Part shown: piece after piece, positions 1 to 64,000 of the stretch
Layout of the letters: each line of letters starts with the position of its first letter
How positions within the stretch are numbered: position 1 is the first letter of the stretch
IMG/VR virus record: IMGVR_UViG_3300027754_000042
Length of the DNA: 64,000 bases
Reading direction: 5' to 3' (one strand)
From: a virus
Made by a program: the position numbers and the translations under genes
The notes under the pieces: generated by a model
Told to the model about the DNA's origin: nothing
Seen by the model: the letters and a program-made list of their open reading frames with translations, nothing else
The model's database searches: none

Positions 1-29
1 TAGAAAGAAAAGGTAGGGAGACAAATAAT

Positions 30-638
30 ATGCCCTTTAATGTTAATACATTCGCTTCGCTAGGACTTCCGTATGGTGGCGCAAGAGCATCTCTTTTCGA
101 GGTGTTCTTGACACTACCACAGGGCCTTTCAAATCCTACGGCAGAAGCACAGTTTCGATTTGTCTGTAAAGCCTCGTCGATTCCACAATCAACAGTAGGG
201 CAAATTGAAGTGCCCTACTTCGGTCGCAAAGTTAAAATGGCTGGTAATAGAACATTTGATAATTGGACCGTAACTATTATGAACGACGAAGATTTTGAAA
301 TGCGTCATGCGTTCGAAGAATGGTCAGCAGCAATTAATAGTCATGTAAATAATCTTCGTGACTCTGCTCTTATCTTTGAATCTGGACAGGCAGCATATCG
401 CTCACGCGCTACTGTTCGTCACTACGCAAAGACAGGTGTATATGGTTCTGGTACAGCAGCCGGTGATGCAGCTATTCCAACACGCCAATACACATTCAAT
501 AACATCTTCCCTCTAAACATTTCAAACATTGATCTAAACTGGGAAACAACAGACGCGATTGAAGAATTTACCGTGGAGTTCGCATACGATTATTGGACAG
601 TTGAGGCTGATCTACTCGGCAACTTGATTGACAATTAA
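30..638 (+). CDS. gp19: Tail tube protein (T4 gp19-like)
   Basis: Motifs CKASSIPQSTVGQIEVPYFGRKVKMAGNRTFDNWTVT and IEEFTVEFAYDYW; lies directly upstream of the portal gene. Confidence 0.95.
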   Translation: MPFNVNTFASLGLPYGGARASLFEVFLTLPQGLSNPTAEAQFRFVCKASSIPQSTVGQIEVPYFGRKVKMAGNRTFDNWTVTIMNDEDFEMRHAFEEWSAAINSHVNNLRDSALIFESGQAAYRSRATVRHYAKTGVYGSGTAAGDAAIPTRQYTFNNIFPLNISNIDLNWETTDAIEEFTVEFAYDYWTVEADLLGNLIDN

Positions 639-687
639 GATCGCTTTAGTTTTCCTATATAATTGATTAGACCTTGAAGGAAAATAA

Positions 688-2529
688 ATGGCGATTGAAC
701 TTTTTGGATTCCGTATTGGGAAAGCAGACGATGGTACTGAGGTCAAACAGGCCGAACAGATACCTTCGTTTGCTCCTCCACCAAATACCGATGGTGCGCT
801 TGAAGTAGCGCCTGGCGGCGCATACGGCACTTACGTCGATTTCGAAGGTACTGCAAAAAGCGAAGCGGATCTAGTAACCCGCTATCGCGAAATGGCGTTG
901 TATCCGGAAGTAGAAGCAGCCATTGATGATATCGTCAATGAAGCAATCATCACTGATGATAATGCTGAACCCGTATCGCTGGATATGGATGATTTAAAAC
1001 AACCAGAATCAATCAAAAAGAAAATTGAAGAAGAGTTCAAGACAGTCCTTGAGCTATTGGACTTTTCTAATCTTGCTTACGATATCTTCCGTCGTTGGTA
1101 TGTTGATGGGCGCATGTTCTATCACATCATGGTAGACGTAAAGAATCCACGCGCAGGTATCCAAGAACTTCGCTACATTGACCCAAGACGCATTCGCAAG
1201 ATTCGCCAGCCAATCAAGCGCACACCAATCGTTGGTACCAATGCGAAGCTTATCGTTCCACCATACGAAGAATACTTCCTTTATAACGTAGCGGGTCTTC
1301 AGTCTGGTACAGCCACACAAGGCGTAAAGATTGCTAAGGATTCTATCTGCTACACACACAGTAGCATTATGGATCATCGTAATCGTATGGTCCTTTCTCA
1401 CCTTCACAAAGCAATCAAACCACTCAATCAGTTGCGTATGTTGGAAGATGCGGTAGTTATCTATCGCCTCGCTCGCGCACCCGAGCGTCGCATTTTCTAT
1501 ATTGACGTTGGTAACTTGCCTAAAGCAAAAGCCGAGCAGTATGTCCGTGATATGATGGTTCGTCATAAGAACCGTCTTGTCTATAATGCTGAAACTGGTG
1601 ACGTACAAGATACCCGTAAGTTCATGACAATGTTGGAAGACTATTGGCTTCCCCGTCGTGAAGGTGGTCGTGGTACTGAAATTACTACACTACCAGGTGG
1701 TGAAAACCTTGGGCAGATGGACGATGTTGAATACTTCCGTAAGAAACTCTATAAGTCACTAGCCGTTCCTGTGTCTCGTCTTGAGCCAGAAGGCACATTC
1801 TCTATGGGTCGTCAAGGAGAAATTACTCGTGACGAAGTAAAATTTGCTAAGTTCATTGATCGTCTACGTCACAAGTTTGCTCATCTGTTTGACCATCTTC
1901 TAGAAATTCAGCTCGTTCTCAAGGGTGTAATGACCCGTGAAGAGTGGAAAGAATTGAAGAACGATATCCGCTATGATTTCCAACGCGATAACTATTATTC
2001 AGAAATGAAGGAACAGGAAGTTCTTAACCAGCGTCTTGCAACTCTACAAGTCGTTGATAATTACGTTGGTAAATATTATTCTGTCGAGTGGATCCGTAAG
2101 CACGTTCTTCGTCAGACTGAGGAAGAAATCAAAGAAATGGATAAACAAATTGCATCTGAACCAGATCCTCAGGCTAATGAAATGGAAATGCAGAAGCAAG
2201 ATCATCAACAGCAAATGCAAAAAACTCAGCAACAGATGGACATGCGAGACATGGAAATTAGAGGCAAAGAGTTGGATGTTAAAGCTGCTTCGCTAGGTTC
2301 TAAGAATGGTCCAGCTAATGTAAAACCGGCACCAGCAAAAACACAGAAAGTTGAGATCAAATTATCTGGTGATAAGAAAGCCTCTGTCAAGAAAGAAGAA
2401 TACGAACCGTTTGTGCCAAAGCCTCTTACCGAAGAAGATAAACGTCTTATTGAAAGAATGACTGCGGTTATGGAACACGTGGCACATGAGGACCTTGAAG
2501 AAGTGGAAGAGATCAAGGATGCCATCTAA
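688..2529 (+). CDS. gp20: Portal vertex protein (T4 gp20-like) with extended C-terminal tail
   Basis: Conserved gp20 motifs YRLARAPERRIFYIDVGNLPK and EDYWLPRREGGRGTEITTLPGG. Confidence 0.97.
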   Translation: MAIELFGFRIGKADDGTEVKQAEQIPSFAPPPNTDGALEVAPGGAYGTYVDFEGTAKSEADLVTRYREMALYPEVEAAIDDIVNEAIITDDNAEPVSLDMDDLKQPESIKKKIEEEFKTVLELLDFSNLAYDIFRRWYVDGRMFYHIMVDVKNPRAGIQELRYIDPRRIRKIRQPIKRTPIVGTNAKLIVPPYEEYFLYNVAGLQSGTATQGVKIAKDSICYTHSSIMDHRNRMVLSHLHKAIKPLNQLRMLEDAVVIYRLARAPERRIFYIDVGNLPKAKAEQYVRDMMVRHKNRLVYNAETGDVQDTRKFMTMLEDYWLPRREGGRGTEITTLPGGENLGQMDDVEYFRKKLYKSLAVPVSRLEPEGTFSMGRQGEITRDEVKFAKFIDRLRHKFAHLFDHLLEIQLVLKGVMTREEWKELKNDIRYDFQRDNYYSEMKEQEVLNQRLATLQVVDNYVGKYYSVEWIRKHVLRQTEEEIKEMDKQIASEPDPQANEMEMQKQDHQQQMQKTQQQMDMRDMEIRGKELDVKAASLGSKNGPANVKPAPAKTQKVEIKLSGDKKASVKKEEYEPFVPKPLTEEDKRLIERMTAVMEHVAHEDLEEVEEIKDAI

Positions 2530-2531
2530 CC

Positions 2532-3818
2532 ATGGAAGAGCTGGAAAAAGCTAAACTCCTTGCCGTTGCACAAAAGATTGCAAAATCCGAAGTTGCCGAA
2601 GTTCGCAATGAGTTAATAGAACAAATCAATAAAATTCAATCAATTACTCCTGCGTCTGGTATTCCCGGGCGGGGGATTATTGACGTTGCACTAATTGAAG
2701 AGGAGTTAGTTCTTCAATTCAACGACGGATCATTTGCAAATCTTGGGCGCATAATCGGTGAGCAAGGCATCCAAGGAATTCGCGGAGATCAAGGTTTACA
2801 AGGCAAGCAGGGTATCACTGGTGAGCAAGGTATTCAAGGTGAGCAGGGTATTCCTGGAATTCAAGGCGAGCAAGGTATTCAAGGAGATAAAGGTAACCGT
2901 GGGGATCAAGGACCTCGCGGTGAAAAGGGAGAGAAGGGAGATACCGGTGACAGAGGCGAACAAGGAATTCCTGGTAAACGCGGAGAACGCGGAGAACAAG
3001 GACCAGCAGCTATTGACGGAGCCGCTGGACGTGATGGAGCAAAAGGCGCAACAGGAGCGCGAGGGGATCAAGGTCTTCCTGGCAGAGATGGCAAAGACGG
3101 AAAGAGCGGCAAAGACGGGCTAGCAGGACCAAAAGGTGATAAGGGAGATGCAGGAGAAAAAGGTGATAAAGGTGATCCTGGCTCTGACGCAGAAGTATCT
3201 AAACTAGAAAAGAAACTAAGTGAATTTAGTGAACAGGTTGATAAGAGACTATCAAAGGTAGCTTTCAATGTGGCTGCTAAAGGCGGTCCTGCTGGTTCTG
3301 GTGAAGTTAAGCTTTATCGCTTAGACGATGTTGATTACACTAGTGTTCGCGCACCAACAAATGGGCAAGCACTTGTTTGGAATGTGTCTGTTGGGAAATG
3401 GGCAGCTGGTACTATTGCTGCTAGTAGTGGTGGTGGAAATACTGGAGGCGGTGGTACAACTAATGTCTCATCATATCTTCAAGTAGCTAATGCTAATGCA
3501 AAGTTTGCTACCAAAGCATATGCAGCAGCAAACTCGTATGTTAAATCTACATTAGCAAATACCAATTCTTATATCGCAACTAAAGCTTCGTGGTCTTCTC
3601 TTACTGCAACCAACACCGCAGTTCGCGCACTTGCAATAACAAAGCTTGCTGTTGCAAACGCATTTAGTTCGCTTACCAAGTATGCAGCAAATACAGGAAC
3701 AATTACCGTAAGAACAGATGATGTAAAAATAAACGACGCGATTCCTATCAACCCTGCTGGGCTATTGGCTATCGTTTTGCCAGACGGAACCACGGTAAAG
3801 ATTCCATATTGGACATAA
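2532..3818 (+). CDS. Collagen-like (Gly-X-Y) virion fibre/decoration protein
   Basis: Long uninterrupted G-X-Y tract, an LDDVD...GQALVW fibre motif and an Ala/Asn/Thr-rich C-terminus. Confidence 0.8.
   Translation: MEELEKAKLLAVAQKIAKSEVAEVRNELIEQINKIQSITPASGIPGRGIIDVALIEEELVLQFNDGSFANLGRIIGEQGIQGIRGDQGLQGKQGITGEQGIQGEQGIPGIQGEQGIQGDKGNRGDQGPRGEKGEKGDTGDRGEQGIPGKRGERGEQGPAAIDGAAGRDGAKGATGARGDQGLPGRDGKDGKSGKDGLAGPKGDKGDAGEKGDKGDPGSDAEVSKLEKKLSEFSEQVDKRLSKVAFNVAAKGGPAGSGEVKLYRLDDVDYTSVRAPTNGQALVWNVSVGKWAAGTIAASSGGGNTGGGGTTNVSSYLQVANANAKFATKAYAAANSYVKSTLANTNSYIATKASWSSLTATNTAVRALAITKLAVANAFSSLTKYAANTGTITVRTDDVKINDAIPINPAGLLAIVLPDGTTVKIPYWT
2757..3185 (+). repeat. Collagen Gly-X-Y coding repeat
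   Basis: GEQGIQ/GDKG triplet repeats in the translation; 9- and 18-nt periodicity in the DNA. Confidence 0.9.
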
Positions 3819-3833
3819 ATATTCATGAGTTTT

Positions 3834-3841
3834 TATAAATA
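3834..3841 (+). promoter_or_regulatory. T4-type late promoter
   Basis: TATAAATA in the intergenic gap upstream of the prohead core genes. Confidence 0.8.
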
Positions 3842-3864
3842 GATTATTATAGAAAGGTTTAATT

Positions 3865-4062
3865 ATGGAAGAGATTCAACAAGCAATTCAAGCAGCCGCT
3901 TCATCAGATGCCAACGCATTTCGCGAGCATATTGGTGCTGCATTGTCTGCAAAGATTTCAGACGCTCTTGATCTGAGACGAATCGAAATTGCGTCCAACA
4001 TGCTTGCACCTCAAGAAGAGGCTTTAGAAGATCAGGAGATCGTATCAGATGAAGACGTTTAA
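3865..4062 (+). CDS. Prohead core protein (gp67-like)
   Basis: Small acidic helical protein between portal and protease; assigned by synteny. Confidence 0.65.
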   Translation: MEEIQQAIQAAASSDANAFREHIGAALSAKISDALDLRRIEIASNMLAPQEEALEDQEIVSDEDV

Positions 4063-4627
4063 GCAACTCCGCGAAGCGGTAACAAAGAAAGATGCAGAAT
4101 CTGATGCTCTAAAGCCTCGTGCTAAGGGTGAACAAAATTTTGCAAATGCACATGCACAAACAGTAACAGATTACCCAGCAGAAGGCGATGCTTTTGAGAC
4201 CGACGACAAGATTGCAAAATCAAAGCATCATGGTGTAGGTGGTGAGCGTAGTGTTATCAAGCAGGGCACATCGGACCTAGCAGATAAGTCTGGCTTCAAG
4301 GGGCAACAAACAAAGACACGCGCAAACGCCACAAATGCGTCTAGCGATAAGACACCAATCCGTGGTCCATCATCCGTGCAAGCGTATGCGGAAGAAGTAT
4401 TCAGCGAGCGTTCTACCATCACAGAATCAAGCGAAGACACATATGAGATCGAGCTTGAAAATGGTGACGTTGTAGAGGTAAACGAAGAAACACTTGATAT
4501 CATTACCGATACTTACTCAAGACTAAATGTTGAAAATCAGGAAATGTTCCGTGATATGATTAACCAGAGCGCCGATTCATTCTCAACGATTATGGATTTC
4601 GTTGCTTCAAACGTAGAAGTGGAGTAA
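4049..4627 (+). CDS. Putative prohead core / internal head protein
   Basis: MKTFKQLRE N-terminus typical of T4-like head-targeted proteins; lies in the head module. Confidence 0.55.
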   Translation: MKTFKQLREAVTKKDAESDALKPRAKGEQNFANAHAQTVTDYPAEGDAFETDDKIAKSKHHGVGGERSVIKQGTSDLADKSGFKGQQTKTRANATNASSDKTPIRGPSSVQAYAEEVFSERSTITESSEDTYEIELENGDVVEVNEETLDIITDTYSRLNVENQEMFRDMINQSADSFSTIMDFVASNVEVE

Positions 4628-4630
4628 CTC

Positions 4631-5044
4631 ATGGCTGCTAATAACGAAGGCATTATGAACAAGCAAACCAAAGGTGGTTGGATTATTGCTAAGTTTCATA
4701 ACAGCGGCGGAATCAAACCAAATGCGGTAGACGCAACGACAAACGGCACTCCAGTATGGGGTGCTAATTCTGCTGGTGAAACAGTTCGTTCAATGAATAT
4801 TATTTCAGCCGAAGTTAATTGTGGTGGTGCTAATAATGTGTATTTTGAAATCAAGCGCGGCGCAAGCATGGTTCTTGTCCTTTCTGGTCAAGCTTATCAC
4901 GATTTATCAGATAGTCGTTTGATTGACAATACAACCGCAATGTCAACGTCAAACGTGACAGTTACCAAAGTAAATACTGGTCCCGGCACTCTTATTTTAA
5001 AATTACATAAGACAGTAGCTATTTCAGGGGGCTCTGCTTACTAA
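4631..5044 (+). CDS. Hypothetical virion structural protein
   Basis: Intact ORF with a GGAG RBS; stop overlaps the gp21 start. Confidence 0.55.
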   Translation: MAANNEGIMNKQTKGGWIIAKFHNSGGIKPNAVDATTNGTPVWGANSAGETVRSMNIISAEVNCGGANNVYFEIKRGASMVLVLSGQAYHDLSDSRLIDNTTAMSTSNVTVTKVNTGPGTLILKLHKTVAISGGSAY

Positions 5045-5700
5045 TGAAGCTAATCTGTGAACTAAACGAAAGCGATATTCAAATCGTAACAGAGGCTACC
5101 GAGTCTGGTGAAAAGAACTTCTACATCGAAGGCATTTTCATGCAAGCTGGTATTCAAAACAAAAACGGTCGAGTTTATCCCGTTGATGTTGTCTCACGCG
5201 AAGTCGATAGGTACCGTGGTGCATATATCGACACTAACCGTGCATATGGTGAACTAGGCCATCCTGCAGGTCCAAACATTAATCTAGAGCGCGTATCACA
5301 CATGATAAAAGACCTTCATATGGAAGGTTCTAATGCTATTGGTCGTGCGAAGATCATGGACACACCATACGGTAAGATCGTCAAGGATCTTATGAAGGAA
5401 GGCGCCAATCTTGGTGTCTCGTCACGCGGTATGGGAACACTCACAAAGAGAAATGGTATCATGGAAGTAGGTAGCGATTTCTATCTTGCTACCGCTGCTG
5501 ATATCGTTGCTGATCCTTCTGCACCACAAGCGTTTGTTCGTGGTATCATGGAAGGCAAAGAATGGATTTGGGAAAACGGCGTTCTGCATGAACGCGAGAT
5601 TGCTGAGATTCGAGACGACATTGAAGACGGTTATGCTACCACTCGCAACAAAGAAGAGGTAATGATTGAGGCTTTTAAAAAGTTCTTATCAAAACTCTGA
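5044..5700 (+). CDS. gp21: Prohead protease (gp21)
   Basis: Motifs AYGELGHP, GVSSRGMG and DIVADPSAP. Confidence 0.95.
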   Translation: MKLICELNESDIQIVTEATESGEKNFYIEGIFMQAGIQNKNGRVYPVDVVSREVDRYRGAYIDTNRAYGELGHPAGPNINLERVSHMIKDLHMEGSNAIGRAKIMDTPYGKIVKDLMKEGANLGVSSRGMGTLTKRNGIMEVGSDFYLATAADIVADPSAPQAFVRGIMEGKEWIWENGVLHEREIAEIRDDIEDGYATTRNKEEVMIEAFKKFLSKL

Positions 5701-5703
5701 TTT

Positions 5704-5711
5704 TATAAATA
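5704..5711 (+). promoter_or_regulatory. T4-type late promoter
   Basis: TATAAATA upstream of gp22. Confidence 0.85.
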
Positions 5712-5747
5712 ACATAAGAAACATTTTTTGATAACACCTGAGGAGAA

Positions 5748-6845
5748 ATGAATATGTCAGTTCAGGACACAAATGTCGATAAGCTCGACGTACAAGAAGC
5801 AAAGAGAGCGAGCTTCGGCGTTAATGCTGAGGTTCCTGAGCCTACTGGAGCAAATGCATCACCTCCCGGTGGTTCACAGAATTCTGGTGATAGAACAAAC
5901 CCAATGCAGGGTTCTAGCGTTAAGCCATATACAAAGGTTGGTATGATTAACAATATGATCCAAGCTCTTTCAGGAATGAAGAAGGCCGAAGTATCCATGG
6001 CTTATGATTCATTCAATGGCGATAAGACAAACCCAATGCAGGGTTCATCTGTTAATCCAAAGGGTCGCATGGCTGAGTCCAAGATTGCCCGTCTAACAAA
6101 GGAAGACCTCGACGTGTCCGATGATATCAAGGCCATTTTTGAAGGCACCGACGTTTCTGCTGATTTCATTGCTCGCGCAACTGAAGTATTTGAAGCAGCC
6201 GTTCTAACCAAGGTCAATGAGCAGATTTCTGTTCTTGACGAAAGATTTGAATTGGCTCTATCCGAAGAAACAGAAAGCCTAGGCGAGTCACTAGTTGAGC
6301 GCGTAGACACATATCTTGACTATGTTGTTGAGAGTTGGATGGAAAATAATGCCGTTGCTGTAGAGCGCGGTCTAAAGGCTGAGATCGTAGAAGGTTTCAT
6401 GAAGGGTCTTAAGGATCTATTCACAGAACACTACATCGACATTCCAGATGAAGCCGTTGATGTAACCGAAGAACTAGCTGACCAGGTTGAAGTTCTCGAG
6501 GCTGTTATCAACGAAGAAATCGAAAAGAATATTGAGCTAACAGCTCAGATCAAAGAATTTGAGCGTGTAATTGCGTTCAATGAAGTTTCAGAAGGTCTTG
6601 CAGATACGCAGTACGCAAAACTACAATCGCTTTCTGAAGCAGTTGACTTCGATGACATTGAGTCATACCAGAAGAAGATTGCTACCCTTCGTGAGAGTTA
6701 CTTCCCAACAAGGGGTTCGGCCGGCCCCCTAAACGAAAGTGTAACACTCGATGAGGAACCAGTGGGCGAAGAAATCGCTGAAAAGCAGGTTCCAGGCGAA
6801 ATGGCTGCTTACATGTCTGCGATTACTCGCGGTATCAGAAAGTAA
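5748..6845 (+). CDS. gp22: Prohead scaffold protein (gp22)
   Basis: Acidic coiled coil with YLDYVVESW, LFTEHYIDIP and LRESYF; lies between gp21 and gp23. Confidence 0.93.
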   Translation: MNMSVQDTNVDKLDVQEAKRASFGVNAEVPEPTGANASPPGGSQNSGDRTNPMQGSSVKPYTKVGMINNMIQALSGMKKAEVSMAYDSFNGDKTNPMQGSSVNPKGRMAESKIARLTKEDLDVSDDIKAIFEGTDVSADFIARATEVFEAAVLTKVNEQISVLDERFELALSEETESLGESLVERVDTYLDYVVESWMENNAVAVERGLKAEIVEGFMKGLKDLFTEHYIDIPDEAVDVTEELADQVEVLEAVINEEIEKNIELTAQIKEFERVIAFNEVSEGLADTQYAKLQSLSEAVDFDDIESYQKKIATLRESYFPTRGSAGPLNESVTLDEEPVGEEIAEKQVPGEMAAYMSAITRGIRK

Positions 6846-6885
6846 GTTTTTATAACATTAGTTGAAATCAATAAGGAGAACTAAC

Positions 6886-8277
6886 ATGCAATCTCTGAAT
6901 GAACAAGTTCAGAAAAAGTGGCAGCCAGTCCTGGAGCATAATGACCTTGCTCCAATTCAGGACGCGCATCGCCGCTCAGTAGTAGCACAGCTTCTAGAAA
7001 ATCAGGAAAAGTCTGCTCGCGAACAAGGTTTTGGATCTGGTGGTTACCAGGCTCCATCACTACTAGGTGAAACAGCTCCAACAAACGCTATGGGTGCTTC
7101 GTCATCTTCAGCCGCAGCTGGTTCTATCGACACATTTGATCCAGTGCTTATCTCATTGGTTCGTCGTTCTATGCCTAACCTAATTGCGTATGATATCTGC
7201 GGCGTTCAGCCAATGACAGGTCCAACAGGACTTATCTTTGCAATGCGTTCACGTTACACATCACAGACTGGCACAGAAGCTCTCTTCAACGAGGCTAACA
7301 CAACCTTCTCTGCATCTGCTAAGGGTAATACAGCATCTTCATTCGTTGTTGCTAACACCTCAGTACGTTCACAGTCTGGTTCTGATCCAACTGGTCGTGT
7401 TACAGCCGGTGCTGCTGGCTATAACATGTCAACAGGTATGACTACTGCTCGTGCAGAAGCTCTTGGTGACGGTCGTGGTAACGATTTCCAGGAAATGGCA
7501 TTCAGCATTGAGAAGGTTGCTGTAACCGCAGTTAGCCGCGCTCTCAAGGCAGAATACACAATGGAACTTGCACAGGATCTTAAGGCCATTCACGGTCTTG
7601 ACGCTGAGCAGGAACTATCAAACATTCTTGCTGCTGAAATCCTTGCTGAAATCAACCGTGAAGTTGTTCGTACAATCAACTACACTGCTACAGCCGGCGC
7701 TCAGGAAAACGTAACTTCAACTGGTACGTTTAACCTAGACGTTGACTCTAACGGTCGTTGGATGGTAGAAAAGTTCAAGGGGCTATTGTTCCAGATTGAA
7801 CGCGAAGCTAACCAAATTGCCAAGGCAACTCGTCGTGGTAAGGGTAACGTAATCATCTGCGGTTCTGACGTAGCTTCGGCTCTTCAGATGGCAGGCGTTC
7901 TTGATTACACTCCAGCTCTTGCAAACAATCTAAACGTGGACGACACAGGCAATACCTTCGCTGGTGTTCTTGGTGGTCGTATCAAGGTTTACATTGATCC
8001 ATACTTCTCTTCTGCATCTGGTAAGCAGTATTTCACAATCGGCTATAAGGGCTCTTCAGCATTCGACGCTGGTCTGTTCTATTGCCCATACGTACCACTT
8101 CAGATGGTTCGTGCGGTTGGTGAAAACACCTTCCAGCCAAAGATCGGCTTCAAGACTCGTTACGGAATGGTTGCAAACCCATTTGCAACGACAGATGCCA
8201 CTGGTGCTATCGGTGCGTTCGGCGATGCCCGCGCAAACCTTTACTACCGCTTTGTGCAGGTCACAAACCTTATGTAA
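6886..8277 (+). CDS. gp23: Major capsid protein (gp23)
   Basis: Motifs GVQPMTGPTGLIFAMR, RALKAEYTMELAQDLKAIHGLDAE and FQPKIGFKTRYG; AAGGAG RBS precedes ATG 6886. Confidence 0.98.
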   Translation: MQSLNEQVQKKWQPVLEHNDLAPIQDAHRRSVVAQLLENQEKSAREQGFGSGGYQAPSLLGETAPTNAMGASSSSAAAGSIDTFDPVLISLVRRSMPNLIAYDICGVQPMTGPTGLIFAMRSRYTSQTGTEALFNEANTTFSASAKGNTASSFVVANTSVRSQSGSDPTGRVTAGAAGYNMSTGMTTARAEALGDGRGNDFQEMAFSIEKVAVTAVSRALKAEYTMELAQDLKAIHGLDAEQELSNILAAEILAEINREVVRTINYTATAGAQENVTSTGTFNLDVDSNGRWMVEKFKGLLFQIEREANQIAKATRRGKGNVIICGSDVASALQMAGVLDYTPALANNLNVDDTGNTFAGVLGGRIKVYIDPYFSSASGKQYFTIGYKGSSAFDAGLFYCPYVPLQMVRAVGENTFQPKIGFKTRYGMVANPFATTDATGAIGAFGDARANLYYRFVQVTNLM

Positions 8278-8334
8278 TAAAAACCTCGCTGATTCAAAGG
8301 CGAGGCAATACAAGACGGGTTCAAACCGCAAACT

Positions 8335-8362
8335 GGGAGGGCAGAAATGCTCTCCCTTTTTT
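8335..8362 (+). terminator. Rho-independent terminator after gp23
   Basis: GGGAGGGCA-GAAA-TGCTCTCCC followed by a T run. Confidence 0.85.
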
Positions 8363-8364
8363 AT

Positions 8365-8372
8365 TATAAATA
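8365..8372 (+). promoter_or_regulatory. T4-type late promoter (likely leaderless gp3 transcript)
   Basis: TATAAATA ends 5 nt before ATG 8378. Confidence 0.8.
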
Positions 8373-8377
8373 GTCGT

Positions 8378-8923
8378 ATGTCAGTATATCAGAATCAACC
8401 AGATAACATCAATATGCTCGGGCAAAATGGTTTTCAGTTTGCTATCAAGCGACTGCCAACCGTGAACTATTTTGCTCAAGCTGTTTCTATTCCAGCCATC
8501 TCTATGAATGCTATTGAGTCACCAACTCCATTTGCGTTTGTACCACGCCCAGGAGATAGATTGACTTATGATCCATTGTCTGTTACATTTAAGGTTGATG
8601 AGGATCTAAAGAACTATTTTGAAATTCAGAAGTGGCTTGTTGGTCTTGGGCACCCTGACGATCTTGGGCAGACACGCGACCTATCAAAAGACATTCGTAA
8701 TAACTCAGTTGGTTTTAGACCAGTTGGTAATGCAACAACATTCGTATCAGACGCAGTTCTTTCTGTCTTGACCAGTGCTAAGAATTTAAATATCAATATC
8801 TTCTTTTATGATTGCTTCCCAATCTCACTTACAGAACTAGCATTTACGTCTACCAATACAACAATTGATTATCTCGAAGCGACAGCGGTATTCAGATATC
8901 GTAAATATGCCCTAGACGAGTAA
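8378..8923 (+). CDS. gp3: Tail tube terminator / tail completion protein (gp3-like)
   Basis: Motifs PGDRLTYDPLSVTFKVDEDLKNYFEI and FYDCFPISL; gp23-gp3-uvsY synteny; start reassigned to ATG 8378. Confidence 0.85.
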   Translation: MSVYQNQPDNINMLGQNGFQFAIKRLPTVNYFAQAVSIPAISMNAIESPTPFAFVPRPGDRLTYDPLSVTFKVDEDLKNYFEIQKWLVGLGHPDDLGQTRDLSKDIRNNSVGFRPVGNATTFVSDAVLSVLTSAKNLNINIFFYDCFPISLTELAFTSTNTTIDYLEATAVFRYRKYALDE

Positions 8924-8948
8924 TAGACTGACCCGATACAACATCCTT

Positions 8949-8977
8949 ATTATACCTCAGATATAGTCGTTTGTCAA
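8949..8977 (-). promoter_or_regulatory. Consensus sigma70 promoter on the minus strand (antisense to gp3/gp23)
   Basis: Minus strand reads TTGACA-N17-TATAAT; near-identical copy at 40285-40313. Confidence 0.75.
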
Positions 8978-8990
8978 TACAAATAATGCA

Positions 8991-9019
8991 TTGACAAAGC
9001 TCAAACTTAATGGTATTAT
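8991..9019 (+). promoter_or_regulatory. Sigma70-type early/middle promoter of uvsY
   Basis: TTGACA-N17-TATTAT with extended TG. Confidence 0.8.
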
Positions 9020-9025
9020 ATACAT

Positions 9026-9463
9026 ATGAAACTTGAAGATATCCTTGAGAACTGGTCAAAAGACGCGCTATATGACGATCTTAACCTAGATCGCGATAGC
9101 CTCGCAATCTCTTCCCTTCACGCCAAATATATTCAAATCTTAGCCATTGAAAGGTCGCTTCTGAGATCATGCATGGCTAAGAAAAAAGGTCTGTATAAGG
9201 ACTTGCGTGAGTATTACCTTGGTTCACTAAACAATCCCGATGACCTCGAGCGCATGAGCCGTGAACCTTTTCTTCACAAGGTGTTGAAGAATGAGGTTCA
9301 TAACTATGTGGATTCTGATAGCGAATTGATGAAGCTAGACAACCGCATCTCTATGCAGGAAGAAAAGGTAGAGACACTAACCTCAATCATCAAAGCAATT
9401 CATCAGCGTGGTTATGATATCAAGTCCGCTATTGAGTGGAGAAAGTTCACGAATGGATTCTGA
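9026..9463 (+). CDS. uvsY: Recombination mediator UvsY
   Basis: LHAKY...EYY and C-terminal RGYDIKSAIEWRKF; precedes uvsW. Confidence 0.9.
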   Translation: MKLEDILENWSKDALYDDLNLDRDSLAISSLHAKYIQILAIERSLLRSCMAKKKGLYKDLREYYLGSLNNPDDLERMSREPFLHKVLKNEVHNYVDSDSELMKLDNRISMQEEKVETLTSIIKAIHQRGYDIKSAIEWRKFTNGF

Positions 9464-10943
9464 TATCAGATTGCACAAAGTAAATGAAGCTTTTATTAGT
9501 GTTGAGTGTGACCCTGGTATTGCAAGAGAACTGGCTGAGCATCTTACGTTTGAAGTGCCTGGTGCTAAGTATAGCCCCGCATTCAAAGCAAAACATTGGG
9601 ACGGTAAGATCCGTCTATTCAACTCTCGCAACAATCAAATCTACCACGGCCTCTCACGCGAGGTAATGCGTTGGGGGCAAGAGCATGATTACACCGTAGA
9701 GTCGGTTGATGGTTTTGACGCAACAGAAGAATTCTCACTGGCTGAAGCTAAAGAATTTGCACATTCGCTCGGGCTTCCGTTCGAACCCCACGATCATCAA
9801 CTACGCGCATTTGCTCTTGCTGTTAGGAACAAACGCTGTGTTTTGGTTTCTCCTACTGGTTCTGGTAAATCACTTATCATCTATCTTTTGACGAGGTACT
9901 ATGACTGCCGTACTCTTATTATTGTGCCAACTATTTCTTTGGTGCACCAGTTGTATTCTGATTTTGCCGACTATGGTTTTGTATCTGATGAGTTCGTTCA
10001 CCGAATTTTTGGAGGGCAAGACAAACAAACAGATAAACCAGTTGTTATCTCAACCTGGCAATCCGTTTACGAAATGGATAAAAGATTTTTCGAATCTTTT
10101 GAGTTGATTGTCGGTGACGAAGCACATCTGTTCAAAGCACAGAGCCTTACTAAGATTATGACGTCCATGGTCAATACTCAGTATCGCTTTGGTCTCACGG
10201 GTACGCTTGATGGCTCACAGGTCAATGAATTGGTACTCGAAGGTCTGTTTGGTCCAGCAACCAAGATCATCTCCTCACGCGAACTAATGGATAAAGGCAC
10301 ACTTGCTGATTTGAAAATCAAAGTTCTGGTGTTGAATCATCCTGTTGCAGAAGCAAAGAAACTAAAAGGTGGTACATATCAAGATGAAATTGCACACATT
10401 ATTTCTTTTGAACCTCGCAATAAATTCATTCGTAATCTTGCTGTATCTCTCGCGGGGAATACACTGATCCTTTATTCATATGTTGAAAAGCACGGTGCTA
10501 TTTTGTATGATATGATCGGTGAGAAAGCAGGCAATCGCAAGGTGTTTTTCGTTCACGGTGGCGTTGATGGTGAAGAGCGTGAGGCCATCCGCGCTATCGT
10601 TGAGAAGGAAAAAGATGCTATCATCGTTGCGTCCTACGGCACCTTTAGTACAGGCATAAATATCAAGAACCTACATAATGTCATATTCGCAAGCCCAACT
10701 AAAAGCCGCGTTAGAACTATGCAATCAGTCGGGCGCGGCTTGCGCGTATCGGATACCAAAGACAGTATGACACTATTTGATATTGCAGACAATCTTACTA
10801 TCGGCAATAATAAGAACTTCACATTGAACCACCTTATTGAACGTGTGAAGATGTACAACTCTGAGGGGTTTGCATATGAAATGCACACCATCAAACTAAA
10901 GGAGAGTTCTAATGACCGAAGTGTATTATTTGAAGATGAATAA
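9453..10943 (+). CDS. uvsW: UvsW SF2 DNA helicase
   Basis: Motifs SPTGSGKS, DEAH, GLTGT and QSVGRGLR; start reassigned to ATG 9453. Confidence 0.95.
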   Translation: MDSDIRLHKVNEAFISVECDPGIARELAEHLTFEVPGAKYSPAFKAKHWDGKIRLFNSRNNQIYHGLSREVMRWGQEHDYTVESVDGFDATEEFSLAEAKEFAHSLGLPFEPHDHQLRAFALAVRNKRCVLVSPTGSGKSLIIYLLTRYYDCRTLIIVPTISLVHQLYSDFADYGFVSDEFVHRIFGGQDKQTDKPVVISTWQSVYEMDKRFFESFELIVGDEAHLFKAQSLTKIMTSMVNTQYRFGLTGTLDGSQVNELVLEGLFGPATKIISSRELMDKGTLADLKIKVLVLNHPVAEAKKLKGGTYQDEIAHIISFEPRNKFIRNLAVSLAGNTLILYSYVEKHGAILYDMIGEKAGNRKVFFVHGGVDGEEREAIRAIVEKEKDAIIVASYGTFSTGINIKNLHNVIFASPTKSRVRTMQSVGRGLRVSDTKDSMTLFDIADNLTIGNNKNFTLNHLIERVKMYNSEGFAYEMHTIKLKESSNDRSVLFEDE

Positions 10944-11274
10944 CGGTGATGATCTCCTATGCACCTACGAAGGTGAGGACGAGGATTGTCTTTATGTTTG
11001 TCAGCCATTCGTCGTTGATGCCACACCAAATCTTGACACTGGCATATTGACAACAACTATAATGCGTTGGATTCCATTTGATTCGCTCATGGAAACCAAA
11101 ATAACTATTGACAAATGCAACGTAATGGTGTATTCTCAAGTAGAATTAGATATCGCAGAACGCTACCAACGCACCCTTATTATGCTGGAAGAGAAGCGTA
11201 AGTATGAAGCGCGCCAAGAAATGATTCGCGATATGGCCGAATCTGCAAATGGCATTAGCTTATCAATCCACTAG
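10912..11274 (+). CDS. Conserved T4-like hypothetical protein (Sm-like fold)
   Basis: KMNNGDDLL...RWIPF pattern; usual position between uvsW and gp55. Confidence 0.6.
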   Translation: MTEVYYLKMNNGDDLLCTYEGEDEDCLYVCQPFVVDATPNLDTGILTTTIMRWIPFDSLMETKITIDKCNVMVYSQVELDIAERYQRTLIMLEEKRKYEARQEMIRDMAESANGISLSIH

Positions 11275-11283
11275 GAGTATATT

Positions 11284-11874
11284 ATGACTGAAGAATTAGC
11301 GCCAATTACCTATGCCAAACCACCTAAGAAGAAAAAGCATTATGTGAATAATGTCGATTTGTTTGATGCCTTGGTAATTCATAGAGTTAAGGTGCAAGAG
11401 GCTAAGGAATCTGGTAAGCAATTGCCTCGCATCCCGCATTATATCGGCGAAGCGATTATGAAGATTGCGACACACCTTGCGTACAAGCCAAACTTCTCAA
11501 ACTACACATTCCGCGAGGAAATGATTTCAGATGGCATCGAGAATTGCCTGCTGTATCTGAATAACTTTGACCCTGCGAAATCTAAGAACCCATTCGCATA
11601 CTTCACACAGATTATTTACTTTGCATTCCTTCGCCGTATTCAGCGTGAGAAGCGTCACCTATATACCAAGTATGCAGCCATCGAGCAAGCAAACATTATG
11701 GGTGCTACATCTGAAAATCAAGGCGGTGATATTAGGTCTTATGATACGGACATCAAGTATGGTGAGTGGTCACAAGAACAGATGGAACGCTTTATGAAAG
11801 ACTTTGAAGATTCCAGCATTGCTAAGAAAGCTAAGGCGGCTGAAACTAAAGAAGCGAAGGTGAATCCACAATGA
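11284..11874 (+). CDS. gp55: Late-transcription sigma factor gp55
   Basis: Motifs HYVNN, NFSNYTFREEMISDGIENC and NPFAYFTQI. Confidence 0.96.
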   Translation: MTEELAPITYAKPPKKKKHYVNNVDLFDALVIHRVKVQEAKESGKQLPRIPHYIGEAIMKIATHLAYKPNFSNYTFREEMISDGIENCLLYLNNFDPAKSKNPFAYFTQIIYFAFLRRIQREKRHLYTKYAAIEQANIMGATSENQGGDIRSYDTDIKYGEWSQEQMERFMKDFEDSSIAKKAKAAETKEAKVNPQ

Positions 11875-12929
11875 AGATTGCACTTATCACTGATACGCAC
11901 TGGGGTGTGCGTAATGACAATTCCACATTTCTCGACAACAACAAGAAATTCTTAGATGACATTTTCTTTCCGTATCTCGATACTCATGGCATTGACACTG
12001 TTATCCATCTCGGTGATTTGGTTGACCGTCGTAAATATCTTAATATCAATACAGCTAAGCGACTACGAGAAGATTTTATTAGACCGCTACACCAAAGAGA
12101 AATCCGCCCTCATCTTATCATCGGAAATCACGATACCTATTTCAAAAATACCAACTCTGTAAATTCAATCAGAGAAATCTATGGAAATGATTTCTGTATC
12201 TATGAGTCCGCTAGAGAGGTAAAAGTTGATGGCGTTCCAATTCTTTTCATTCCATGGATCTGCGATGATAACCGCGATGAAACGCTACAGCTTATCAGCA
12301 CAACAAACGCTCAAATCTGCATGGGCCACCTCGAGCTTGCAGGTTTTGAAATGTATCGAGGTAGTCCAGTCAGCCATGGAGATGATCGTGGTTTGTTTGG
12401 TAGGTTCGACATGGTACTTAGCGGTCATTATCATCACAGGTCTTCTGCTGGGAACATTCACTACCTTGGTAGCCATGCTGAGTTTACTTGGAGCGACTAC
12501 GATGACCCCAAAGGATTCCATATCCTTGATACGGAAACTCGTGAACTGGCGTTTATAGAAAACCCATTCAAGATGTTCCGCAAAATGTGGTACAATGACA
12601 AAGACATTACCACCGAAGCTTTGCTTGACAGAGACTTTTCAAAATACGCAGGTGCGTATGTGAAGCTTATCGTGCAGGGTAAAGATAATCCTTTCGCGTT
12701 CGATTTGTTTACCACGAAACTTTATGAAGCCAATCCTATCGAAGTGGTAATCGTTGAAGACCATCGCAACATGGACACCATTGACGAGAATGACCTATTG
12801 AACGAGGCCGAAGATACCCTTACGATTTTGTCTAAGTATATTGGCACACTAGAAACAAGCGTTGACACAAAAGAGCTTGACAATCTAATGCATTCTCTAT
12901 ACAATGAAGCAATGAAAATGGAAGTTTGA
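11871..12929 (+). CDS. gp47: Recombination endonuclease subunit gp47 (Mre11-like)
   Basis: Metallophosphoesterase motifs DTHWG, GDLVD, GNHD and SGHYH. Confidence 0.95.
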   Translation: MKIALITDTHWGVRNDNSTFLDNNKKFLDDIFFPYLDTHGIDTVIHLGDLVDRRKYLNINTAKRLREDFIRPLHQREIRPHLIIGNHDTYFKNTNSVNSIREIYGNDFCIYESAREVKVDGVPILFIPWICDDNRDETLQLISTTNAQICMGHLELAGFEMYRGSPVSHGDDRGLFGRFDMVLSGHYHHRSSAGNIHYLGSHAEFTWSDYDDPKGFHILDTETRELAFIENPFKMFRKMWYNDKDITTEALLDRDFSKYAGAYVKLIVQGKDNPFAFDLFTTKLYEANPIEVVIVEDHRNMDTIDENDLLNEAEDTLTILSKYIGTLETSVDTKELDNLMHSLYNEAMKMEV

Positions 12930-14638
12930 TGATACATTTTACATCCGTTCGTTGGAAGAATTTTCTATCCACTGGCAACGCCTTCACAGAGATTTCACTA
13001 GATGCCAATCCATCAACGCTCATTGTTGGTGAGAATGGTGCTGGTAAATCTACTGTGTTGGATGCATTGTGCTTTTCATTGTATGGTAAGCCATTTCGTA
13101 AGATCAAAAAGGATCAGCTAGTCAACTCGGTCAATGGCCGAGATGTTATCGTTGAAGTTGAGTTTACTATTGGTGATAAGCAATATCTAATTCGGCGTGG
13201 TATCAAGCCAGCTATCTTTGAAATCATAGAGAATGGCAAGCTCCTAGATCAGGAAGCTGCTGCGCGTGATTATCAAGAGATGCTTGAGAAGAATATTCTG
13301 CGGTTGACAATGAAGTCCTTCACGCAGGTTGTCATTCTTGGTTCGTCATCGTTCGTACCATTCATGCAGCTATCAACTAACAATCGCCGTGAGGTCATTG
13401 AAGACCTGTTGGACATCCGTGTGTTCTCGTCAATGGCCTTGCTATTGAAGGATCGCGTCACGGGTGCGCGTGAGAACTACAATCTAAACGAACGCGATAT
13501 GACATCCACATCCGATTCCGTTCTTGTCCAAGAAAAGCTTCGCAAGCAGCAAGAGGATCATAAGGGTGAAAAAATCCAAGAGCGCCGTGAGCGCATTGCT
13601 GAGCTGGAACAAGCTATTGATAGTGCGATGGTCAATGCACAGGAAGAGCAAGAAACTATCGCACAGCTAACCGAGTCTACAGATGACCACGATTCTGTGA
13701 TTGAGAGGCAACGCAAGCTCCTCGCGTTAGAGAAAAGCTTGACACTAAAGAAGACTAACGCAAAGAAGTCAATCGCATTCTACCACGATAACAATGAGTG
13801 CCCAACATGCACACAGGATATCGACCAAGCAATCAAGTGTGAGAAGATAGATGAAAAAGAAAAAACAATTGCAGAGATCGAAGCTGCGCTCACTAAGCTA
13901 TCTGGAGAAATTGCAACATGCGAAGCTCGTAGAGAAGCGATTGAGCGAGTACTTCGGCAAATCCATAAACATCAATCGAGCCTCAATAGCATCCAAGCCG
14001 ATGTTCGCACAAGCCAAAAAGAAATCTCTATCTGGCAAAAAGAAATTGAAGGCCTCGAGAAAGAGACCGTCATTACCAGTCACGACGAAATCATCAAAGA
14101 CCTACAAGAGAAATATAGCAATCTCTTGGAACGCAAAAAGCATCTACTTGCACAGAGAGAAATGCACGATCTGGCAGGAATAATTCTGCGCGACTCAGGT
14201 ATCAAGTCTCGAATCATCAAGCAATATGTGCCCGTTATCAATACGCTTGTCAACAAGTACCTTGCTGCTATGGATTTCTTTGTCAAGTTCGAACTAAACG
14301 AGCAATTTGAAGAAAAGATTTTGTCACGCCATCGCGATGATTTCACATACGATTCATTTAGCGAAGGCGAAAAAATGCGTATCGACCTTTCGCTATTGTT
14401 TACATGGCGTTCCATCGCTCGTATGAAGAATAGCGTCAACACCAATCTACTTATCCTCGATGAGGTTTTTGATGCCTCGCTTGATGCTAACGGTTGTGAC
14501 GAGTTTCTGAAGCTTATACATAATGTGGAAGACACCAACATCTTCGTCATCTCTCATAAGGGCGATGTTCTACAAGATAAGTTCACAAGCACACTCCGAT
14601 TCACAAAACAGAAAAACTTTAGTAGGATGATATCATGA
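12926..14638 (+). CDS. gp46: Recombination ATPase subunit gp46 (Rad50-like)
   Basis: Walker A GENGAGKS, CPTC zinc hook, FSEGE signature and LILDE Walker B. Confidence 0.96.
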   Translation: MMIHFTSVRWKNFLSTGNAFTEISLDANPSTLIVGENGAGKSTVLDALCFSLYGKPFRKIKKDQLVNSVNGRDVIVEVEFTIGDKQYLIRRGIKPAIFEIIENGKLLDQEAAARDYQEMLEKNILRLTMKSFTQVVILGSSSFVPFMQLSTNNRREVIEDLLDIRVFSSMALLLKDRVTGARENYNLNERDMTSTSDSVLVQEKLRKQQEDHKGEKIQERRERIAELEQAIDSAMVNAQEEQETIAQLTESTDDHDSVIERQRKLLALEKSLTLKKTNAKKSIAFYHDNNECPTCTQDIDQAIKCEKIDEKEKTIAEIEAALTKLSGEIATCEARREAIERVLRQIHKHQSSLNSIQADVRTSQKEISIWQKEIEGLEKETVITSHDEIIKDLQEKYSNLLERKKHLLAQREMHDLAGIILRDSGIKSRIIKQYVPVINTLVNKYLAAMDFFVKFELNEQFEEKILSRHRDDFTYDSFSEGEKMRIDLSLLFTWRSIARMKNSVNTNLLILDEVFDASLDANGCDEFLKLIHNVEDTNIFVISHKGDVLQDKFTSTLRFTKQKNFSRMIS

Positions 14639-15162
14639 TTATTCCGGGCAACGATCCACGTTTGAAGCAAGTGTGTAAGCCATTCAATTTTGATGTTGGC
14701 TACACAATGGAAGATGGTAGCATCCTCTCAGCCGAGAAGCTTTTCTATCTTCTCAAAGAACAGATGATTGCTAACAAAGGTGTAGGTTTGTCTGCTTGTC
14801 AGATTGGCATTATGACACGCGCATTTGTTATTGGCAACTTTACCGACCCCGATAGTGTGATTTCTGTTTTCAATCCGCGCATCGTAACAATGAATGATGA
14901 TACTGTTGTGTATGAAGAGGGTTGCATTTCATACCCTGGTTTGTTTATGAAAGTGAAGCGCCCCAAAGAGTTTGAGGTTCGTTTCTCTGGTTGGGATGGC
15001 GTTGCTGGTACCACGATGTTCAAGGGCTACACAGCCAGAGTATTTCTCCATGAGCTAGACCATCTCGATGGCATTACCTTTCAAAGTAAGGCTAGTCGTT
15101 TTCATTTGGAACAAGCTATCAATCAATTAAAGAAAATGAATAGAATAAAGAAACATGCATAG
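14635..15162 (+). CDS. def: Peptide deformylase
   Basis: Motifs GVGLSACQIG, EGCIS and HELDHLDG. Confidence 0.95.
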   Translation: MIIPGNDPRLKQVCKPFNFDVGYTMEDGSILSAEKLFYLLKEQMIANKGVGLSACQIGIMTRAFVIGNFTDPDSVISVFNPRIVTMNDDTVVYEEGCISYPGLFMKVKRPKEFEVRFSGWDGVAGTTMFKGYTARVFLHELDHLDGITFQSKASRFHLEQAINQLKKMNRIKKHA

Positions 15163-15169
15163 AAAACGC

Positions 15170-15198
15170 TTGACAAACTCTTCAAATCTGTTTATAAT
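15170..15198 (+). promoter_or_regulatory. Consensus sigma70 promoter for the DNA modification operon
   Basis: TTGACA-N17-TATAAT. Confidence 0.85.
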
Positions 15199-15212
15199 GC
15201 AAATAATAGAGA

Positions 15213-16508
15213 TTGGACAAAACATTGACAAAATATATTCCATACACAGTTGACGATATCAAAAAGTCTTCAGCCCGAGAGCTATTCACCGTCGTATCCA
15301 CTTTTGCTGGTGGTGGTGGTTCATCAACTGGCTATCGCATCGCCGGCGGTAAAGTTATTGCCATGAATGAATTTGTAGAAGAAGCCATAAAAACATATTC
15401 AACAAATTTTCCAGATACCAAGATTATCCCAGGCGATATCAAAAAGCTTACTGGGCTTGATTTTCTTCGTGAAGCAAATCTCAAGCCTGGTGAACTTGAT
15501 ATCTTCGATGGGTCACCTCCTTGCTCCGCGTTCTCTGTTGCTGGTAAACGAGAGAAGCAATGGAAGGGTGCTATAAAGAAAACCGATAGCTCGTTTGAGA
15601 TTGACGAATATGGTGAGCTAGAATTCGTCGAGGGTGAGACGTTTACGAAAACAGGCATCAAAACTTATAGTGATGGTATGGTTGTTGAAGCTATTGAAGA
15701 TTTATTCCTAGAGTTCGTTCGCATCGCAAAAGATATCAAGCCTAAGGTTATCGTTGCAGAAAACGTCAAGGGTATCACAATGGGCGAAGCGCGCAAGAAG
15801 CTTGTAGAGTTTCAGAACGCATTTGAAAACATTGAACCTGGTTATGTTGTCACGCATCACGTTTTGAGCGCCGCAAATTATGGAGTTCCGCAAGCGCGTG
15901 AGAGACTGTTCTTTGTCTGTGTGCGTAGTGATGTTGCTAGTGTGATCGGTATGAACTGGATGAATGCCGAGACAATGACAAAGCCACCCGAAACAACTCC
16001 TATCATTCGTTCTGGTGGGCGTCGTCTAAGCGAGAATAGTCAACACATCTCATTGCGCGAAGCAATTGAAGATATCGAAAATGATCCTGAAGAAATCCAG
16101 ATGCTTAAGGATTATGTGATGGGTGGCTTTCAAAAAGATTGGATCACGAAGCTTCCATTTAATCCCAAGCGTCATACCAAGCCGAGCGATACTGAGTATC
16201 GGTCATGGAATCCTACAGGTTCATGTTTCAATATGATTCGCCCTTGCCCAGAACTTCCATGCCCTACTCTAACGCAGAGAGGGCAACAGCTTTCTGTGTC
16301 TGGTGTGTTTCATTACGCAGAGAATAGAAAGTTTACCATCAAAGAGTTGAAACGAATCATGAGTCTTCCAGAAGACTACATATTGTCTGGAAACTTTGAT
16401 AAGCAAGCAGAACGAATCGGGCGCATGGTTGCTCCTAAAATGATGGGTGCGCTTGCGTCTAACATCTACAATAAAATATTGAAACCCTATAAGGAAGCTA
16501 CACAATGA
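15213..16508 (+). CDS. C5-cytosine DNA methyltransferase homologue, probable carboxymethyltransferase
   Basis: Motifs I (FAGGGG), IV (GSPPC), VI (ENV), VIII (QARER) and IX present; motif X reads GRMV rather than GN(S/A)V; TTG start (15213 or 15225). Confidence 0.9.
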   Translation: MDKTLTKYIPYTVDDIKKSSARELFTVVSTFAGGGGSSTGYRIAGGKVIAMNEFVEEAIKTYSTNFPDTKIIPGDIKKLTGLDFLREANLKPGELDIFDGSPPCSAFSVAGKREKQWKGAIKKTDSSFEIDEYGELEFVEGETFTKTGIKTYSDGMVVEAIEDLFLEFVRIAKDIKPKVIVAENVKGITMGEARKKLVEFQNAFENIEPGYVVTHHVLSAANYGVPQARERLFFVCVRSDVASVIGMNWMNAETMTKPPETTPIIRSGGRRLSENSQHISLREAIEDIENDPEEIQMLKDYVMGGFQKDWITKLPFNPKRHTKPSDTEYRSWNPTGSCFNMIRPCPELPCPTLTQRGQQLSVSGVFHYAENRKFTIKELKRIMSLPEDYILSGNFDKQAERIGRMVAPKMMGALASNIYNKILKPYKEATQ

Positions 16509-17197
16509 CAGGTCAGTTCACGTTCGCGACACGCGAAGAAGGCTTTGATACGCACATCGACACATCCATTCGCGGCTACAGTGATCTGTGGCAAGACGTT
16601 GTGGATATCTCCCAGTACTTTGTTGAGAATGATACCAGCGTGGTCGATATTGGTTGCTCGACAGGTAAGATGTTAAAGAGTATGATTAACCAGAACACGT
16701 TTGCACCTAACGCAATTTATACAGGTCTAGAGATTGAACCTGAGTTTTGGGGACCATACGATCAGGACGAAAAGGATTTCGACAACCTCACATATCACAA
16801 GGGTGATGCTAATGGGTATTATTTCGACAACTGTTCATATGTCACGTCCATCTTCACACTTCAGTTCATGCCGTACCATGATCGTATGCATCTAATCAGT
16901 CGCGTATTCAATGGATTGAACCCTGGTGGTGCTTTTGTCTTCGCGGAGAAGACGATGCCTGAGAATGTACGAATCCATGAAATTCGCACCTTTACCTATT
17001 ATGATTACAAGCGCCGCACGTTTACCACCGACGATATCATGGACAAGGAGCATCAGCTCCGTCATATGACCAAACCAAACACCCGTGGCGAGCTAATCAA
17101 GGTCTGTCTAGACGCCGGCTTTCAAGCGGTTGACACCTTCTGGCAGAACCACGCCTTTACAGGGTTCATTGCGTTGAAGGGAACGACACAAAAGTAA
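16505..17197 (+). CDS. cmoA: Carboxy-S-adenosylmethionine synthase homologue (CmoA family)
   Basis: FTF...F..HI..SI.GY, DIGCSTG, FTLQF, GLNPGGAFVFAEK and AGF...F.GFIALK align by eye with E. coli CmoA. Confidence 0.85.
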   Translation: MTGQFTFATREEGFDTHIDTSIRGYSDLWQDVVDISQYFVENDTSVVDIGCSTGKMLKSMINQNTFAPNAIYTGLEIEPEFWGPYDQDEKDFDNLTYHKGDANGYYFDNCSYVTSIFTLQFMPYHDRMHLISRVFNGLNPGGAFVFAEKTMPENVRIHEIRTFTYYDYKRRTFTTDDIMDKEHQLRHMTKPNTRGELIKVCLDAGFQAVDTFWQNHAFTGFIALKGTTQK

Positions 17198-17262
17198 CAT
17201 AAAATGTTTCAAAAATAATTGAAAAAACACCAAAATACCTGAAAATAATTGGCAAACAATTT

Positions 17263-17301
17263 CAATGGCTTAGCGGAGATGATCCCTAAGCCATTGTTTT
17301 T
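17263..17301. terminator. Inverted repeat / probable terminator at the boundary of the early region
   Basis: CAATGGCTTAG-N12-CTAAGCCATTG followed by TTTTT. Confidence 0.55.
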
Positions 17302-17317
17302 GCTTGTTTTTCTAGCC

Positions 17318-17346
17318 TTGACAATGAGGTGGTTCTTTGCTATTAT
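17318..17346 (+). promoter_or_regulatory. Early sigma70 promoter
   Basis: TTGACA-N17-TATTAT with extended TG. Confidence 0.8.
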
Positions 17347-17383
17347 AAGAATATAAGATGAATTGAAAGACGAGAGACACACC

Positions 17384-17590
17384 ATGAGCGTAGCAACAAA
17401 CCCCAACCGCCGTCAAGCCCTTCGCGAAGCAACCCAAGATGCTATTGCTCAGTTCATGCAGAACGGCGGCTATGTGACCCGTTGCGAGACTTCTACTGCT
17501 AAGGTCAAGACGTTTCGCCACTTTGCTTCCATTGCCTCGCAAGGCCGCAAATTGACCACCCTCCGCAATGCCGGCTTTGCTTCTCGCTAA
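17384..17590 (+). CDS. Small basic early protein
   Basis: ORF directly after the early promoter; IAQFMQNGG motif. Confidence 0.65.
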   Translation: MSVATNPNRRQALREATQDAIAQFMQNGGYVTRCETSTAKVKTFRHFASIASQGRKLTTLRNAGFASR

Positions 17591-17605
17591 TTGAAAGGTT
17601 CAACC

Positions 17606-17953
17606 ATGTTCTCCATTCGCAAGCTCGACCTCTACCTTGCCGCTATCCGCGCTGATTATGCCGCTTTCAAGTTCCGCGGCGAACATGCCAACTCTCCTTG
17701 GACCGCTGAGATGGTTGATGAATTCAACCGTACCCTGACCTACGAGATTGGTAGCCGTTATGTGAAGGTCGTCAAATACGCCGGCACACCCAACGCCTCT
17801 GTCCACTCCTTCATTTGCATGAACGATATGGGCAAATTCTGCAAGGGCGATATCCTGAAGGCCGCAAGCTGGAAGGCTCCCGCTAGGAATCATGCTCGCG
17901 GCAATGTAGTGCTCCGCGATTACCCCACCGTCCAATGGACCGGCATCATCTGA
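17606..17953 (+). CDS. Conserved phage hypothetical early protein
   Basis: YVKV...SVHSFI...GDILKAASWKAPA pattern familiar from T4-like phages; GAAAGG RBS. Confidence 0.7.
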   Translation: MFSIRKLDLYLAAIRADYAAFKFRGEHANSPWTAEMVDEFNRTLTYEIGSRYVKVVKYAGTPNASVHSFICMNDMGKFCKGDILKAASWKAPARNHARGNVVLRDYPTVQWTGII

Positions 17954-17967
17954 GAAAGGTTTACACC

Positions 17968-18240
17968 ATGAGAAAAGTCCTTCGCAAGACCGTCCGCGCT
18001 TCTACCCTCACCGAGATTGCTAACCGTCTGTTGGCTTCGCCCTCGTCCACGCGGGATGAGCGGGTCGGTGTTATCGTTCTCTTGGAGTCTTCACTTCTCA
18101 CCGACGACGCCTACCGTGGCTATAACTACCTTGATGCCGAGCAGATTGGCTTTGAAGGTGTGCAGCCCGGCATTCGGCCCGAGCGTGGCGTTACCAACCA
18201 GTTTGCCGACACCGACAACACCCGCCGTGTTTACCTCTGA
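17968..18240 (+). CDS. Hypothetical early protein
   Basis: GAAAGG RBS with the same leader pattern as the preceding gene. Confidence 0.65.
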   Translation: MRKVLRKTVRASTLTEIANRLLASPSSTRDERVGVIVLLESSLLTDDAYRGYNYLDAEQIGFEGVQPGIRPERGVTNQFADTDNTRRVYL

Positions 18241-18250
18241 GGAGAATCCT

Positions 18251-18430
18251 ATGACCCAGTTGGAACACAAAATGAACGAGGGTATTGATGCTCTCATCAA
18301 GCAACTCGAAGCCGCTAAAGATGGGCAGGGTTTCAAGTCTAAGGCGTGGGCTGTGGAGAAAGTGGCTGAGGAAGCCAAGAACTACGCCGACTATTGGAAC
18401 TACAAACTGGACGATTGGGCTTCCGACTGA
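18251..18430 (+). CDS. Hypothetical early protein
   Basis: GAGGAG RBS before ATG 18251. Confidence 0.65.
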   Translation: MTQLEHKMNEGIDALIKQLEAAKDGQGFKSKAWAVEKVAEEAKNYADYWNYKLDDWASD

Positions 18431-18441
18431 GGAGAATTGAG

Positions 18442-18639
18442 ATGGACTTTTCTTACGCCGAAATAATGGATCAGATCCGCATGGCTGAAATGACCGGTGA
18501 TGTTGACGCCGAAGAATATTGGCATGAAATGCTGGAATGTGTCATGCAAATTGACGCGATTAACGAAGGCGATGATTATGAGGATGATGGTCAGCCATCC
18601 GAGATGCAAGAATGGCAAGATTATGACCGAGATTGCTAG
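18442..18639 (+). CDS. Small acidic early protein
   Basis: GAGGAG RBS; C-terminal DDGQPSEMQEWQDYDRDC motif. Confidence 0.7.
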   Translation: MDFSYAEIMDQIRMAEMTGDVDAEEYWHEMLECVMQIDAINEGDDYEDDGQPSEMQEWQDYDRDC

Positions 18640-18668
18640 TTGACAAACCGCGCGCCATGTGGTACTAT
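18640..18668 (+). promoter_or_regulatory. Early sigma70 promoter
   Basis: TTGACA-N17-TACTAT. Confidence 0.75.
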
Positions 18669-18692
18669 ACATAATGAATTGAGGAGAAGGTA

Positions 18693-20990
18693 ATGGCTGA
18701 GAAACTGGTATCGCCTGGCGCGCTTGACAAGTTGGCTAAACTGCTTGCGGCTGAGAACATTGCTGTGGAACATGCACCCGTGGTCACCGCGTCTTTTGAT
18801 GTTAAGAACCGCGTCCTACGTCTGCCTATGTGGCAGGAAATGACCGAAAGCTTGTACCATCTGCTGGTGCTTCACGAGGTCGGTCATGCACTGGAAACTC
18901 CGTGCGATGGCTGGAAAGGTGCTATTGACGCCGTTGAGGAATCAGACGGCCGCCGTGTGTCGCGCACATTCCAAGGCTATTTGAATGTTGTTGAGGACGC
19001 GCGGATTGAGCGTAAGATTAAGGCTAAGTTCCCCGGCTCGCGCCGTGATTTTCACGATGGCTACAAGTGGCTTTTTGAGTCGGACTTTTTCAATGTGAAG
19101 TCTACCAATCCCGATGAACTGTCAACCATTGACCGTATCAACCTTTACTTCAAGGTTGGTTCTCATATGCAGGTGCCGTTCTCGGATGAAGAACAGGTGT
19201 TTGTAAAGCGGGCTGAGGACATCCACACATGGGATGAGGCCGTCCAGCTTGCTAATGATCTCCTTGCTTTTGCCAAAGAAAAGGCGGAGCAGGAAGAGGA
19301 AGACCTGGATGAAGAAAAGCGTGACGTTTCTACCCGCACCCTTGATGATGATGACGGCGAGGAAGGTGACGATTGGGAAGATGGTGAAGATGGCGATGAA
19401 GGGTTAAAAGGCGAGTCCGATCAAGATGAAGTCGGCGATGGTAATGATGAGGACAAACCGAAGCCCTCGCGCCGTAAGTCTGGTGGTCAGATAGAAGAGG
19501 CTACCACTGATAAGGCTCTGTCTGATAAGATGCAGGATTTGGTTGATCCTACTATGCTCGGCAGGGAACTCCGTTATGTGGTGCTGCCGAAGGATATCAA
19601 TTCGGATAACTTCATTGTGAAGTATGGCGATATCCTGAAGTATGCTCAGCATGATATCAACCTCGGCAAGGTGGCCGATTATCAAGCTTTTGCCAATCGT
19701 GTGTTCTCCAAGTTCCGCAGCGACAATAACAATGCCATCAATTATATGGTCAAGGAGTTTGAAATGAAGAAGGCTGCTACGGCCTATTCCCGTAGCAAGC
19801 AATCCAAGACTGGTACCATTGATACGACAAAGATCCATAGCTATAAGTTCAGCGAGGATATCTTCCGTCGTCTCACGGTACTGCCGACCGGCAAGAACCA
19901 CGGGCTTGTCGTCTATCTCGACCTATCTGGTTCCATGTCTGGTCATATCCGCGGTGCGGTTGAACAGATGATTACCCTGGCTACTTTTTGTCGCCGTGCT
20001 AACATCCCACACCGTATCTATGGTTTCTCGACCAGCCTGGCTGGTGCAGGTTACAATCATCCTGCTACTCTGAAATACCACGATATGCGGTCTAAAATCA
20101 ATACGGAATGGCGTAACATTGACAATCGTGTTGACAAGCATTTCGTATACCCTAACACGGAACTGTCACTGCTGGAATTGTTTCACGAGGGCATGAACCT
20201 GCGTGATTTTAATTTCATGTGTTCCACATTGCTTATTTCAGGTATGATCCAGAACTATACCACATGCGATCTGGTTCCTGCTGGCTATAATAATGTGAAG
20301 CATTATGTCCGTGATGTTATCTTCAATAAATTCCGTGACCCGTTTGAGTTCCTCAGCCTTGGATCGACCCCGTTCAATGATTCCTTGATGCTTGGTCGCG
20401 ATATCATTACCAAGTTCACGAAGGAGAAGAACCTCGAGATTGTGAACATGGTAACTATCACTGACGGCGAGTCCGATCATCCATCATATATTCTGCACAA
20501 GCAGAATGGGCAACGTGGTAATTTGGCTGGTTCTAGTATCATCCACAATAACCGCACCTCGTTCCTGACCGACGAGCATAGCAGGCGCCAAATTCGTTTG
20601 AATTTTGAGCATAACCATCAATATACCTCAATGTATGCTAAACTCATCCGTGACACGATGAAGGTCAATCTTGTTGGCTTCTACATTACCAACAGTGCCC
20701 GTGACGTTACCAGCGGCGCCCAGATGGCTGGGTCAAACTGGTATGATGCTGACCTGATGGCTAAGTCTTTCCGTTCTAATCAGTACGCAATTGTGCCTGG
20801 CTTGTATGGTCACAATGAGTTCTATTATATCAAGGGCGGCAAAGACTTGCGTACCGAGAGTTCTGGCATGGGTGATATTGCTGCGGATTCTTCGAAGGGT
20901 AAACTGAAAACCGCGTTTGCCAACGCACAATCCAAGCGCGGTACGTCCCGTGTTGTGTTGGCTAAGTTTATCGACAAGATCGCCGTATAA
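18693..20990 (+). CDS. Metallopeptidase-like plus VWA domain protein (CobT-like AAA ATPase partner)
   Basis: HEVGH, NVVEDARIE, an acidic linker, MIDAS DLSGSM and ITDGES. Confidence 0.8.
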   Translation: MAEKLVSPGALDKLAKLLAAENIAVEHAPVVTASFDVKNRVLRLPMWQEMTESLYHLLVLHEVGHALETPCDGWKGAIDAVEESDGRRVSRTFQGYLNVVEDARIERKIKAKFPGSRRDFHDGYKWLFESDFFNVKSTNPDELSTIDRINLYFKVGSHMQVPFSDEEQVFVKRAEDIHTWDEAVQLANDLLAFAKEKAEQEEEDLDEEKRDVSTRTLDDDDGEEGDDWEDGEDGDEGLKGESDQDEVGDGNDEDKPKPSRRKSGGQIEEATTDKALSDKMQDLVDPTMLGRELRYVVLPKDINSDNFIVKYGDILKYAQHDINLGKVADYQAFANRVFSKFRSDNNNAINYMVKEFEMKKAATAYSRSKQSKTGTIDTTKIHSYKFSEDIFRRLTVLPTGKNHGLVVYLDLSGSMSGHIRGAVEQMITLATFCRRANIPHRIYGFSTSLAGAGYNHPATLKYHDMRSKINTEWRNIDNRVDKHFVYPNTELSLLELFHEGMNLRDFNFMCSTLLISGMIQNYTTCDLVPAGYNNVKHYVRDVIFNKFRDPFEFLSLGSTPFNDSLMLGRDIITKFTKEKNLEIVNMVTITDGESDHPSYILHKQNGQRGNLAGSSIIHNNRTSFLTDEHSRRQIRLNFEHNHQYTSMYAKLIRDTMKVNLVGFYITNSARDVTSGAQMAGSNWYDADLMAKSFRSNQYAIVPGLYGHNEFYYIKGGKDLRTESSGMGDIAADSSKGKLKTAFANAQSKRGTSRVVLAKFIDKIAV

Positions 20991-21011
20991 ATACAAAGCA
21001 AAAATGAGGGG

Positions 21012-21040
21012 TTGACAAATCCCTCATTACCAACTACAAT
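21012..21040 (+). promoter_or_regulatory. Early sigma70 promoter with an inverted repeat around the -35 box
   Basis: TTGACA-N17-TACAAT; AATGAGGG...CCCTCATT flanks the -35. Confidence 0.7.
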
Positions 21041-21062
21041 GGTAACATGATGACAAAAGGAG

Positions 21063-21221
21063 ATGGCTATGTTTAAAGTATCATATACTCTCAAGGATGA
21101 AAACAAGCTTCTGTCGGACGAGACGGCCAAGTTTCGTTACCTACAGGATGCTTTCGATTTCATGCGTCGTTTGTTGGCTTCTACTGGACTTGTTGGTAAA
21201 CCCACCATCGAGCGGCTTTGA
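21063..21221 (+). CDS. Small hypothetical protein (~52 aa, below the track cutoff)
   Basis: AAGGAG RBS; MAMFKVSYTLKDENK...PTIERL; fills the gap between two promoters. Confidence 0.6.
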   Translation: MAMFKVSYTLKDENKLLSDETAKFRYLQDAFDFMRRLLASTGLVGKPTIERL

Positions 21222-21224
21222 CCA

Positions 21225-21254
21225 TTGACAATCCGACCTAATCCGTGCTATAAT
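21225..21254 (+). promoter_or_regulatory. Early sigma70 promoter
   Basis: TTGACA-N18-TATAAT with extended TG. Confidence 0.75.
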
Positions 21255-21285
21255 ACTTATATGATGATGAAAAGAGGGCGATGAA

Positions 21286-22488
21286 ATGAATACCAATCAG
21301 TCCAAGTTCCTTGAGAAAGCCATCAGCAAGTTCGGTACTGACGCAGTGGTAGCTCGTTCTGAGCTTTGCGATTTTGCTTTGGCAAGCAATTTCAAGCGGG
21401 GTTCTTATCGTTGGATTTTTAAAGACGAGTATCGTGCTAGCCATGGCAAGTACAAGCTGCCTGCCGTCTCTGGCGCTGCTAGTGTTGATACTACGTCCAT
21501 TGCTGCTATGGCGGCCGATATCGTTCCCATTCGCAAGGCTCAGCCAGTGGTTACCACTACCAAGTTCGATCCTAACGCCGTGTCGGAGCATGATTATGCT
21601 GCGGTGCCCGAGAAGGACAAGAACTATGTGCCTTTTGGCGAGTTCAAGATGATCGAAAAAATCATTGCGTCTGGCAAGTTTTTCCCTGTGTTTATTTCTG
21701 GGCATTCTGGCAACGGCAAGACTTTCATGGTTGAGCAGGCTTGCAGCAAAGCCAAACGAGCCATGATCCGTGTGCAGATGTCGCGTGAGACCGACGAGGA
21801 CGATCTGATCGGTGGTTTCCGTCTTATCAATGGCGAGACCAAGTTCATGAAAGGCCCGGTACTTCGTGCGATGGAAATCGGTGCTTTGCTTCTGATTGAC
21901 GAGGCCGACCGTGCTGATCCTGGCAAGGCTATGTGCCTCCAGGGTATCCTCGAGGGCAAGTCTTACTATGTGAAGAAGACTGGTGAGATTGTAAAGCCAG
22001 CCGATGGCTTTAATATCATGGTCACTGCAAACACCAAGGGCCGTGGCTCTGAGGATGGGCGTTATGTTGCTGCGACCATGCTTGACGATGCTTGGCTTGA
22101 GCGTTTCCCGATCACGGTCGAGCAGGAATATCCTACTGTCCAGATCGAAAAGAAGATCCTCGTCAACTATCTTGGCAAAGATTTGCCCGAGGCTGATGTT
22201 TCGTTCATCGACCATCTGACCGTCTGGTCTGAAATCATCCGCAAGACCTTTGCTGATGGTGCCATTGATGAACTCATTTCCACTCGCCGTCTGGTGCATA
22301 TCGCACAGACGTTCCTGATGCTCGGTGACCGCATGAAGGCCATCAAGTTCTGCATTAACCGTTTCGATGAAGAGACCAAGACCGCGTTCCTTGATCTCTA
22401 TAGCAAGGTTGATCCTACGATCAATCCCATCCCCGCCACTCCGGCAGTTGATGCTGCCTCGGAGAAGTCTCAGGAAATTTCTTTCTGA
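21286..22488 (+). CDS. cobS: CobS/MoxR-like AAA+ ATPase
   Basis: Motifs GHSGNGKT, LLIDEAD, TANTKGRG, ERF and ISTRRL. Confidence 0.88.
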   Translation: MNTNQSKFLEKAISKFGTDAVVARSELCDFALASNFKRGSYRWIFKDEYRASHGKYKLPAVSGAASVDTTSIAAMAADIVPIRKAQPVVTTTKFDPNAVSEHDYAAVPEKDKNYVPFGEFKMIEKIIASGKFFPVFISGHSGNGKTFMVEQACSKAKRAMIRVQMSRETDEDDLIGGFRLINGETKFMKGPVLRAMEIGALLLIDEADRADPGKAMCLQGILEGKSYYVKKTGEIVKPADGFNIMVTANTKGRGSEDGRYVAATMLDDAWLERFPITVEQEYPTVQIEKKILVNYLGKDLPEADVSFIDHLTVWSEIIRKTFADGAIDELISTRRLVHIAQTFLMLGDRMKAIKFCINRFDEETKTAFLDLYSKVDPTINPIPATPAVDAASEKSQEISF

Positions 22489-22519
22489 GATTAATATAAC
22501 CTAAATTATGGAGAAATAT

Positions 22520-22726
22520 ATGTCACAGTTGTCCTTGATTGAAAAGCACCTTCGTCGTAACAACACCGGTCCTGGTGTCACTGTCGCTAAGCTTTCTAAG
22601 CTCACTGGCATTTCTAAGGAAGGTATCTATAAGCGTGTTAGTGACCTTCGCGAAGCGCACACAATCTACAGCAACTACCGCAAGGTAAATGGCGAGCGCA
22701 AGCTTTACTATCGCATCGCTGCCTAA
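22520..22726 (+). CDS. Small winged-helix DNA-binding protein
   Basis: HTH-like TVAKLSKLTGISKEGIYKRVSDLR followed by a beta wing. Confidence 0.65.
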   Translation: MSQLSLIEKHLRRNNTGPGVTVAKLSKLTGISKEGIYKRVSDLREAHTIYSNYRKVNGERKLYYRIAA

Positions 22727-22736
22727 TTTATGCTAT

Positions 22737-22768
22737 ATAGGGTGGGGAGCATTCCTCACCCTATTTTT
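22737..22768 (+). terminator. Rho-independent terminator
   Basis: ATAGGGTGGGGA-GCAT-TCCTCACCCTAT then TTTT. Confidence 0.8.
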
Positions 22769-22782
22769 AATGGAGTCTAAAA

Positions 22783-23019
22783 TTGAATAACGATGAAATT
22801 CCCTACGCCCATCTTCGTGGTCTGAGTGTTACAGTTCGGAACAATGATATCAATGGTGCATTGCGCGTCCTGAAGAAGAAAATTCAAGCTGATGGTATAA
22901 TGCGAGACCTTTCTGAGCGCGAACATTACACGAAGCCTTCCATGCAACGCCGTCTGAATAAAATTCAGGCTATTCGCCGTTGGAAAAAGAAGCAGCAGGA
23001 AGCTGCTGAACAGCTTTGA
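22783..23019 (+). CDS. rpsU: Ribosomal protein bS21 (phage-encoded)
   Basis: VTVRNNDINGALRVLKKK...EHYTKPS..RR matches the bS21 pattern. Confidence 0.88.
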   Translation: MNNDEIPYAHLRGLSVTVRNNDINGALRVLKKKIQADGIMRDLSEREHYTKPSMQRRLNKIQAIRRWKKKQQEAAEQL

Positions 23020-23060
23020 ATTTCCATATATATTATTGCAATTTTTAACATGGAGTCGTT

Positions 23061-23918
23061 ATGTCCGCACTAGAAGTTTCTGTAACAATTGAAGAACTAC
23101 GCAAGCGTAAGATTTTAGTAGCCACACCTATGTACGGCGGTATGTGTGGTGGTACATATACAAAGTCAACTGCCGATCTTGCGTCCATGGCAGCACAGTA
23201 TGGCATGGATGTTCGCTTCTATTATCTCTTCAATGAATCCCTAATTACTCGTGCGCGAAATTACCTCGTGGACGAATTTCTGCGTTCTGATTGTACTCAC
23301 TTGATGTTCATCGACGCCGACATTGGTTTTGATCCGAATGATGTTATTGCATTGTCGGTCATTGCGGAAGCTGGCAGTGATAAGGAAATCGTATGTGGTC
23401 CGTATCCCAAGAAATGTATTGCTTGGGAAAAGATCAAGCGCGCGGTCGACCGTGGCTTCGCTGACAAGGATCCAGAGAACCTCGAGAAGTATGTTGGCGA
23501 TTATGTTTTCAATCCTAAGGAAGGATCTGGATCCATTGCTCTCGATCAACCAGTAGAGGTGCTTGAAGGTGGCACTGGCTTTATGATGATCCAGCGTTCT
23601 GCGTTGGAAAAGTTTGCAGCCGCTTACCCACAATACACATATCTGCCTGACCATGTGCGTACCGCACACTTTGATGGTACCCGCGAAATCATGCAGTTCT
23701 TCCAGGCTGAGATTGATCCTAAGTCTAAGCGGTACCTATCAGAAGATTATTGGTTCTGCCAGAAGATGTGGGACATCAATGTGAAGACATGGCTTTGCCC
23801 ATGGATGAAGCTTCAGCACATGGGTTCATATGTGTTTGCTGGTTCTCTTATTGATCTGGCTCAGATCGGCGCTGGTGCTACCGCTGACGTAGGTGAATTA
23901 GCTCCTCGTAAAAAGTAA
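23061..23918 (+). CDS. GT-A fold glycosyltransferase-like protein
   Basis: Motifs ATPMYGG, ESLITRARN, FIDAD (DxD), GTGFM and LSEDYWFC. Confidence 0.75.
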   Translation: MSALEVSVTIEELRKRKILVATPMYGGMCGGTYTKSTADLASMAAQYGMDVRFYYLFNESLITRARNYLVDEFLRSDCTHLMFIDADIGFDPNDVIALSVIAEAGSDKEIVCGPYPKKCIAWEKIKRAVDRGFADKDPENLEKYVGDYVFNPKEGSGSIALDQPVEVLEGGTGFMMIQRSALEKFAAAYPQYTYLPDHVRTAHFDGTREIMQFFQAEIDPKSKRYLSEDYWFCQKMWDINVKTWLCPWMKLQHMGSYVFAGSLIDLAQIGAGATADVGELAPRKK

Positions 23919-23919
23919 C

Positions 23920-23948
23920 TTGACATTCGCATTCACACCTGCTATTAT
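23920..23948 (+). promoter_or_regulatory. Sigma70 promoter of gp45
   Basis: TTGACA-N17-TATTAT. Confidence 0.8.
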
Positions 23949-23974
23949 GATTATCTTGAGTGAAGGAATATACC

Positions 23975-24646
23975 ATGAAAATCTCTAAGACCACAATCGA
24001 CGTACTAAAGAATTTTGCGACAATCAATCCCAGCATGTTGTTTTCTGCTGGCTCAGAATTGAAGACGGTCTCACCACAAAAGACCGTCTTCGCAAAGGTA
24101 AAGATCGAAGATACAATCGACACTGAATTTGGTGTCTTCGATTTGTCTCAGTTCATTAATGTTTTGAGTGACTACGAAAATCCCGATATCTCTGTCAATA
24201 ACACGTTCATCTCCATCACAAATGGAACTGGCGATATCTCAGATATCGTTCGTGCAAAGGCAGAGCTTCTTCCCAGTCTTCCTACCAAGGAAGTTACTCT
24301 ACCTTCGGTCGATGTAGCTTTTGTTCTGGAAGCAGCGAAGCTTCAAAGAGCATTGCGTCAAGCTTCGCTTCTCGTTCTGCCAGAAATTGCTCTTGTTGGT
24401 GAACATGGTAACGCATACTTCTGCGCTATTGATTCGCGCAGCGATTCCACGAATCGTTTCAAGAGCCCTGTAGGCAAGGCTGAGAAGAGTTATAAGATGA
24501 TCTTCAAGGTTGATAACCTTAAGGTCATGGGTGGTAAGGACTATGATGTGAAGGTATCTTCAAAGGGTATCGCATACTTTGCATCCACTGATGGCATCTG
24601 TCATTACTGGGTCGCAACGGAATCTGGTTCGTCTTTTGATGCCTAA
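23975..24646 (+). CDS. gp45: Sliding clamp gp45
   Basis: MKISKTTIDVLKNFATINPS, FGVFDLSQF and YWVATE. Confidence 0.93.
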   Translation: MKISKTTIDVLKNFATINPSMLFSAGSELKTVSPQKTVFAKVKIEDTIDTEFGVFDLSQFINVLSDYENPDISVNNTFISITNGTGDISDIVRAKAELLPSLPTKEVTLPSVDVAFVLEAAKLQRALRQASLLVLPEIALVGEHGNAYFCAIDSRSDSTNRFKSPVGKAEKSYKMIFKVDNLKVMGGKDYDVKVSSKGIAYFASTDGICHYWVATESGSSFDA

Positions 24647-24648
24647 TC

Positions 24649-24673
24649 GGTGGGGGCGAAAGCCCCCATCTTT
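24649..24673 (+). terminator. Hairpin / terminator
   Basis: GGTGGGGGC-GAAA-GCCCCCATC then TTT. Confidence 0.7.
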
Positions 24674-24690
24674 CGTTATGGATATGTGAA

Positions 24691-25149
24691 ATGACACAAG
24701 ATAGCAAGCAGTCTAAGCTCGGCCGCGCGGGCGAGAGTATTGTGTTGAATTGGTATAGTGAACAGGGTATGAAGGTTAAGGCATCTATTGACCAATATGA
24801 TAGCTACAAAGATGCTTTGATAGATGGTAAGTGGGCAGAAGTCAAGACACAGGTTCCATTCGTCTACCGAGATTCATTTACCATAAAGCCAAATCAGTTA
24901 CGCAAATGCCAAAATGTTTGTCGATTGATTTTCGTTTCTGTACCAAACTCAAAAGAAAAACACTATAGCGCAGGAAAAGTGTATTGCATTTTTCCAGAAG
25001 ATGGGTTACAATACAATAAGTATACCACCAAAGATGGGCGTGAAATGATACTCATTCCGATCAAGCAAGATGGTATGCGTGAAATTTTTGAAATGACCGA
25101 AGAGGAACAGAAGATCCTTCAGCGATATTCTGTGTCTTCTTGGAACTGA
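24691..25149 (+). CDS. Putative PD-(D/E)XK endonuclease
   Basis: G..GE helix, then D...WAEVK catalytic-like pattern; inserted between gp45 and gp44. Confidence 0.55.
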   Translation: MTQDSKQSKLGRAGESIVLNWYSEQGMKVKASIDQYDSYKDALIDGKWAEVKTQVPFVYRDSFTIKPNQLRKCQNVCRLIFVSVPNSKEKHYSAGKVYCIFPEDGLQYNKYTTKDGREMILIPIKQDGMREIFEMTEEEQKILQRYSVSSWN

Positions 25150-25159
25150 TGGAGCCAAC

Positions 25160-26101
25160 ATGCGTGAAGAATTTCTCTGGGTAGAAAAGTATCGGCCGCA
25201 TAAGATTGCCGATTGCATTCTACCTGATGACCTGAAGCAAACATTCCAACAATTCGTAAACGACGGCAGCATTCCTAATCTGTTGCTTGCTGGCACTGCT
25301 GGTGTCGGTAAGACAACGGTCGCTCGTGCTATGCTTGACGAGATCAATGCTGACTATTTAATTATCAATGGGTCAATGAATGGTAACATTGACACACTGC
25401 GAAATGAAATTCGCAACTATGCAGGTACCGTATCATTTGGTGGAGGTCGTAAGTATGTTATCTTGGATGAGGCGGATTACCTCAACGCTAGTTCCACACA
25501 GCCCGCACTCAGAAACTTCATGGAGGAGTTCTCAAGTAACTGTGGATTTATTCTCACCTGCAATTTCAAGAACCGAATTATCCAACCACTACATTCTCGG
25601 TGCGCTGTTGTAGACTTTAAGATCCAGAAGAAGCAACTTGGTGGTCTTGCTGTTGAGTTTATGAAGCGAGCCATTTGGATCCTTGAGGCTGAGAATGTTG
25701 AGTATGATAAAGGTGCAGTCGCAGAGGTAATCAAGAAGCATCTGCCCGATTGGCGGCGTGTACTCAATGAGTTCCAGAGGTATGCTGCGCGTGGTAAGAT
25801 TGACACTGGTATCCTTGCGTCGGTCGATAATACCAATATCAGCGAACTTGTCAAGTGTTTGAAGAACCGCGAGTTTGAGAACATGCGAAAGTGGATTGGC
25901 ACTAACTCTAGCGCGGACGTGAATACTCTATTCCGTTCTCTGTATGATACCGCTTATGATATCCTAGATCAGAATTCTGTACCGCAGTTGATCCTCATTC
26001 TTGCGGACTATCAGTACAAAGCTGCTTTTGTTGTTGACCAAGAAATCAACCTTGCTGCATGTATGACGCAGATTATGATTGATTGTGAGTTCAAGTCATA
26101 G
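25160..26101 (+). CDS. gp44: Clamp loader large subunit gp44
   Basis: Motifs LWVEKYRP, GVGKTT, ILDEAD and LHSRC. Confidence 0.96.
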   Translation: MREEFLWVEKYRPHKIADCILPDDLKQTFQQFVNDGSIPNLLLAGTAGVGKTTVARAMLDEINADYLIINGSMNGNIDTLRNEIRNYAGTVSFGGGRKYVILDEADYLNASSTQPALRNFMEEFSSNCGFILTCNFKNRIIQPLHSRCAVVDFKIQKKQLGGLAVEFMKRAIWILEAENVEYDKGAVAEVIKKHLPDWRRVLNEFQRYAARGKIDTGILASVDNTNISELVKCLKNREFENMRKWIGTNSSADVNTLFRSLYDTAYDILDQNSVPQLILILADYQYKAAFVVDQEINLAACMTQIMIDCEFKS

Positions 26102-26111
26102 GACAAATACG

Positions 26112-26669
26112 ATGGCAAAATACTTAGATAGATCAGCGATAGAAGACCTTGACTCTTATAGACAAGAGATATTTGCGATTAGAGAAAGAGCATATGCAAA
26201 GCATGGTATTGATATATTGGATAACGATACTCTAAGCTCCGTATCAATCTACAATTTGGTTTCTCAATATGATCCAGATTACAATATCAACTTTGCTAGA
26301 AATGGTGAAGATGCGATTTCTAATCGAATTGAAATTGAACAGAAATGTAGCAGAGTCGAAAACGATAAGAAACTGGCTTCATTTATGTTTCATGCTATGG
26401 GTAACCTTATCTATGATCGGTATATCTTTGTTGCGCGCCACAAAGACAATCTAGACCTACTCAGGATCTATGATATAAGTCAGAAAAAAAATCTGAAAAT
26501 CATTCATAAGCATTTGACGGCAGAACGAGATGCTTGGTTAGAACGAGGCAGAAAAGATCAAAGCAAAATGAAAAGGGATGTCGTTTTGCTGTCTGAGAAA
26601 ATGATGAAAGAACAACTGACAAGCTTATCTAAAATCAAGATATATACATGTGAAGTTATTAGAGGTTGA
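26112..26669 (+). CDS. Hypothetical protein, possible restriction-like endonuclease
   Basis: EDA...EIEQK PD-(D/E)XK-like pattern; overlaps the downstream methyltransferase ORF. Confidence 0.45.
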   Translation: MAKYLDRSAIEDLDSYRQEIFAIRERAYAKHGIDILDNDTLSSVSIYNLVSQYDPDYNINFARNGEDAISNRIEIEQKCSRVENDKKLASFMFHAMGNLIYDRYIFVARHKDNLDLLRIYDISQKKNLKIIHKHLTAERDAWLERGRKDQSKMKRDVVLLSEKMMKEQLTSLSKIKIYTCEVIRG

Positions 26670-26671
26670 CA

Positions 26672-27922
26672 ATGGCAAATCTGATCTACACAGAAAATGA
26701 ATTTCTATCGCTGTTCAGTTTTAACAAGACAGTCAGTTTTGAAGACTTTAGCAACCAAATTTCTGTGTTGAATGGTAGCGATACCTCAGGAAATTTCGTC
26801 GTCAGGAGCGACCTTGATACATTCATCGAAAGAGTTGCAAAAAGCGATGACAGAAAAGATAGACTGAACTTATACAAAGAACAAATGTATAAGATGCTCG
26901 TTCTAGAACCAGAGGTAGCTCTTACAGAATGGTTTCGTAAGACTGCTAAAATCGCAGAACCGATTGAGCATTATTTTCAAATACCACCCGCTCAGATTTT
27001 AAATGGTGACACATTTGCTGGCCGTACATACAGCAAATATGGTCGTATCTGCAAAAACATTAATTTCGAAAAATTTTTCAGCACACGCAAACTTTACAGT
27101 AACGATTTCGAGTACACTTTTGGTTTACTAAAAGTGATGTTTGAACAATTTAAAATACGCAACAGTTTAGCCAGCCCCGCTTTCTTTGACCATATATGCA
27201 AAATTGAAAACAGTAACTATGGACAATTCTGGACCGATTTTATGATTGGTTGTAATAGGGCTAGCATTTTTAATCCAGCAACATACAAGGGCATCTTAGA
27301 CGAAATTCTTCCTGGTAAAATTTTGTTTGCTCCAGTTATGGGTTGGAATAGCTATCAGTTCGCATTTTATTCGAGCGGATTCGAGAAGTTTATCGCAACT
27401 GATGTTATACCTGAGGTTGTTGAAAACGGAAAAACATTGCACAAAGTCTGGCAAGATTTTTCAGACAAGAGTTTTTTTGGAGTAGCGGATAAGTCTGTCG
27501 ATCTATATTGTTGCCCCTCAGAAAAACTGAAGTCGATTGGATTCGAAGATACATATCGAGAGAAGGTAGATGCGGTTCTGTTTAGCCCGCCATATTATGA
27601 CCTTGAAATTTATGATAGCGAAGATCAAAGTTTTACCAATTATCCTAACTATGAAGAATGGCTAGAAAAATACTGGGAAGCTACCGTCCTTACAGCAAAG
27701 GAAGTGATGAAGCCAGATGCCAATTTTGCGTTTGTTATCTCTAACTATAGAAATAAAGCCAAACAAGAAGTGAATATCAGCGAAGATATGATGAGAGTGG
27801 TAAGCAAGCACCTGAATCTTAAAGCCAGATATAAGATTCAGTGGTCAGCTATTGGAACTGGACGGCAAGCAAAAAAAACTAGAGGCGGAAATTTTGAAGA
27901 CCTTTGGGTTTTCACAAAATAG
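26672..27922 (+). CDS. Amino (N4-C/N6-A) DNA methyltransferase
   Basis: Degenerate motif I FAPVMGW, motif IV FSPPYY and YEEW...YW. Confidence 0.75.
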   Translation: MANLIYTENEFLSLFSFNKTVSFEDFSNQISVLNGSDTSGNFVVRSDLDTFIERVAKSDDRKDRLNLYKEQMYKMLVLEPEVALTEWFRKTAKIAEPIEHYFQIPPAQILNGDTFAGRTYSKYGRICKNINFEKFFSTRKLYSNDFEYTFGLLKVMFEQFKIRNSLASPAFFDHICKIENSNYGQFWTDFMIGCNRASIFNPATYKGILDEILPGKILFAPVMGWNSYQFAFYSSGFEKFIATDVIPEVVENGKTLHKVWQDFSDKSFFGVADKSVDLYCCPSEKLKSIGFEDTYREKVDAVLFSPPYYDLEIYDSEDQSFTNYPNYEEWLEKYWEATVLTAKEVMKPDANFAFVISNYRNKAKQEVNISEDMMRVVSKHLNLKARYKIQWSAIGTGRQAKKTRGGNFEDLWVFTK

Positions 27923-27923
27923 C

Positions 27924-27952
27924 TAGACATTGAAAGTGTTTGGTGATACACT
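27924..27952 (+). promoter_or_regulatory. Sigma70-like promoter of gp62
   Basis: TAGACA-N17-TACACT with extended TG. Confidence 0.55.
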
Positions 27953-27984
27953 AATGGTTCTTCAAAAATACAAGAGAGTGTTTT

Positions 27985-28368
27985 ATGGCTAGTCCTTTTG
28001 ATTATGTAAACTCGATTATGAAGCCAAAACAACCAAACATGATGCGCGGACATGGAGAAGCAGAAGAGAAGGCTTATGTGCCTTTTCTCACTAACCGATC
28101 GCTGTCGTACCACCAAGACTGTGTACTGTATGCCAACGAGATGAACATGCGTGGGCATCTAGACAAATTACTCCAGTATGAGTATTTTATAAATATAATC
28201 AGGAAACAGAACCGTAAGTTTGCCAAGTGGCAAAAAGAAGAAAAGAACGATTCTGTCGACCTGGTTATGGAGTTCTTCGGCTATGGGCGTTCAGAAGCTA
28301 AACAAGCACTGACCGTATTGACACCCAGCCAAGTAGACCAGATCGGGTCGTTACTTGGCAAAAGGTGA
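27985..28368 (+). CDS. gp62: Clamp loader small subunit gp62
   Basis: Motifs PFDYVNSI, YVPFLTNRSLS and YANEMN; precedes regA. Confidence 0.9.
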   Translation: MASPFDYVNSIMKPKQPNMMRGHGEAEEKAYVPFLTNRSLSYHQDCVLYANEMNMRGHLDKLLQYEYFINIIRKQNRKFAKWQKEEKNDSVDLVMEFFGYGRSEAKQALTVLTPSQVDQIGSLLGKR

Positions 28369-28373
28369 ACACA

Positions 28374-28784
28374 ATGCAATCCATTATTGAATCCATGATT
28401 GAGGTACGACTAAAGACACCAGAAGATTTCCTAAAGATTCGCGAAACGCTCAGCCGCATCGGTGTCGCGTCCGCAGAAAAATCAACACTCTATCAATCTT
28501 GCCATATTTTCCACAAGCAGGGCCGCTACTATGTGGTTCACTTCAAGGAACTATTCGCGCTTGATGGCAAGCCAACCAACTTCTCTGATGATGATAAGGC
28601 TCGTCGAAACAAGATCGCTAATCTACTCGCTGAATGGGAGTTGATTGATCTCGTCGATCCTAAAGCATCGGAAGACCCTATTGCTTCATTAAATCAAATC
28701 AAAATTCTCACACACAAGGAGAAGAGTGATTGGAAACTGGAAGCTAAATACAACATCGGTAAGAACCGCGGAAAGGTCGCTTGA
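28374..28784 (+). CDS. regA: Translational repressor RegA
   Basis: DFLKIRETLSRIG and LYQSCHIFHKQGRYYVVHFKELFALDG. Confidence 0.97.
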   Translation: MQSIIESMIEVRLKTPEDFLKIRETLSRIGVASAEKSTLYQSCHIFHKQGRYYVVHFKELFALDGKPTNFSDDDKARRNKIANLLAEWELIDLVDPKASEDPIASLNQIKILTHKEKSDWKLEAKYNIGKNRGKVA

Positions 28785-28847
28785 TCGACGCAGCTTCTAC
28801 CCTCTTGAATTTATGTGTAGTGTTGGGGGTATATCTCCTTCGCTACA

Positions 28848-28855
28848 TATAAATA
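28848..28855 (+). promoter_or_regulatory. T4-type late promoter upstream of hsp20
   Basis: TATAAATA. Confidence 0.65.
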
Positions 28856-28860
28856 AAACC

Positions 28861-28914
28861 GTGATGCCCTCGGGGTCACATAATCAACCTTGCCTAATAG
28901 GAGGTCATACTATG
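28861..28914 (+). promoter_or_regulatory. ROSE-like RNA thermometer in the hsp20 5' UTR
   Basis: Hairpin GTGATGCCC/GGGGTCAC, then ACCTTGCCT-AAT-AGGAGGT pairing the SD with a bulged G. Confidence 0.6.
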
Positions 28915-29367
28915 ACTAAGAACGACTACGCACAAATCCCATCTCCATTCGCATCTTTCGATCCTTTCTCTGTCGGCTTCGACAAGACATTTAAGCTGCT
29001 ATCTTCGCAGTTGGATGGCATCGGTAAGAACCTTCCTGGATATCCACCTTACAATATCAAGAAGGTCGATGATAACAAGTATGTTATCGAAATGGCTGTC
29101 GCGGGATTCGCAAAGACAGATATCGAGCTGACTCTCGATGGTGGTAAGCTAACCATCGCTGGTAAGACTAAAGACTCCAGTGATATGGATAAGGCTACCG
29201 AATTCTACTACTACAAGGGAATTGCAGAGCGTGCCTTCAATCGCACATTCACTCTTGCTGATACTGTAGTGGTAAACAATGCCGAATTGATGAACGGCAT
29301 TCTCAAGGTGTGGTTGGAAAACTTTATCCCTGAGAACCAGAAGCCTAAGAACATCAAGATCGACTAA
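28912..29367 (+). CDS. Small heat shock protein (Hsp20/IbpA-like)
   Basis: Motifs YPPYNI, IEMAVAGF, KGIAERAFNRTFTLA and NGILKVWL. Confidence 0.95.
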   Translation: MTKNDYAQIPSPFASFDPFSVGFDKTFKLLSSQLDGIGKNLPGYPPYNIKKVDDNKYVIEMAVAGFAKTDIELTLDGGKLTIAGKTKDSSDMDKATEFYYYKGIAERAFNRTFTLADTVVVNNAELMNGILKVWLENFIPENQKPKNIKID

Positions 29368-29396
29368 TTACAACCCATTGAATCCTACATCATGCA

Positions 29397-29427
29397 AGCG
29401 AGCTGGGAAACTGGCTCGCTATTATTG
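29397..29427 (+). terminator. Hairpin / terminator after hsp20
   Basis: AGCGAGCTGG-GAAA-CTGGCTCGCT. Confidence 0.65.
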
Positions 29428-29442
29428 TTCGGAGAAAGACAA

Positions 29443-29607
29443 ATGCAAAATATTTTTAACTTAATCGCAAAGAAAGTAGAAGACACACGCCGCTACTACA
29501 AGGCGTTGAATGAATTGAATCGTCTATCGGATAGAGAACTATCTGACATTGGATTATATCGTGGTGAAATTCCTATGGTTGCTATGACGGTACTAAATAG
29601 AAAGTAA
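29443..29607 (+). CDS. DUF1127 family small protein
   Basis: RR...ELNRLSDRELSDIGLYRGEI signature. Confidence 0.88.
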   Translation: MQNIFNLIAKKVEDTRRYYKALNELNRLSDRELSDIGLYRGEIPMVAMTVLNRK

Positions 29608-29624
29608 CTCAATAAGGAGTGACT

Positions 29625-30242
29625 ATGGCTATTACATTCGAACAGTTGAATGAGTTCTTCGAAGATACGGGCGAAGATGTTATTCAGAAATATGTGGAAC
29701 CTCTAAATGAGGTTATGGATTTTTATGAAATCAACACCCCTCAACGTATCTCAATGTTCCTTGCTCAGGTAGGCCATGAATCTGGTGGACTAAGAACGAT
29801 CAAGGAAAATCTAAACTATTCAGCAGATCGCTTGAAGGTAATTTTCCCTAAGTATTTTCGTGGAGTAGATACAGCACCGTTCGCTAAGAACCCACAGAAA
29901 ATTGCCAATCGTGTCTATGCTTCGCGCATGGGTAACGGTGATGAAGCATCAGGAGATGGGTATCGCTACTGCGGACGTGGGCTTATCCAATTGACAGGCA
30001 AATCAAATTATGAAGCTTTTGCCAAAGACATGGGGTGGCCACTAGAAGAAGCAACCGAGTGGTTGAGTACAGAAGAAGGAGCTGCGTGGAGTGCTGGATG
30101 GTTCTGGGACTCGCGTGAACTAAACAATTGGGCTGATAAAGGTGACGTTGTTAATGTAACTAAAAAAATCAATGGTGGTACCATTGGACTTGAAGATCGT
30201 AAATCTCATTATGCTGCTGCCCTGGAGATATTCACAGCATAA
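29625..30242 (+). CDS. Endolysin, glycoside hydrolase family 19
   Basis: Motifs FLAQVGHESGG, ENLNYS, GRGLIQLTGK and INGGTIGLEDR. Confidence 0.92.
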   Translation: MAITFEQLNEFFEDTGEDVIQKYVEPLNEVMDFYEINTPQRISMFLAQVGHESGGLRTIKENLNYSADRLKVIFPKYFRGVDTAPFAKNPQKIANRVYASRMGNGDEASGDGYRYCGRGLIQLTGKSNYEAFAKDMGWPLEEATEWLSTEEGAAWSAGWFWDSRELNNWADKGDVVNVTKKINGGTIGLEDRKSHYAAALEIFTA

Positions 30243-30251
30243 GGAAATGCG

Positions 30252-30713
30252 ATGCCTAAATTTACAGTAGAAACGGATGAACCTAAACCAGCAATGGATC
30301 AGATTCCCCCTGCAACTAAAGGAGCAGGCGCTTCAATCCAGACTACATATATCGACTCAACCCCTAGAGCAGGTGCACCATCAGCCCCACAGTTATCCGA
30401 AGCAGCTCAGCTTGCTAAGATTGAACTGGAAAAGAAACAGTGGGAAGCAGAGAACGCAAAGCAGAATGAAGACTGGATGGTCAAGAAGTGGCGACCCGCA
30501 ATGGGTTGGTGCTACATGGTCATTTGTTGTTTAGACATGGCTATATTCCCAATCATGTGGAATGTGATTCAAGTTATGATGAAGCAACCACTAACCCAAT
30601 GGAATCCACTTACGCTGCAAGGCGCTGGTTTGTTCCATCTAGCAATGGGTGCAGTTCTTGGTATCTCTGCTTGGTCAAGAGGACAAGAGAAAATGCAAGG
30701 TGTAACAAAATAA
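30252..30713 (+). CDS. Putative holin (GTA 3TM-type)
   Basis: WRPAMGW motif and hydrophobic helices; adjacent to the endolysin. Confidence 0.7.
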   Translation: MPKFTVETDEPKPAMDQIPPATKGAGASIQTTYIDSTPRAGAPSAPQLSEAAQLAKIELEKKQWEAENAKQNEDWMVKKWRPAMGWCYMVICCLDMAIFPIMWNVIQVMMKQPLTQWNPLTLQGAGLFHLAMGAVLGISAWSRGQEKMQGVTK

Positions 30714-30723
30714 GGATTTTAAA

Positions 30724-31035
30724 ATGAATGATGATGTTGAAAGTGTGATGGTCGTTAGGTTTTTCACTGGCGATGAAGTGATTGGTAAAGTGAGTGCGTT
30801 TGGTCAGCATAATATTGTAATCAAAAAGCCCGCCGCTATTGTGATGCAACAGGGCACAAATGGTAAAGCCAGTATGGGCCTTCTTGATTACCTACCAATG
30901 GCAAAGAGTAAAGAGATTGTGGTTAGTTCGTCCAATATTCTCTTTGTCTATGAGCCAATGCTTGATGTTGAAAATGCTTACAACACCTCATTTGGTTCTG
31001 GATTGGTATTGCCGAAAAGCGGGTTGACATTTTGA
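30724..31035 (+). CDS. Conserved T4-like hypothetical protein (Sm-like)
   Basis: TGDEVIG...YNTSFGSGLVLP; usual position before gp43. Confidence 0.65.
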   Translation: MNDDVESVMVVRFFTGDEVIGKVSAFGQHNIVIKKPAAIVMQQGTNGKASMGLLDYLPMAKSKEIVVSSSNILFVYEPMLDVENAYNTSFGSGLVLPKSGLTF

Positions 31036-31052
31036 TGACGATGGTGTACTAT
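31024..31052 (+). promoter_or_regulatory. Sigma70 promoter of DNA polymerase (likely leaderless)
   Basis: TTGACA-N17-TACTAT ending 5 nt before ATG 31058. Confidence 0.75.
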
Positions 31053-31057
31053 ACACC

Positions 31058-33589
31058 ATGAGCAAATTTTACACCAATGCGATGCAGTTCGGCAACAACA
31101 TCTTGGTTCGCGGTTACGACCGCGGGCTACAGTTCAACGAAAAGATTCCCTACAAGCCCACGATGTTTGTCCAGTCAAAGCATGAGAATGCAAGCTGGAC
31201 CGACATTCGTGGGCTTTCGCTTGAGCCAATCCAATTTGAATCCATCAATGAAGCTAAGGACTTTCTCAAGCAATATGAAGACGTAACCAATTTCAATATC
31301 TTTGGTCTACAGCGGTTCGTCTACACATACCTGAATGAAGAATATCCAACCGATGTGCCATATGATCGTGACCAAATCAAGGTCGCATATCTTGATATCG
31401 AAGTAAGTTCTGAGAATGGTTTTCCTGCGGTAGAGCGAGCATCGGATACCGTCACAGCCATCACGTTGAAGAAAGGCCCGATCTTTCATGTGTTTGGTTT
31501 AAAGCCATACACACCAACACGCAATGACGTTTTCTACCATCACTGTGTCAACGAAAAAGAATTGCTCATTCGTTTTCTGAGTGAGTGGGCGCACGATGGT
31601 TATCCCGATATCGTCACTGGTTGGAATATCACATGGTTTGATATTCCTTATCTTGCCAAACGTATGACAACGGTCATTGGTGAAAGTGAAATGAAGCGCC
31701 TCTCACCATGGAAAAATGTCCGTGAGAGACGAGTTCAAATGACATTCAACAAGGTGCAGGTTGCATATGATATTGGTGGTGTGGCTACACTTGATTATCT
31801 TGAGATGTATAAGAAATTCACATACTCTCAGCAGGAATCATATCGTCTTGACCATATTGCATTCGTTGAACTTGGTGAGAAGAAACTAGACCATTCTGAA
31901 TTTGAGACACTCCACGAATTCTACATGAAAGATCATACTAAGTTTATTGACTACAATATCATCGACGTGGAACTTATCGTGAAGATGGACGATAAGATGA
32001 AACTAATTGATATGGCCCTCGCGCTCGCGTATGACGCGAAAGTTACCATCGCGGACGTGTTCACGCAGGTGCGTATGTGGGATGTTATCACGCACAACCA
32101 TTTGTGGAAGAAGAGAATCGCAGTACCACTCAACGGTGGTGGTAGCAAGGACGAAGTGTTTGTTGGTGCGTATGTGAAAGACCCACAGGTTGGTTCGCAC
32201 TCATGGGTCATGTCTTTTGATTTGAACAGTCTGTATCCACATTTGATTATGCAGTATAACATTTCACCTGAAACCATTCATGTGAACGCGAAAGGCTATG
32301 CAATCCAAGCAGACGTTACGATTGATGATCTGCTTGCTGGTAATATGCCAGAAGTGCCTGATGGTTATGGCCTTGCAGCTAACGGTTGTTTCTTTAGTAA
32401 AGCGAAGCAAGGGTTCTTGCCTACGATTATGCAACGCATGTACAATGACCGTGTGGTGTATAAGGACAAGATGATCCTTGCTCAAAAGGCCTACGAGAAT
32501 GCAAAGACCGAAGCTGAGAAAAAACAGGCTGTTAAAGATATCTCACGCTACAAGAATATGCAGCTTGCAAAGAAAGTACAGTTGAACTCCGCATATGGCG
32601 CTATCGGTAATCAGCATTTCCGTTTCTTTGATATTGACCAAGCTACCGCTATCACTCTTGGTGGGCAACTATCAATTCGTTGGGCTGAAAATGAAATGAA
32701 TAAGTATCTCAACAAATTATTGAAGACGGAGGATTATGATTATGTTATTGCGTCTGATACAGATTCGCTTTATATTAGCTTTGATAAATTGGTACATAGC
32801 GTCTTTGAAAAGAGAATTGAGGCTGAAGGGCTTACTCCGGAACTCAAAGAAAAGATCATTAACTTTCTTGATAAGGTGGCTAGTGATAAAATGGAACCAG
32901 TTATTGATCGCATCTATCAGGATCTTGCTGAACGTATGTGTGCCTTCCAGCAAAAAATGAATATGAAGCGCGAAGTAATTGCAGACCGTGGCATCTGGAC
33001 CGCAAAGAAGCGATACATTCTCAATGTCCATGATTCCGAAGGTGTGCGATATGCTAAGCCAAAATTAAAAATCATGGGTATGGAAGCTGTAAAGTCCTCA
33101 ACACCAGCAGCTTGCCGCACGGCTATTAAAGATGTTCTTAACATCGTTATGACACAGAGCGAAGATGACCTGCATAGGTACATTGAAAAGTTCCGTAAAG
33201 AGTTTTGCAAGTTACCATTTGAAGATATTGCATTCCCTCGCAGTGTCCAGAACCTCACTAAATATCAGTACGAGACAAAAGGCGTTCCCATGCATGTGCG
33301 TGGTGCTATCGTATTCAATAAGAAGCTGCAACAGATGAAGCTTACGAAAAAATACGAGCAAATCAAAGACGGTGAAAAGATCCGCTTTGCTTATATGAAG
33401 ATGCCAAATCCTATCCATGAGAATGTGATTGCCGTAATCTCTCAGTTGCCACCTGAGTTTAAATTAAACGCATATATTGACTATGATATGCAATTTGATA
33501 AGGCATTTCTCGATCCACTTCGCACTATTCTTAACACCATTAATTGGCACACCGAAAAACAATCCACACTGGAGGCATTCTTCACATGA
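31058..33589 (+). CDS. gp43: Family B DNA polymerase gp43
   Basis: Motifs LDIEV (exonuclease), FDLNSLYP, KVQLNSAYG, SDTDS and KKRY; no intein seen. Confidence 0.98.
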   Translation: MSKFYTNAMQFGNNILVRGYDRGLQFNEKIPYKPTMFVQSKHENASWTDIRGLSLEPIQFESINEAKDFLKQYEDVTNFNIFGLQRFVYTYLNEEYPTDVPYDRDQIKVAYLDIEVSSENGFPAVERASDTVTAITLKKGPIFHVFGLKPYTPTRNDVFYHHCVNEKELLIRFLSEWAHDGYPDIVTGWNITWFDIPYLAKRMTTVIGESEMKRLSPWKNVRERRVQMTFNKVQVAYDIGGVATLDYLEMYKKFTYSQQESYRLDHIAFVELGEKKLDHSEFETLHEFYMKDHTKFIDYNIIDVELIVKMDDKMKLIDMALALAYDAKVTIADVFTQVRMWDVITHNHLWKKRIAVPLNGGGSKDEVFVGAYVKDPQVGSHSWVMSFDLNSLYPHLIMQYNISPETIHVNAKGYAIQADVTIDDLLAGNMPEVPDGYGLAANGCFFSKAKQGFLPTIMQRMYNDRVVYKDKMILAQKAYENAKTEAEKKQAVKDISRYKNMQLAKKVQLNSAYGAIGNQHFRFFDIDQATAITLGGQLSIRWAENEMNKYLNKLLKTEDYDYVIASDTDSLYISFDKLVHSVFEKRIEAEGLTPELKEKIINFLDKVASDKMEPVIDRIYQDLAERMCAFQQKMNMKREVIADRGIWTAKKRYILNVHDSEGVRYAKPKLKIMGMEAVKSSTPAACRTAIKDVLNIVMTQSEDDLHRYIEKFRKEFCKLPFEDIAFPRSVQNLTKYQYETKGVPMHVRGAIVFNKKLQQMKLTKKYEQIKDGEKIRFAYMKMPNPIHENVIAVISQLPPEFKLNAYIDYDMQFDKAFLDPLRTILNTINWHTEKQSTLEAFFT

Positions 33590-33801
33590 AAGACGACGAA
33601 TACGATTTTGGCTTTACATTTTCTGACACCGAAGAAATTAAAAGTCAGGCTGTTGACAAGGCAGAAGGCTTGCGTAAGATGATTATGCCATTGCTGAATA
33701 ACTTGATGAAGAATCCTGAAAAGGATACCATCGTATGGCCTAACCGGGATAAGACAATCAAAACTTTCATCAAGAAGATGGATGACTACATGAAGTCCTG
33801 A
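33586..33801 (+). CDS. Conserved hypothetical protein
   Basis: DFGFTF...IMPLLNNLMKNPEKDTIVWPNR; ATGA overlap with the gp43 stop. Confidence 0.7.
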   Translation: MKDDEYDFGFTFSDTEEIKSQAVDKAEGLRKMIMPLLNNLMKNPEKDTIVWPNRDKTIKTFIKKMDDYMKS

Positions 33802-33812
33802 AGGGCAATCGT

Positions 33813-34397
33813 ATGACACAACTCTGGAGCATAGATTATAATGATTATACAAAAAATAAAGATTTAAAATGGCAGCATTGTTCCAGAACAAATAGATATG
33901 TTTATGTCACGCCTAATGGCATAAAAGATATCTACAACTTCTGTAAAATTTATAAAACTATATCAATTTTAGATTATGGATGTGGCTTTGATTATAGCTA
34001 TGCAAAAGATGGATCGCATCAAAAAAAAATTACTGATAATATCAATGTTACTAGATATGACCCCTTTATCGAAGAATATTCTATTCAGCCTTCACAAGCT
34101 TCAGATATCGTAGTATGCAATAATGTATTAAACGCGATTGAACCTGATTTTTTTGATGAGGTTATGAAAAACATTTATAATTTGACAAACAAGGCCGTAA
34201 TATGTAACATAATTGTTCCCGGGATGCACATATCAACAGCCGAAGAATTTATCAAGAAAATAGCAAAAAGTAAATTCACGATCAAAGAATTTACATATAA
34301 AACTCTAAATGAATGGAAAAATATCGTGGGCTACGCCACCCACGATTCTGATAATGATAGCAATGAAAAAGTTTTGTATATGTTGCTAGAAAAATAA
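33813..34397 (+). CDS. Class I SAM-dependent methyltransferase-like protein
   Basis: Motifs ILDYGCG, YDPF and DIVVCNNVL; visibly AT-rich. Confidence 0.7.
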   Translation: MTQLWSIDYNDYTKNKDLKWQHCSRTNRYVYVTPNGIKDIYNFCKIYKTISILDYGCGFDYSYAKDGSHQKKITDNINVTRYDPFIEEYSIQPSQASDIVVCNNVLNAIEPDFFDEVMKNIYNLTNKAVICNIIVPGMHISTAEEFIKKIAKSKFTIKEFTYKTLNEWKNIVGYATHDSDNDSNEKVLYMLLEK

Positions 34398-34403
34398 TTG
34401 TGG

Positions 34404-34432
34404 TTGACAATCTAATAAACTTGTGATATGAT
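34404..34432 (+). promoter_or_regulatory. Sigma70 promoter of uvsX
   Basis: TTGACA-N17-TATGAT with extended TG. Confidence 0.75.
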
Positions 34433-34453
34433 GTTTATATTAATGGAGGTAAT

Positions 34454-35506
34454 ATGTCACTCAAAGATAAGCTAATCAAAAATTCTACAATCGCTTTCAC
34501 GTCCACATTGGCTGATAGCAAAATCTTCGCGAAGAAGGATATGATTCCTACTTCTGTTCCCATGATTAACGTAGCACTATCTGGCAGCGTTGATGGCGGT
34601 ATTGTACCAGGCCTTACAATGCTCGCTGGTCCATCAAAGCATTTCAAGACTGGCTTTGCTTTGCTTATGGCTTCATCGTTTCTAAAGAAGTATCCTGATG
34701 GTATCGTACTGTTTTATGATTCTGAGTTTGGTACTCCTCAGTCTTATTTTGAAACATTTGGTATTCCGTTTGATAGTGTGGTGCATACACCGATCACTGA
34801 TATCGAGGAACTAAAGTTTGATATCATGCAGCAAATGAAAGAGATTACTCGCGACGAACATGTTATGATTGTTATTGATTCTATTGGTAATCTTGCATCA
34901 AAGAAAGAAGTGGACGATGCGCTAGACGGTAAGTCGGTCGCTGATATGTCCAGAGCAAAGCAGTTGAAGTCTTTGTTCCGTATGATTACGCCACACTTGA
35001 CGCTCAAGGATATGCCTATGATCGTCGTCAATCATACCTATAAAGAGATCGGTCTATATCCAAAAGATATCGTTGGCGGTGGTACCGGCTCGTACTATTC
35101 ATCCGATGCTATTTGGATTCTTGGTCGTCAGCAAGACAAGGACGGTACTGAGATCCAAGGTTACCATTTCGTTATCAATGTTGAGAAGTCGCGCTATGTC
35201 AAAGAGAAGTCCAAGATCCCAATTACCGTCTCTTTCGAAGGTGGTATTAATCGTTGGTCAGGCCTCCTTGATGTTGCTCTCGACGGCGGTTATATTATTA
35301 AGCCTAAGAATGGATGGTATGCAACAGTCGATAAGGAAACTGGAGAAGTCCATACACCAAACTTCCGAGCAGGAGATATTGTCAACAACAAAGAGTTTTG
35401 GCTAAAAATGTTCAAGGAAACGGATTTCTCTCAGTACATTGAAAGCAAGTACAAGATGGCTATGGGTGCTATCATGGAAGATAGTGGTGATGACGATGCC
35501 GAATAA
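34454..35506 (+). CDS. uvsX: RecA-like recombinase UvsX
   Basis: Motifs AGPSKHFKT, FYDSEFG and IDSIGNLASKKE. Confidence 0.97.
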   Translation: MSLKDKLIKNSTIAFTSTLADSKIFAKKDMIPTSVPMINVALSGSVDGGIVPGLTMLAGPSKHFKTGFALLMASSFLKKYPDGIVLFYDSEFGTPQSYFETFGIPFDSVVHTPITDIEELKFDIMQQMKEITRDEHVMIVIDSIGNLASKKEVDDALDGKSVADMSRAKQLKSLFRMITPHLTLKDMPMIVVNHTYKEIGLYPKDIVGGGTGSYYSSDAIWILGRQQDKDGTEIQGYHFVINVEKSRYVKEKSKIPITVSFEGGINRWSGLLDVALDGGYIIKPKNGWYATVDKETGEVHTPNFRAGDIVNNKEFWLKMFKETDFSQYIESKYKMAMGAIMEDSGDDDAE

Positions 35507-35870
35507 TGTTATTGACAATCCCGTTGCACCACGCTATAATCACTTAGATCATCCAAGCGTACAGAATTTCACATGCATCCATGTTCAAGATGGTGAGTTC
35601 GAAGGTTTGGTATATCACTATGAGAACCTAAAGATTGGCGCACCAGATGAAGAAGGTGCATTGCTTACCTTCAATTATCATATCGTTGAAGGTTCAACAC
35701 CGGAAGATCCTGAAGTGAAGCGCCGTATGGAAGATGTTATTGCTTCCATCATTTATCATATTTTATCTGACAGTGTAGGGAAGATTGGATCCGATGAGAA
35801 TAGAACAGACAATCCTGAAGAATCTGGTGCACAACGAGGACTTCGCACGGAAGACCCTGCCGTTTCTTAA
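35496..35870 (+). CDS. Hypothetical protein at the gp40 position
   Basis: Lies between uvsX and gp41; GEFEGLVYHY...LTFNY; overlaps the 5' end of gp41. Confidence 0.55.
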   Translation: MPNNVIDNPVAPRYNHLDHPSVQNFTCIHVQDGEFEGLVYHYENLKIGAPDEEGALLTFNYHIVEGSTPEDPEVKRRMEDVIASIIYHILSDSVGKIGSDENRTDNPEESGAQRGLRTEDPAVS

Positions 35871-37215
35871 AGACGAGTATTTTACCAATGGTAGTGAACG
35901 CGCGGTATTCCTGCGCGTTCATGATTTTATGATGAAGTATAATTCTAGGCCCACACGCGAAGCTCTTGCAGTTGAGTTGGACAATGCAACCAACATGCCA
36001 GAAGAAGAGCATAAGCGGGCTCTTGAGGTAGTTGCTAATCTTAGCGAACCAGAACCTACTGACATTCAATGGTTGCTTGACAACACCGAAAAGTTTTGCC
36101 AAGAGAAAGCTGTCCATAATGCAATCATGGAAAGCATTACCATTCTTGATGGTAAAGATAAGAACCGCTCGTCTAGTAGCATCCCTGAGATCCTATCAGA
36201 GGCCCTCGGCGTATCTTTTGATTCTCATGTTGGTCACGATTTCATCGAGGACTTCGGTGAGCGATATGATTTCTACCATCGCGTAGAAGAAAAGATTCCG
36301 TTTGATCTAGGTCTGATGAACGATATCACTCGTGGTGGTCTATCTCGTAAGTCTCTCAACATCATCCTCGCTGGCACCGGTGCTGGTAAAACTTTGATGA
36401 TGTGCCACTTCGCAGCAAATAATCTTGCGTCTGGTAAGAATGTTCTCTATATCACGATGGAAATGGCCGAAGAGAAAATCGCAGAGCGCATTGATGCCAA
36501 CCTGCTGAATGTGCCACTAGAAGACCTTGGGCAGCTACCGCGTGATATGTACGAAAAGAAGATTGAACGCCTTCGTGCGAAGACAACTGGTAAGCTTATC
36601 ATCAAGGAATATCCTACTGCATCCGCACACGCGGGACATTTTAGGCATCTCCTGAATGAGCTAAATCTAAAGCGAAATTTTATGCCAGATATCATCTATA
36701 TTGATTACCTGAATATCTGCATGTCCGCACGAATCAAACCTGGTGCAAATGTGAATAGTTATACATACATTAAGGCTATTGCAGAAGAGCTTCGTGGCCT
36801 TGCGGTAGAGAAAAATCTACCCATCGTATCAGCCACACAGACAACCAGGTCTGGCTATACTTCAAGCGATCCTGGGCTTGAAGATACATCTGAGTCGTTT
36901 GGTTTACCAGCCACGGCCGACTTTATGATTGCTCTTATCCGTACCGAAGACGCAGACGAGCGTGGGCAGGTAATGGTAAAGCAATTGAAGAACCGCTATG
37001 CTGATCCAGCTATCAATAAAAGGTTTATGCTTGGTATTGATAGAACCAAAATGCGTCTCTTTGACGCTGAGGATAGCGCACAGGATGATCTGATTGATGA
37101 TAGTCGTGGTGGTAAGACCAAGCGGTCTGACTCCGTAATGGACAACTCTAAGTTTGGTATGGAAGACCGTGAGCGTACCAAACCAAAGTCAAAGTTTGGT
37201 AATTTCAAATTCTAA
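35794..37215 (+). CDS. gp41: Replicative helicase gp41
   Basis: Motifs AGTGAGKT, YITMEMAEE, IDYLNI, ATQTTR and QLKNRY. Confidence 0.97.
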   Translation: MRIEQTILKNLVHNEDFARKTLPFLKDEYFTNGSERAVFLRVHDFMMKYNSRPTREALAVELDNATNMPEEEHKRALEVVANLSEPEPTDIQWLLDNTEKFCQEKAVHNAIMESITILDGKDKNRSSSSIPEILSEALGVSFDSHVGHDFIEDFGERYDFYHRVEEKIPFDLGLMNDITRGGLSRKSLNIILAGTGAGKTLMMCHFAANNLASGKNVLYITMEMAEEKIAERIDANLLNVPLEDLGQLPRDMYEKKIERLRAKTTGKLIIKEYPTASAHAGHFRHLLNELNLKRNFMPDIIYIDYLNICMSARIKPGANVNSYTYIKAIAEELRGLAVEKNLPIVSATQTTRSGYTSSDPGLEDTSESFGLPATADFMIALIRTEDADERGQVMVKQLKNRYADPAINKRFMLGIDRTKMRLFDAEDSAQDDLIDDSRGGKTKRSDSVMDNSKFGMEDRERTKPKSKFGNFKF

Positions 37216-37245
37216 ATAGATATTCGACGGCTGGAGAATTAAGTA

Positions 37246-37473
37246 ATGCAGATTAAGATGTTCACAAAGGACGTGTGCAGTTATTGTGCTGCGGCCAAAG
37301 ATTTCTTCAACGACCGCCATCTTGAGTTCACCGAGTTTAAGATTGGCAAACATATTACCCGTGAAGATTTCGTTAAGCAGTATCCTGACTATCGTACAGT
37401 ACCTCAGATTTTTATCAATGACGAACATGTTGGTGGTTACGACGATTTAGTTAAGGATCCTAGATTTAAATAG
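37246..37473 (+). CDS. Glutaredoxin
   Basis: Motifs CSYC, TVPQIFI and GGYDDL. Confidence 0.93.
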   Translation: MQIKMFTKDVCSYCAAAKDFFNDRHLEFTEFKIGKHITREDFVKQYPDYRTVPQIFINDEHVGGYDDLVKDPRFK

Positions 37474-37482
37474 GAGACTAAA

Positions 37483-38346
37483 ATGTTAAAAACAACCATG
37501 GCTGTACTCATGCTGGTGTTCTTATGTAACACCGCAGAAGCCGAACCCAAGAAGAAAGTTTCAGCGAAGACCGCGGAACGCTACTGTAACCTAAGCGTAC
37601 AAGACAGATACGCACATCTTGCAAAATTCTGCAAGCAGTTGCAAGCAAAGAGAGTAGTCCCAGCCGCAGCTGCTATTGTTGCGTCTACATATGATGACGA
37701 CACGCCTGCAAATTTCTTCAGACAGGATAGGGAGAGAGCCGAAGCATCACAGTTTTTTGCTGGTTGGCAAAAGCTAGATGCGCCACCGGTAGAGCATAAG
37801 AAGCCTAAAGCTAAACCGGTAATGGCTGTTATTGATTTGAATACCGAGCTTCCTAAGGGTAACACCAATGTATCTCAGTCGCATCCAGAACAACCTATGC
37901 GCCGTGAAAATCCACGCCCTGTGTTTGCACCAGAACCAGTGCGGATTGCGAGAGAGTGGGAAGGGCTAAATGTAAGAAACGACCGTTCCGATCTTACCAA
38001 GCTACTATCAGCTGGTAATGATATGAAGGTGGACCCAGTTCGTATTCCATGGTGTGCAGCTTTCGCAAATGCGGTATTAAATAAGGCTGGATACCAGGGC
38101 ACAGGTTCTCTATTAGCTCGCAGCTTTTTAGGGTACGGAATTCCTACTACATATCCAAGAGAAGGTGATATTGCGGTGTTTTCACGAGGCAAGAATAGCT
38201 CAGCAGGCCATGTTGGGTTCTATGTCGGTGAGGAAACTGTTGATGGTGTTAGATACATCAAGGTTCTTGGTGGTAACCAGAACAAAGAGGTTAGCGTAGC
38301 TTACTACCCAGCAAACAAGTTGCTGGGCTACAGAAAATTGGGCTAG
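37483..38346 (+). CDS. Secreted TIGR02594-family (NlpC/P60/CHAP-like) peptidoglycan hydrolase
   Basis: N-terminal signal peptide; motifs PWCAAF, GHVGF and LGGNQ. Confidence 0.8.
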   Translation: MLKTTMAVLMLVFLCNTAEAEPKKKVSAKTAERYCNLSVQDRYAHLAKFCKQLQAKRVVPAAAAIVASTYDDDTPANFFRQDRERAEASQFFAGWQKLDAPPVEHKKPKAKPVMAVIDLNTELPKGNTNVSQSHPEQPMRRENPRPVFAPEPVRIAREWEGLNVRNDRSDLTKLLSAGNDMKVDPVRIPWCAAFANAVLNKAGYQGTGSLLARSFLGYGIPTTYPREGDIAVFSRGKNSSAGHVGFYVGEETVDGVRYIKVLGGNQNKEVSVAYYPANKLLGYRKLG

Positions 38347-38379
38347 CATACAAGGAGGTGCCTTTTATTATGTTAGTCA

Positions 38380-38414
38380 GGGGGAAGCAATAACGCTTTC
38401 CCCTTTTTCGTTTT
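38380..38414 (+). terminator. Rho-independent terminator
   Basis: GGGGGAAGC...GCTTTCCCC followed by a T-rich tail. Confidence 0.8.
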
Positions 38415-38416
38415 AT

Positions 38417-38424
38417 TATAAATA
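38417..38424 (+). promoter_or_regulatory. T4-type late promoter
   Basis: TATAAATA ending 7 nt before ATG 38432. Confidence 0.8.
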
Positions 38425-38431
38425 GGGTACG

Positions 38432-39040
38432 ATGCTAAAATTCCGCGAGTTCATAGCTGAGGATGTTTCTGGTAGTCTGTCGGTGTTTGACATTGACGAC
38501 ACGCTATTCAGCACCACGACACAAGTCCTCGTCAGAAAAGATGGCAAGGTTGTTGAGAAATTAACACCAGCCGAGTTCAATGTGTACAAGCTAAAAGACG
38601 GTGAGGAATTTGACTTCGCTCAATTCCGATCATCTAAGGTGTTCGCTGATACCGCAAAGCCAATTGAGACTGTATTCAAGACGGCTAAGAAAATGATTAG
38701 CAGATTCCGTGCGCATCCTAACAAGCGCATTATCATCTGTACCGCTCGCGCGGATCTAGACGATAAGAAGCTGTTCCTTGATACGTTTAAAAAGTATGGC
38801 TTTGATATCACGCAGGTGCATGTGTATCGCGCAGGCAATATTAAAGCCCCAGGTGCAGAAGCCAAAAAGCAAATTGTTCGTGACCAACTAAAAGCTGGTA
38901 AGTATCAGGTAGCTAGAATGTTTGATGACGCTAAGGCCAACCTTGATAAGTTCATTGAACTGCATACCGAGTTTCCAAAGATTAATTTTGAAGCATTCCT
39001 AATCCATGAGGATGGAAGAATAACACGTTACAACGGATAA
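38432..39040 (+). CDS. HAD-superfamily phosphatase
   Basis: Motifs FDIDDTL, CTAR, K and FDD; MLKFREFIAE head-targeting-like N-terminus. Confidence 0.8.
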   Translation: MLKFREFIAEDVSGSLSVFDIDDTLFSTTTQVLVRKDGKVVEKLTPAEFNVYKLKDGEEFDFAQFRSSKVFADTAKPIETVFKTAKKMISRFRAHPNKRIIICTARADLDDKKLFLDTFKKYGFDITQVHVYRAGNIKAPGAEAKKQIVRDQLKAGKYQVARMFDDAKANLDKFIELHTEFPKINFEAFLIHEDGRITRYNG

Positions 39041-39056
39041 CAAGAAAGGTATAAGC

Positions 39057-39443
39057 ATGACATATATTCTAACACCAAATGGTCGTAGACCAATTGTTCC
39101 TATCAATGAATCCGCTGAGCAGGTAAATGATACCGAAATGGACATTGATTTTGATGTAGAACACTTTCTTGATTATGTCATGGAAAATTTCCCTGAGCTA
39201 ACCGAAAAGTACATTGAAGAAAACTACGAGCAGGTAGATGAGCTATCAAGAAAGACACTTGGTTCATATGCTTACAAGGCAGACAATCAGCTTGGTAAAG
39301 TTGATGCAACTGGTCCTAGTCACAAGGCTGGTATTCCAAGTCATTACAGAGGCAAGAACAAGGAACTTGGTAAAGATCCTGCGGATAAAATGAGAGCTAG
39401 AAAAGCAGGCATCAAGCTTGCAGTTAAGAAGTTGGATAGATGA
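39057..39443 (+). CDS. Hypothetical protein with one DELS-K-TLGSY repeat unit
   Basis: EQVDELSRKTLGSYAYKA...RKAGIKLAVKKL matches the repeats in 45353-47383. Confidence 0.65.
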   Translation: MTYILTPNGRRPIVPINESAEQVNDTEMDIDFDVEHFLDYVMENFPELTEKYIEENYEQVDELSRKTLGSYAYKADNQLGKVDATGPSHKAGIPSHYRGKNKELGKDPADKMRARKAGIKLAVKKLDR

Positions 39444-39456
39444 GGTATAATGGCAA

Positions 39457-40260
39457 ATGGCAAATAAAGGTTTACAATTTGAATGGTGCATCTACCATCT
39501 CGTAGCTAAAGTGGATCCTAAAAAATTTGCTAACGATGCAAATGCCAAAACAGCCAAGGCCAATTACGCCACGGCTGATGCAGATGTAAAAAAAGATGCC
39601 GAATATGCTATCGTTATGATACAAAAAGCGTATGGTAAAATCAAAGATATCGAAAAAACATCTGGTGGTGGGGTAGAACCGAAAACTGATCTATATATTA
39701 CATGCGCTAAGAAAGCAATCAAATGCTCTCTAAAGCATGGTGGTTCTATTCAACTATCATCTGGTGGTATTAAAACGACAGTAAAATTTCTCAATGGTGT
39801 ATTGAAGAATGTGTCAAAGAAGCCTGGGTATGACGCTAAAAAAATCAAATCAATAATGTCTGTTCTAGCTGAATTAGATGAGGGATATGGTGATCTTGGG
39901 AAAATGCGTAGAACACAAGCTGACGTTGTGTTAGGGAAAGCACAGCGATACAATGACCTTCTTCAAAATATTTTAGGATCTGGTAAAAATCCTGTGGTTT
40001 CAAAAGAGTATGAAAAAATAAAATTAGCTATTATTGAAGAAGCGATAACAGGGAAATACACTTTTGGTGCAACATCAAAATTGGCAGCAGATCATATCTT
40101 ATCCGACAAAAAACTAGAATTGGTTACACCAGCACTCATCAAAACCGTTTCAGATAAAACTTCAGTTAGAATTAGACTTAAGGGTCGTGGTAAAGAAATG
40201 GTTGCCGGTAAAGAAGTTAGATTGAATGAAGTGGTAGTTAGCTTTGACACTAAAGCGTAG
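39457..40260 (+). CDS. Putative PD-(D/E)XK endonuclease
   Basis: QFE...PKTDL...SLK pattern; basic protein; AT-rich gene. Confidence 0.6.
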   Translation: MANKGLQFEWCIYHLVAKVDPKKFANDANAKTAKANYATADADVKKDAEYAIVMIQKAYGKIKDIEKTSGGGVEPKTDLYITCAKKAIKCSLKHGGSIQLSSGGIKTTVKFLNGVLKNVSKKPGYDAKKIKSIMSVLAELDEGYGDLGKMRRTQADVVLGKAQRYNDLLQNILGSGKNPVVSKEYEKIKLAIIEEAITGKYTFGATSKLAADHILSDKKLELVTPALIKTVSDKTSVRIRLKGRGKEMVAGKEVRLNEVVVSFDTKA

Positions 40261-40284
40261 TATCTGACCGGTTACAACATCCTT

Positions 40285-40313
40285 ATTATACCATGGAAAT
40301 ATTAATTTGTCAA
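40285..40313 (-). promoter_or_regulatory. Consensus sigma70 promoter on the minus strand (second copy)
   Basis: Minus strand reads TTGACA-N17-TATAAT with extended TG; same downstream sequence as the 8949-8977 copy. Confidence 0.75.
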
Positions 40314-40317
40314 GTAT

Positions 40318-40325
40318 TATAAATA
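40318..40325 (+). promoter_or_regulatory. T4-type late promoter
   Basis: TATAAATA. Confidence 0.8.
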
Positions 40326-40390
40326 GACGAGCAGAAAGCTAAGGCAGTCCTGCATGGTCGCGGTTAGGGTACGCCAATCCCGCTAGGAGT

Positions 40391-41575
40391 ATGATGAAAA
40401 GATTCAAGAGCTTCGTGGTAGAAGCTGCGTTTTCGTCTGAGGAAGACAAGTCGCACTATACCCACATTGAAGACGAGATTTATGTTTCTGGAAAGAAGTC
40501 CATTGCTAAGATCAGTGGTTACTTCCATGACCTCATAAAGGGCATTCCTGAAACTGTAAATCAAACTAAGATCGACGGTGCTCCTAGCGTATTCTATGGC
40601 TATCAGAATGGTAAGTTCTTTGTAGCGACCAAATCAATCTTCAACAAAGATCCTAAGGTCAATTTCACCGTAGACGACATTGAGCGTAATCACGGCCACG
40701 CACCAGGGCTCGTAGCTAAACTAAAGCTCGCTCTAGAATATTTCCCCTACATTACAAACAACAAGAATGAGATCCTTCAAGGCGATATGATGTTCGCTAA
40801 GGTTGACCTGAAGAAGGTTGACATTGAAGGTGTCCAGCACTGGTTGTTCAAACCAAACACAGTTATCAATGCGGTACCTGTGAACTCGGTGCTTGGTAGA
40901 GAGATTGCTAAGTCGGTTGTTGGATTCGCACCGCATACTAAGTACAATGCATCTGGTAGTCGCGTGACAATTCAAGCGCGTGACATGAAGAAAAACTCAC
41001 ATGTGTTCCTGATGCCAATTGATGCGCCATCGTTGGATCATGTTGGTCATTTGAAGGCCCATATCACAGAGGTCGATAAGCTCCTTGCATCTATACCGGG
41101 TGATGCGTTTGCATACATTTCATCCGAAGAGATGAATCCACATTTTCTTGCATATGCCAACTATGTGATCCGTAATAACACCGATCAGTCGTATGCTGGT
41201 TTCCTTGCGTATATGAAAGAGAAGCTTCAGAAGTTCATTGACAAGGCTGCTAGTGAAAAAGGTAAAGCTTCAAAGCAGGTGGTATATGATACCATTACCA
41301 GCCAAATTGAATCCAATAAAAACCTAATCACAAATGTCCTTGATGTTCACAACAAGCTTGCTGATATCAAGGACAAGATTATTGACGAGCTAGACACATA
41401 TCAACCTATTCGTAGATATTTTGAGAATGAGTTTGGTGCGTTGGTAAAGACAAATCCAGAAGGTTATGTTCTTCTCGGTAAGCACGGTACTGCAAAGCTA
41501 GTCAAGCGCCGCGTATTCAGTATGCAGAACTTTGCTCAGGGTTCATTCAGAAAGGCGGCACCGAAAGATGAGTAA
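40391..41575 (+). CDS. Conserved T4-like protein with ligase-like nucleotidyltransferase motifs (DUF6267-like)
   Basis: Motifs HIED, KIDG (KxDG), QGDMMF, PEGYV and AKLVKR. Confidence 0.65.
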   Translation: MMKRFKSFVVEAAFSSEEDKSHYTHIEDEIYVSGKKSIAKISGYFHDLIKGIPETVNQTKIDGAPSVFYGYQNGKFFVATKSIFNKDPKVNFTVDDIERNHGHAPGLVAKLKLALEYFPYITNNKNEILQGDMMFAKVDLKKVDIEGVQHWLFKPNTVINAVPVNSVLGREIAKSVVGFAPHTKYNASGSRVTIQARDMKKNSHVFLMPIDAPSLDHVGHLKAHITEVDKLLASIPGDAFAYISSEEMNPHFLAYANYVIRNNTDQSYAGFLAYMKEKLQKFIDKAASEKGKASKQVVYDTITSQIESNKNLITNVLDVHNKLADIKDKIIDELDTYQPIRRYFENEFGALVKTNPEGYVLLGKHGTAKLVKRRVFSMQNFAQGSFRKAAPKDE

Positions 41576-44366
41576 ATCTATCGTTATCGTACCGCTTGGT
41601 CGTTTCAATCCGCCACACAAAGAACACGCGCACCTAGTTGACGCAGTTATCAAGCTTGCTAAATCAACACACAGCGATGCCAAAGTTTTTGTTTCGCGCA
41701 CCGTCAATAAGAAGAAAGATCCACTGACACCACAGGAAAAGATCCGATTCCTGAATAAGATGTTTCCTGGTCATAAGAAACTATTTGATGTGCCACCGAT
41801 TTCTAATCCATCAATGGTTGGCGTACTAAAGAGTTTGTCTGGTAAATATGATACCATGCATATCGTATTGGGTGACGATAGAGTTGCAGAAATAAAAGCG
41901 TTTGTTGATAAGTACAACGGAACAGATTACAACTACGATAAGATCGAGGTTCATTCTCGCCACTCTATCGTAAACACTCGCGTTGGTGATCTTGATGGCG
42001 TTCACGCATCCGACATTCGCAAGTGGGCCCAAGCTGGTGACTTTGCTAAGGTCAGAGATGCTATGTCGGAACATCTTACCGATGCAGATGTAAAGCAAAT
42101 GATCCGCATCATCCAATCGCGTCTAGGAAAAACAATGAATGAATCCGTAGTTGCTGAGGAAGAAATTCCACTACCATCTGACGCTGAGATTGATAGATAT
42201 CTTGACAAGCTAACCGATATGAGTGAGCTGGATCTTCGCGATGAAGATGCTATGATGTTGGATATGATTGCGTATGATGATGAACCAAAGAATGTTCATG
42301 AAGGCCTAACATCTCAGCAACGCCAGAAGCGTTCACAAAAGATGAAATCTATGAGCAAGCGTCTTGCTCGTCTGCGTAAGCTTAAATCAAAGCAGATGCC
42401 AGCTGGGCAACGCCTACGCCTTCGTGCGCGTAAGGCTGCTATTATGATCCTTCGCGCTCGCGCAAGCGGCCGCAAGAACCTAGATTATAATGCGCTATCA
42501 CGTTCGCAGCGCATCTCAGTTGATAATGCATTGACACAGCGTTTTGGTAAATCACTAAAGGGTGCTATCAATAGAATAGCCACACGCATTCTTCCACGTA
42601 TCCGTAGCAAAGCGCAGGCTTCTGTAGCGCAGGCTCGCTCATCTACAAACGAGGCATTTCACATGTTCCTAGAAGGCAAAGAAGGTTCTGCAAAAGACAG
42701 AGCAACAGATATCAAGCAAGCAAAAGCAAAGAAGATTTCGGTATCAGATTGGGAAAAATCAAAAGCTGATGTCGCACATGATAGCCCATTGCATATTGAC
42801 GCAACAAAAATTGTTTCAACAGATGTTGACCCTACAACGGTTGATCGTTCAGCGCCAAATCCAAAGCATACAACACATGGTGGTGGTAAGCGTCTTGCTC
42901 AATTTCGTATGCGTACCGAAGCACGTTCAAGCGCAGCCGATGCTGTAGATGCTGGCGATACCAATATCATCTATCAAATGCGTAAGGTTATCATCGCTCG
43001 CGGTGAGCATGAGGTGGTATTTGGTGATAAGCACAAGGTAAAGATTTCTGTGGTTGATGCGAGAAAGATGTTGGATCTATTTGATAGAACACGTTTGCCA
43101 GCTGATAAACAAAAGCTAACCGTTGCAGCTAGTAAGAGTTTGACTGCATTTAGAAATGTTTTGTCACATGGTATTCCAAAAGACAAGCCAAAAATTTCTC
43201 TTGGTGGCAGAAAGCTTGATGAGGTATCATTCAATGCTCGCAATTGGAATCCAAATGATTCTGATGCACCTCCTGGTATCACACAAGCTAATGAAAAGAA
43301 GAAGCCAGCAGTAAAGGAAGATTCGGAAGATCCAAATCAGTCGCGTCGTCTGAATCAAAAGATGGATGTTCTATTGCGTCTCGGCCTTGTTGACACAACC
43401 GAGCTTCAAGGTTATCGTCGTGCGTTGCGTAGTAGCAAGCAGTTTGCTTTGCAAAGCCCACAGCTTCGTAAGAACCTTGCTGATCTATTAGACAAGCTTA
43501 TTGATTTGACTACGCAAGATCCTGCAACATATTCTCGCGTTCGTTATAACGTAGTGAATAAGGAACTTGATAGTCAACCAAATCCTGATCTACGCAAGAA
43601 AGCAAAGAAGTCTGGTGTATCTGAAGGTGTTTTGAATCAGGTGTTCGCTCGTGAAATGGCTGAATCAAACAATGTCAGTCGCGCATATAATCGCGTGGAC
43701 TCATTTATTGCTGGCGGCTTCGCTGCTAAGTTGGATGAGGATCTAGCTGAAGATGGCGGGTATAAGAGTCCAACCGGTGGGTTAACTCAAAAGGGCCGAG
43801 ATCGCTATAATAGAGAAACTGGTGGTAATCTGCAAGCCCCAGTTACTACACCACCATCTAAATTAAAAGCTGGATCAAAAGCCGCTGGTCGTCGTAAATC
43901 ATTCTGCGCTCGCATGAGTGGTGTTGACGGACCGATGAAGAAACCAAACGGTGAGCCATCTCGTAAAGCCTTAGCATTGCGTAAGTGGAACTGCCGTAGC
44001 GAAGAAACAAGCGTTGACGAAAAGCGTGGACTATGGGATAATATTCACGCTAAACAGAACCGTATCAAGAATGGTTCTGGCGAGCATATGCGTAAGCCAG
44101 GTTCTGAAGGATCTCCATCAAACAAGGATCTCAGAGTTTCAAGAACAGAAGATATTACGGCCCGCCATGCATCCCATAAAGTGATTCGCGTGAAAGACGG
44201 CAGTAACTTCAGATATCGTAAGGTATATGAAGAACCTATTAGTATAGCTAAATATTCAGTTGACAAGCCGATTGTTGGCGATGCAGCCGATGGTCCAGAT
44301 AAGGTCACAAAGACACCAGCACATTTCAAAGAGATTCGTAAGGCGCTTGCTGGTAAACGAGAATAA
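41568..44366 (+). CDS. Cytidyltransferase-like domain fused to multiple small virion-associated domains
   Basis: N-terminal GRFNPPHKEH, GDDR and ASDIR; C-terminal RRKSFCARMSG...LRKWNC and GLWDNIHAK modules. Confidence 0.75.
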   Translation: MSKSIVIVPLGRFNPPHKEHAHLVDAVIKLAKSTHSDAKVFVSRTVNKKKDPLTPQEKIRFLNKMFPGHKKLFDVPPISNPSMVGVLKSLSGKYDTMHIVLGDDRVAEIKAFVDKYNGTDYNYDKIEVHSRHSIVNTRVGDLDGVHASDIRKWAQAGDFAKVRDAMSEHLTDADVKQMIRIIQSRLGKTMNESVVAEEEIPLPSDAEIDRYLDKLTDMSELDLRDEDAMMLDMIAYDDEPKNVHEGLTSQQRQKRSQKMKSMSKRLARLRKLKSKQMPAGQRLRLRARKAAIMILRARASGRKNLDYNALSRSQRISVDNALTQRFGKSLKGAINRIATRILPRIRSKAQASVAQARSSTNEAFHMFLEGKEGSAKDRATDIKQAKAKKISVSDWEKSKADVAHDSPLHIDATKIVSTDVDPTTVDRSAPNPKHTTHGGGKRLAQFRMRTEARSSAADAVDAGDTNIIYQMRKVIIARGEHEVVFGDKHKVKISVVDARKMLDLFDRTRLPADKQKLTVAASKSLTAFRNVLSHGIPKDKPKISLGGRKLDEVSFNARNWNPNDSDAPPGITQANEKKKPAVKEDSEDPNQSRRLNQKMDVLLRLGLVDTTELQGYRRALRSSKQFALQSPQLRKNLADLLDKLIDLTTQDPATYSRVRYNVVNKELDSQPNPDLRKKAKKSGVSEGVLNQVFAREMAESNNVSRAYNRVDSFIAGGFAAKLDEDLAEDGGYKSPTGGLTQKGRDRYNRETGGNLQAPVTTPPSKLKAGSKAAGRRKSFCARMSGVDGPMKKPNGEPSRKALALRKWNCRSEETSVDEKRGLWDNIHAKQNRIKNGSGEHMRKPGSEGSPSNKDLRVSRTEDITARHASHKVIRVKDGSNFRYRKVYEEPISIAKYSVDKPIVGDAADGPDKVTKTPAHFKEIRKALAGKRE

Positions 44367-44387
44367 GTTCAAAATAAAAAAGGAGAA

Positions 44388-44666
44388 GTGAAAATGGATA
44401 TGGATGTAATTATTGGTTGCGTTATTTTTCTAGCTATTGTTGGGTATTTGGTATATGCAAAGCCATGGAAAAATGAAGAGTTTATTGTTGCTGATGAGCA
44501 AGAAGCTAAAGCAGCAGTTGAAGAAGTAAAGGCTGAAGAAACGGTTGTCGTCGTTGTACCAGAGCCAGAGCCTGTTGTGGAAGCTGTTGTGGAAGAAGCA
44601 CCAGTCGTTGTTATTGAGCCAGAAGATGCGCCTAAGCCTAAGAGAGGCAGAAAAGGGAAGAACTAA
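44388..44666 (+). CDS. Small membrane-anchored protein
   Basis: N-terminal TM helix, acidic Pro/Val linker and a basic tail. Confidence 0.65.
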   Translation: MKMDMDVIIGCVIFLAIVGYLVYAKPWKNEEFIVADEQEAKAAVEEVKAEETVVVVVPEPEPVVEAVVEEAPVVVIEPEDAPKPKRGRKGKN

Positions 44667-45103
44667 TGGATGAGCTTTCAGAACTACTCAAGAAATCACT
44701 CGCTACAACCTTTGCGTTTTATCTGAAGGCTCATAACTTTCACTGGAACGTAGAAGGTCCATTCTTCTCGCAGTACCATGAATTTTTTGAAACTCTATAC
44801 ACCGATGCGTTTGAAGCTACCGATGGCCTTGCAGAACACATTCGCGCATTGAATGTTTATGCGCCAGGTTCATTCAAGCGTTTTGGTGAGCTATCAACCA
44901 TTCAGGATGAGCTAACAGTTCCTAATGCTGCTGGTATGTTAAATCGTTTGTACGATGATAACAATGCAGTTATTGCTACGCTTGTTCCTGCACAGAAAGC
45001 AGCGGAGGTTGCTGGTGCGGTAGGAATTGAAAACTACCTACAAGACCGTATTGATATTCATAACAAACACGCTTGGATGTTGAGAGCGACAAAGAAGAGC
45101 TAA
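44666..45103 (+). CDS. dps: Dps / ferritin-like DNA protection protein
   Basis: Motifs KAHNFHWNVEG, HEFFE, D.LAEHIR and HNKHAWML. Confidence 0.93.
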   Translation: MDELSELLKKSLATTFAFYLKAHNFHWNVEGPFFSQYHEFFETLYTDAFEATDGLAEHIRALNVYAPGSFKRFGELSTIQDELTVPNAAGMLNRLYDDNNAVIATLVPAQKAAEVAGAVGIENYLQDRIDIHNKHAWMLRATKKS

Positions 45104-45114
45104 GAAAGGTAATT

Positions 45115-45351
45115 ATGTCATATCGTAGCTTAGAAAACACAATTCGTTTTGGCCCTATCAAAGAAGAAAAGGACTACGAAGGGCAGATGGCCCGCGCACA
45201 GTTGCAGATAATTGCACAGCGCGCCTCCGCTCTTGCTGATATGATGAAAGACGATATGCAGCTAGAAGCTTGGGTACAGAGCAAGATCACAATGGCTGAA
45301 GATTATGTAACAACAGTCCACGATTATATGACTACTAGAAAGGGTAACTAA
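45115..45351 (+). CDS. Conserved T4-like hypothetical protein
   Basis: DYEGQMARAQL...LEAWVQSKITMAEDY. Confidence 0.7.
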   Translation: MSYRSLENTIRFGPIKEEKDYEGQMARAQLQIIAQRASALADMMKDDMQLEAWVQSKITMAEDYVTTVHDYMTTRKGN

Positions 45352-45352
45352 A

Positions 45353-47383
45353 ATGTCTATTGATAAGAAAGCATTTGGTCTTAGCGATTCGCTAATCAGT
45401 GCGGTAAGCGAAGCACTCAAGGGTGGTCAAGTCAAAATCGACAAGAACCACAACGGCAAGATTGATGGGCAAGATTTCAAGATGCTCCGTAAGGAAGAAA
45501 TTGTTGATGAAGGAAATCCTGCTAATAAGGAAAAGAAGAACGCAGCTGCGGCGGCTGTCGGTGCTAAGAACAGAGATAGTCAGTACCTAAGCAGAATGAA
45601 TCCATCTGTGGCTGATAAGATTCGTGGTCGCGAAAAGATGTCAGGCAATGATCGTAAGCAGTTCGAAGAAGTCGAGCAGGTTGACGAGAAGGCCGTATCA
45701 AAGGCTCAGCAACATGCAGCTGGCGCAGCACTTGCTACACAGCGCGGTGAGTATGATGGTGGCAAGAAGGGCGGCGCAATCAACCGCATGGCTTCTATGA
45801 AGACTTCAGAGCTTCGTAAGTTTGCTGGTACAAAGACAAAGAGCCTTCCTACACACAAGGAAGAAGTCGAGCAGGTAGACGAGCTATCAAAGAAGACCAT
45901 GGGTTCGTATATTAAGAAGGCTTCACATGATGTGGCAACTAAGTCTGCTGCAACTGGTCGTTATGCTGATCGTGCCAATGCGGTTAAGGATCAGATGAAG
46001 AAGGGCGACTATTCAAATTACCAGCAAGGTAAGAAGGATGATGCAACCGCTGATAAGATGTTCAACAAGTCATGGAAGCGCCGCGCGGGTATCGCTAAGG
46101 CTACCGACAAACTAACTAAGGAAGAAGCCGAGCAGGTAGACGAGCTTTCAAAGGCTACTCTTGGTTCTTATGTAAACAAATCAGCAGCAAGTCTCGGAAA
46201 GGCTGGTTACAACGCCGGCAGTACCGATGGCACTGCGGCTAAGTTGGATCCACACATTCATACTATAAACAAGAGATCAGCTGGCATCAAAAGAGCTGTA
46301 GGTAAATTGGCTAAAGAAGACACTCAAATTGATGAGCTATCAACTGATACATACCACAGCGCAGCACACAAGGCTGCTAAGAAAGCTATGGGTGATGCTC
46401 AGGGTCGTTCTGGTCCTATCTTCAAGAAGTATGCTGGAATGGCTAATAAGTTCCGTGATAAGGGTATGGATCAGGAGAAGAAAGAGAAGGCGTCTAAGGA
46501 TGCTAAGTCTGCAAAGATGAAAGCCTATCGTGCTGATCGTGATAAGAATATGGAAGAAGAGATTCAGATTGATGAAATCTCGAAAGGAACTCTTGCATCT
46601 TATGGTTATAAGGCCGGTAGACAAATGCAAGGTAATCAACCATCTGATCCTGATAAGTTTCGTAAGCGCACCAATCGTGAAAAGGGTTCTAAGTTGGCTT
46701 ACGGTAAGTATTACGGCCACAAGGTAAAGGTTCCTGCTACTGAAGAAGTAGAATCTGTTGATGAACTATCAAAAAATACTCTTGGTAATTATGCTCTAGC
46801 AGGAGTAAGAGACATTGCTTCTCGTCAGTATGCTCTTGGTAAAGGCGACAAATCTAATACAGGCAAGCTTATGAATCGTCGTAAAGGCGTTGATAAAGCA
46901 ATCAGTAAACTTACTAAAGAAGAGACTGATCCAGGATTTGCTGAAGCTAAGACCATGACTAAAGTGAAGACAACAAAAGACATTGGGTATAAGGTTGTCG
47001 ATGTTGGTCCTGGTCAAAAAGAGAAAATAGTGAAGGCACACAATTGGACTGAGCCAAAAAAGAAGTTACCTAATGGAGCAGATTATGCGGCACAAAGACG
47101 CAAAGAGAGACTTGCTGCTAATGGTCGTATGGATGAAGCCACTGAGAATCCAATGGCAAAGCAATTGGCTGCAAAGAAGGCTGCGATTCAGAAGACAATC
47201 GTTCAGAAGAAAATGCAGGTTATGCAGTCTAAAGCTAATAAGCAAATGTCTTCAATGAAAGAGGGTAAATGCTCTTGCACTGAAGGTAAAAAGTCTATGA
47301 CATGTGAGACACACGGTGATAAAGCAAAGGGAATGAAGGGTGGCAAAGAGCCAATCCTAATGAACCCACCACTCAGAGACTAA
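45353..47383 (+). CDS. Lys/Glu-rich repeat polyprotein, probable internal head protein
   Basis: Five (E/Q)(V/I)DE(L/I)S..T..(S/N)Y-type units separated by acidic junctions. Confidence 0.7.
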   Translation: MSIDKKAFGLSDSLISAVSEALKGGQVKIDKNHNGKIDGQDFKMLRKEEIVDEGNPANKEKKNAAAAAVGAKNRDSQYLSRMNPSVADKIRGREKMSGNDRKQFEEVEQVDEKAVSKAQQHAAGAALATQRGEYDGGKKGGAINRMASMKTSELRKFAGTKTKSLPTHKEEVEQVDELSKKTMGSYIKKASHDVATKSAATGRYADRANAVKDQMKKGDYSNYQQGKKDDATADKMFNKSWKRRAGIAKATDKLTKEEAEQVDELSKATLGSYVNKSAASLGKAGYNAGSTDGTAAKLDPHIHTINKRSAGIKRAVGKLAKEDTQIDELSTDTYHSAAHKAAKKAMGDAQGRSGPIFKKYAGMANKFRDKGMDQEKKEKASKDAKSAKMKAYRADRDKNMEEEIQIDEISKGTLASYGYKAGRQMQGNQPSDPDKFRKRTNREKGSKLAYGKYYGHKVKVPATEEVESVDELSKNTLGNYALAGVRDIASRQYALGKGDKSNTGKLMNRRKGVDKAISKLTKEETDPGFAEAKTMTKVKTTKDIGYKVVDVGPGQKEKIVKAHNWTEPKKKLPNGADYAAQRRKERLAANGRMDEATENPMAKQLAAKKAAIQKTIVQKKMQVMQSKANKQMSSMKEGKCSCTEGKKSMTCETHGDKAKGMKGGKEPILMNPPLRD

Positions 47384-47452
47384 ATAGGGTATAGCGAATA
47401 AAATCTATATTATGCCGAGTAGTCACAACGAAAAGCGAAAAGGAATAAGAAA

Positions 47453-48199
47453 ATGGCACTATGGGGTTTTAGTAGAGAAAGCACACAGGTAGCTTCCGGA
47501 GCAAATACGGAAGCTGCTATCCGCAAAGGTTATCGCCCACTTCCACTAGCAGGCGGTATTGGTCACTCATTTGATTTACCAGATGGTGGTAGTTATGCAA
47601 ACAAGCGTAACGTCATCGCAACATCTGCTGGATGGGTTCGTCGCACCAATCGCGTATCAGATGGCAATCAACGTCAGTTTGATGAAATTTTGGTTGCAGC
47701 AAATCCAGGCAGTGGATTTAGATATACATCTAATACATTTCTTGGTAGTCCAGACATTGTAGAAATCTTCGTGAAGCTAAATGCTAACGGAGTTATTTCT
47801 GCAAACGCATCTGGTGCTAACCTATATGTTGTGTTTAATATGCCAGTTCATAAGCGCCCATCAGGTAACCTTATGTCAATTAGCATTGCAAACACTGCTG
47901 GTGGTAACAACGCAGTTGCTCGTATCACAGCAGCTTCGGCCGCTCGTGCAAACGTGGCCAATAACGTAATGATCTTCACTCTACCTGCAATGCGTGGTGG
48001 TGTTGGTTCTGCGAAGGCTACATATCATGTGAACGCACAATCAATCTCAGTAACCGGTGGTGGTAATCCACTTTATAATCCAGACTTCGGTGTTACGATT
48101 ACAGCTAACCTTGTAATCACAGGCGCAGTTGCTAACAATCTTACTCGCTTCAACGGCGAGCGTATTACCAACTTCACAGTATCACCAGGCGGACGCTAA
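47453..48199 (+). CDS. Virion structural protein
   Basis: MALWG start, GWV motif and Ala/Asn/Thr-rich beta composition. Confidence 0.6.
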   Translation: MALWGFSRESTQVASGANTEAAIRKGYRPLPLAGGIGHSFDLPDGGSYANKRNVIATSAGWVRRTNRVSDGNQRQFDEILVAANPGSGFRYTSNTFLGSPDIVEIFVKLNANGVISANASGANLYVVFNMPVHKRPSGNLMSISIANTAGGNNAVARITAASAARANVANNVMIFTLPAMRGGVGSAKATYHVNAQSISVTGGGNPLYNPDFGVTITANLVITGAVANNLTRFNGERITNFTVSPGGR

Positions 48200-48220
48200 T
48201 AAAGGATCGGGAGCTGAATA

Positions 48221-48601
48221 ATGGCTGACAAGAAAGTATCTCAACTACCATCAGCGACAACGGCTGCATCTCCCGATTTGCTCCTGATTGTTACTGACGC
48301 TAATGGAACACCTACATCTAAACAGATTACTGTAAAGAAGCTATTTGGTGCAGTTCCATCCAACACCGTGTTCAGTGGGTCAACACTCACTGTACGCGCA
48401 CGTACCACAACTACAGCAAACGTCAATGTTACAAAAACTCTCACTGCAAATATTGTCAACGTCACATTAGGTAGCACACCAGCTTCCAATAATGCGACAA
48501 CTGTTGGTATGGCTGTAGGAGAGATGCGTTTCACTAATACATATATCTACATTGCAGTCAACGCAACTACCATAAAGAGAGTTGCGCTTAATACATTTTG
48601 A
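48221..48601 (+). CDS. Virion structural / fibre-like protein
   Basis: MADKKVSQL N-terminus; GEMRF...YIYIAV...KRVAL C-terminus. Confidence 0.65.
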   Translation: MADKKVSQLPSATTAASPDLLLIVTDANGTPTSKQITVKKLFGAVPSNTVFSGSTLTVRARTTTTANVNVTKTLTANIVNVTLGSTPASNNATTVGMAVGEMRFTNTYIYIAVNATTIKRVALNTF

Positions 48602-48609
48602 GGTGTGAT

Positions 48610-49053
48610 TTGATTCATAAGGTAATTGAGTTTCTTTTAGATAATGGCGCCGAAGAAAATAATCACAGCCAAAGATCCTTATTAGAGCATCTAACCGGTA
48701 CAGCAAGTTTACTTATGGACTGGGGATGTTCTAGTGACGTTGTATATGCTGGATTGTGTCACTCAATTTATGGTACAGATTCATATCATACGGTTACCAT
48801 AGATCCATCAAAGCGCGATGAAGTCCGTGCCTTGATCGGAGAGAAAGCAGAAGCATTAGCGTGGGAGTTCGGCAATCGCAAGAACCCACGCATTGTTTCG
48901 TTTATACAAAACCAAGAAACAGATTTAGTTGTTATTGAGTGCGCGAACCTTATAGAGCAGAAAGTTGAGCCACACCATTTGGCTGCTGCTCTTGCTATAT
49001 CATTACCACATGAAGTTCGCAAGAGCGTAATCAATTATTTAAAGGTCTACTAA
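48610..49053 (+). CDS. HD-like domain protein (DUF6817-like)
   Basis: HS.RSLLEHL.GT...AGLCHSIYGT; TTG start after GAGGTG. Confidence 0.65.
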   Translation: MIHKVIEFLLDNGAEENNHSQRSLLEHLTGTASLLMDWGCSSDVVYAGLCHSIYGTDSYHTVTIDPSKRDEVRALIGEKAEALAWEFGNRKNPRIVSFIQNQETDLVVIECANLIEQKVEPHHLAAALAISLPHEVRKSVINYLKVY

Positions 49054-49436
49054 TGGTCGGTGCAACAGAAAGAATCGAAGCTGCTATAGACAAGCTCACT
49101 GATATTTCCAGTGATCTAAAGGCTATGATTGCAGTTCAAGAAGCCAGACTGACTCAGCACGAAAAGCAAGCTGAGGTTATTGAAACCAAATTGGAAAAAC
49201 GTCGTGAAGAATTGGATCAGAAATTGAAAGATGTTTATGATACGATCCGCACACAAGACAAAGCCATATTAGACGAAATAAAAGCAGTAAGAGAAGAACA
49301 AAATAAACATTATGCATGTTTGAATGAAAAGATAGCTGCTATTCAGAAATACATATGGATGGCTATTGGAGGTGGTACTGTACTTGGCTATGGGTTTTCG
49401 TTTATAGCCACATTTTTTAAGGTACTTGGGCACTAA
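49053..49436 (+). CDS. Coiled-coil protein with a C-terminal TM helix
   Basis: Heptad pattern followed by a hydrophobic WMAIGGG segment. Confidence 0.6.
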   Translation: MVGATERIEAAIDKLTDISSDLKAMIAVQEARLTQHEKQAEVIETKLEKRREELDQKLKDVYDTIRTQDKAILDEIKAVREEQNKHYACLNEKIAAIQKYIWMAIGGGTVLGYGFSFIATFFKVLGH

Positions 49437-49447
49437 GTGAAAGAGAT

Positions 49448-49837
49448 ATGAAAGGTACCTTGGACGAATCAAATTTTTTTCTGTTTGCCGCAAAGCATTA
49501 TACCAATCCGTGCATTGACGAAATAGAGTTCAACGAAGACCTAGATAGAATTAAAAATCTGCGTCGATTGTTTAATCGCTATGAAAAGAAAGGTGAGTTG
49601 AAGGAACGGTTGATACTGAATCACTTGGTGGTTCTTTACAATGTGTTTGAGCCAGAAGCTTTGACGCGAATGCTGACATTTAAGTTATATGATTACCTTG
49701 AGTATCTAAAACCATTCTTGTTGTTATTGAATTATTGGCCCGAAAATGTGTACGGCATTGGTCAAAGAAACGAGACAATTAGATCCACGGACGTTATGAT
49801 GGATCGTCAAATAATGGATGTTCTAAGGAAAATCTAA
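49448..49837 (+). CDS. Conserved T4-like hypothetical protein
   Basis: FAAKHYTNP...LKERLILNHLVVLYNVF. Confidence 0.75.
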   Translation: MKGTLDESNFFLFAAKHYTNPCIDEIEFNEDLDRIKNLRRLFNRYEKKGELKERLILNHLVVLYNVFEPEALTRMLTFKLYDYLEYLKPFLLLLNYWPENVYGIGQRNETIRSTDVMMDRQIMDVLRKI

Positions 49838-50169
49838 TGAGCGAAATCAAAGAAGATGCTCCAGGAAATGCCACAGGCGCAGCAGTCGCAGGCACAGGTG
49901 GCGGTGTTCATTGGAGTAAGAGACAACCAAAATTGGGCCTCAAAGGTACCATGAAAAAGTATGGGCAACCCATACTGTTCAAGACCCTTCGTCGTAAAGC
50001 TATAAAAGAAGCCAGACGCACAGAAGTGGATTACCAGCATGAATTAGATCGTAAGAAAGATGCTGGTGCAAATGAATCAAAATCCGTATATTACAAAGTC
50101 TTAAAGAAGCGTTTGCCTGCGGTCAGTCGCACAAGCGCAATGGGAGACGGTTCAGACGGGAGCGAGTAA
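49837..50169 (+). CDS. Hypothetical protein
   Basis: Start and stop overlap both neighbours; EDAPGNATG motif. Confidence 0.6.
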   Translation: MSEIKEDAPGNATGAAVAGTGGGVHWSKRQPKLGLKGTMKKYGQPILFKTLRRKAIKEARRTEVDYQHELDRKKDAGANESKSVYYKVLKKRLPAVSRTSAMGDGSDGSE

Positions 50170-50642
50170 TGGGTATAGGTATCAAAGTCGCAATAGCGGC
50201 AATTCTTTTTTCCATCGTATCAGGTGGGTATTTCTACATTCAAGCATTAGAAGGTAAGTTAGAGGCTGCTGCGGAAGTTCAGCAGCGCATGGAAGGTGTT
50301 ATCAATCAGCAAAAAGCACAGATGGATAGGCAGAATGAAGATATCCAGAAGATGCAGGAAATCAACACCGAAATAACCAAAGACTTTATCAAGACACAAC
50401 AGGAAGCATCTGACCTTCGCTCGAAGGTTGCAGCGCCAAGACTAACAGCCGCGTCTATCGCAAATGCTGATGATGTTCAAATGAAAATCAACCGTGGCAC
50501 AAAAGCAGCGTTTCGTTGTAATGCGATTGCTACAGGTTCACCCTTGACAAAAGACGAGCGTTCTGGTACTATGAAAAATGCAATATGTCCAGAATTAATT
50601 TCTTCTCTTATGCCTAAGGGAGTGGCTGCAAATGCAAAATAA
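50169..50642 (+). CDS. Putative inner-membrane spanin (Rz-like)
   Basis: N-terminal TM helix, periplasmic coiled coil and a Cys pair; overlaps a lipoprotein gene. Confidence 0.7.
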   Translation: MGIGIKVAIAAILFSIVSGGYFYIQALEGKLEAAAEVQQRMEGVINQQKAQMDRQNEDIQKMQEINTEITKDFIKTQQEASDLRSKVAAPRLTAASIANADDVQMKINRGTKAAFRCNAIATGSPLTKDERSGTMKNAICPELISSLMPKGVAANAK

Positions 50643-50991
50643 AATCTTACTGCTATGCGCTACACTATTGTTGGCGGGTTGCAATTCAACACCCAAGGTA
50701 TTTGATAAGCCAGTTCTGATTGATCGCCCAGAACTTATTCTACCAACGGTAATGCCAGCCACACAAAACGATGTGGAGTGGATTGTTCTCACACCAAACA
50801 ATATCGAAGCTAAGATAAAAGAAATGGCTGCCAGTGGTGGTCCAGTTGTACTATTTGCTGTGACACCTGCAGGCTATGAAACTCTTGCAATCAATGCGGC
50901 TGAGATGCGCCGCTATGTTGTACAACAAAATACCATAATTGCTGGCTACAAAAAATACTACCGTAACTACAAGCTAGAGGCTCAGAAATAA
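50632..50991 (+). CDS. Putative outer-membrane spanin lipoprotein (Rz1-like)
   Basis: Lipobox LLAGC followed by a Pro-rich segment. Confidence 0.7.
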   Translation: MQNKILLLCATLLLAGCNSTPKVFDKPVLIDRPELILPTVMPATQNDVEWIVLTPNNIEAKIKEMAASGGPVVLFAVTPAGYETLAINAAEMRRYVVQQNTIIAGYKKYYRNYKLEAQK

Positions 50992-50992
50992 C

Positions 50993-51021
50993 TTGACTAG
51001 TGCGATAATTCTGATTATAAT
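50993..51021 (+). promoter_or_regulatory. Sigma70 promoter of primase (likely leaderless)
   Basis: TTGACT-N17-TATAAT ending 6 nt before ATG 51028. Confidence 0.75.
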
Positions 51022-51027
51022 GAACCT

Positions 51028-52032
51028 ATGTCTAATATCACTGATTCGAAATACATAGCCCTCATCTCTCCCAAACTCTTGGTATTCAAGAAGAAGGGCG
51101 GCGCATATAATTTTCGTTGTCCTTTCTGTGGCGATTCCCAGAAAAACAAATACAAAGCCCGAGGCTATCTTTTTCCAAAGAAAGATGGCTACATATTCAA
51201 ATGTCACAACTGCGATCTAGGTACCTCACTGTACAAGGTGATTGATACCATTGATCCTAATCTCGCTCGCGCATACAAGCTGGAATCATTCAAGGAACGT
51301 GGCTTAGGTAACGAGCCATTGCAGTTCTCTATTCCAGATGTTCGCAAAGAAATCATAACCAAGACAGTTCTGGATGATATGCTGATAAAGATCAAGGATC
51401 TTCCGTCAGATCATTTTGCTGTGCAATATGTCAAGGGTCGCAAGATACCAAAGGATCGTTACGACGATCTATATTTCGCACGGGATATGAAAGCCCTAGA
51501 AACACTTAACCCTGCATATGAGGGCCGCCTGGTATCAGATGCTCGCCTTGTCATACCGTTTCGTAATGCGAATGGTAAACTAACAGGCGTGTCTGGGCGT
51601 GCGCTCGGTACATCCACACTCCGATATGTCACTATGCGTATTGAAGACGAAGCCCTTGTCTATGGGCTCGATAAGGTAGATACAACAAAAACTATATACG
51701 TTGTAGAAGGTCCCATCGACAGCATGTTCTTACCGAACGCAATTGCTGCTGGTGGCACCGACTTCACACGCGCGGTACGAAGCATTCCTACCGATCGTGT
51801 GGTACTTGTATTTGATAATCAACCGCGTAATCCACAGGTCGTAAAGAAAGTTGAATCATTTGTCGCTGGTGGGTACGGGGTCGTCATCTGGCCAGATCAC
51901 TGGAAATATAAAGATATAAATGAAGCAATTATTGATGGTTTGTCGCCAGAAGCAATTCACTCTATAATAAATACAGCTACGCATACTGGCTTGTCTCTCA
52001 AGCTTGCGATACGTTCCTGGAAAAAGTGTTGA
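51028..52032 (+). CDS. gp61: DNA primase gp61
   Basis: CPFCGDS...CHNC zinc finger; VEGPIDSMF TOPRIM; KDINE. Confidence 0.96.
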   Translation: MSNITDSKYIALISPKLLVFKKKGGAYNFRCPFCGDSQKNKYKARGYLFPKKDGYIFKCHNCDLGTSLYKVIDTIDPNLARAYKLESFKERGLGNEPLQFSIPDVRKEIITKTVLDDMLIKIKDLPSDHFAVQYVKGRKIPKDRYDDLYFARDMKALETLNPAYEGRLVSDARLVIPFRNANGKLTGVSGRALGTSTLRYVTMRIEDEALVYGLDKVDTTKTIYVVEGPIDSMFLPNAIAAGGTDFTRAVRSIPTDRVVLVFDNQPRNPQVVKKVESFVAGGYGVVIWPDHWKYKDINEAIIDGLSPEAIHSIINTATHTGLSLKLAIRSWKKC

Positions 52033-52093
52033 AATAGCCGAGAGCAATTCTCGGAACGATGCCGTTTGTTCAAAAAGAAAATTGGAGAATTAT

Positions 52094-54001
52094 ATGTCTA
52101 ACTCGTTACCTTCCCTCTATCAGCAGTTCATTCATCTATCAAGATATTCGAGGTTCATGTGGGATGAGGGGCGACGAGAAAGTTGGAGTGAAACGATCAG
52201 CCGCTTCTTTGATTTCTTTGAATCGCACCTGAAGACAAACCATGGTTATGATACTGCTCAGATTAGGGCCGAACTTGAAGATGCTGTTTTGTCTCTCAAG
52301 GTCATGCCATCTATGCGTTGCATTATGACTGCTGGTGAAGCATTGAAGCGCGAGAATATCGCAGCTTACAATTGCTCTTATGTTGCTGTGAATAGCCCAC
52401 GGTCATTTGATGAGATCCTTTATATTCTTATGAATGGTACAGGCGTTGGATTCTCTGTAGAGTCCAAAGACGTAGAACAACTCCCCATCGTTTCCGAAGA
52501 TTTTCATAACACCGATACCACAATCGTAGTTGCTGATTCAAAGCTTGGTTGGGCTAAGTCGCTCAAGGAGCTTATCGGTATGCTTTATGTTGGGCAAATT
52601 CCTCAGTGGGATGTGTCTAAGGTTCGTGCTGCTGGTACACCACTAAAGACGTTCGGTGGGCGTGCATCTGGCCCTGAGCCGCTTGAGGCTCTCTTCAAGT
52701 TCTGCGTAGAAACATTCAAGAAGGCCGCTGGTCGTCGTCTAAACACATTGGAAGCCCATGATATCGTTTGTAAGATTGCTGATATTGTCGTTGTCGGTGG
52801 TGTTCGTCGCTCCGCTCTTATTAGTCTCTCTGACTTGTCTGATGACCGTATGCGCGTGGCAAAATCTGGTCAATGGTGGATGGACCAATCACAGCGAGCA
52901 TTAGCTAATAACTCAGCGGTCTATAAAGAAAAGCCTGATATGGGTCTTTTCATGGAAGAGTGGAAGTCTCTCTATGAATCAAAGTCTGGTGAGCGCGGTA
53001 TCTTCAATCGTGCGAGCGCGAAGGCTACAGTTATCAAGCATGGTCGTCGTAACCCTGATTATGATTTTGGTACCAATCCATGTTCCGAGATTATCTTGCG
53101 CGACAAGGAATTCTGCAATCTATCCGAAGTTGTTGTGCGCGATACTGACACGATGGAAACTCTCAAGGAGAAGGTCTATTGGGCTACCATTCTTGGTACA
53201 TGGCAGTCAACACTAACTGGATTTAAATATCTATCATCATCTTGGAAGCGCAACTGCGAAGAAGAGCGTTTGCTCGGTGTGTCAATGACAGGAATCATGG
53301 ACAATGACCTCACAAATGGAAAACTCCCAGGAATTGAAGGCCGCTTGGCAGAGCTTCGTGAAATTGCAGTCGCCACGAATGCAAAGTTTGCTAAAGAATT
53401 GGGTATTCCGCAATCTGCTGCTGTTACCTGTGTTAAGCCTTCTGGGACTGTTTCTCAGCTTACTGATGCTGCTTCCGGTATTCATGCTCGTCATAATCCT
53501 TATTATATCCGCACCGTTCGTGCTGATAAGAAAGATCCACTGGCTGCTCTCATGATTGATGCTGGCATTCCAGTTGAAGATTGTGCGATGCGCCCTAATA
53601 ATGTTTATGTGTTCTCGTTCCCAATGAAGGCACCAGAGAATTCGGTATTCCGTACAGATATGTCGGCTATTGAACAGCTTGAACTGTGGGTCACTTATCA
53701 GGATCATTGGTGCGAACATAAGCCTTCGGTTACCATTTCTGTCAAGGAACACGAATGGCTTGAAGTTGGTGCTTGGGTCTATAAGCATTTTGACAAGATG
53801 TCAGGCGTGTCATTTCTTCCATTCTCTGACCATGTGTACAAGCAAGCACCATATCAAGACTGCACAAAGGAAGAATACGAGGCCTTCGCTGCTAAGATGC
53901 CTAAGGTAATTGATTGGTCTCGTCTTGGTCAATATGAAAAGACAGATAATACCACTGGTGCACAAGAATTAGCGTGTGTTGCAGGAGGCTGTGAAATCTA
54001 A
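52094..54001 (+). CDS. nrdJ: Class II (B12-dependent, monomeric-type) ribonucleotide reductase
   Basis: Motifs YNCSY, GGVRRSA, TNPCSEI, VKPSGTVS and C-terminal CVAGGCEI; no beta subunit gene nearby. Confidence 0.92.
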   Translation: MSNSLPSLYQQFIHLSRYSRFMWDEGRRESWSETISRFFDFFESHLKTNHGYDTAQIRAELEDAVLSLKVMPSMRCIMTAGEALKRENIAAYNCSYVAVNSPRSFDEILYILMNGTGVGFSVESKDVEQLPIVSEDFHNTDTTIVVADSKLGWAKSLKELIGMLYVGQIPQWDVSKVRAAGTPLKTFGGRASGPEPLEALFKFCVETFKKAAGRRLNTLEAHDIVCKIADIVVVGGVRRSALISLSDLSDDRMRVAKSGQWWMDQSQRALANNSAVYKEKPDMGLFMEEWKSLYESKSGERGIFNRASAKATVIKHGRRNPDYDFGTNPCSEIILRDKEFCNLSEVVVRDTDTMETLKEKVYWATILGTWQSTLTGFKYLSSSWKRNCEEERLLGVSMTGIMDNDLTNGKLPGIEGRLAELREIAVATNAKFAKELGIPQSAAVTCVKPSGTVSQLTDAASGIHARHNPYYIRTVRADKKDPLAALMIDAGIPVEDCAMRPNNVYVFSFPMKAPENSVFRTDMSAIEQLELWVTYQDHWCEHKPSVTISVKEHEWLEVGAWVYKHFDKMSGVSFLPFSDHVYKQAPYQDCTKEEYEAFAAKMPKVIDWSRLGQYEKTDNTTGAQELACVAGGCEI

Positions 54002-54156
54002 TGCCAGATAGAGATATTAGATGCCCTTGCGGCGAATATGAGTATACCGTTTCGTATGAGAAGAATGGTAAGAAAGACGAACCATCATTCTGCGCCTTTT
54101 GTGGCGCAGATGTAGAAGACGCGAAGATTGAAGAACTCGAGGAAGATGAGGAGTAA
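54001..54156 (+). CDS. Small zinc-ribbon protein (51 aa, below the track cutoff)
   Basis: MPDRDIRCPCGE...FCAFCG with an acidic tail; overlaps the nrdJ stop. Confidence 0.7.
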   Translation: MPDRDIRCPCGEYEYTVSYEKNGKKDEPSFCAFCGADVEDAKIEELEEDEE

Positions 54157-54159
54157 ATT

Positions 54160-54450
54160 ATGAAACAGTGGTTATATTATGGTTGGGTAACATTCAAACA
54201 TTGGTTTCTCTTTACATCGTGGACAATTTTCCACAGTAAAGAGGACCGAGCAGAACTGATAAAGCTGTACAATGAAAGGCTTTTTCAGAAGAAGCAGATG
54301 GCAATATATGTTGCATATCTTGGTCGATTGGCAAAATATGATGAAATCGAAGACTTTACCGGTCTAGATTTGTATATCGGTGATTTAAAAGCCGATAGGT
54401 TTGATCTCGTAGACGAGTACTACAAAGCTAAGGAAAAGAAAGAAGAATAA
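54160..54450 (+). CDS. Hypothetical protein
   Basis: GAGGAG RBS; stop overlaps the next start. Confidence 0.6.
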   Translation: MKQWLYYGWVTFKHWFLFTSWTIFHSKEDRAELIKLYNERLFQKKQMAIYVAYLGRLAKYDEIEDFTGLDLYIGDLKADRFDLVDEYYKAKEKKEE

Positions 54451-55151
54451 TGATTTCATTCATCATACCATGCTATAACGAAGAAGCGCATATCAAAGAT
54501 TGCATACGTTCTATTCGTAAACATGTGTGGTACGTGCCGTATGAAATCATTGTGGTTGATAACAATTGCACCGACAAGACTGCTGAAATCGCAGAACTAG
54601 AAGGTGCTTTTGTTATCAAAGAATCTCGCAAGGGTGTTGTGTTTGCGAGACAAGCTGGCTATGAAGCTGCTAAAGGTTTTCTGATTGCTAACATTGATGC
54701 TGATTCAAAAATAACTGAAGGTTGGGTTTGGGAAGCATTGAGTTGCCTATCTAATGAAAATGTTGTCGCTGTAAGTGGGCCTCTTAAATATGACGGCGCT
54801 AGTTTGGGTTTAAGAATAATGACTAAGCTCTATTACTTGATTGCAAAACTCAGCAACGATTATATTGGTGTATTTCTTCAAGGTGGAAATGCTATGATTA
54901 AAAAATCTGCTCTAGATAAAGTTGGTGGGTATGATTTAAATATTGCTTTCTATGGTGAAGATACTATGACAGCAAAGCGGATTCAGCATCTTGGTAAAAT
55001 AGTATTTAATATGTACATGATTACCACGACCTCACCTAGACGACTTGAAGAGCAAGGCGTCCTCAAGACGACTTGGCTTTATTTGACTAACTATTTTTCC
55101 GTGACATTCAAAAATAAATCCACAACGAATGATTACAAGGATTATAGATGA
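54450..55151 (+). CDS. GT2 family glycosyltransferase
   Basis: Motifs IIPCYNEE, VVDNNCTD, IDAD, GED and TSPRR. Confidence 0.92.
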   Translation: MISFIIPCYNEEAHIKDCIRSIRKHVWYVPYEIIVVDNNCTDKTAEIAELEGAFVIKESRKGVVFARQAGYEAAKGFLIANIDADSKITEGWVWEALSCLSNENVVAVSGPLKYDGASLGLRIMTKLYYLIAKLSNDYIGVFLQGGNAMIKKSALDKVGGYDLNIAFYGEDTMTAKRIQHLGKIVFNMYMITTTSPRRLEEQGVLKTTWLYLTNYFSVTFKNKSTTNDYKDYR

Positions 55152-55876
55152 AGTCATACCGAACAGTATTCATCTCAGATATCCATCTGGGCACGAAAAT
55201 GAGTCAAGCAGACCAGCTGCTTGAGTTTATGAAAACATTTGAGTGTGAGAAGATATATCTTGTTGGTGATATTGTTGATTGTTGGGCCATGTCAAAGAAA
55301 AACATATGGTCTCAATTTCATAATGACGTAATTCAAAAGCTTTTGCGTCGAGCTAGAAAGGGCACAGAAGTTGTATATATCCCAGGAAACCATGACGACG
55401 TTATGCGTAACTATTGCGATAACGAATTCGGTCATATTATTATGGTTAGGGAAGCCATACATGTGGGAGTCGATAATAGGTTATATCTTGTTACTCACGG
55501 TGATCAGTTTGATGTGGTAATTAGAAATGCTGAATGGCTTTCTCACCTTGGTTCATGGGCATATGATTTTAGTATTGACATGAGCTTTTTTATTAATAAA
55601 ATAAGAACAGTGTTTGGTATGAAATACTGGTCGCTCTCCGCATATTTAAAAGGAAGAGTAAAAGAGTCGGTAAATTTTATTGGCAACTATGAAGAGACGC
55701 TATGTAATTATGTGAGAGGCAAAAATCTTGACGGAATTATATGCGGGCATATTCATCATGCTAATATTCGTGATATTGGCGGTATTAGATATATGAATTG
55801 TGGCGATTGGGTAGAATCGTGTACCGCATTGGTTGAGAACCATGATGGTACATTTGAAATTGTGAAGTGGAAGTAG
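55148..55876 (+). CDS. plcP: PlcP-like phospholipase C (LpxH-like metallophosphoesterase)
   Basis: Motifs FISDIHLG, LVGDIVD, HNDVIQKLLRRARKG, PGNHD, HGDQFD, CGHIHH and GDWVESCTA. Confidence 0.8.
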   Translation: MKSYRTVFISDIHLGTKMSQADQLLEFMKTFECEKIYLVGDIVDCWAMSKKNIWSQFHNDVIQKLLRRARKGTEVVYIPGNHDDVMRNYCDNEFGHIIMVREAIHVGVDNRLYLVTHGDQFDVVIRNAEWLSHLGSWAYDFSIDMSFFINKIRTVFGMKYWSLSAYLKGRVKESVNFIGNYEETLCNYVRGKNLDGIICGHIHHANIRDIGGIRYMNCGDWVESCTALVENHDGTFEIVKWK

Positions 55877-55889
55877 ACTATATAAGTCT

Positions 55890-56351
55890 ATGACATATGA
55901 GAATGCGTGGACTTTTAATGGTAAGGAATTTGACAGTGAGGATATCGGGGATGCGTACGGCTTCGTTTACCTTATCACAACACCAGAGGGTCAGAAGTAC
56001 ATCGGTAGAAAGTACTTCTGGTCTATCAGAAAAGTTAAGGGTAAGACCCGTCGTCAGCGATCCGAATCTGACTGGAAAAAGTATTATGGCTCCAGTGATT
56101 TACTCAAAGCCAAAATCAAAGACTCCAACAAAAATCTCTTCAGACGAGAAATTATCTCTTTACATTCGACCAAAGGTCGTGTAAACTATGAAGAAGTAAA
56201 AGAGCAATTCGTAAATGGCGTCCTGGAAAGTGACGACTATATCAATGACAATATCAATGGAAAGTGGCACCGTGGACCAGAACACATCACAAGCAAATCA
56301 AGATTCTCTTCCCTCTCATCTGGGCGGGCATCTAAACAAAACCCACAATGA
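55890..56351 (+). CDS. GIY-YIG-like endonuclease
   Basis: GFVY...YIG.K, ESDWKKYYGSS and NDNING. Confidence 0.8.
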   Translation: MTYENAWTFNGKEFDSEDIGDAYGFVYLITTPEGQKYIGRKYFWSIRKVKGKTRRQRSESDWKKYYGSSDLLKAKIKDSNKNLFRREIISLHSTKGRVNYEEVKEQFVNGVLESDDYINDNINGKWHRGPEHITSKSRFSSLSSGRASKQNPQ

Positions 56352-56850
56352 TCGTGGCACTCTCCTTCATTGTATCGAGAAGTTTCAAATCAAATCATTC
56401 CTCGATGTTGGCTGTGGCCCTGGCGGTATGGTTCGTCTCGCACAAATGCGTAATCTATTCTCATTAGGTATCGACGGCGATTGGGAAGTTCCTAAGGAAA
56501 AGGAAGCAAAGATTATCATCCACGATTTCACAACTGGTCCTGCGCCATTAGACCGCGAGTTCGATCTTGGTTGGTCTGTCGAGTTTCTTGAGCATGTGGA
56601 TGAACAATATCAGGATAACTATATGCAAGCTTTTGCTCGCTGTAAGTATGTTGCATGTACCGCTGCTGGTCCTGGTGCACCTGGGCATCATCATGTGAAC
56701 TGCCAACTACCTACATATTGGCTTGATGTTTTTGATAAGTATGGTTTTGATTATGATGACGAGACCACACAGGAAATTCGTCTACACAAGTCTACCATGC
56801 AGAAGCCATTCATGCAGCGTACTGGTATGTTTTTTGTAAGGAGAGCATAA
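56257..56850 (+). CDS. Class I SAM-dependent methyltransferase
   Basis: Motifs LDVGCGPG, GIDG and SVEFLEH; start uncertain (56215, 56257 or 56272). Confidence 0.8.
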   Translation: MESGTVDQNTSQANQDSLPSHLGGHLNKTHNDRGTLLHCIEKFQIKSFLDVGCGPGGMVRLAQMRNLFSLGIDGDWEVPKEKEAKIIIHDFTTGPAPLDREFDLGWSVEFLEHVDEQYQDNYMQAFARCKYVACTAAGPGAPGHHHVNCQLPTYWLDVFDKYGFDYDDETTQEIRLHKSTMQKPFMQRTGMFFVRRA

Positions 56851-57071
56851 TGATTTCGCAATATTGGAGCACTGATAAAAAGCTTTGTGCTGAAGTCCGT
56901 TTGTTTGAAGAACGCAGATTGGGTCCTGATACAGCCGCGGCTGCTAACATGTACGCGGTAGATTTCAAGCGCGATGGTGTGCTTGTCGAGACAAGATACT
57001 TTCCTGGCAAGAGTGAAGCCTATGCTGATAGCGCAGCCTATAACTGGACGATTGGTATTCTAAATCTTTAG
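56850..57071 (+). CDS. Small hypothetical protein
   Basis: Start overlaps the previous stop; similar to the next ORF. Confidence 0.6.
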   Translation: MISQYWSTDKKLCAEVRLFEERRLGPDTAAAANMYAVDFKRDGVLVETRYFPGKSEAYADSAAYNWTIGILNL

Positions 57072-57079
57072 GAGATAAC

Positions 57080-57286
57080 ATGCAAATTTTAACGACACAT
57101 AGTTGCGATGATGACCACCGTTGCGCTGACGTTCTCAAATATGAAGATGGCACATTTACAGTTCGGTTTCGTTTATACGAGACTGTAGTTAAGACACAAG
57201 ATTTTTCAACCGATCAGCAAGAAGCTGAAGCTGCGGCTAAAGATTGGTCTATAGGTATTATGGTGCGTCCTGATAATTCTATGTAA
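57080..57286 (+). CDS. Small hypothetical protein (paralogue of the preceding ORF)
   Basis: AGGAG RBS; shared CA(E/D)V...A..W.IGI pattern. Confidence 0.6.
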   Translation: MQILTTHSCDDDHRCADVLKYEDGTFTVRFRLYETVVKTQDFSTDQQEAEAAAKDWSIGIMVRPDNSM

Positions 57287-57300
57287 TAAAGGATTTAATT

Positions 57301-58032
57301 ATGATTGAACCTATTCGTATTTTCGTAGGCACATCTTCTAACAATGAAGATGCTGAGGCTGAAATGGTGTTGGAATATACACTAAAGAAGCACGCCACGC
57401 ATCCTATCCAGATTACATGGATGCGCCAGACGCATGACACCAATTCTCATTGGGGTGGATGGGAAACGGAAAATTGGTCTACGCCGTTTAGTGGCTTTCG
57501 TTGGGCAATTCCTGAGGCGTGTGGTTATCATGGGCGAGCAATTTACATGGATGTAGATCAGCTTAATTTGCGTGATATCGCTGATCTATACGCAACGGAT
57601 CTTAACGGCCGCCCTATGGCTGCTCGGCGCGGCGCTCGTTTTGGTGGTCATGAGTTTTGTGTCATTGTTATGGATTGTGAGCAGTTTAATGGTATTCTTA
57701 CACCTGTGGCGCGAATGAAGTCTAACCCATCAGCCCATCATCGGTATATCAATATGTTCTCTGGTAATCCAGAATATGTGACTGACCTCGATCCTCGGTG
57801 GAATTGTCACGATGGTGACGGTTTAGCTCTTGACAATATCTGGCACTTACACTATACTAAAATGAGTACACAACCTTGGAAGCCTGCGTGGTTTACTGGC
57901 AAAGCTGAGGAACATCCACGGCAAGACCTTGTGAAGCTTTGGCATGATATGCGAGCCGAAGCAGTTCTTAATGGCTACGCGCCACAGCTTACCAATGAAA
58001 CATATGGCGACTATAACATCATAGGAAGATAA
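57301..58032 (+). CDS. GT-A glycosyltransferase (GT8-like)
   Basis: Motifs IRIFVG, STPFSGFRW, AIYMDVD, WN and LHYT...PW. Confidence 0.8.
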   Translation: MIEPIRIFVGTSSNNEDAEAEMVLEYTLKKHATHPIQITWMRQTHDTNSHWGGWETENWSTPFSGFRWAIPEACGYHGRAIYMDVDQLNLRDIADLYATDLNGRPMAARRGARFGGHEFCVIVMDCEQFNGILTPVARMKSNPSAHHRYINMFSGNPEYVTDLDPRWNCHDGDGLALDNIWHLHYTKMSTQPWKPAWFTGKAEEHPRQDLVKLWHDMRAEAVLNGYAPQLTNETYGDYNIIGR

Positions 58033-58033
58033 C

Positions 58034-58264
58034 ATGGCTTTGCGTGAAGATATGGGAGGTGCAATGGAGATATTCAATCACATGTATTTCCTGAAGAAGG
58101 AGATTGCGTATCTTACGAGGTACGCTGAAGTCAATGGGCCTCATGATATGGGTCACATTCATACTACCATCAGCGTTCTTCAAGGCCGCTTTGATGAATG
58201 CAAAAAGTTCTCGGATGATTTTATGGCCAGTTCTCGGCATCTTCTTGATGGGATTACACTATGA
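58034..58264 (+). CDS. Hypothetical protein
   Basis: AGGA RBS; GPHDMGHIHTTISVL. Confidence 0.6.
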   Translation: MALREDMGGAMEIFNHMYFLKKEIAYLTRYAEVNGPHDMGHIHTTISVLQGRFDECKKFSDDFMASSRHLLDGITL

Positions 58265-58977
58265 AACTATTTGCATCGTGCGATTCAAAGTACCTTCGCG
58301 TACACGCGCCCGCGCTCGTAGCGTCGGCTGCATATCATAATAACTCTATCCATATCAATGTGATTGCTCCTGGGCAAGATGATCGTGACATCCTTGATGA
58401 TATGAGTTCTAAGTACCACAAGATATCAGAATGGCCGCATAGTGATTTTAGTTGGTCTATGAGTACCATGTATGCTTGCCCTAAAGATTCAGAAGAACTG
58501 CGTACGGTTTATGCTTGCGATAGGTTCCTTACCGCAGGTCTCGTTATGCAGAACCACGAATGCGATTTGCTTATCATCGACACCGACTGTTTGGTTATGC
58601 AACACATTGAACCAATTCTTGATGACCAGGTTGGATTGTTTCTTCGTGAGTCATTGCCCGGCACACAGGGTTGGGAAAATGCTGGTAGTCGTGTAGCAGC
58701 TGGTGCTGTGTTTATTTCACAAGAGGCTGTACCATTCCTTGAGAAGGTTGAAAATCGTATCAGGAAAGGGCCTCTCGCGTGGTTCTTAGATCAGGTAGCT
58801 ATCAATGAAGCTTATCAGGAAGATATTACTGACTATCGTTTTAGGTATTTCGACGCGCAATTTATGGATTGGGAGTTCGTGGAAGGAACTACGATCTGGA
58901 CTGGTAAAGGACCGCGGAAGTATGAGAACGAAAAATACCTTGCCAAGAAAGCTTTCTTCGAAAGGATGATGCGGTGA
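58261..58977 (+). CDS. Nucleotide-diphospho-sugar transferase-like protein
   Basis: Motifs YAC.RF, IIDTD (DxD), WFLDQ and IWTGKG.RK. Confidence 0.65.
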   Translation: MKLFASCDSKYLRVHAPALVASAAYHNNSIHINVIAPGQDDRDILDDMSSKYHKISEWPHSDFSWSMSTMYACPKDSEELRTVYACDRFLTAGLVMQNHECDLLIIDTDCLVMQHIEPILDDQVGLFLRESLPGTQGWENAGSRVAAGAVFISQEAVPFLEKVENRIRKGPLAWFLDQVAINEAYQEDITDYRFRYFDAQFMDWEFVEGTTIWTGKGPRKYENEKYLAKKAFFERMMR

Positions 58978-59180
58978 GATACTTCTCTTACATGATAACT
59001 GGTGGCGAACGAGGCGAAACCTATGAAGTTGAAACAGTATCAGAAGAACAAATTCTTGATTGGGATTGGCGCGATTGGGTGCGCGAAGAACGTAAAAAAA
59101 CAAACCCAAAAGAACTAACAAAAGAAAACTGTATCAATGATTGGGTTATTTTGAATAACGCATGGGAGAGTACGCCTTGA
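58974..59180 (+). CDS. Hypothetical protein
   Basis: GTGA overlap with the previous gene; CINDWV...AW. Confidence 0.55.
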   Translation: MRYFSYMITGGERGETYEVETVSEEQILDWDWRDWVREERKKTNPKELTKENCINDWVILNNAWESTP

Positions 59181-60145
59181 GAAAAGTGTCAATTCTGTTC
59201 CCTCGTTTGGATGTGACATTCAAAGAAGGACCTGTACCCGAAGGTCGTGGCGAAATTCCACCAATTCGTATTCATTGGCAAAATTTCAAAGATAAGCTAT
59301 TGCAGCATCATATGCTGAAGGCTGGCGATAAGGTTTCAATTATTGAAAAGCCACTTTGGCAATTTACGACTGAGTTCGTAGAATCACTAGACGCTGATAT
59401 CGTGTATATTCCACATAAGTCGACCGATACTTTTCCTGTGAGTGGAAAAGAAGTTCGCTACTATATGCAGAGCGTATTTCCTTTTCAGTTTTATATTGAC
59501 TCAAAGGGCTTTGCTGGTGGTAGCTCAAGGTACCCATTTGACTATGATTGGAACCTTGAGATACCACACGGAAGCTTCTATGCCCAGATGCAGGCTCGTG
59601 CGCTCGCGGGTGAGAGTAAGTTCGCACAACCGCCTATGGGTAAAATTACAGTTGAATCTGATGGCCCATATGTTCTGTTTCCATGCCAGATTCCACACGA
59701 TGAAACAATCAAGTACCATTCCGATATCTCGGTGTTAGATGCATTGATGGCTACATGTGAGGCTACAAAGAAGCTAAATATGCCACTGGTGGTAAAAGGG
59801 CATCCTGTTAATCCAGGTAGCATGGCACCGTTATATCAAGCGGTTAAGCAATACGATCATGTTCATTGGGTCGATGATGTGTCCATTCACGATTTGATCC
59901 CCAACGCACATGCGGTTGTCGTCGTAAATTCTGGGACTGGTATGGAAGCAATGCTTCATAAACGCCCAGTGATTACCTTTGGTAGATGTGAGTATGATTG
60001 CGTGAGTAACAAGGCTACGGCGGATAATATCGTTGACGTTCTCAGGTCTCCTGTGTTCAACGAGAAGGAAGTACGAGCATTTTTCGAGTCGTGGTACGAA
60101 TGGACTTACGACACAAGAAACGGTAATTCTTTTAACGGGCTATAA
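59162..60145 (+). CDS. Capsule polysaccharide synthesis (KpsS/KpsC-like) glycosyltransferase
   Basis: Motifs Q.PHD, VKGHP and VVNSGTGMEA. Confidence 0.7.
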   Translation: MGEYALRKVSILFPRLDVTFKEGPVPEGRGEIPPIRIHWQNFKDKLLQHHMLKAGDKVSIIEKPLWQFTTEFVESLDADIVYIPHKSTDTFPVSGKEVRYYMQSVFPFQFYIDSKGFAGGSSRYPFDYDWNLEIPHGSFYAQMQARALAGESKFAQPPMGKITVESDGPYVLFPCQIPHDETIKYHSDISVLDALMATCEATKKLNMPLVVKGHPVNPGSMAPLYQAVKQYDHVHWVDDVSIHDLIPNAHAVVVVNSGTGMEAMLHKRPVITFGRCEYDCVSNKATADNIVDVLRSPVFNEKEVRAFFESWYEWTYDTRNGNSFNGL

Positions 60146-60156
60146 GGAGAACGAAT

Positions 60157-60522
60157 ATGTCATATTGGGGTTATCACCTCCTATTGGACTGCGCTGAATT
60201 GGATCACGCAGCAATCACAGATGCGGAGAACATCTATTATTTCGTCAAGCGTTTGGTCAAAGATATTGATATGGTCGCTTATGGTGAACCACATATTGTT
60301 AACTTTGGCTCAGGCAACAAGGCCGGCTACACATTGGTACAGTTAATCGAAACATCAAATATCGTAGCGCATTTTGTGCCAGATGATGGCATGGGTGGTA
60401 ATGCTATGTACCTCGATGTTTTCTCATGCAAGGAATATGACGATCAGATTGTTATTCAGTTGGTCAAGGAATATTTTGGTGCAAAGTATGTGCGTCCAAA
60501 CTATCTCACAAGACAGGCGTAA
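60157..60522 (+). CDS. speD: S-adenosylmethionine decarboxylase family (pyruvoyl) protein
   Basis: Motifs G.HLLLD, GYTLVQLIETSNI..H and YLDVFSCK. Confidence 0.85.
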   Translation: MSYWGYHLLLDCAELDHAAITDAENIYYFVKRLVKDIDMVAYGEPHIVNFGSGNKAGYTLVQLIETSNIVAHFVPDDGMGGNAMYLDVFSCKEYDDQIVIQLVKEYFGAKYVRPNYLTRQA

Positions 60523-60527
60523 TTGTC

Positions 60528-60556
60528 TTGACAAAGAGTAAAGATGCATATATAAT
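60528..60556 (+). promoter_or_regulatory. Consensus sigma70 promoter for the tRNA
   Basis: TTGACA-N17-TATAAT. Confidence 0.85.
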
Positions 60557-60570
60557 ACACAATAGAAATT

Positions 60571-60645
60571 GCGGGCGTAACTCAGTGGTAGAGTGTCAGC
60601 CTTCCAAGCTGTTCGTCGCAGGTTCGAACCCTGTCGCCCGCTCCA
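60571..60645 (+). tRNA. tRNA-Gly (anticodon TCC)
   Basis: Acceptor stem GCGGGCG/CGCCCGC, D arm ACTC/GAGT, anticodon loop CTTCCAA, TTCGAAC T loop and encoded CCA. Confidence 0.95.
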
Positions 60646-60758
60646 AGTTTCACGAGTGGCTAGAAATGGCCCTCGTGATTGCTATCTGTAACTGGATGGC
60701 ATTGAGCGTAGGAATCTTCCTACTTTTATATAATGTCTTTTTAGACTAAGGAGTAAAT

Positions 60759-61304
60759 ATGAAAAACACAATCACTACCATCTTCGCACTTGCACTAAGC
60801 ACTTCCGCTTATGCAACTGACGTACCAAGCGGCAAGGTCGCTCCAAAGGCTCCCGTACCCGTCTTCGTAAGCGCCGACAATTATATCGGTGTTAATGTCG
60901 GAGCGAATGTCACTGATGGCGTCAACAAACAAGCTCCTACAGCTTTCGGCGTTATTGCAGGTCGTAAGGTTCTAGGTTTTGGTCCTATGGGTTTCACAGC
61001 AGAAGCCGCATATGATTACACCAAGGGCAATACTAACATGGTTTCAGGCAATGCGCTTGTATCATATGCGTTTGGTCCTTTCTCTCCATACGCTCTTGGC
61101 GGTGTTGGCTATCGTTTTGTTGATAGCAAGCTTCCTGTTCGTGTTGGTGGTCCTAAGAATGAGGCAGTTTGGGCAGCTGGTGGTGGTATTAAGTTTGCGG
61201 TCACGTCCGCAATTGAGCTTGATGCTCGGTACCATCGCGTAGAAAACTTTGACTACAAGCGTCCCGAAGATCGTGTGTCTCTTGGAGTTAATTATAAGTT
61301 CTGA
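60759..61304 (+). CDS. Outer-membrane beta-barrel protein (Omp25/RopB-like)
   Basis: Signal peptide, TDVPSGK.APKAP N-terminus, PYALGGVG and C-terminal GVNYKF BAM signal. Confidence 0.8.
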   Translation: MKNTITTIFALALSTSAYATDVPSGKVAPKAPVPVFVSADNYIGVNVGANVTDGVNKQAPTAFGVIAGRKVLGFGPMGFTAEAAYDYTKGNTNMVSGNALVSYAFGPFSPYALGGVGYRFVDSKLPVRVGGPKNEAVWAAGGGIKFAVTSAIELDARYHRVENFDYKRPEDRVSLGVNYKF

Positions 61305-62437
61305 TGATGAAAATATCCCTCACTGCGGATAAGTTCGGTTATTATGAGGTGGGGGGTAGAACCACATATAGTAAAATGGAAGCCCTTGAGTGGGCTTCCA
61401 CTACTAACATGAAGGCGGAGTGGAATTTTAATCGCTCCGCCTTTGAGTCTATGGATTGGAAGAAAGAGCCTACTGGTTCTCTTTGGGAAATGTACAAAGA
61501 GAGAGCGAGGCAAATCCGTGAAGAATACGATTATGTTGTATTATGGTATAGCGGAGGTTCTGATAGTCATAATCTACTTTGGGCATGGTTGGATGCAGGT
61601 CTTAAAATAGACGAGATTGCAACAACATGGAATTACGGTGCTACTGGCGATAAACAGAATCACTATAACGCAGAAATCACAAATGTGGTTTTGCCAGATA
61701 TCGCAATGCTGAAAAATGCTGGTTACGAATTCGAGTTTCGTTTGATTGATATCTCACATTTCTGTATAAAACTTTTTAGTACATGGAATACAGAGTTTGA
61801 ATATAACGTCAACTTCCATCTCAGTCCAAACAATCCTGCAAAACACATATTCCGAAATGAGATTGACGATTATAAAAACATGATCGCTGATGGTAAGAAG
61901 TTATGTTTTGTTTGGGGTAAAGAAAAGCCAGTTCTTCAATATGAGAACGGTAAACATTTCTTCGTGTTTTCCGATAACATTGACAACACGGTTGGTCCAT
62001 ATGTTCAGAAAAAGTATCATCAAGGGTGGTATGATGAGCTATTCTATTGGACACCTGATATGCCACAGCTGGCTATCAAGCAAGCGCATGTTCTAAAGAA
62101 CTATGTGGAATCATGTATTGACGAATCGCAGTTCGAACCAAAGAGCGACACTAAATTTCAAACAGGTGGCTATTCGAAACGATTCGATGGGTATCTAAAA
62201 GATGCATATGTCAAGACAGCTATATATCCAAAATGGTCAAATGATATTTTCTGTAATGGTAAAGCTGGATCTATGACATATAGCCAGCGTGATAGATGGT
62301 TCATCAAGTCGTCATTGCTCGAAAGACATAAGTTCATGTCAATAATGGATTCAATATATTCAGGTATCTATAAGAAAGATTTCTACGACAGACATAATTA
62401 TTATCCATTTTACAGCTCAAGGTATTTTTTAGAATGA
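61304..62437 (+). CDS. Adenine-nucleotide alpha-hydrolase (PP-loop) family protein
   Basis: WYSGGSDS PP-loop and GKEKP. Confidence 0.6.
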   Translation: MMKISLTADKFGYYEVGGRTTYSKMEALEWASTTNMKAEWNFNRSAFESMDWKKEPTGSLWEMYKERARQIREEYDYVVLWYSGGSDSHNLLWAWLDAGLKIDEIATTWNYGATGDKQNHYNAEITNVVLPDIAMLKNAGYEFEFRLIDISHFCIKLFSTWNTEFEYNVNFHLSPNNPAKHIFRNEIDDYKNMIADGKKLCFVWGKEKPVLQYENGKHFFVFSDNIDNTVGPYVQKKYHQGWYDELFYWTPDMPQLAIKQAHVLKNYVESCIDESQFEPKSDTKFQTGGYSKRFDGYLKDAYVKTAIYPKWSNDIFCNGKAGSMTYSQRDRWFIKSSLLERHKFMSIMDSIYSGIYKKDFYDRHNYYPFYSSRYFLE

Positions 62438-62886
62438 ACAAATTTTATGAGACGCACACGCGCACGATAGCGAAGACGCTGACGATCAGAGTTCTATTCA
62501 CTCTAAGCCATCTCTTGAATGGATTCATCGTTACCGGTAGTTTCGTTATTGGAGCGCAGATTGCAGGCGTAGCAGCCATCATCAATATGGTTTTATTTTG
62601 GATTCACGACCGTGCGTGGGAATTTGCGGCATTCAATAGAAAACCAGGTGACACCAAGTTATTTGTTGACGGGCACCCAAGAACTATTAGCAAGAGCATA
62701 ACGTGGCGGGCACTAATCACAATCAATAATTTTATGATTCCATTCATAATGACTGGCTCTTGGCAATCGGCTATAGCGTTCCTAGGAATAGCTACCGTAC
62801 TAAATATTATCGTATATTATGCTCATGAACGAGTTTGGAATGGTGTTGTTTGGGGAAAGAGAGAAAAAGATGTCGTTCAGCAATAA
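62434..62886 (+). CDS. Membrane protein with two DUF2061-like repeats
   Basis: RT.(A/S)K....R...H(D/E)R.W occurs twice. Confidence 0.75.
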   Translation: MNKFYETHTRTIAKTLTIRVLFTLSHLLNGFIVTGSFVIGAQIAGVAAIINMVLFWIHDRAWEFAAFNRKPGDTKLFVDGHPRTISKSITWRALITINNFMIPFIMTGSWQSAIAFLGIATVLNIIVYYAHERVWNGVVWGKREKDVVQQ

Positions 62887-64000
62887 AACATTTTGTACGA
62901 TGCCTTGGTCGTCTATTATGATTTTGCCATCAGGTGATTTCAAGATTTGTTGTTTCACAGGCCACAAGACATCAGATGGTCGTGATAGCCATGGTGTTGC
63001 TATAGATGATGACGGCAATTCAATGAATGTCCTGACGCATTCTATCAAAGAAGCAATGAATAGTAAATGGCATAAAGAATTGCGAGTAGCGCAGTCACAA
63101 GGCAAGCGCCACGAGATATGCAAGGTGTGTTGGGATCGTGATGATGCCGCAGCGACACATGATGAGGCTGCAACATCATTGCGCGTCGTGCGAACCTACT
63201 ACCAGAATGCTGATAGCGGAACAAATCAATCCCGTAAACATTTTGGTGGGCATCCTATGACGGGTGCTGTTCTACCTGAGACTGCATCTGATATCATGAC
63301 CGCTGGTGGTTCGATTGACATGATGCCAATCAGCTTGGATATGCGCTTTAGCAATCTATGCAATGCTAAATGCATCATGTGTGAACCTCTCTATAGCACA
63401 CTTTGGTACGGAGATCAAATCGACGTAAATCAAAAAGATTTTTTTGATGTAGGACCAAAACGATATAACATCATTACCAAAACATCTCCTACCGGCCGCA
63501 AGACATATACCGATGACATGCCAAATTGGAATGATGACCCTCGTTGGTGGAAACAGTTTGATGAACTAGCACCACATCTTCGTCACGTTTATATCACAGG
63601 TGGCGAACCTTTCATCCAGCCTGTCCATGATGTATTCATCGAAAAGCTTGTCGAGCGCGGCTTCGCAAAAAACATTATCATCGAATATGATACCAATCTC
63701 AGCGTTTTGAATCCAAAGATTTTGAATTATCTCACAGAGTTCAAAGATGTTATCATTCGCATCAGTGCCGATGATGTCGGCGAAAGGTATAACCTTGTTC
63801 GCTTTCCATTGAAGTTTGATCGCATCACCAAGAACATAGAACTACTAAAGGAATATGGGCTCCACGAAAAAATTGTCAATATCACATCATGCATTGGTAT
63901 TCATACCATTTTTGCTCCACTTACCATTCACAGATATTTTAGTGCGCTCGGCTACGATAAGTATGTGTTCCGTATCCTTCGCTCTCCACCACAGGTCGAT
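62870..64000 (+). CDS. Radical SAM protein with an N-terminal twitch/SPASM-like domain (truncated at the window end)
   Basis: Manual translation gives FCTMPW...ICC...CKVCW, NLCNAKCIMC (CxxxCxxC) and TGGEPF; open to the window end. Confidence 0.88.
   Translation, partial: MSFSNKTFCTMPWSSIMILPSGDFKICCFTGHKTSDGRDSHGVAIDDDGNSMNVLTHSIKEAMNSKWHKELRVAQSQGKRHEICKVCWDRDDAAATHDEAATSLRVVRTYYQNADSGTNQSRKHFGGHPMTGAVLPETASDIMTAGGSIDMMPISLDMRFSNLCNAKCIMCEPLYSTLWYGDQIDVNQKDFFDVGPKRYNIITKTSPTGRKTYTDDMPNWNDDPRWWKQFDELAPHLRHVYITGGEPFIQPVHDVFIEKLVERGFAKNIIIEYDTNLSVLNPKILNYLTEFKDVIIRISADDVGERYNLVRFPLKFDRITKNIELLKEYGLHEKIVNITSCIGIHTIFAPLTIHRYFSALGYDKYVFRILRSPPQVD

Follow-up and report, generated by a model that had tools for sequence, protein, structure and literature searches.

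A cmoX-cmoA gene pair in an uncultured freshwater T4-like myovirus, probably a ligase-less example of the published phage DNA carboxymethylation system

A 64-kb stretch of DNA from an uncultured T4-like myovirus of freshwater lake metagenomes (IMG/VR record IMGVR_UViG_3300027754_000042; hereafter the window) contains two adjacent genes, cmoX and cmoA, whose products are homologous to a DNA cytosine C5-carboxymethyltransferase and to the carboxy-SAM (Cx-SAM) synthases of a phage clade, respectively (Table 1). Both open reading frames, the ATGA overlap that joins them and the consensus promoter ahead of them had been claimed in an earlier note on this DNA, and all are present. The start codon of cmoX is TTG under either of two choices; CmoX of the relatives begins with ATG at M-S-A-Y-V-P-Y, and the homologous start here is the second in-frame TTG (M-T-K-Y-I-P-Y). 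The stop/start overlap is read directly from the sequence, indicating that translation of cmoX and cmoA is probably coupled, and the relatives also overlap the two genes, in a different register. Given a single promoter, the overlap and a terminator-like hairpin with a T run, cmoX and cmoA form one self-contained two-gene unit. Perfect matches to TTGACA-17-TATAAT occur six times in the window (0.07 expected by chance) and are read as early promoters of the phage. The copy 5' of cmoX is kept in the near-identical contigs L002, L004, and L013. L014 and L034, relatives at 75-81%, lack it, and their cmoX is coupled to the gene for peptide deformylase.

Table 1. Features of the cmoX-cmoA unit and the ligase-like candidate gene in the window.
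Feature	Coordinates	Strand	Remarks
Sigma-70 consensus promoter (early-type), TTGACA-17-TATAAT	15170..15198	+	12/12 positions matched
cmoX, DNA cytosine C5-carboxymethyltransferase homologue	15225..16508	+	427 aa from TTG 15225; alternative TTG 15213 gives 431 aa
Catalytic Cys codon, SPPC motif (motif IV)	15522..15524	+	aligns with SpCmoX Cys98
29-residue insertion after the catalytic loop (motif IV) of CmoX	~15555..15650	+	from alignment; position approximate
Motif X Arg codon CGC, IGRMV (ERIGRMV)	16422..16424	+	aligns with SpCmoX Arg350
ATGA stop/start overlap, cmoX/cmoA	16505..16508	+	read from sequence
cmoA, carboxy-SAM synthase homologue of phage clade	16505..17197	+	230 aa
Intrinsic-terminator-like hairpin and T run	17263..17311	+	-22.6 kcal/mol, z-score -4.8
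Next promoter-like site after the hairpin	17318-17346		11/12 matches
P0001, PP-loop ATPase, motif SGGSDS	61304-62437		sole ligase-like candidate in the window

The capsid gene of the virus is closest to those of cyanomyoviruses, with approximately 72% DNA identity to S-RIM2. An identical CmoA protein is encoded on 21 contigs, and the six of these that were listed represent six samples. Across 24 IMG/VR relatives the module has one syntenic place, in the order gp23, UvsY, UvsW, gp47, gp46, peptide deformylase, CmoX, CmoY (where present), CmoA, a CobT-like gene, an AAA5 ATPase, gp45, and gp44. Over 20 diverged contigs of viral origin pair cmoX with cmoA, so the pairing is not due to chance. The earlier note had suggested an alphaproteobacterial host; a look-up of S21 returned two Saccharibacteria MAG contigs only and was uninformative on this point.

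The reference for this gene pair comes from Synechococcus phage S-B43, in which a CmoA-CmoX-CmoY system has been described (Yang et al., Nat Commun, December 2025, PMC12783734). In that phage, SpCmoA makes Cx-SAM with a kcat of 2.33 per s, faster than the E. coli enzyme, and SpCmoX writes 5-carboxymethylcytosine (5cxmC) at GC sites from Cx-SAM only, not from SAM, with R350 contacting the carboxylate of the cofactor and the R350N variant dead (PMC12783734). SpCmoY, an Asn-synthetase-like ATP-dependent amide ligase, joins glycine to the carboxymethyl group, and native S-B43 DNA contains the glycine amide only (PMC12783734). A database survey in the same study yielded 5,615 candidate CmoX, 4,257 CmoA, and 2,251 ligases, the SPPC motif being one of two filters used for CmoX; neither the IMG/VR contigs of the present group nor S-CRM01, a cultured phage considered below, is named in its supplementary text (PMC12783734). 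The comparable cyanophage pair that the earlier note mentioned exists and is that of S-B43, and the chemistry, which the note had left as possibly new, is already published.

CmoX of the window matches PF00145 (5.3e-51) and is, judged by its sequence, a clear relative of SpCmoX. The two proteins are approximately 46% identical, and the best PDB sequence match is 8YF3, the structure of SpCmoX with Cx-SAM (E 7.6e-103), with M.HaeIII (1.5e-20) and M.HhaI (1.3e-14) far behind. The AF2 model, for which 13 relatives were used, is of moderate confidence (pLDDT 72.7), and its top structural match is again 8YF3 (TM 0.91, rmsd 2.5 A), well above M.HaeIII and M.HhaI. The segment DGSPPCSAFS aligns with SpCmoX residues 93-102, which places SPPC on S95-C98, and the residues that contact the cytosine, a Glu (AENVKG) and the motif VIII Arg (PQARER), are present and invariant in the 13 relatives, among which the FAGGGG, NEF, SPPC, ENV, PQxRER, and GRMV motifs are also invariant. 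The earlier note had placed an Arg at the motif X position occupied by Asn in methyltransferases and had taken the enzyme to be a carboxymethyltransferase. The alignment bears out the position, since the Arg falls both on SpCmoX Arg350 in 8YF3 and on the Asn of M.HaeIII IGNAV, and it supports the predicted activity, as this is where the SpCmoX crystal structure binds the Cx-SAM carboxylate.

CmoA of the window is 48.5% identical to SpCmoA over 231 aa, full length (E 1.5e-68), and matches phrog_4752 (2e-53). Its matches also include two structures of E. coli CmoA, 4GEK and 4IWN (E approximately 1e-19), and it is 27.5% identical to the E. coli protein. Scores against the curated CmoA equivalog models are below their cutoffs (TIGR00740, 91.1 bits vs 193.3; NF011995, 72.5 vs 285), and the CmoA family is nevertheless by far the best-scoring one for this protein. 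In E. coli CmoA, the residues that bind the cofactor have been mapped, among them Arg199, which pairs with its carboxylate through a salt bridge (Byrne et al. 2013, PMC3663124). The window protein keeps Y39, D62, G64, S66, and F137 (E. coli numbering) and has Glu182 at the position of Arg199, with Arg186 following four residues, or one helical turn, later. The same Glu-then-Arg pattern occurs in SpCmoA and in all six other phage homologues compared, and the residues at E. coli positions Y39, D62, G64, S66, E89, F137, E199, and R203 are identical between the window protein and SpCmoA. SpCmoA shares both traits, the sub-cutoff NCBIfam score and the Glu at the Arg199 position. Since it carries this pattern and is faster than the E. 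coli enzyme, the pattern appears to be a trait of an active clade rather than a defect, and that phage clade would not depend on an Arg at exactly position 199. The reading of the homologue as a Cx-SAM maker, also put forward earlier, therefore gains from its likeness to a biochemically proven phage Cx-SAM synthase, and together with the alignment of the CmoX Arg it supports the broader proposal that the phage makes its own Cx-SAM and carboxymethylates its DNA.

The pair could also be read as an ordinary SAM-dependent methyltransferase producing 5-methylcytosine, next to a CmoA that serves tRNA cmo5U formation or drains host SAM. The families matched in Pfam and PHROG carry generic names, DNA methylase and tRNA methyltransferase, which fit such a reading, and depletion of host SAM by CmoA has been raised as a possible side effect (PMC12783734). 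Against it, wild-type SpCmoX takes Cx-SAM and not SAM, and the window enzyme and all relatives retain the Arg concerned; no CmoB, which would use Cx-SAM on tRNA, was found in the 64-kb window; and the strict coupling of X with A in many phages points to a pathway that the two share. We consider this reading very improbable. The E. coli CmoA/CmoB pathway for tRNA cmo5U does resemble the window system in the CmoA fold and in the SAM-binding residues listed above. It differs in the low identity of the two CmoA proteins, in the Glu that replaces Arg199 with the invariant Arg four residues later, in the presence of CmoB, and in the acceptor, which for the window is predicted to be DNA cytosine and not tRNA.

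Taken together, the unit is very likely an early two-gene form of the published phage CmoA-CmoX system that writes 5cxmC on phage DNA. The homology, residues, and operon structure behind this assignment come from the present analysis, and the chemistry is carried over from SpCmoA and SpCmoX. In the proposed scheme, CmoA would convert SAM and host prephenate to Cx-SAM. CmoX would flip out the target cytosine, the Cys of SPPC would attack C6, and the carboxymethyl group of Cx-SAM would be moved to C5 while the motif X Arg holds the cofactor carboxylate. The product, 5cxmC in the phage DNA, would block restriction enzymes.

The third component of the S-B43 system, the ligase CmoY, has no match in the 64-kb window by tblastn (best E 0.15, to the PP-loop motif only) or with a CmoY profile (best E 1.7). 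A Pfam scan of 30 further window ORFs, namely those of at least 150 residues and one 121-residue SAM decarboxylase, found no Asn-synthase-like or other AMP-forming ligase. The earlier statement that no amide ligase is adjacent to the pair is therefore borne out and extends to the whole window. Most subclade-a relatives (the subclade of the window CmoX, described below) have CmoY beside CmoX, and in the relatives at large it occupies three positions: X and A flank it in L015-L023 and L033, it lies upstream of X in L024, L026, L027, and L032, and in G005, a relative with 75% identity, it comes immediately behind gp43, the DNA polymerase gene, approximately 18 kb off. The last site is empty in the window, where the next gene after gp43 is the one found behind CmoY in G005. 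A 194-aa methyltransferase-like gene near that site (33813-34397) has no counterpart in five relatives and was dropped from consideration. CmoY was likewise not found in the 139-kb relative G002, which has both X and A. From this distribution, CmoY is a movable accessory that is missing from some genomes, including that of the cultured phage S-CRM01.

If the window reflects the full gene set, the predicted final mark is plain 5cxmC and not the glycine amide, unless an unlinked enzyme exists, and we regard the chances that plain 5cxmC is the final mark as about evenly balanced. The same CmoA-CmoX chemistry might instead yield 5cxmC as an intermediate, which an enzyme encoded outside the window, whether CmoY at a new place or an ATP-dependent ligase of another kind, would convert to an amide or other derivative, as in S-B43. 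The whole genome is much larger than the 64 kb of the window and CmoY is mobile, so that this or a different ligase may be encoded in the remainder; the exclusive presence of the glycine amide in S-B43, the CmoY genes adjoining CmoX in most subclade-a relatives, and the distant CmoY of G005, which implies that the ligase moves in these genomes, all point in this direction. The 64 kb without CmoY, however, include both syntenic positions, and the ligase is also missing from G002 and from the complete S-CRM01 genome. An amidated or otherwise derivatized end product is thus conceivable, though we hold it to be somewhat doubtful.

An orphan PP-loop ATPase, P0001, also bears on such a derivative. 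It matched no Pfam or PHROG family and has no homologue in cultured phages, and it belongs to a large unannotated family with 315 metagenomic homologues. Its PP-loop structure model is confident (pLDDT 91), and its PDB matches, to MnmA, LarE, and carbapenam and beta-lactam synthetases, are weak. As a substitute for CmoY it was rejected, though it may have an unrelated role: P0001 and SpCmoY align over only 29 columns, those of the PP-loop, the family is located in islands that also contain radical-SAM, TctC, and fatty-acid-hydroxylase genes, and it is present both in the CmoY-bearing relative G003 and in the CmoY-less G002, which is not how a replacement would behave.

In a maximum-likelihood tree, CmoX proteins fall into two groups, a and b, with 100/100 support; SpCmoX belongs to b and the window enzyme to a. 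Identity between the two enzymes is 61% in the catalytic part vs 35% in the target-recognition region (TRD). The insertion of 29 residues after motif IV is common to L013, L014, L015, L023, and L033, and is missing from L024, L026a, L030, and SpCmoX. A second insertion of 13 residues lies in the variable region, and AF2 modelled both at low confidence. Type-a and type-b genes stand in tandem between CmoY and CmoA in L026-L029, and this co-occurrence in single phages suggests that the two types have non-redundant specificities. Because the window CmoX lies in the sister subclade and has a divergent TRD, its target motif need not be GC, and we infer a target other than that of SpCmoX. In a fuller reading, put forward tentatively as a reasonable possibility, unamidated 5cxmC would be the final virion mark of this lineage, and a CmoX of subclade a would write it at a non-GC motif.

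Compared with S-B43, the window has the same two enzyme families, the SPPC Cys, the Cx-SAM-binding Arg, and tight gene linkage, and both phages are T4-like (Kyanoviridae-type) myoviruses. The window differs from S-B43 in the missing CmoY, in the gene order (X then A, with the ATGA overlap and a consensus promoter of its own), in the subclade, TRD, and insertions of its CmoX, and in its origin from freshwater lake metagenomes. A cultured parallel in gene content is S-CRM01 (HQ615693), a freshwater Synechococcus cyanomyovirus. Its CmoX is of the Arg type (ERIGRMV), the gene overlaps that of a CmoA homologue, and CmoY was not found in the complete 178,563-bp genome. The two share the ligase-less X and A set, and their CmoA proteins are 55% identical. 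They differ in gene order (A then X in S-CRM01), in the CmoX variable region, which in S-CRM01 is SpCmoX-like (type b), and in the place of the module, between gp62 and regA in S-CRM01 and after gp46 and the peptide deformylase gene in the window. No report on DNA modification in S-CRM01 was found in the literature searched.

Engineered enzymes offer a further comparison. Dcm with a basic residue in place of the motif X Asn reportedly writes 5cxmC from Cx-SAM. The M.MpeI N374K and M.CviPI variants of the Kohli laboratory are engineered carboxymethyltransferases (PMC13288465). Like the predicted window enzyme, they have a basic residue for the motif X Asn, use Cx-SAM, and write 5cxmC; unlike it, they are laboratory mutants with Lys that keep some use of SAM and act on CpG or GpC targets, whereas the window enzyme is natural and has Arg.

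The locus is a new example of a published system and presents no new chemistry; its residual novelty is the ligase-less state and the uncharacterised subclade a, since of the two well-supported CmoX subclades only b has a characterised member, SpCmoX. It places a predicted 5cxmC system within a conserved replication-gene block of widespread uncultured lake myoviruses. A subclade-a target other than GC, if true, would mean that CmoX paralogues have diversified in specificity, and a new natural target specificity would interest builders of carboxymethyltransferase-based sequencing tools. Terminal 5cxmC, if true, would be the first case of that mark in natural phage DNA, since in native S-B43 DNA the glycine amide alone was seen.

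The consensus promoter and TTG start of cmoX are confined to the window's close lineage: in L014 and L034, viral records that are 75-81% relatives, comparison with window 15170-15240 revealed no promoter at the cmoX start, and the gene begins at an ATG immediately behind the gene for peptide deformylase. CmoY is found at three different positions among relatives. In G005, a genome record 75% identical to the window, its gene lies outside the cmoX-cmoA cassette, approximately 18 kb off, and overlaps the gene for DNA polymerase gp43 at the latter's end.

Where the E. coli enzyme has Arg199, all aligned phage CmoA homologues carry Glu, among them that of the window (16505-17197) and SpCmoA, whose activity is proven; an invariant Arg follows four residues later. 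Based on this alignment, the carboxylate contact in phage CmoA may be shifted by one helical turn. In a CmoX homologue of cultured Methylophilales phage Melnitz-3, which carries SPPCPPFS, Leu takes the place of Arg350/Asn (ARIGLMVAP); both CmoA and CmoY are absent from the 141-kb genome of this phage.

Features and their coordinates in the window and in the viral records compared with it
Feature	Location	Remark
Tandem CmoX pair, type a + type b	L026:688-2956	
Tandem CmoX pair, type a + type b	L027:3518-5786	
Tandem CmoX pair, type a + type b	L029:3968-6236	
CmoY ligase gene outside cassette	L039:1501-2328 (G005 19411-20202)	
CmoX homologue, Melnitz-3	L048:3998-5215	37% identical
Ribosomal protein S21 gene	window 22783-23019	
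418-residue protein	window 26666-27922	weak N6/N4 DNA methylase match
Class-I methyltransferase-like gene, 194 residues	window 33813-34397	weak Pfam matches
SAM decarboxylase	window 60157-60522	auxiliary block
tRNA-Gly(UCC)	window 60571-60645	auxiliary block
Orphan PP-loop ATPase	window 61304-62437	motif VVLWYSGGSDSH

The gene of the 418-residue protein is flanked by gp44 and gp62, which encode the clamp loader; its product may be a second enzyme that modifies DNA. The 194-residue gene sits two genes downstream of gp43 and has no counterpart in any of five related records.

An auxiliary gene block (59162-64000) encodes a capsule-synthesis-like protein, an OMP beta-barrel protein, DUF2061, a radical-SAM/SPASM protein, and the PP-loop orphan. 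The latter has no family match in Pfam or PHROG and no homologues were found in cultured phages; there are at least 315 metagenomic homologues, and its AF2 model is confident (pLDDT 91). In two other large phage contigs (L008 and L009), islands of up to five PP-loop paralogues also hold radical-SAM/SPASM, FA-hydroxylase, TctC, and NMO genes and adjoin a fibre-like gene. This island may constitute an uncharacterised tailoring pathway.

Some phages encode two CmoX paralogues in tandem, both Arg-type and placed between CmoY and CmoA. The target-recognition regions of the type a and type b members are about 30% identical, and the arrangement suggests that one genome carries two carboxymethylation specificities.
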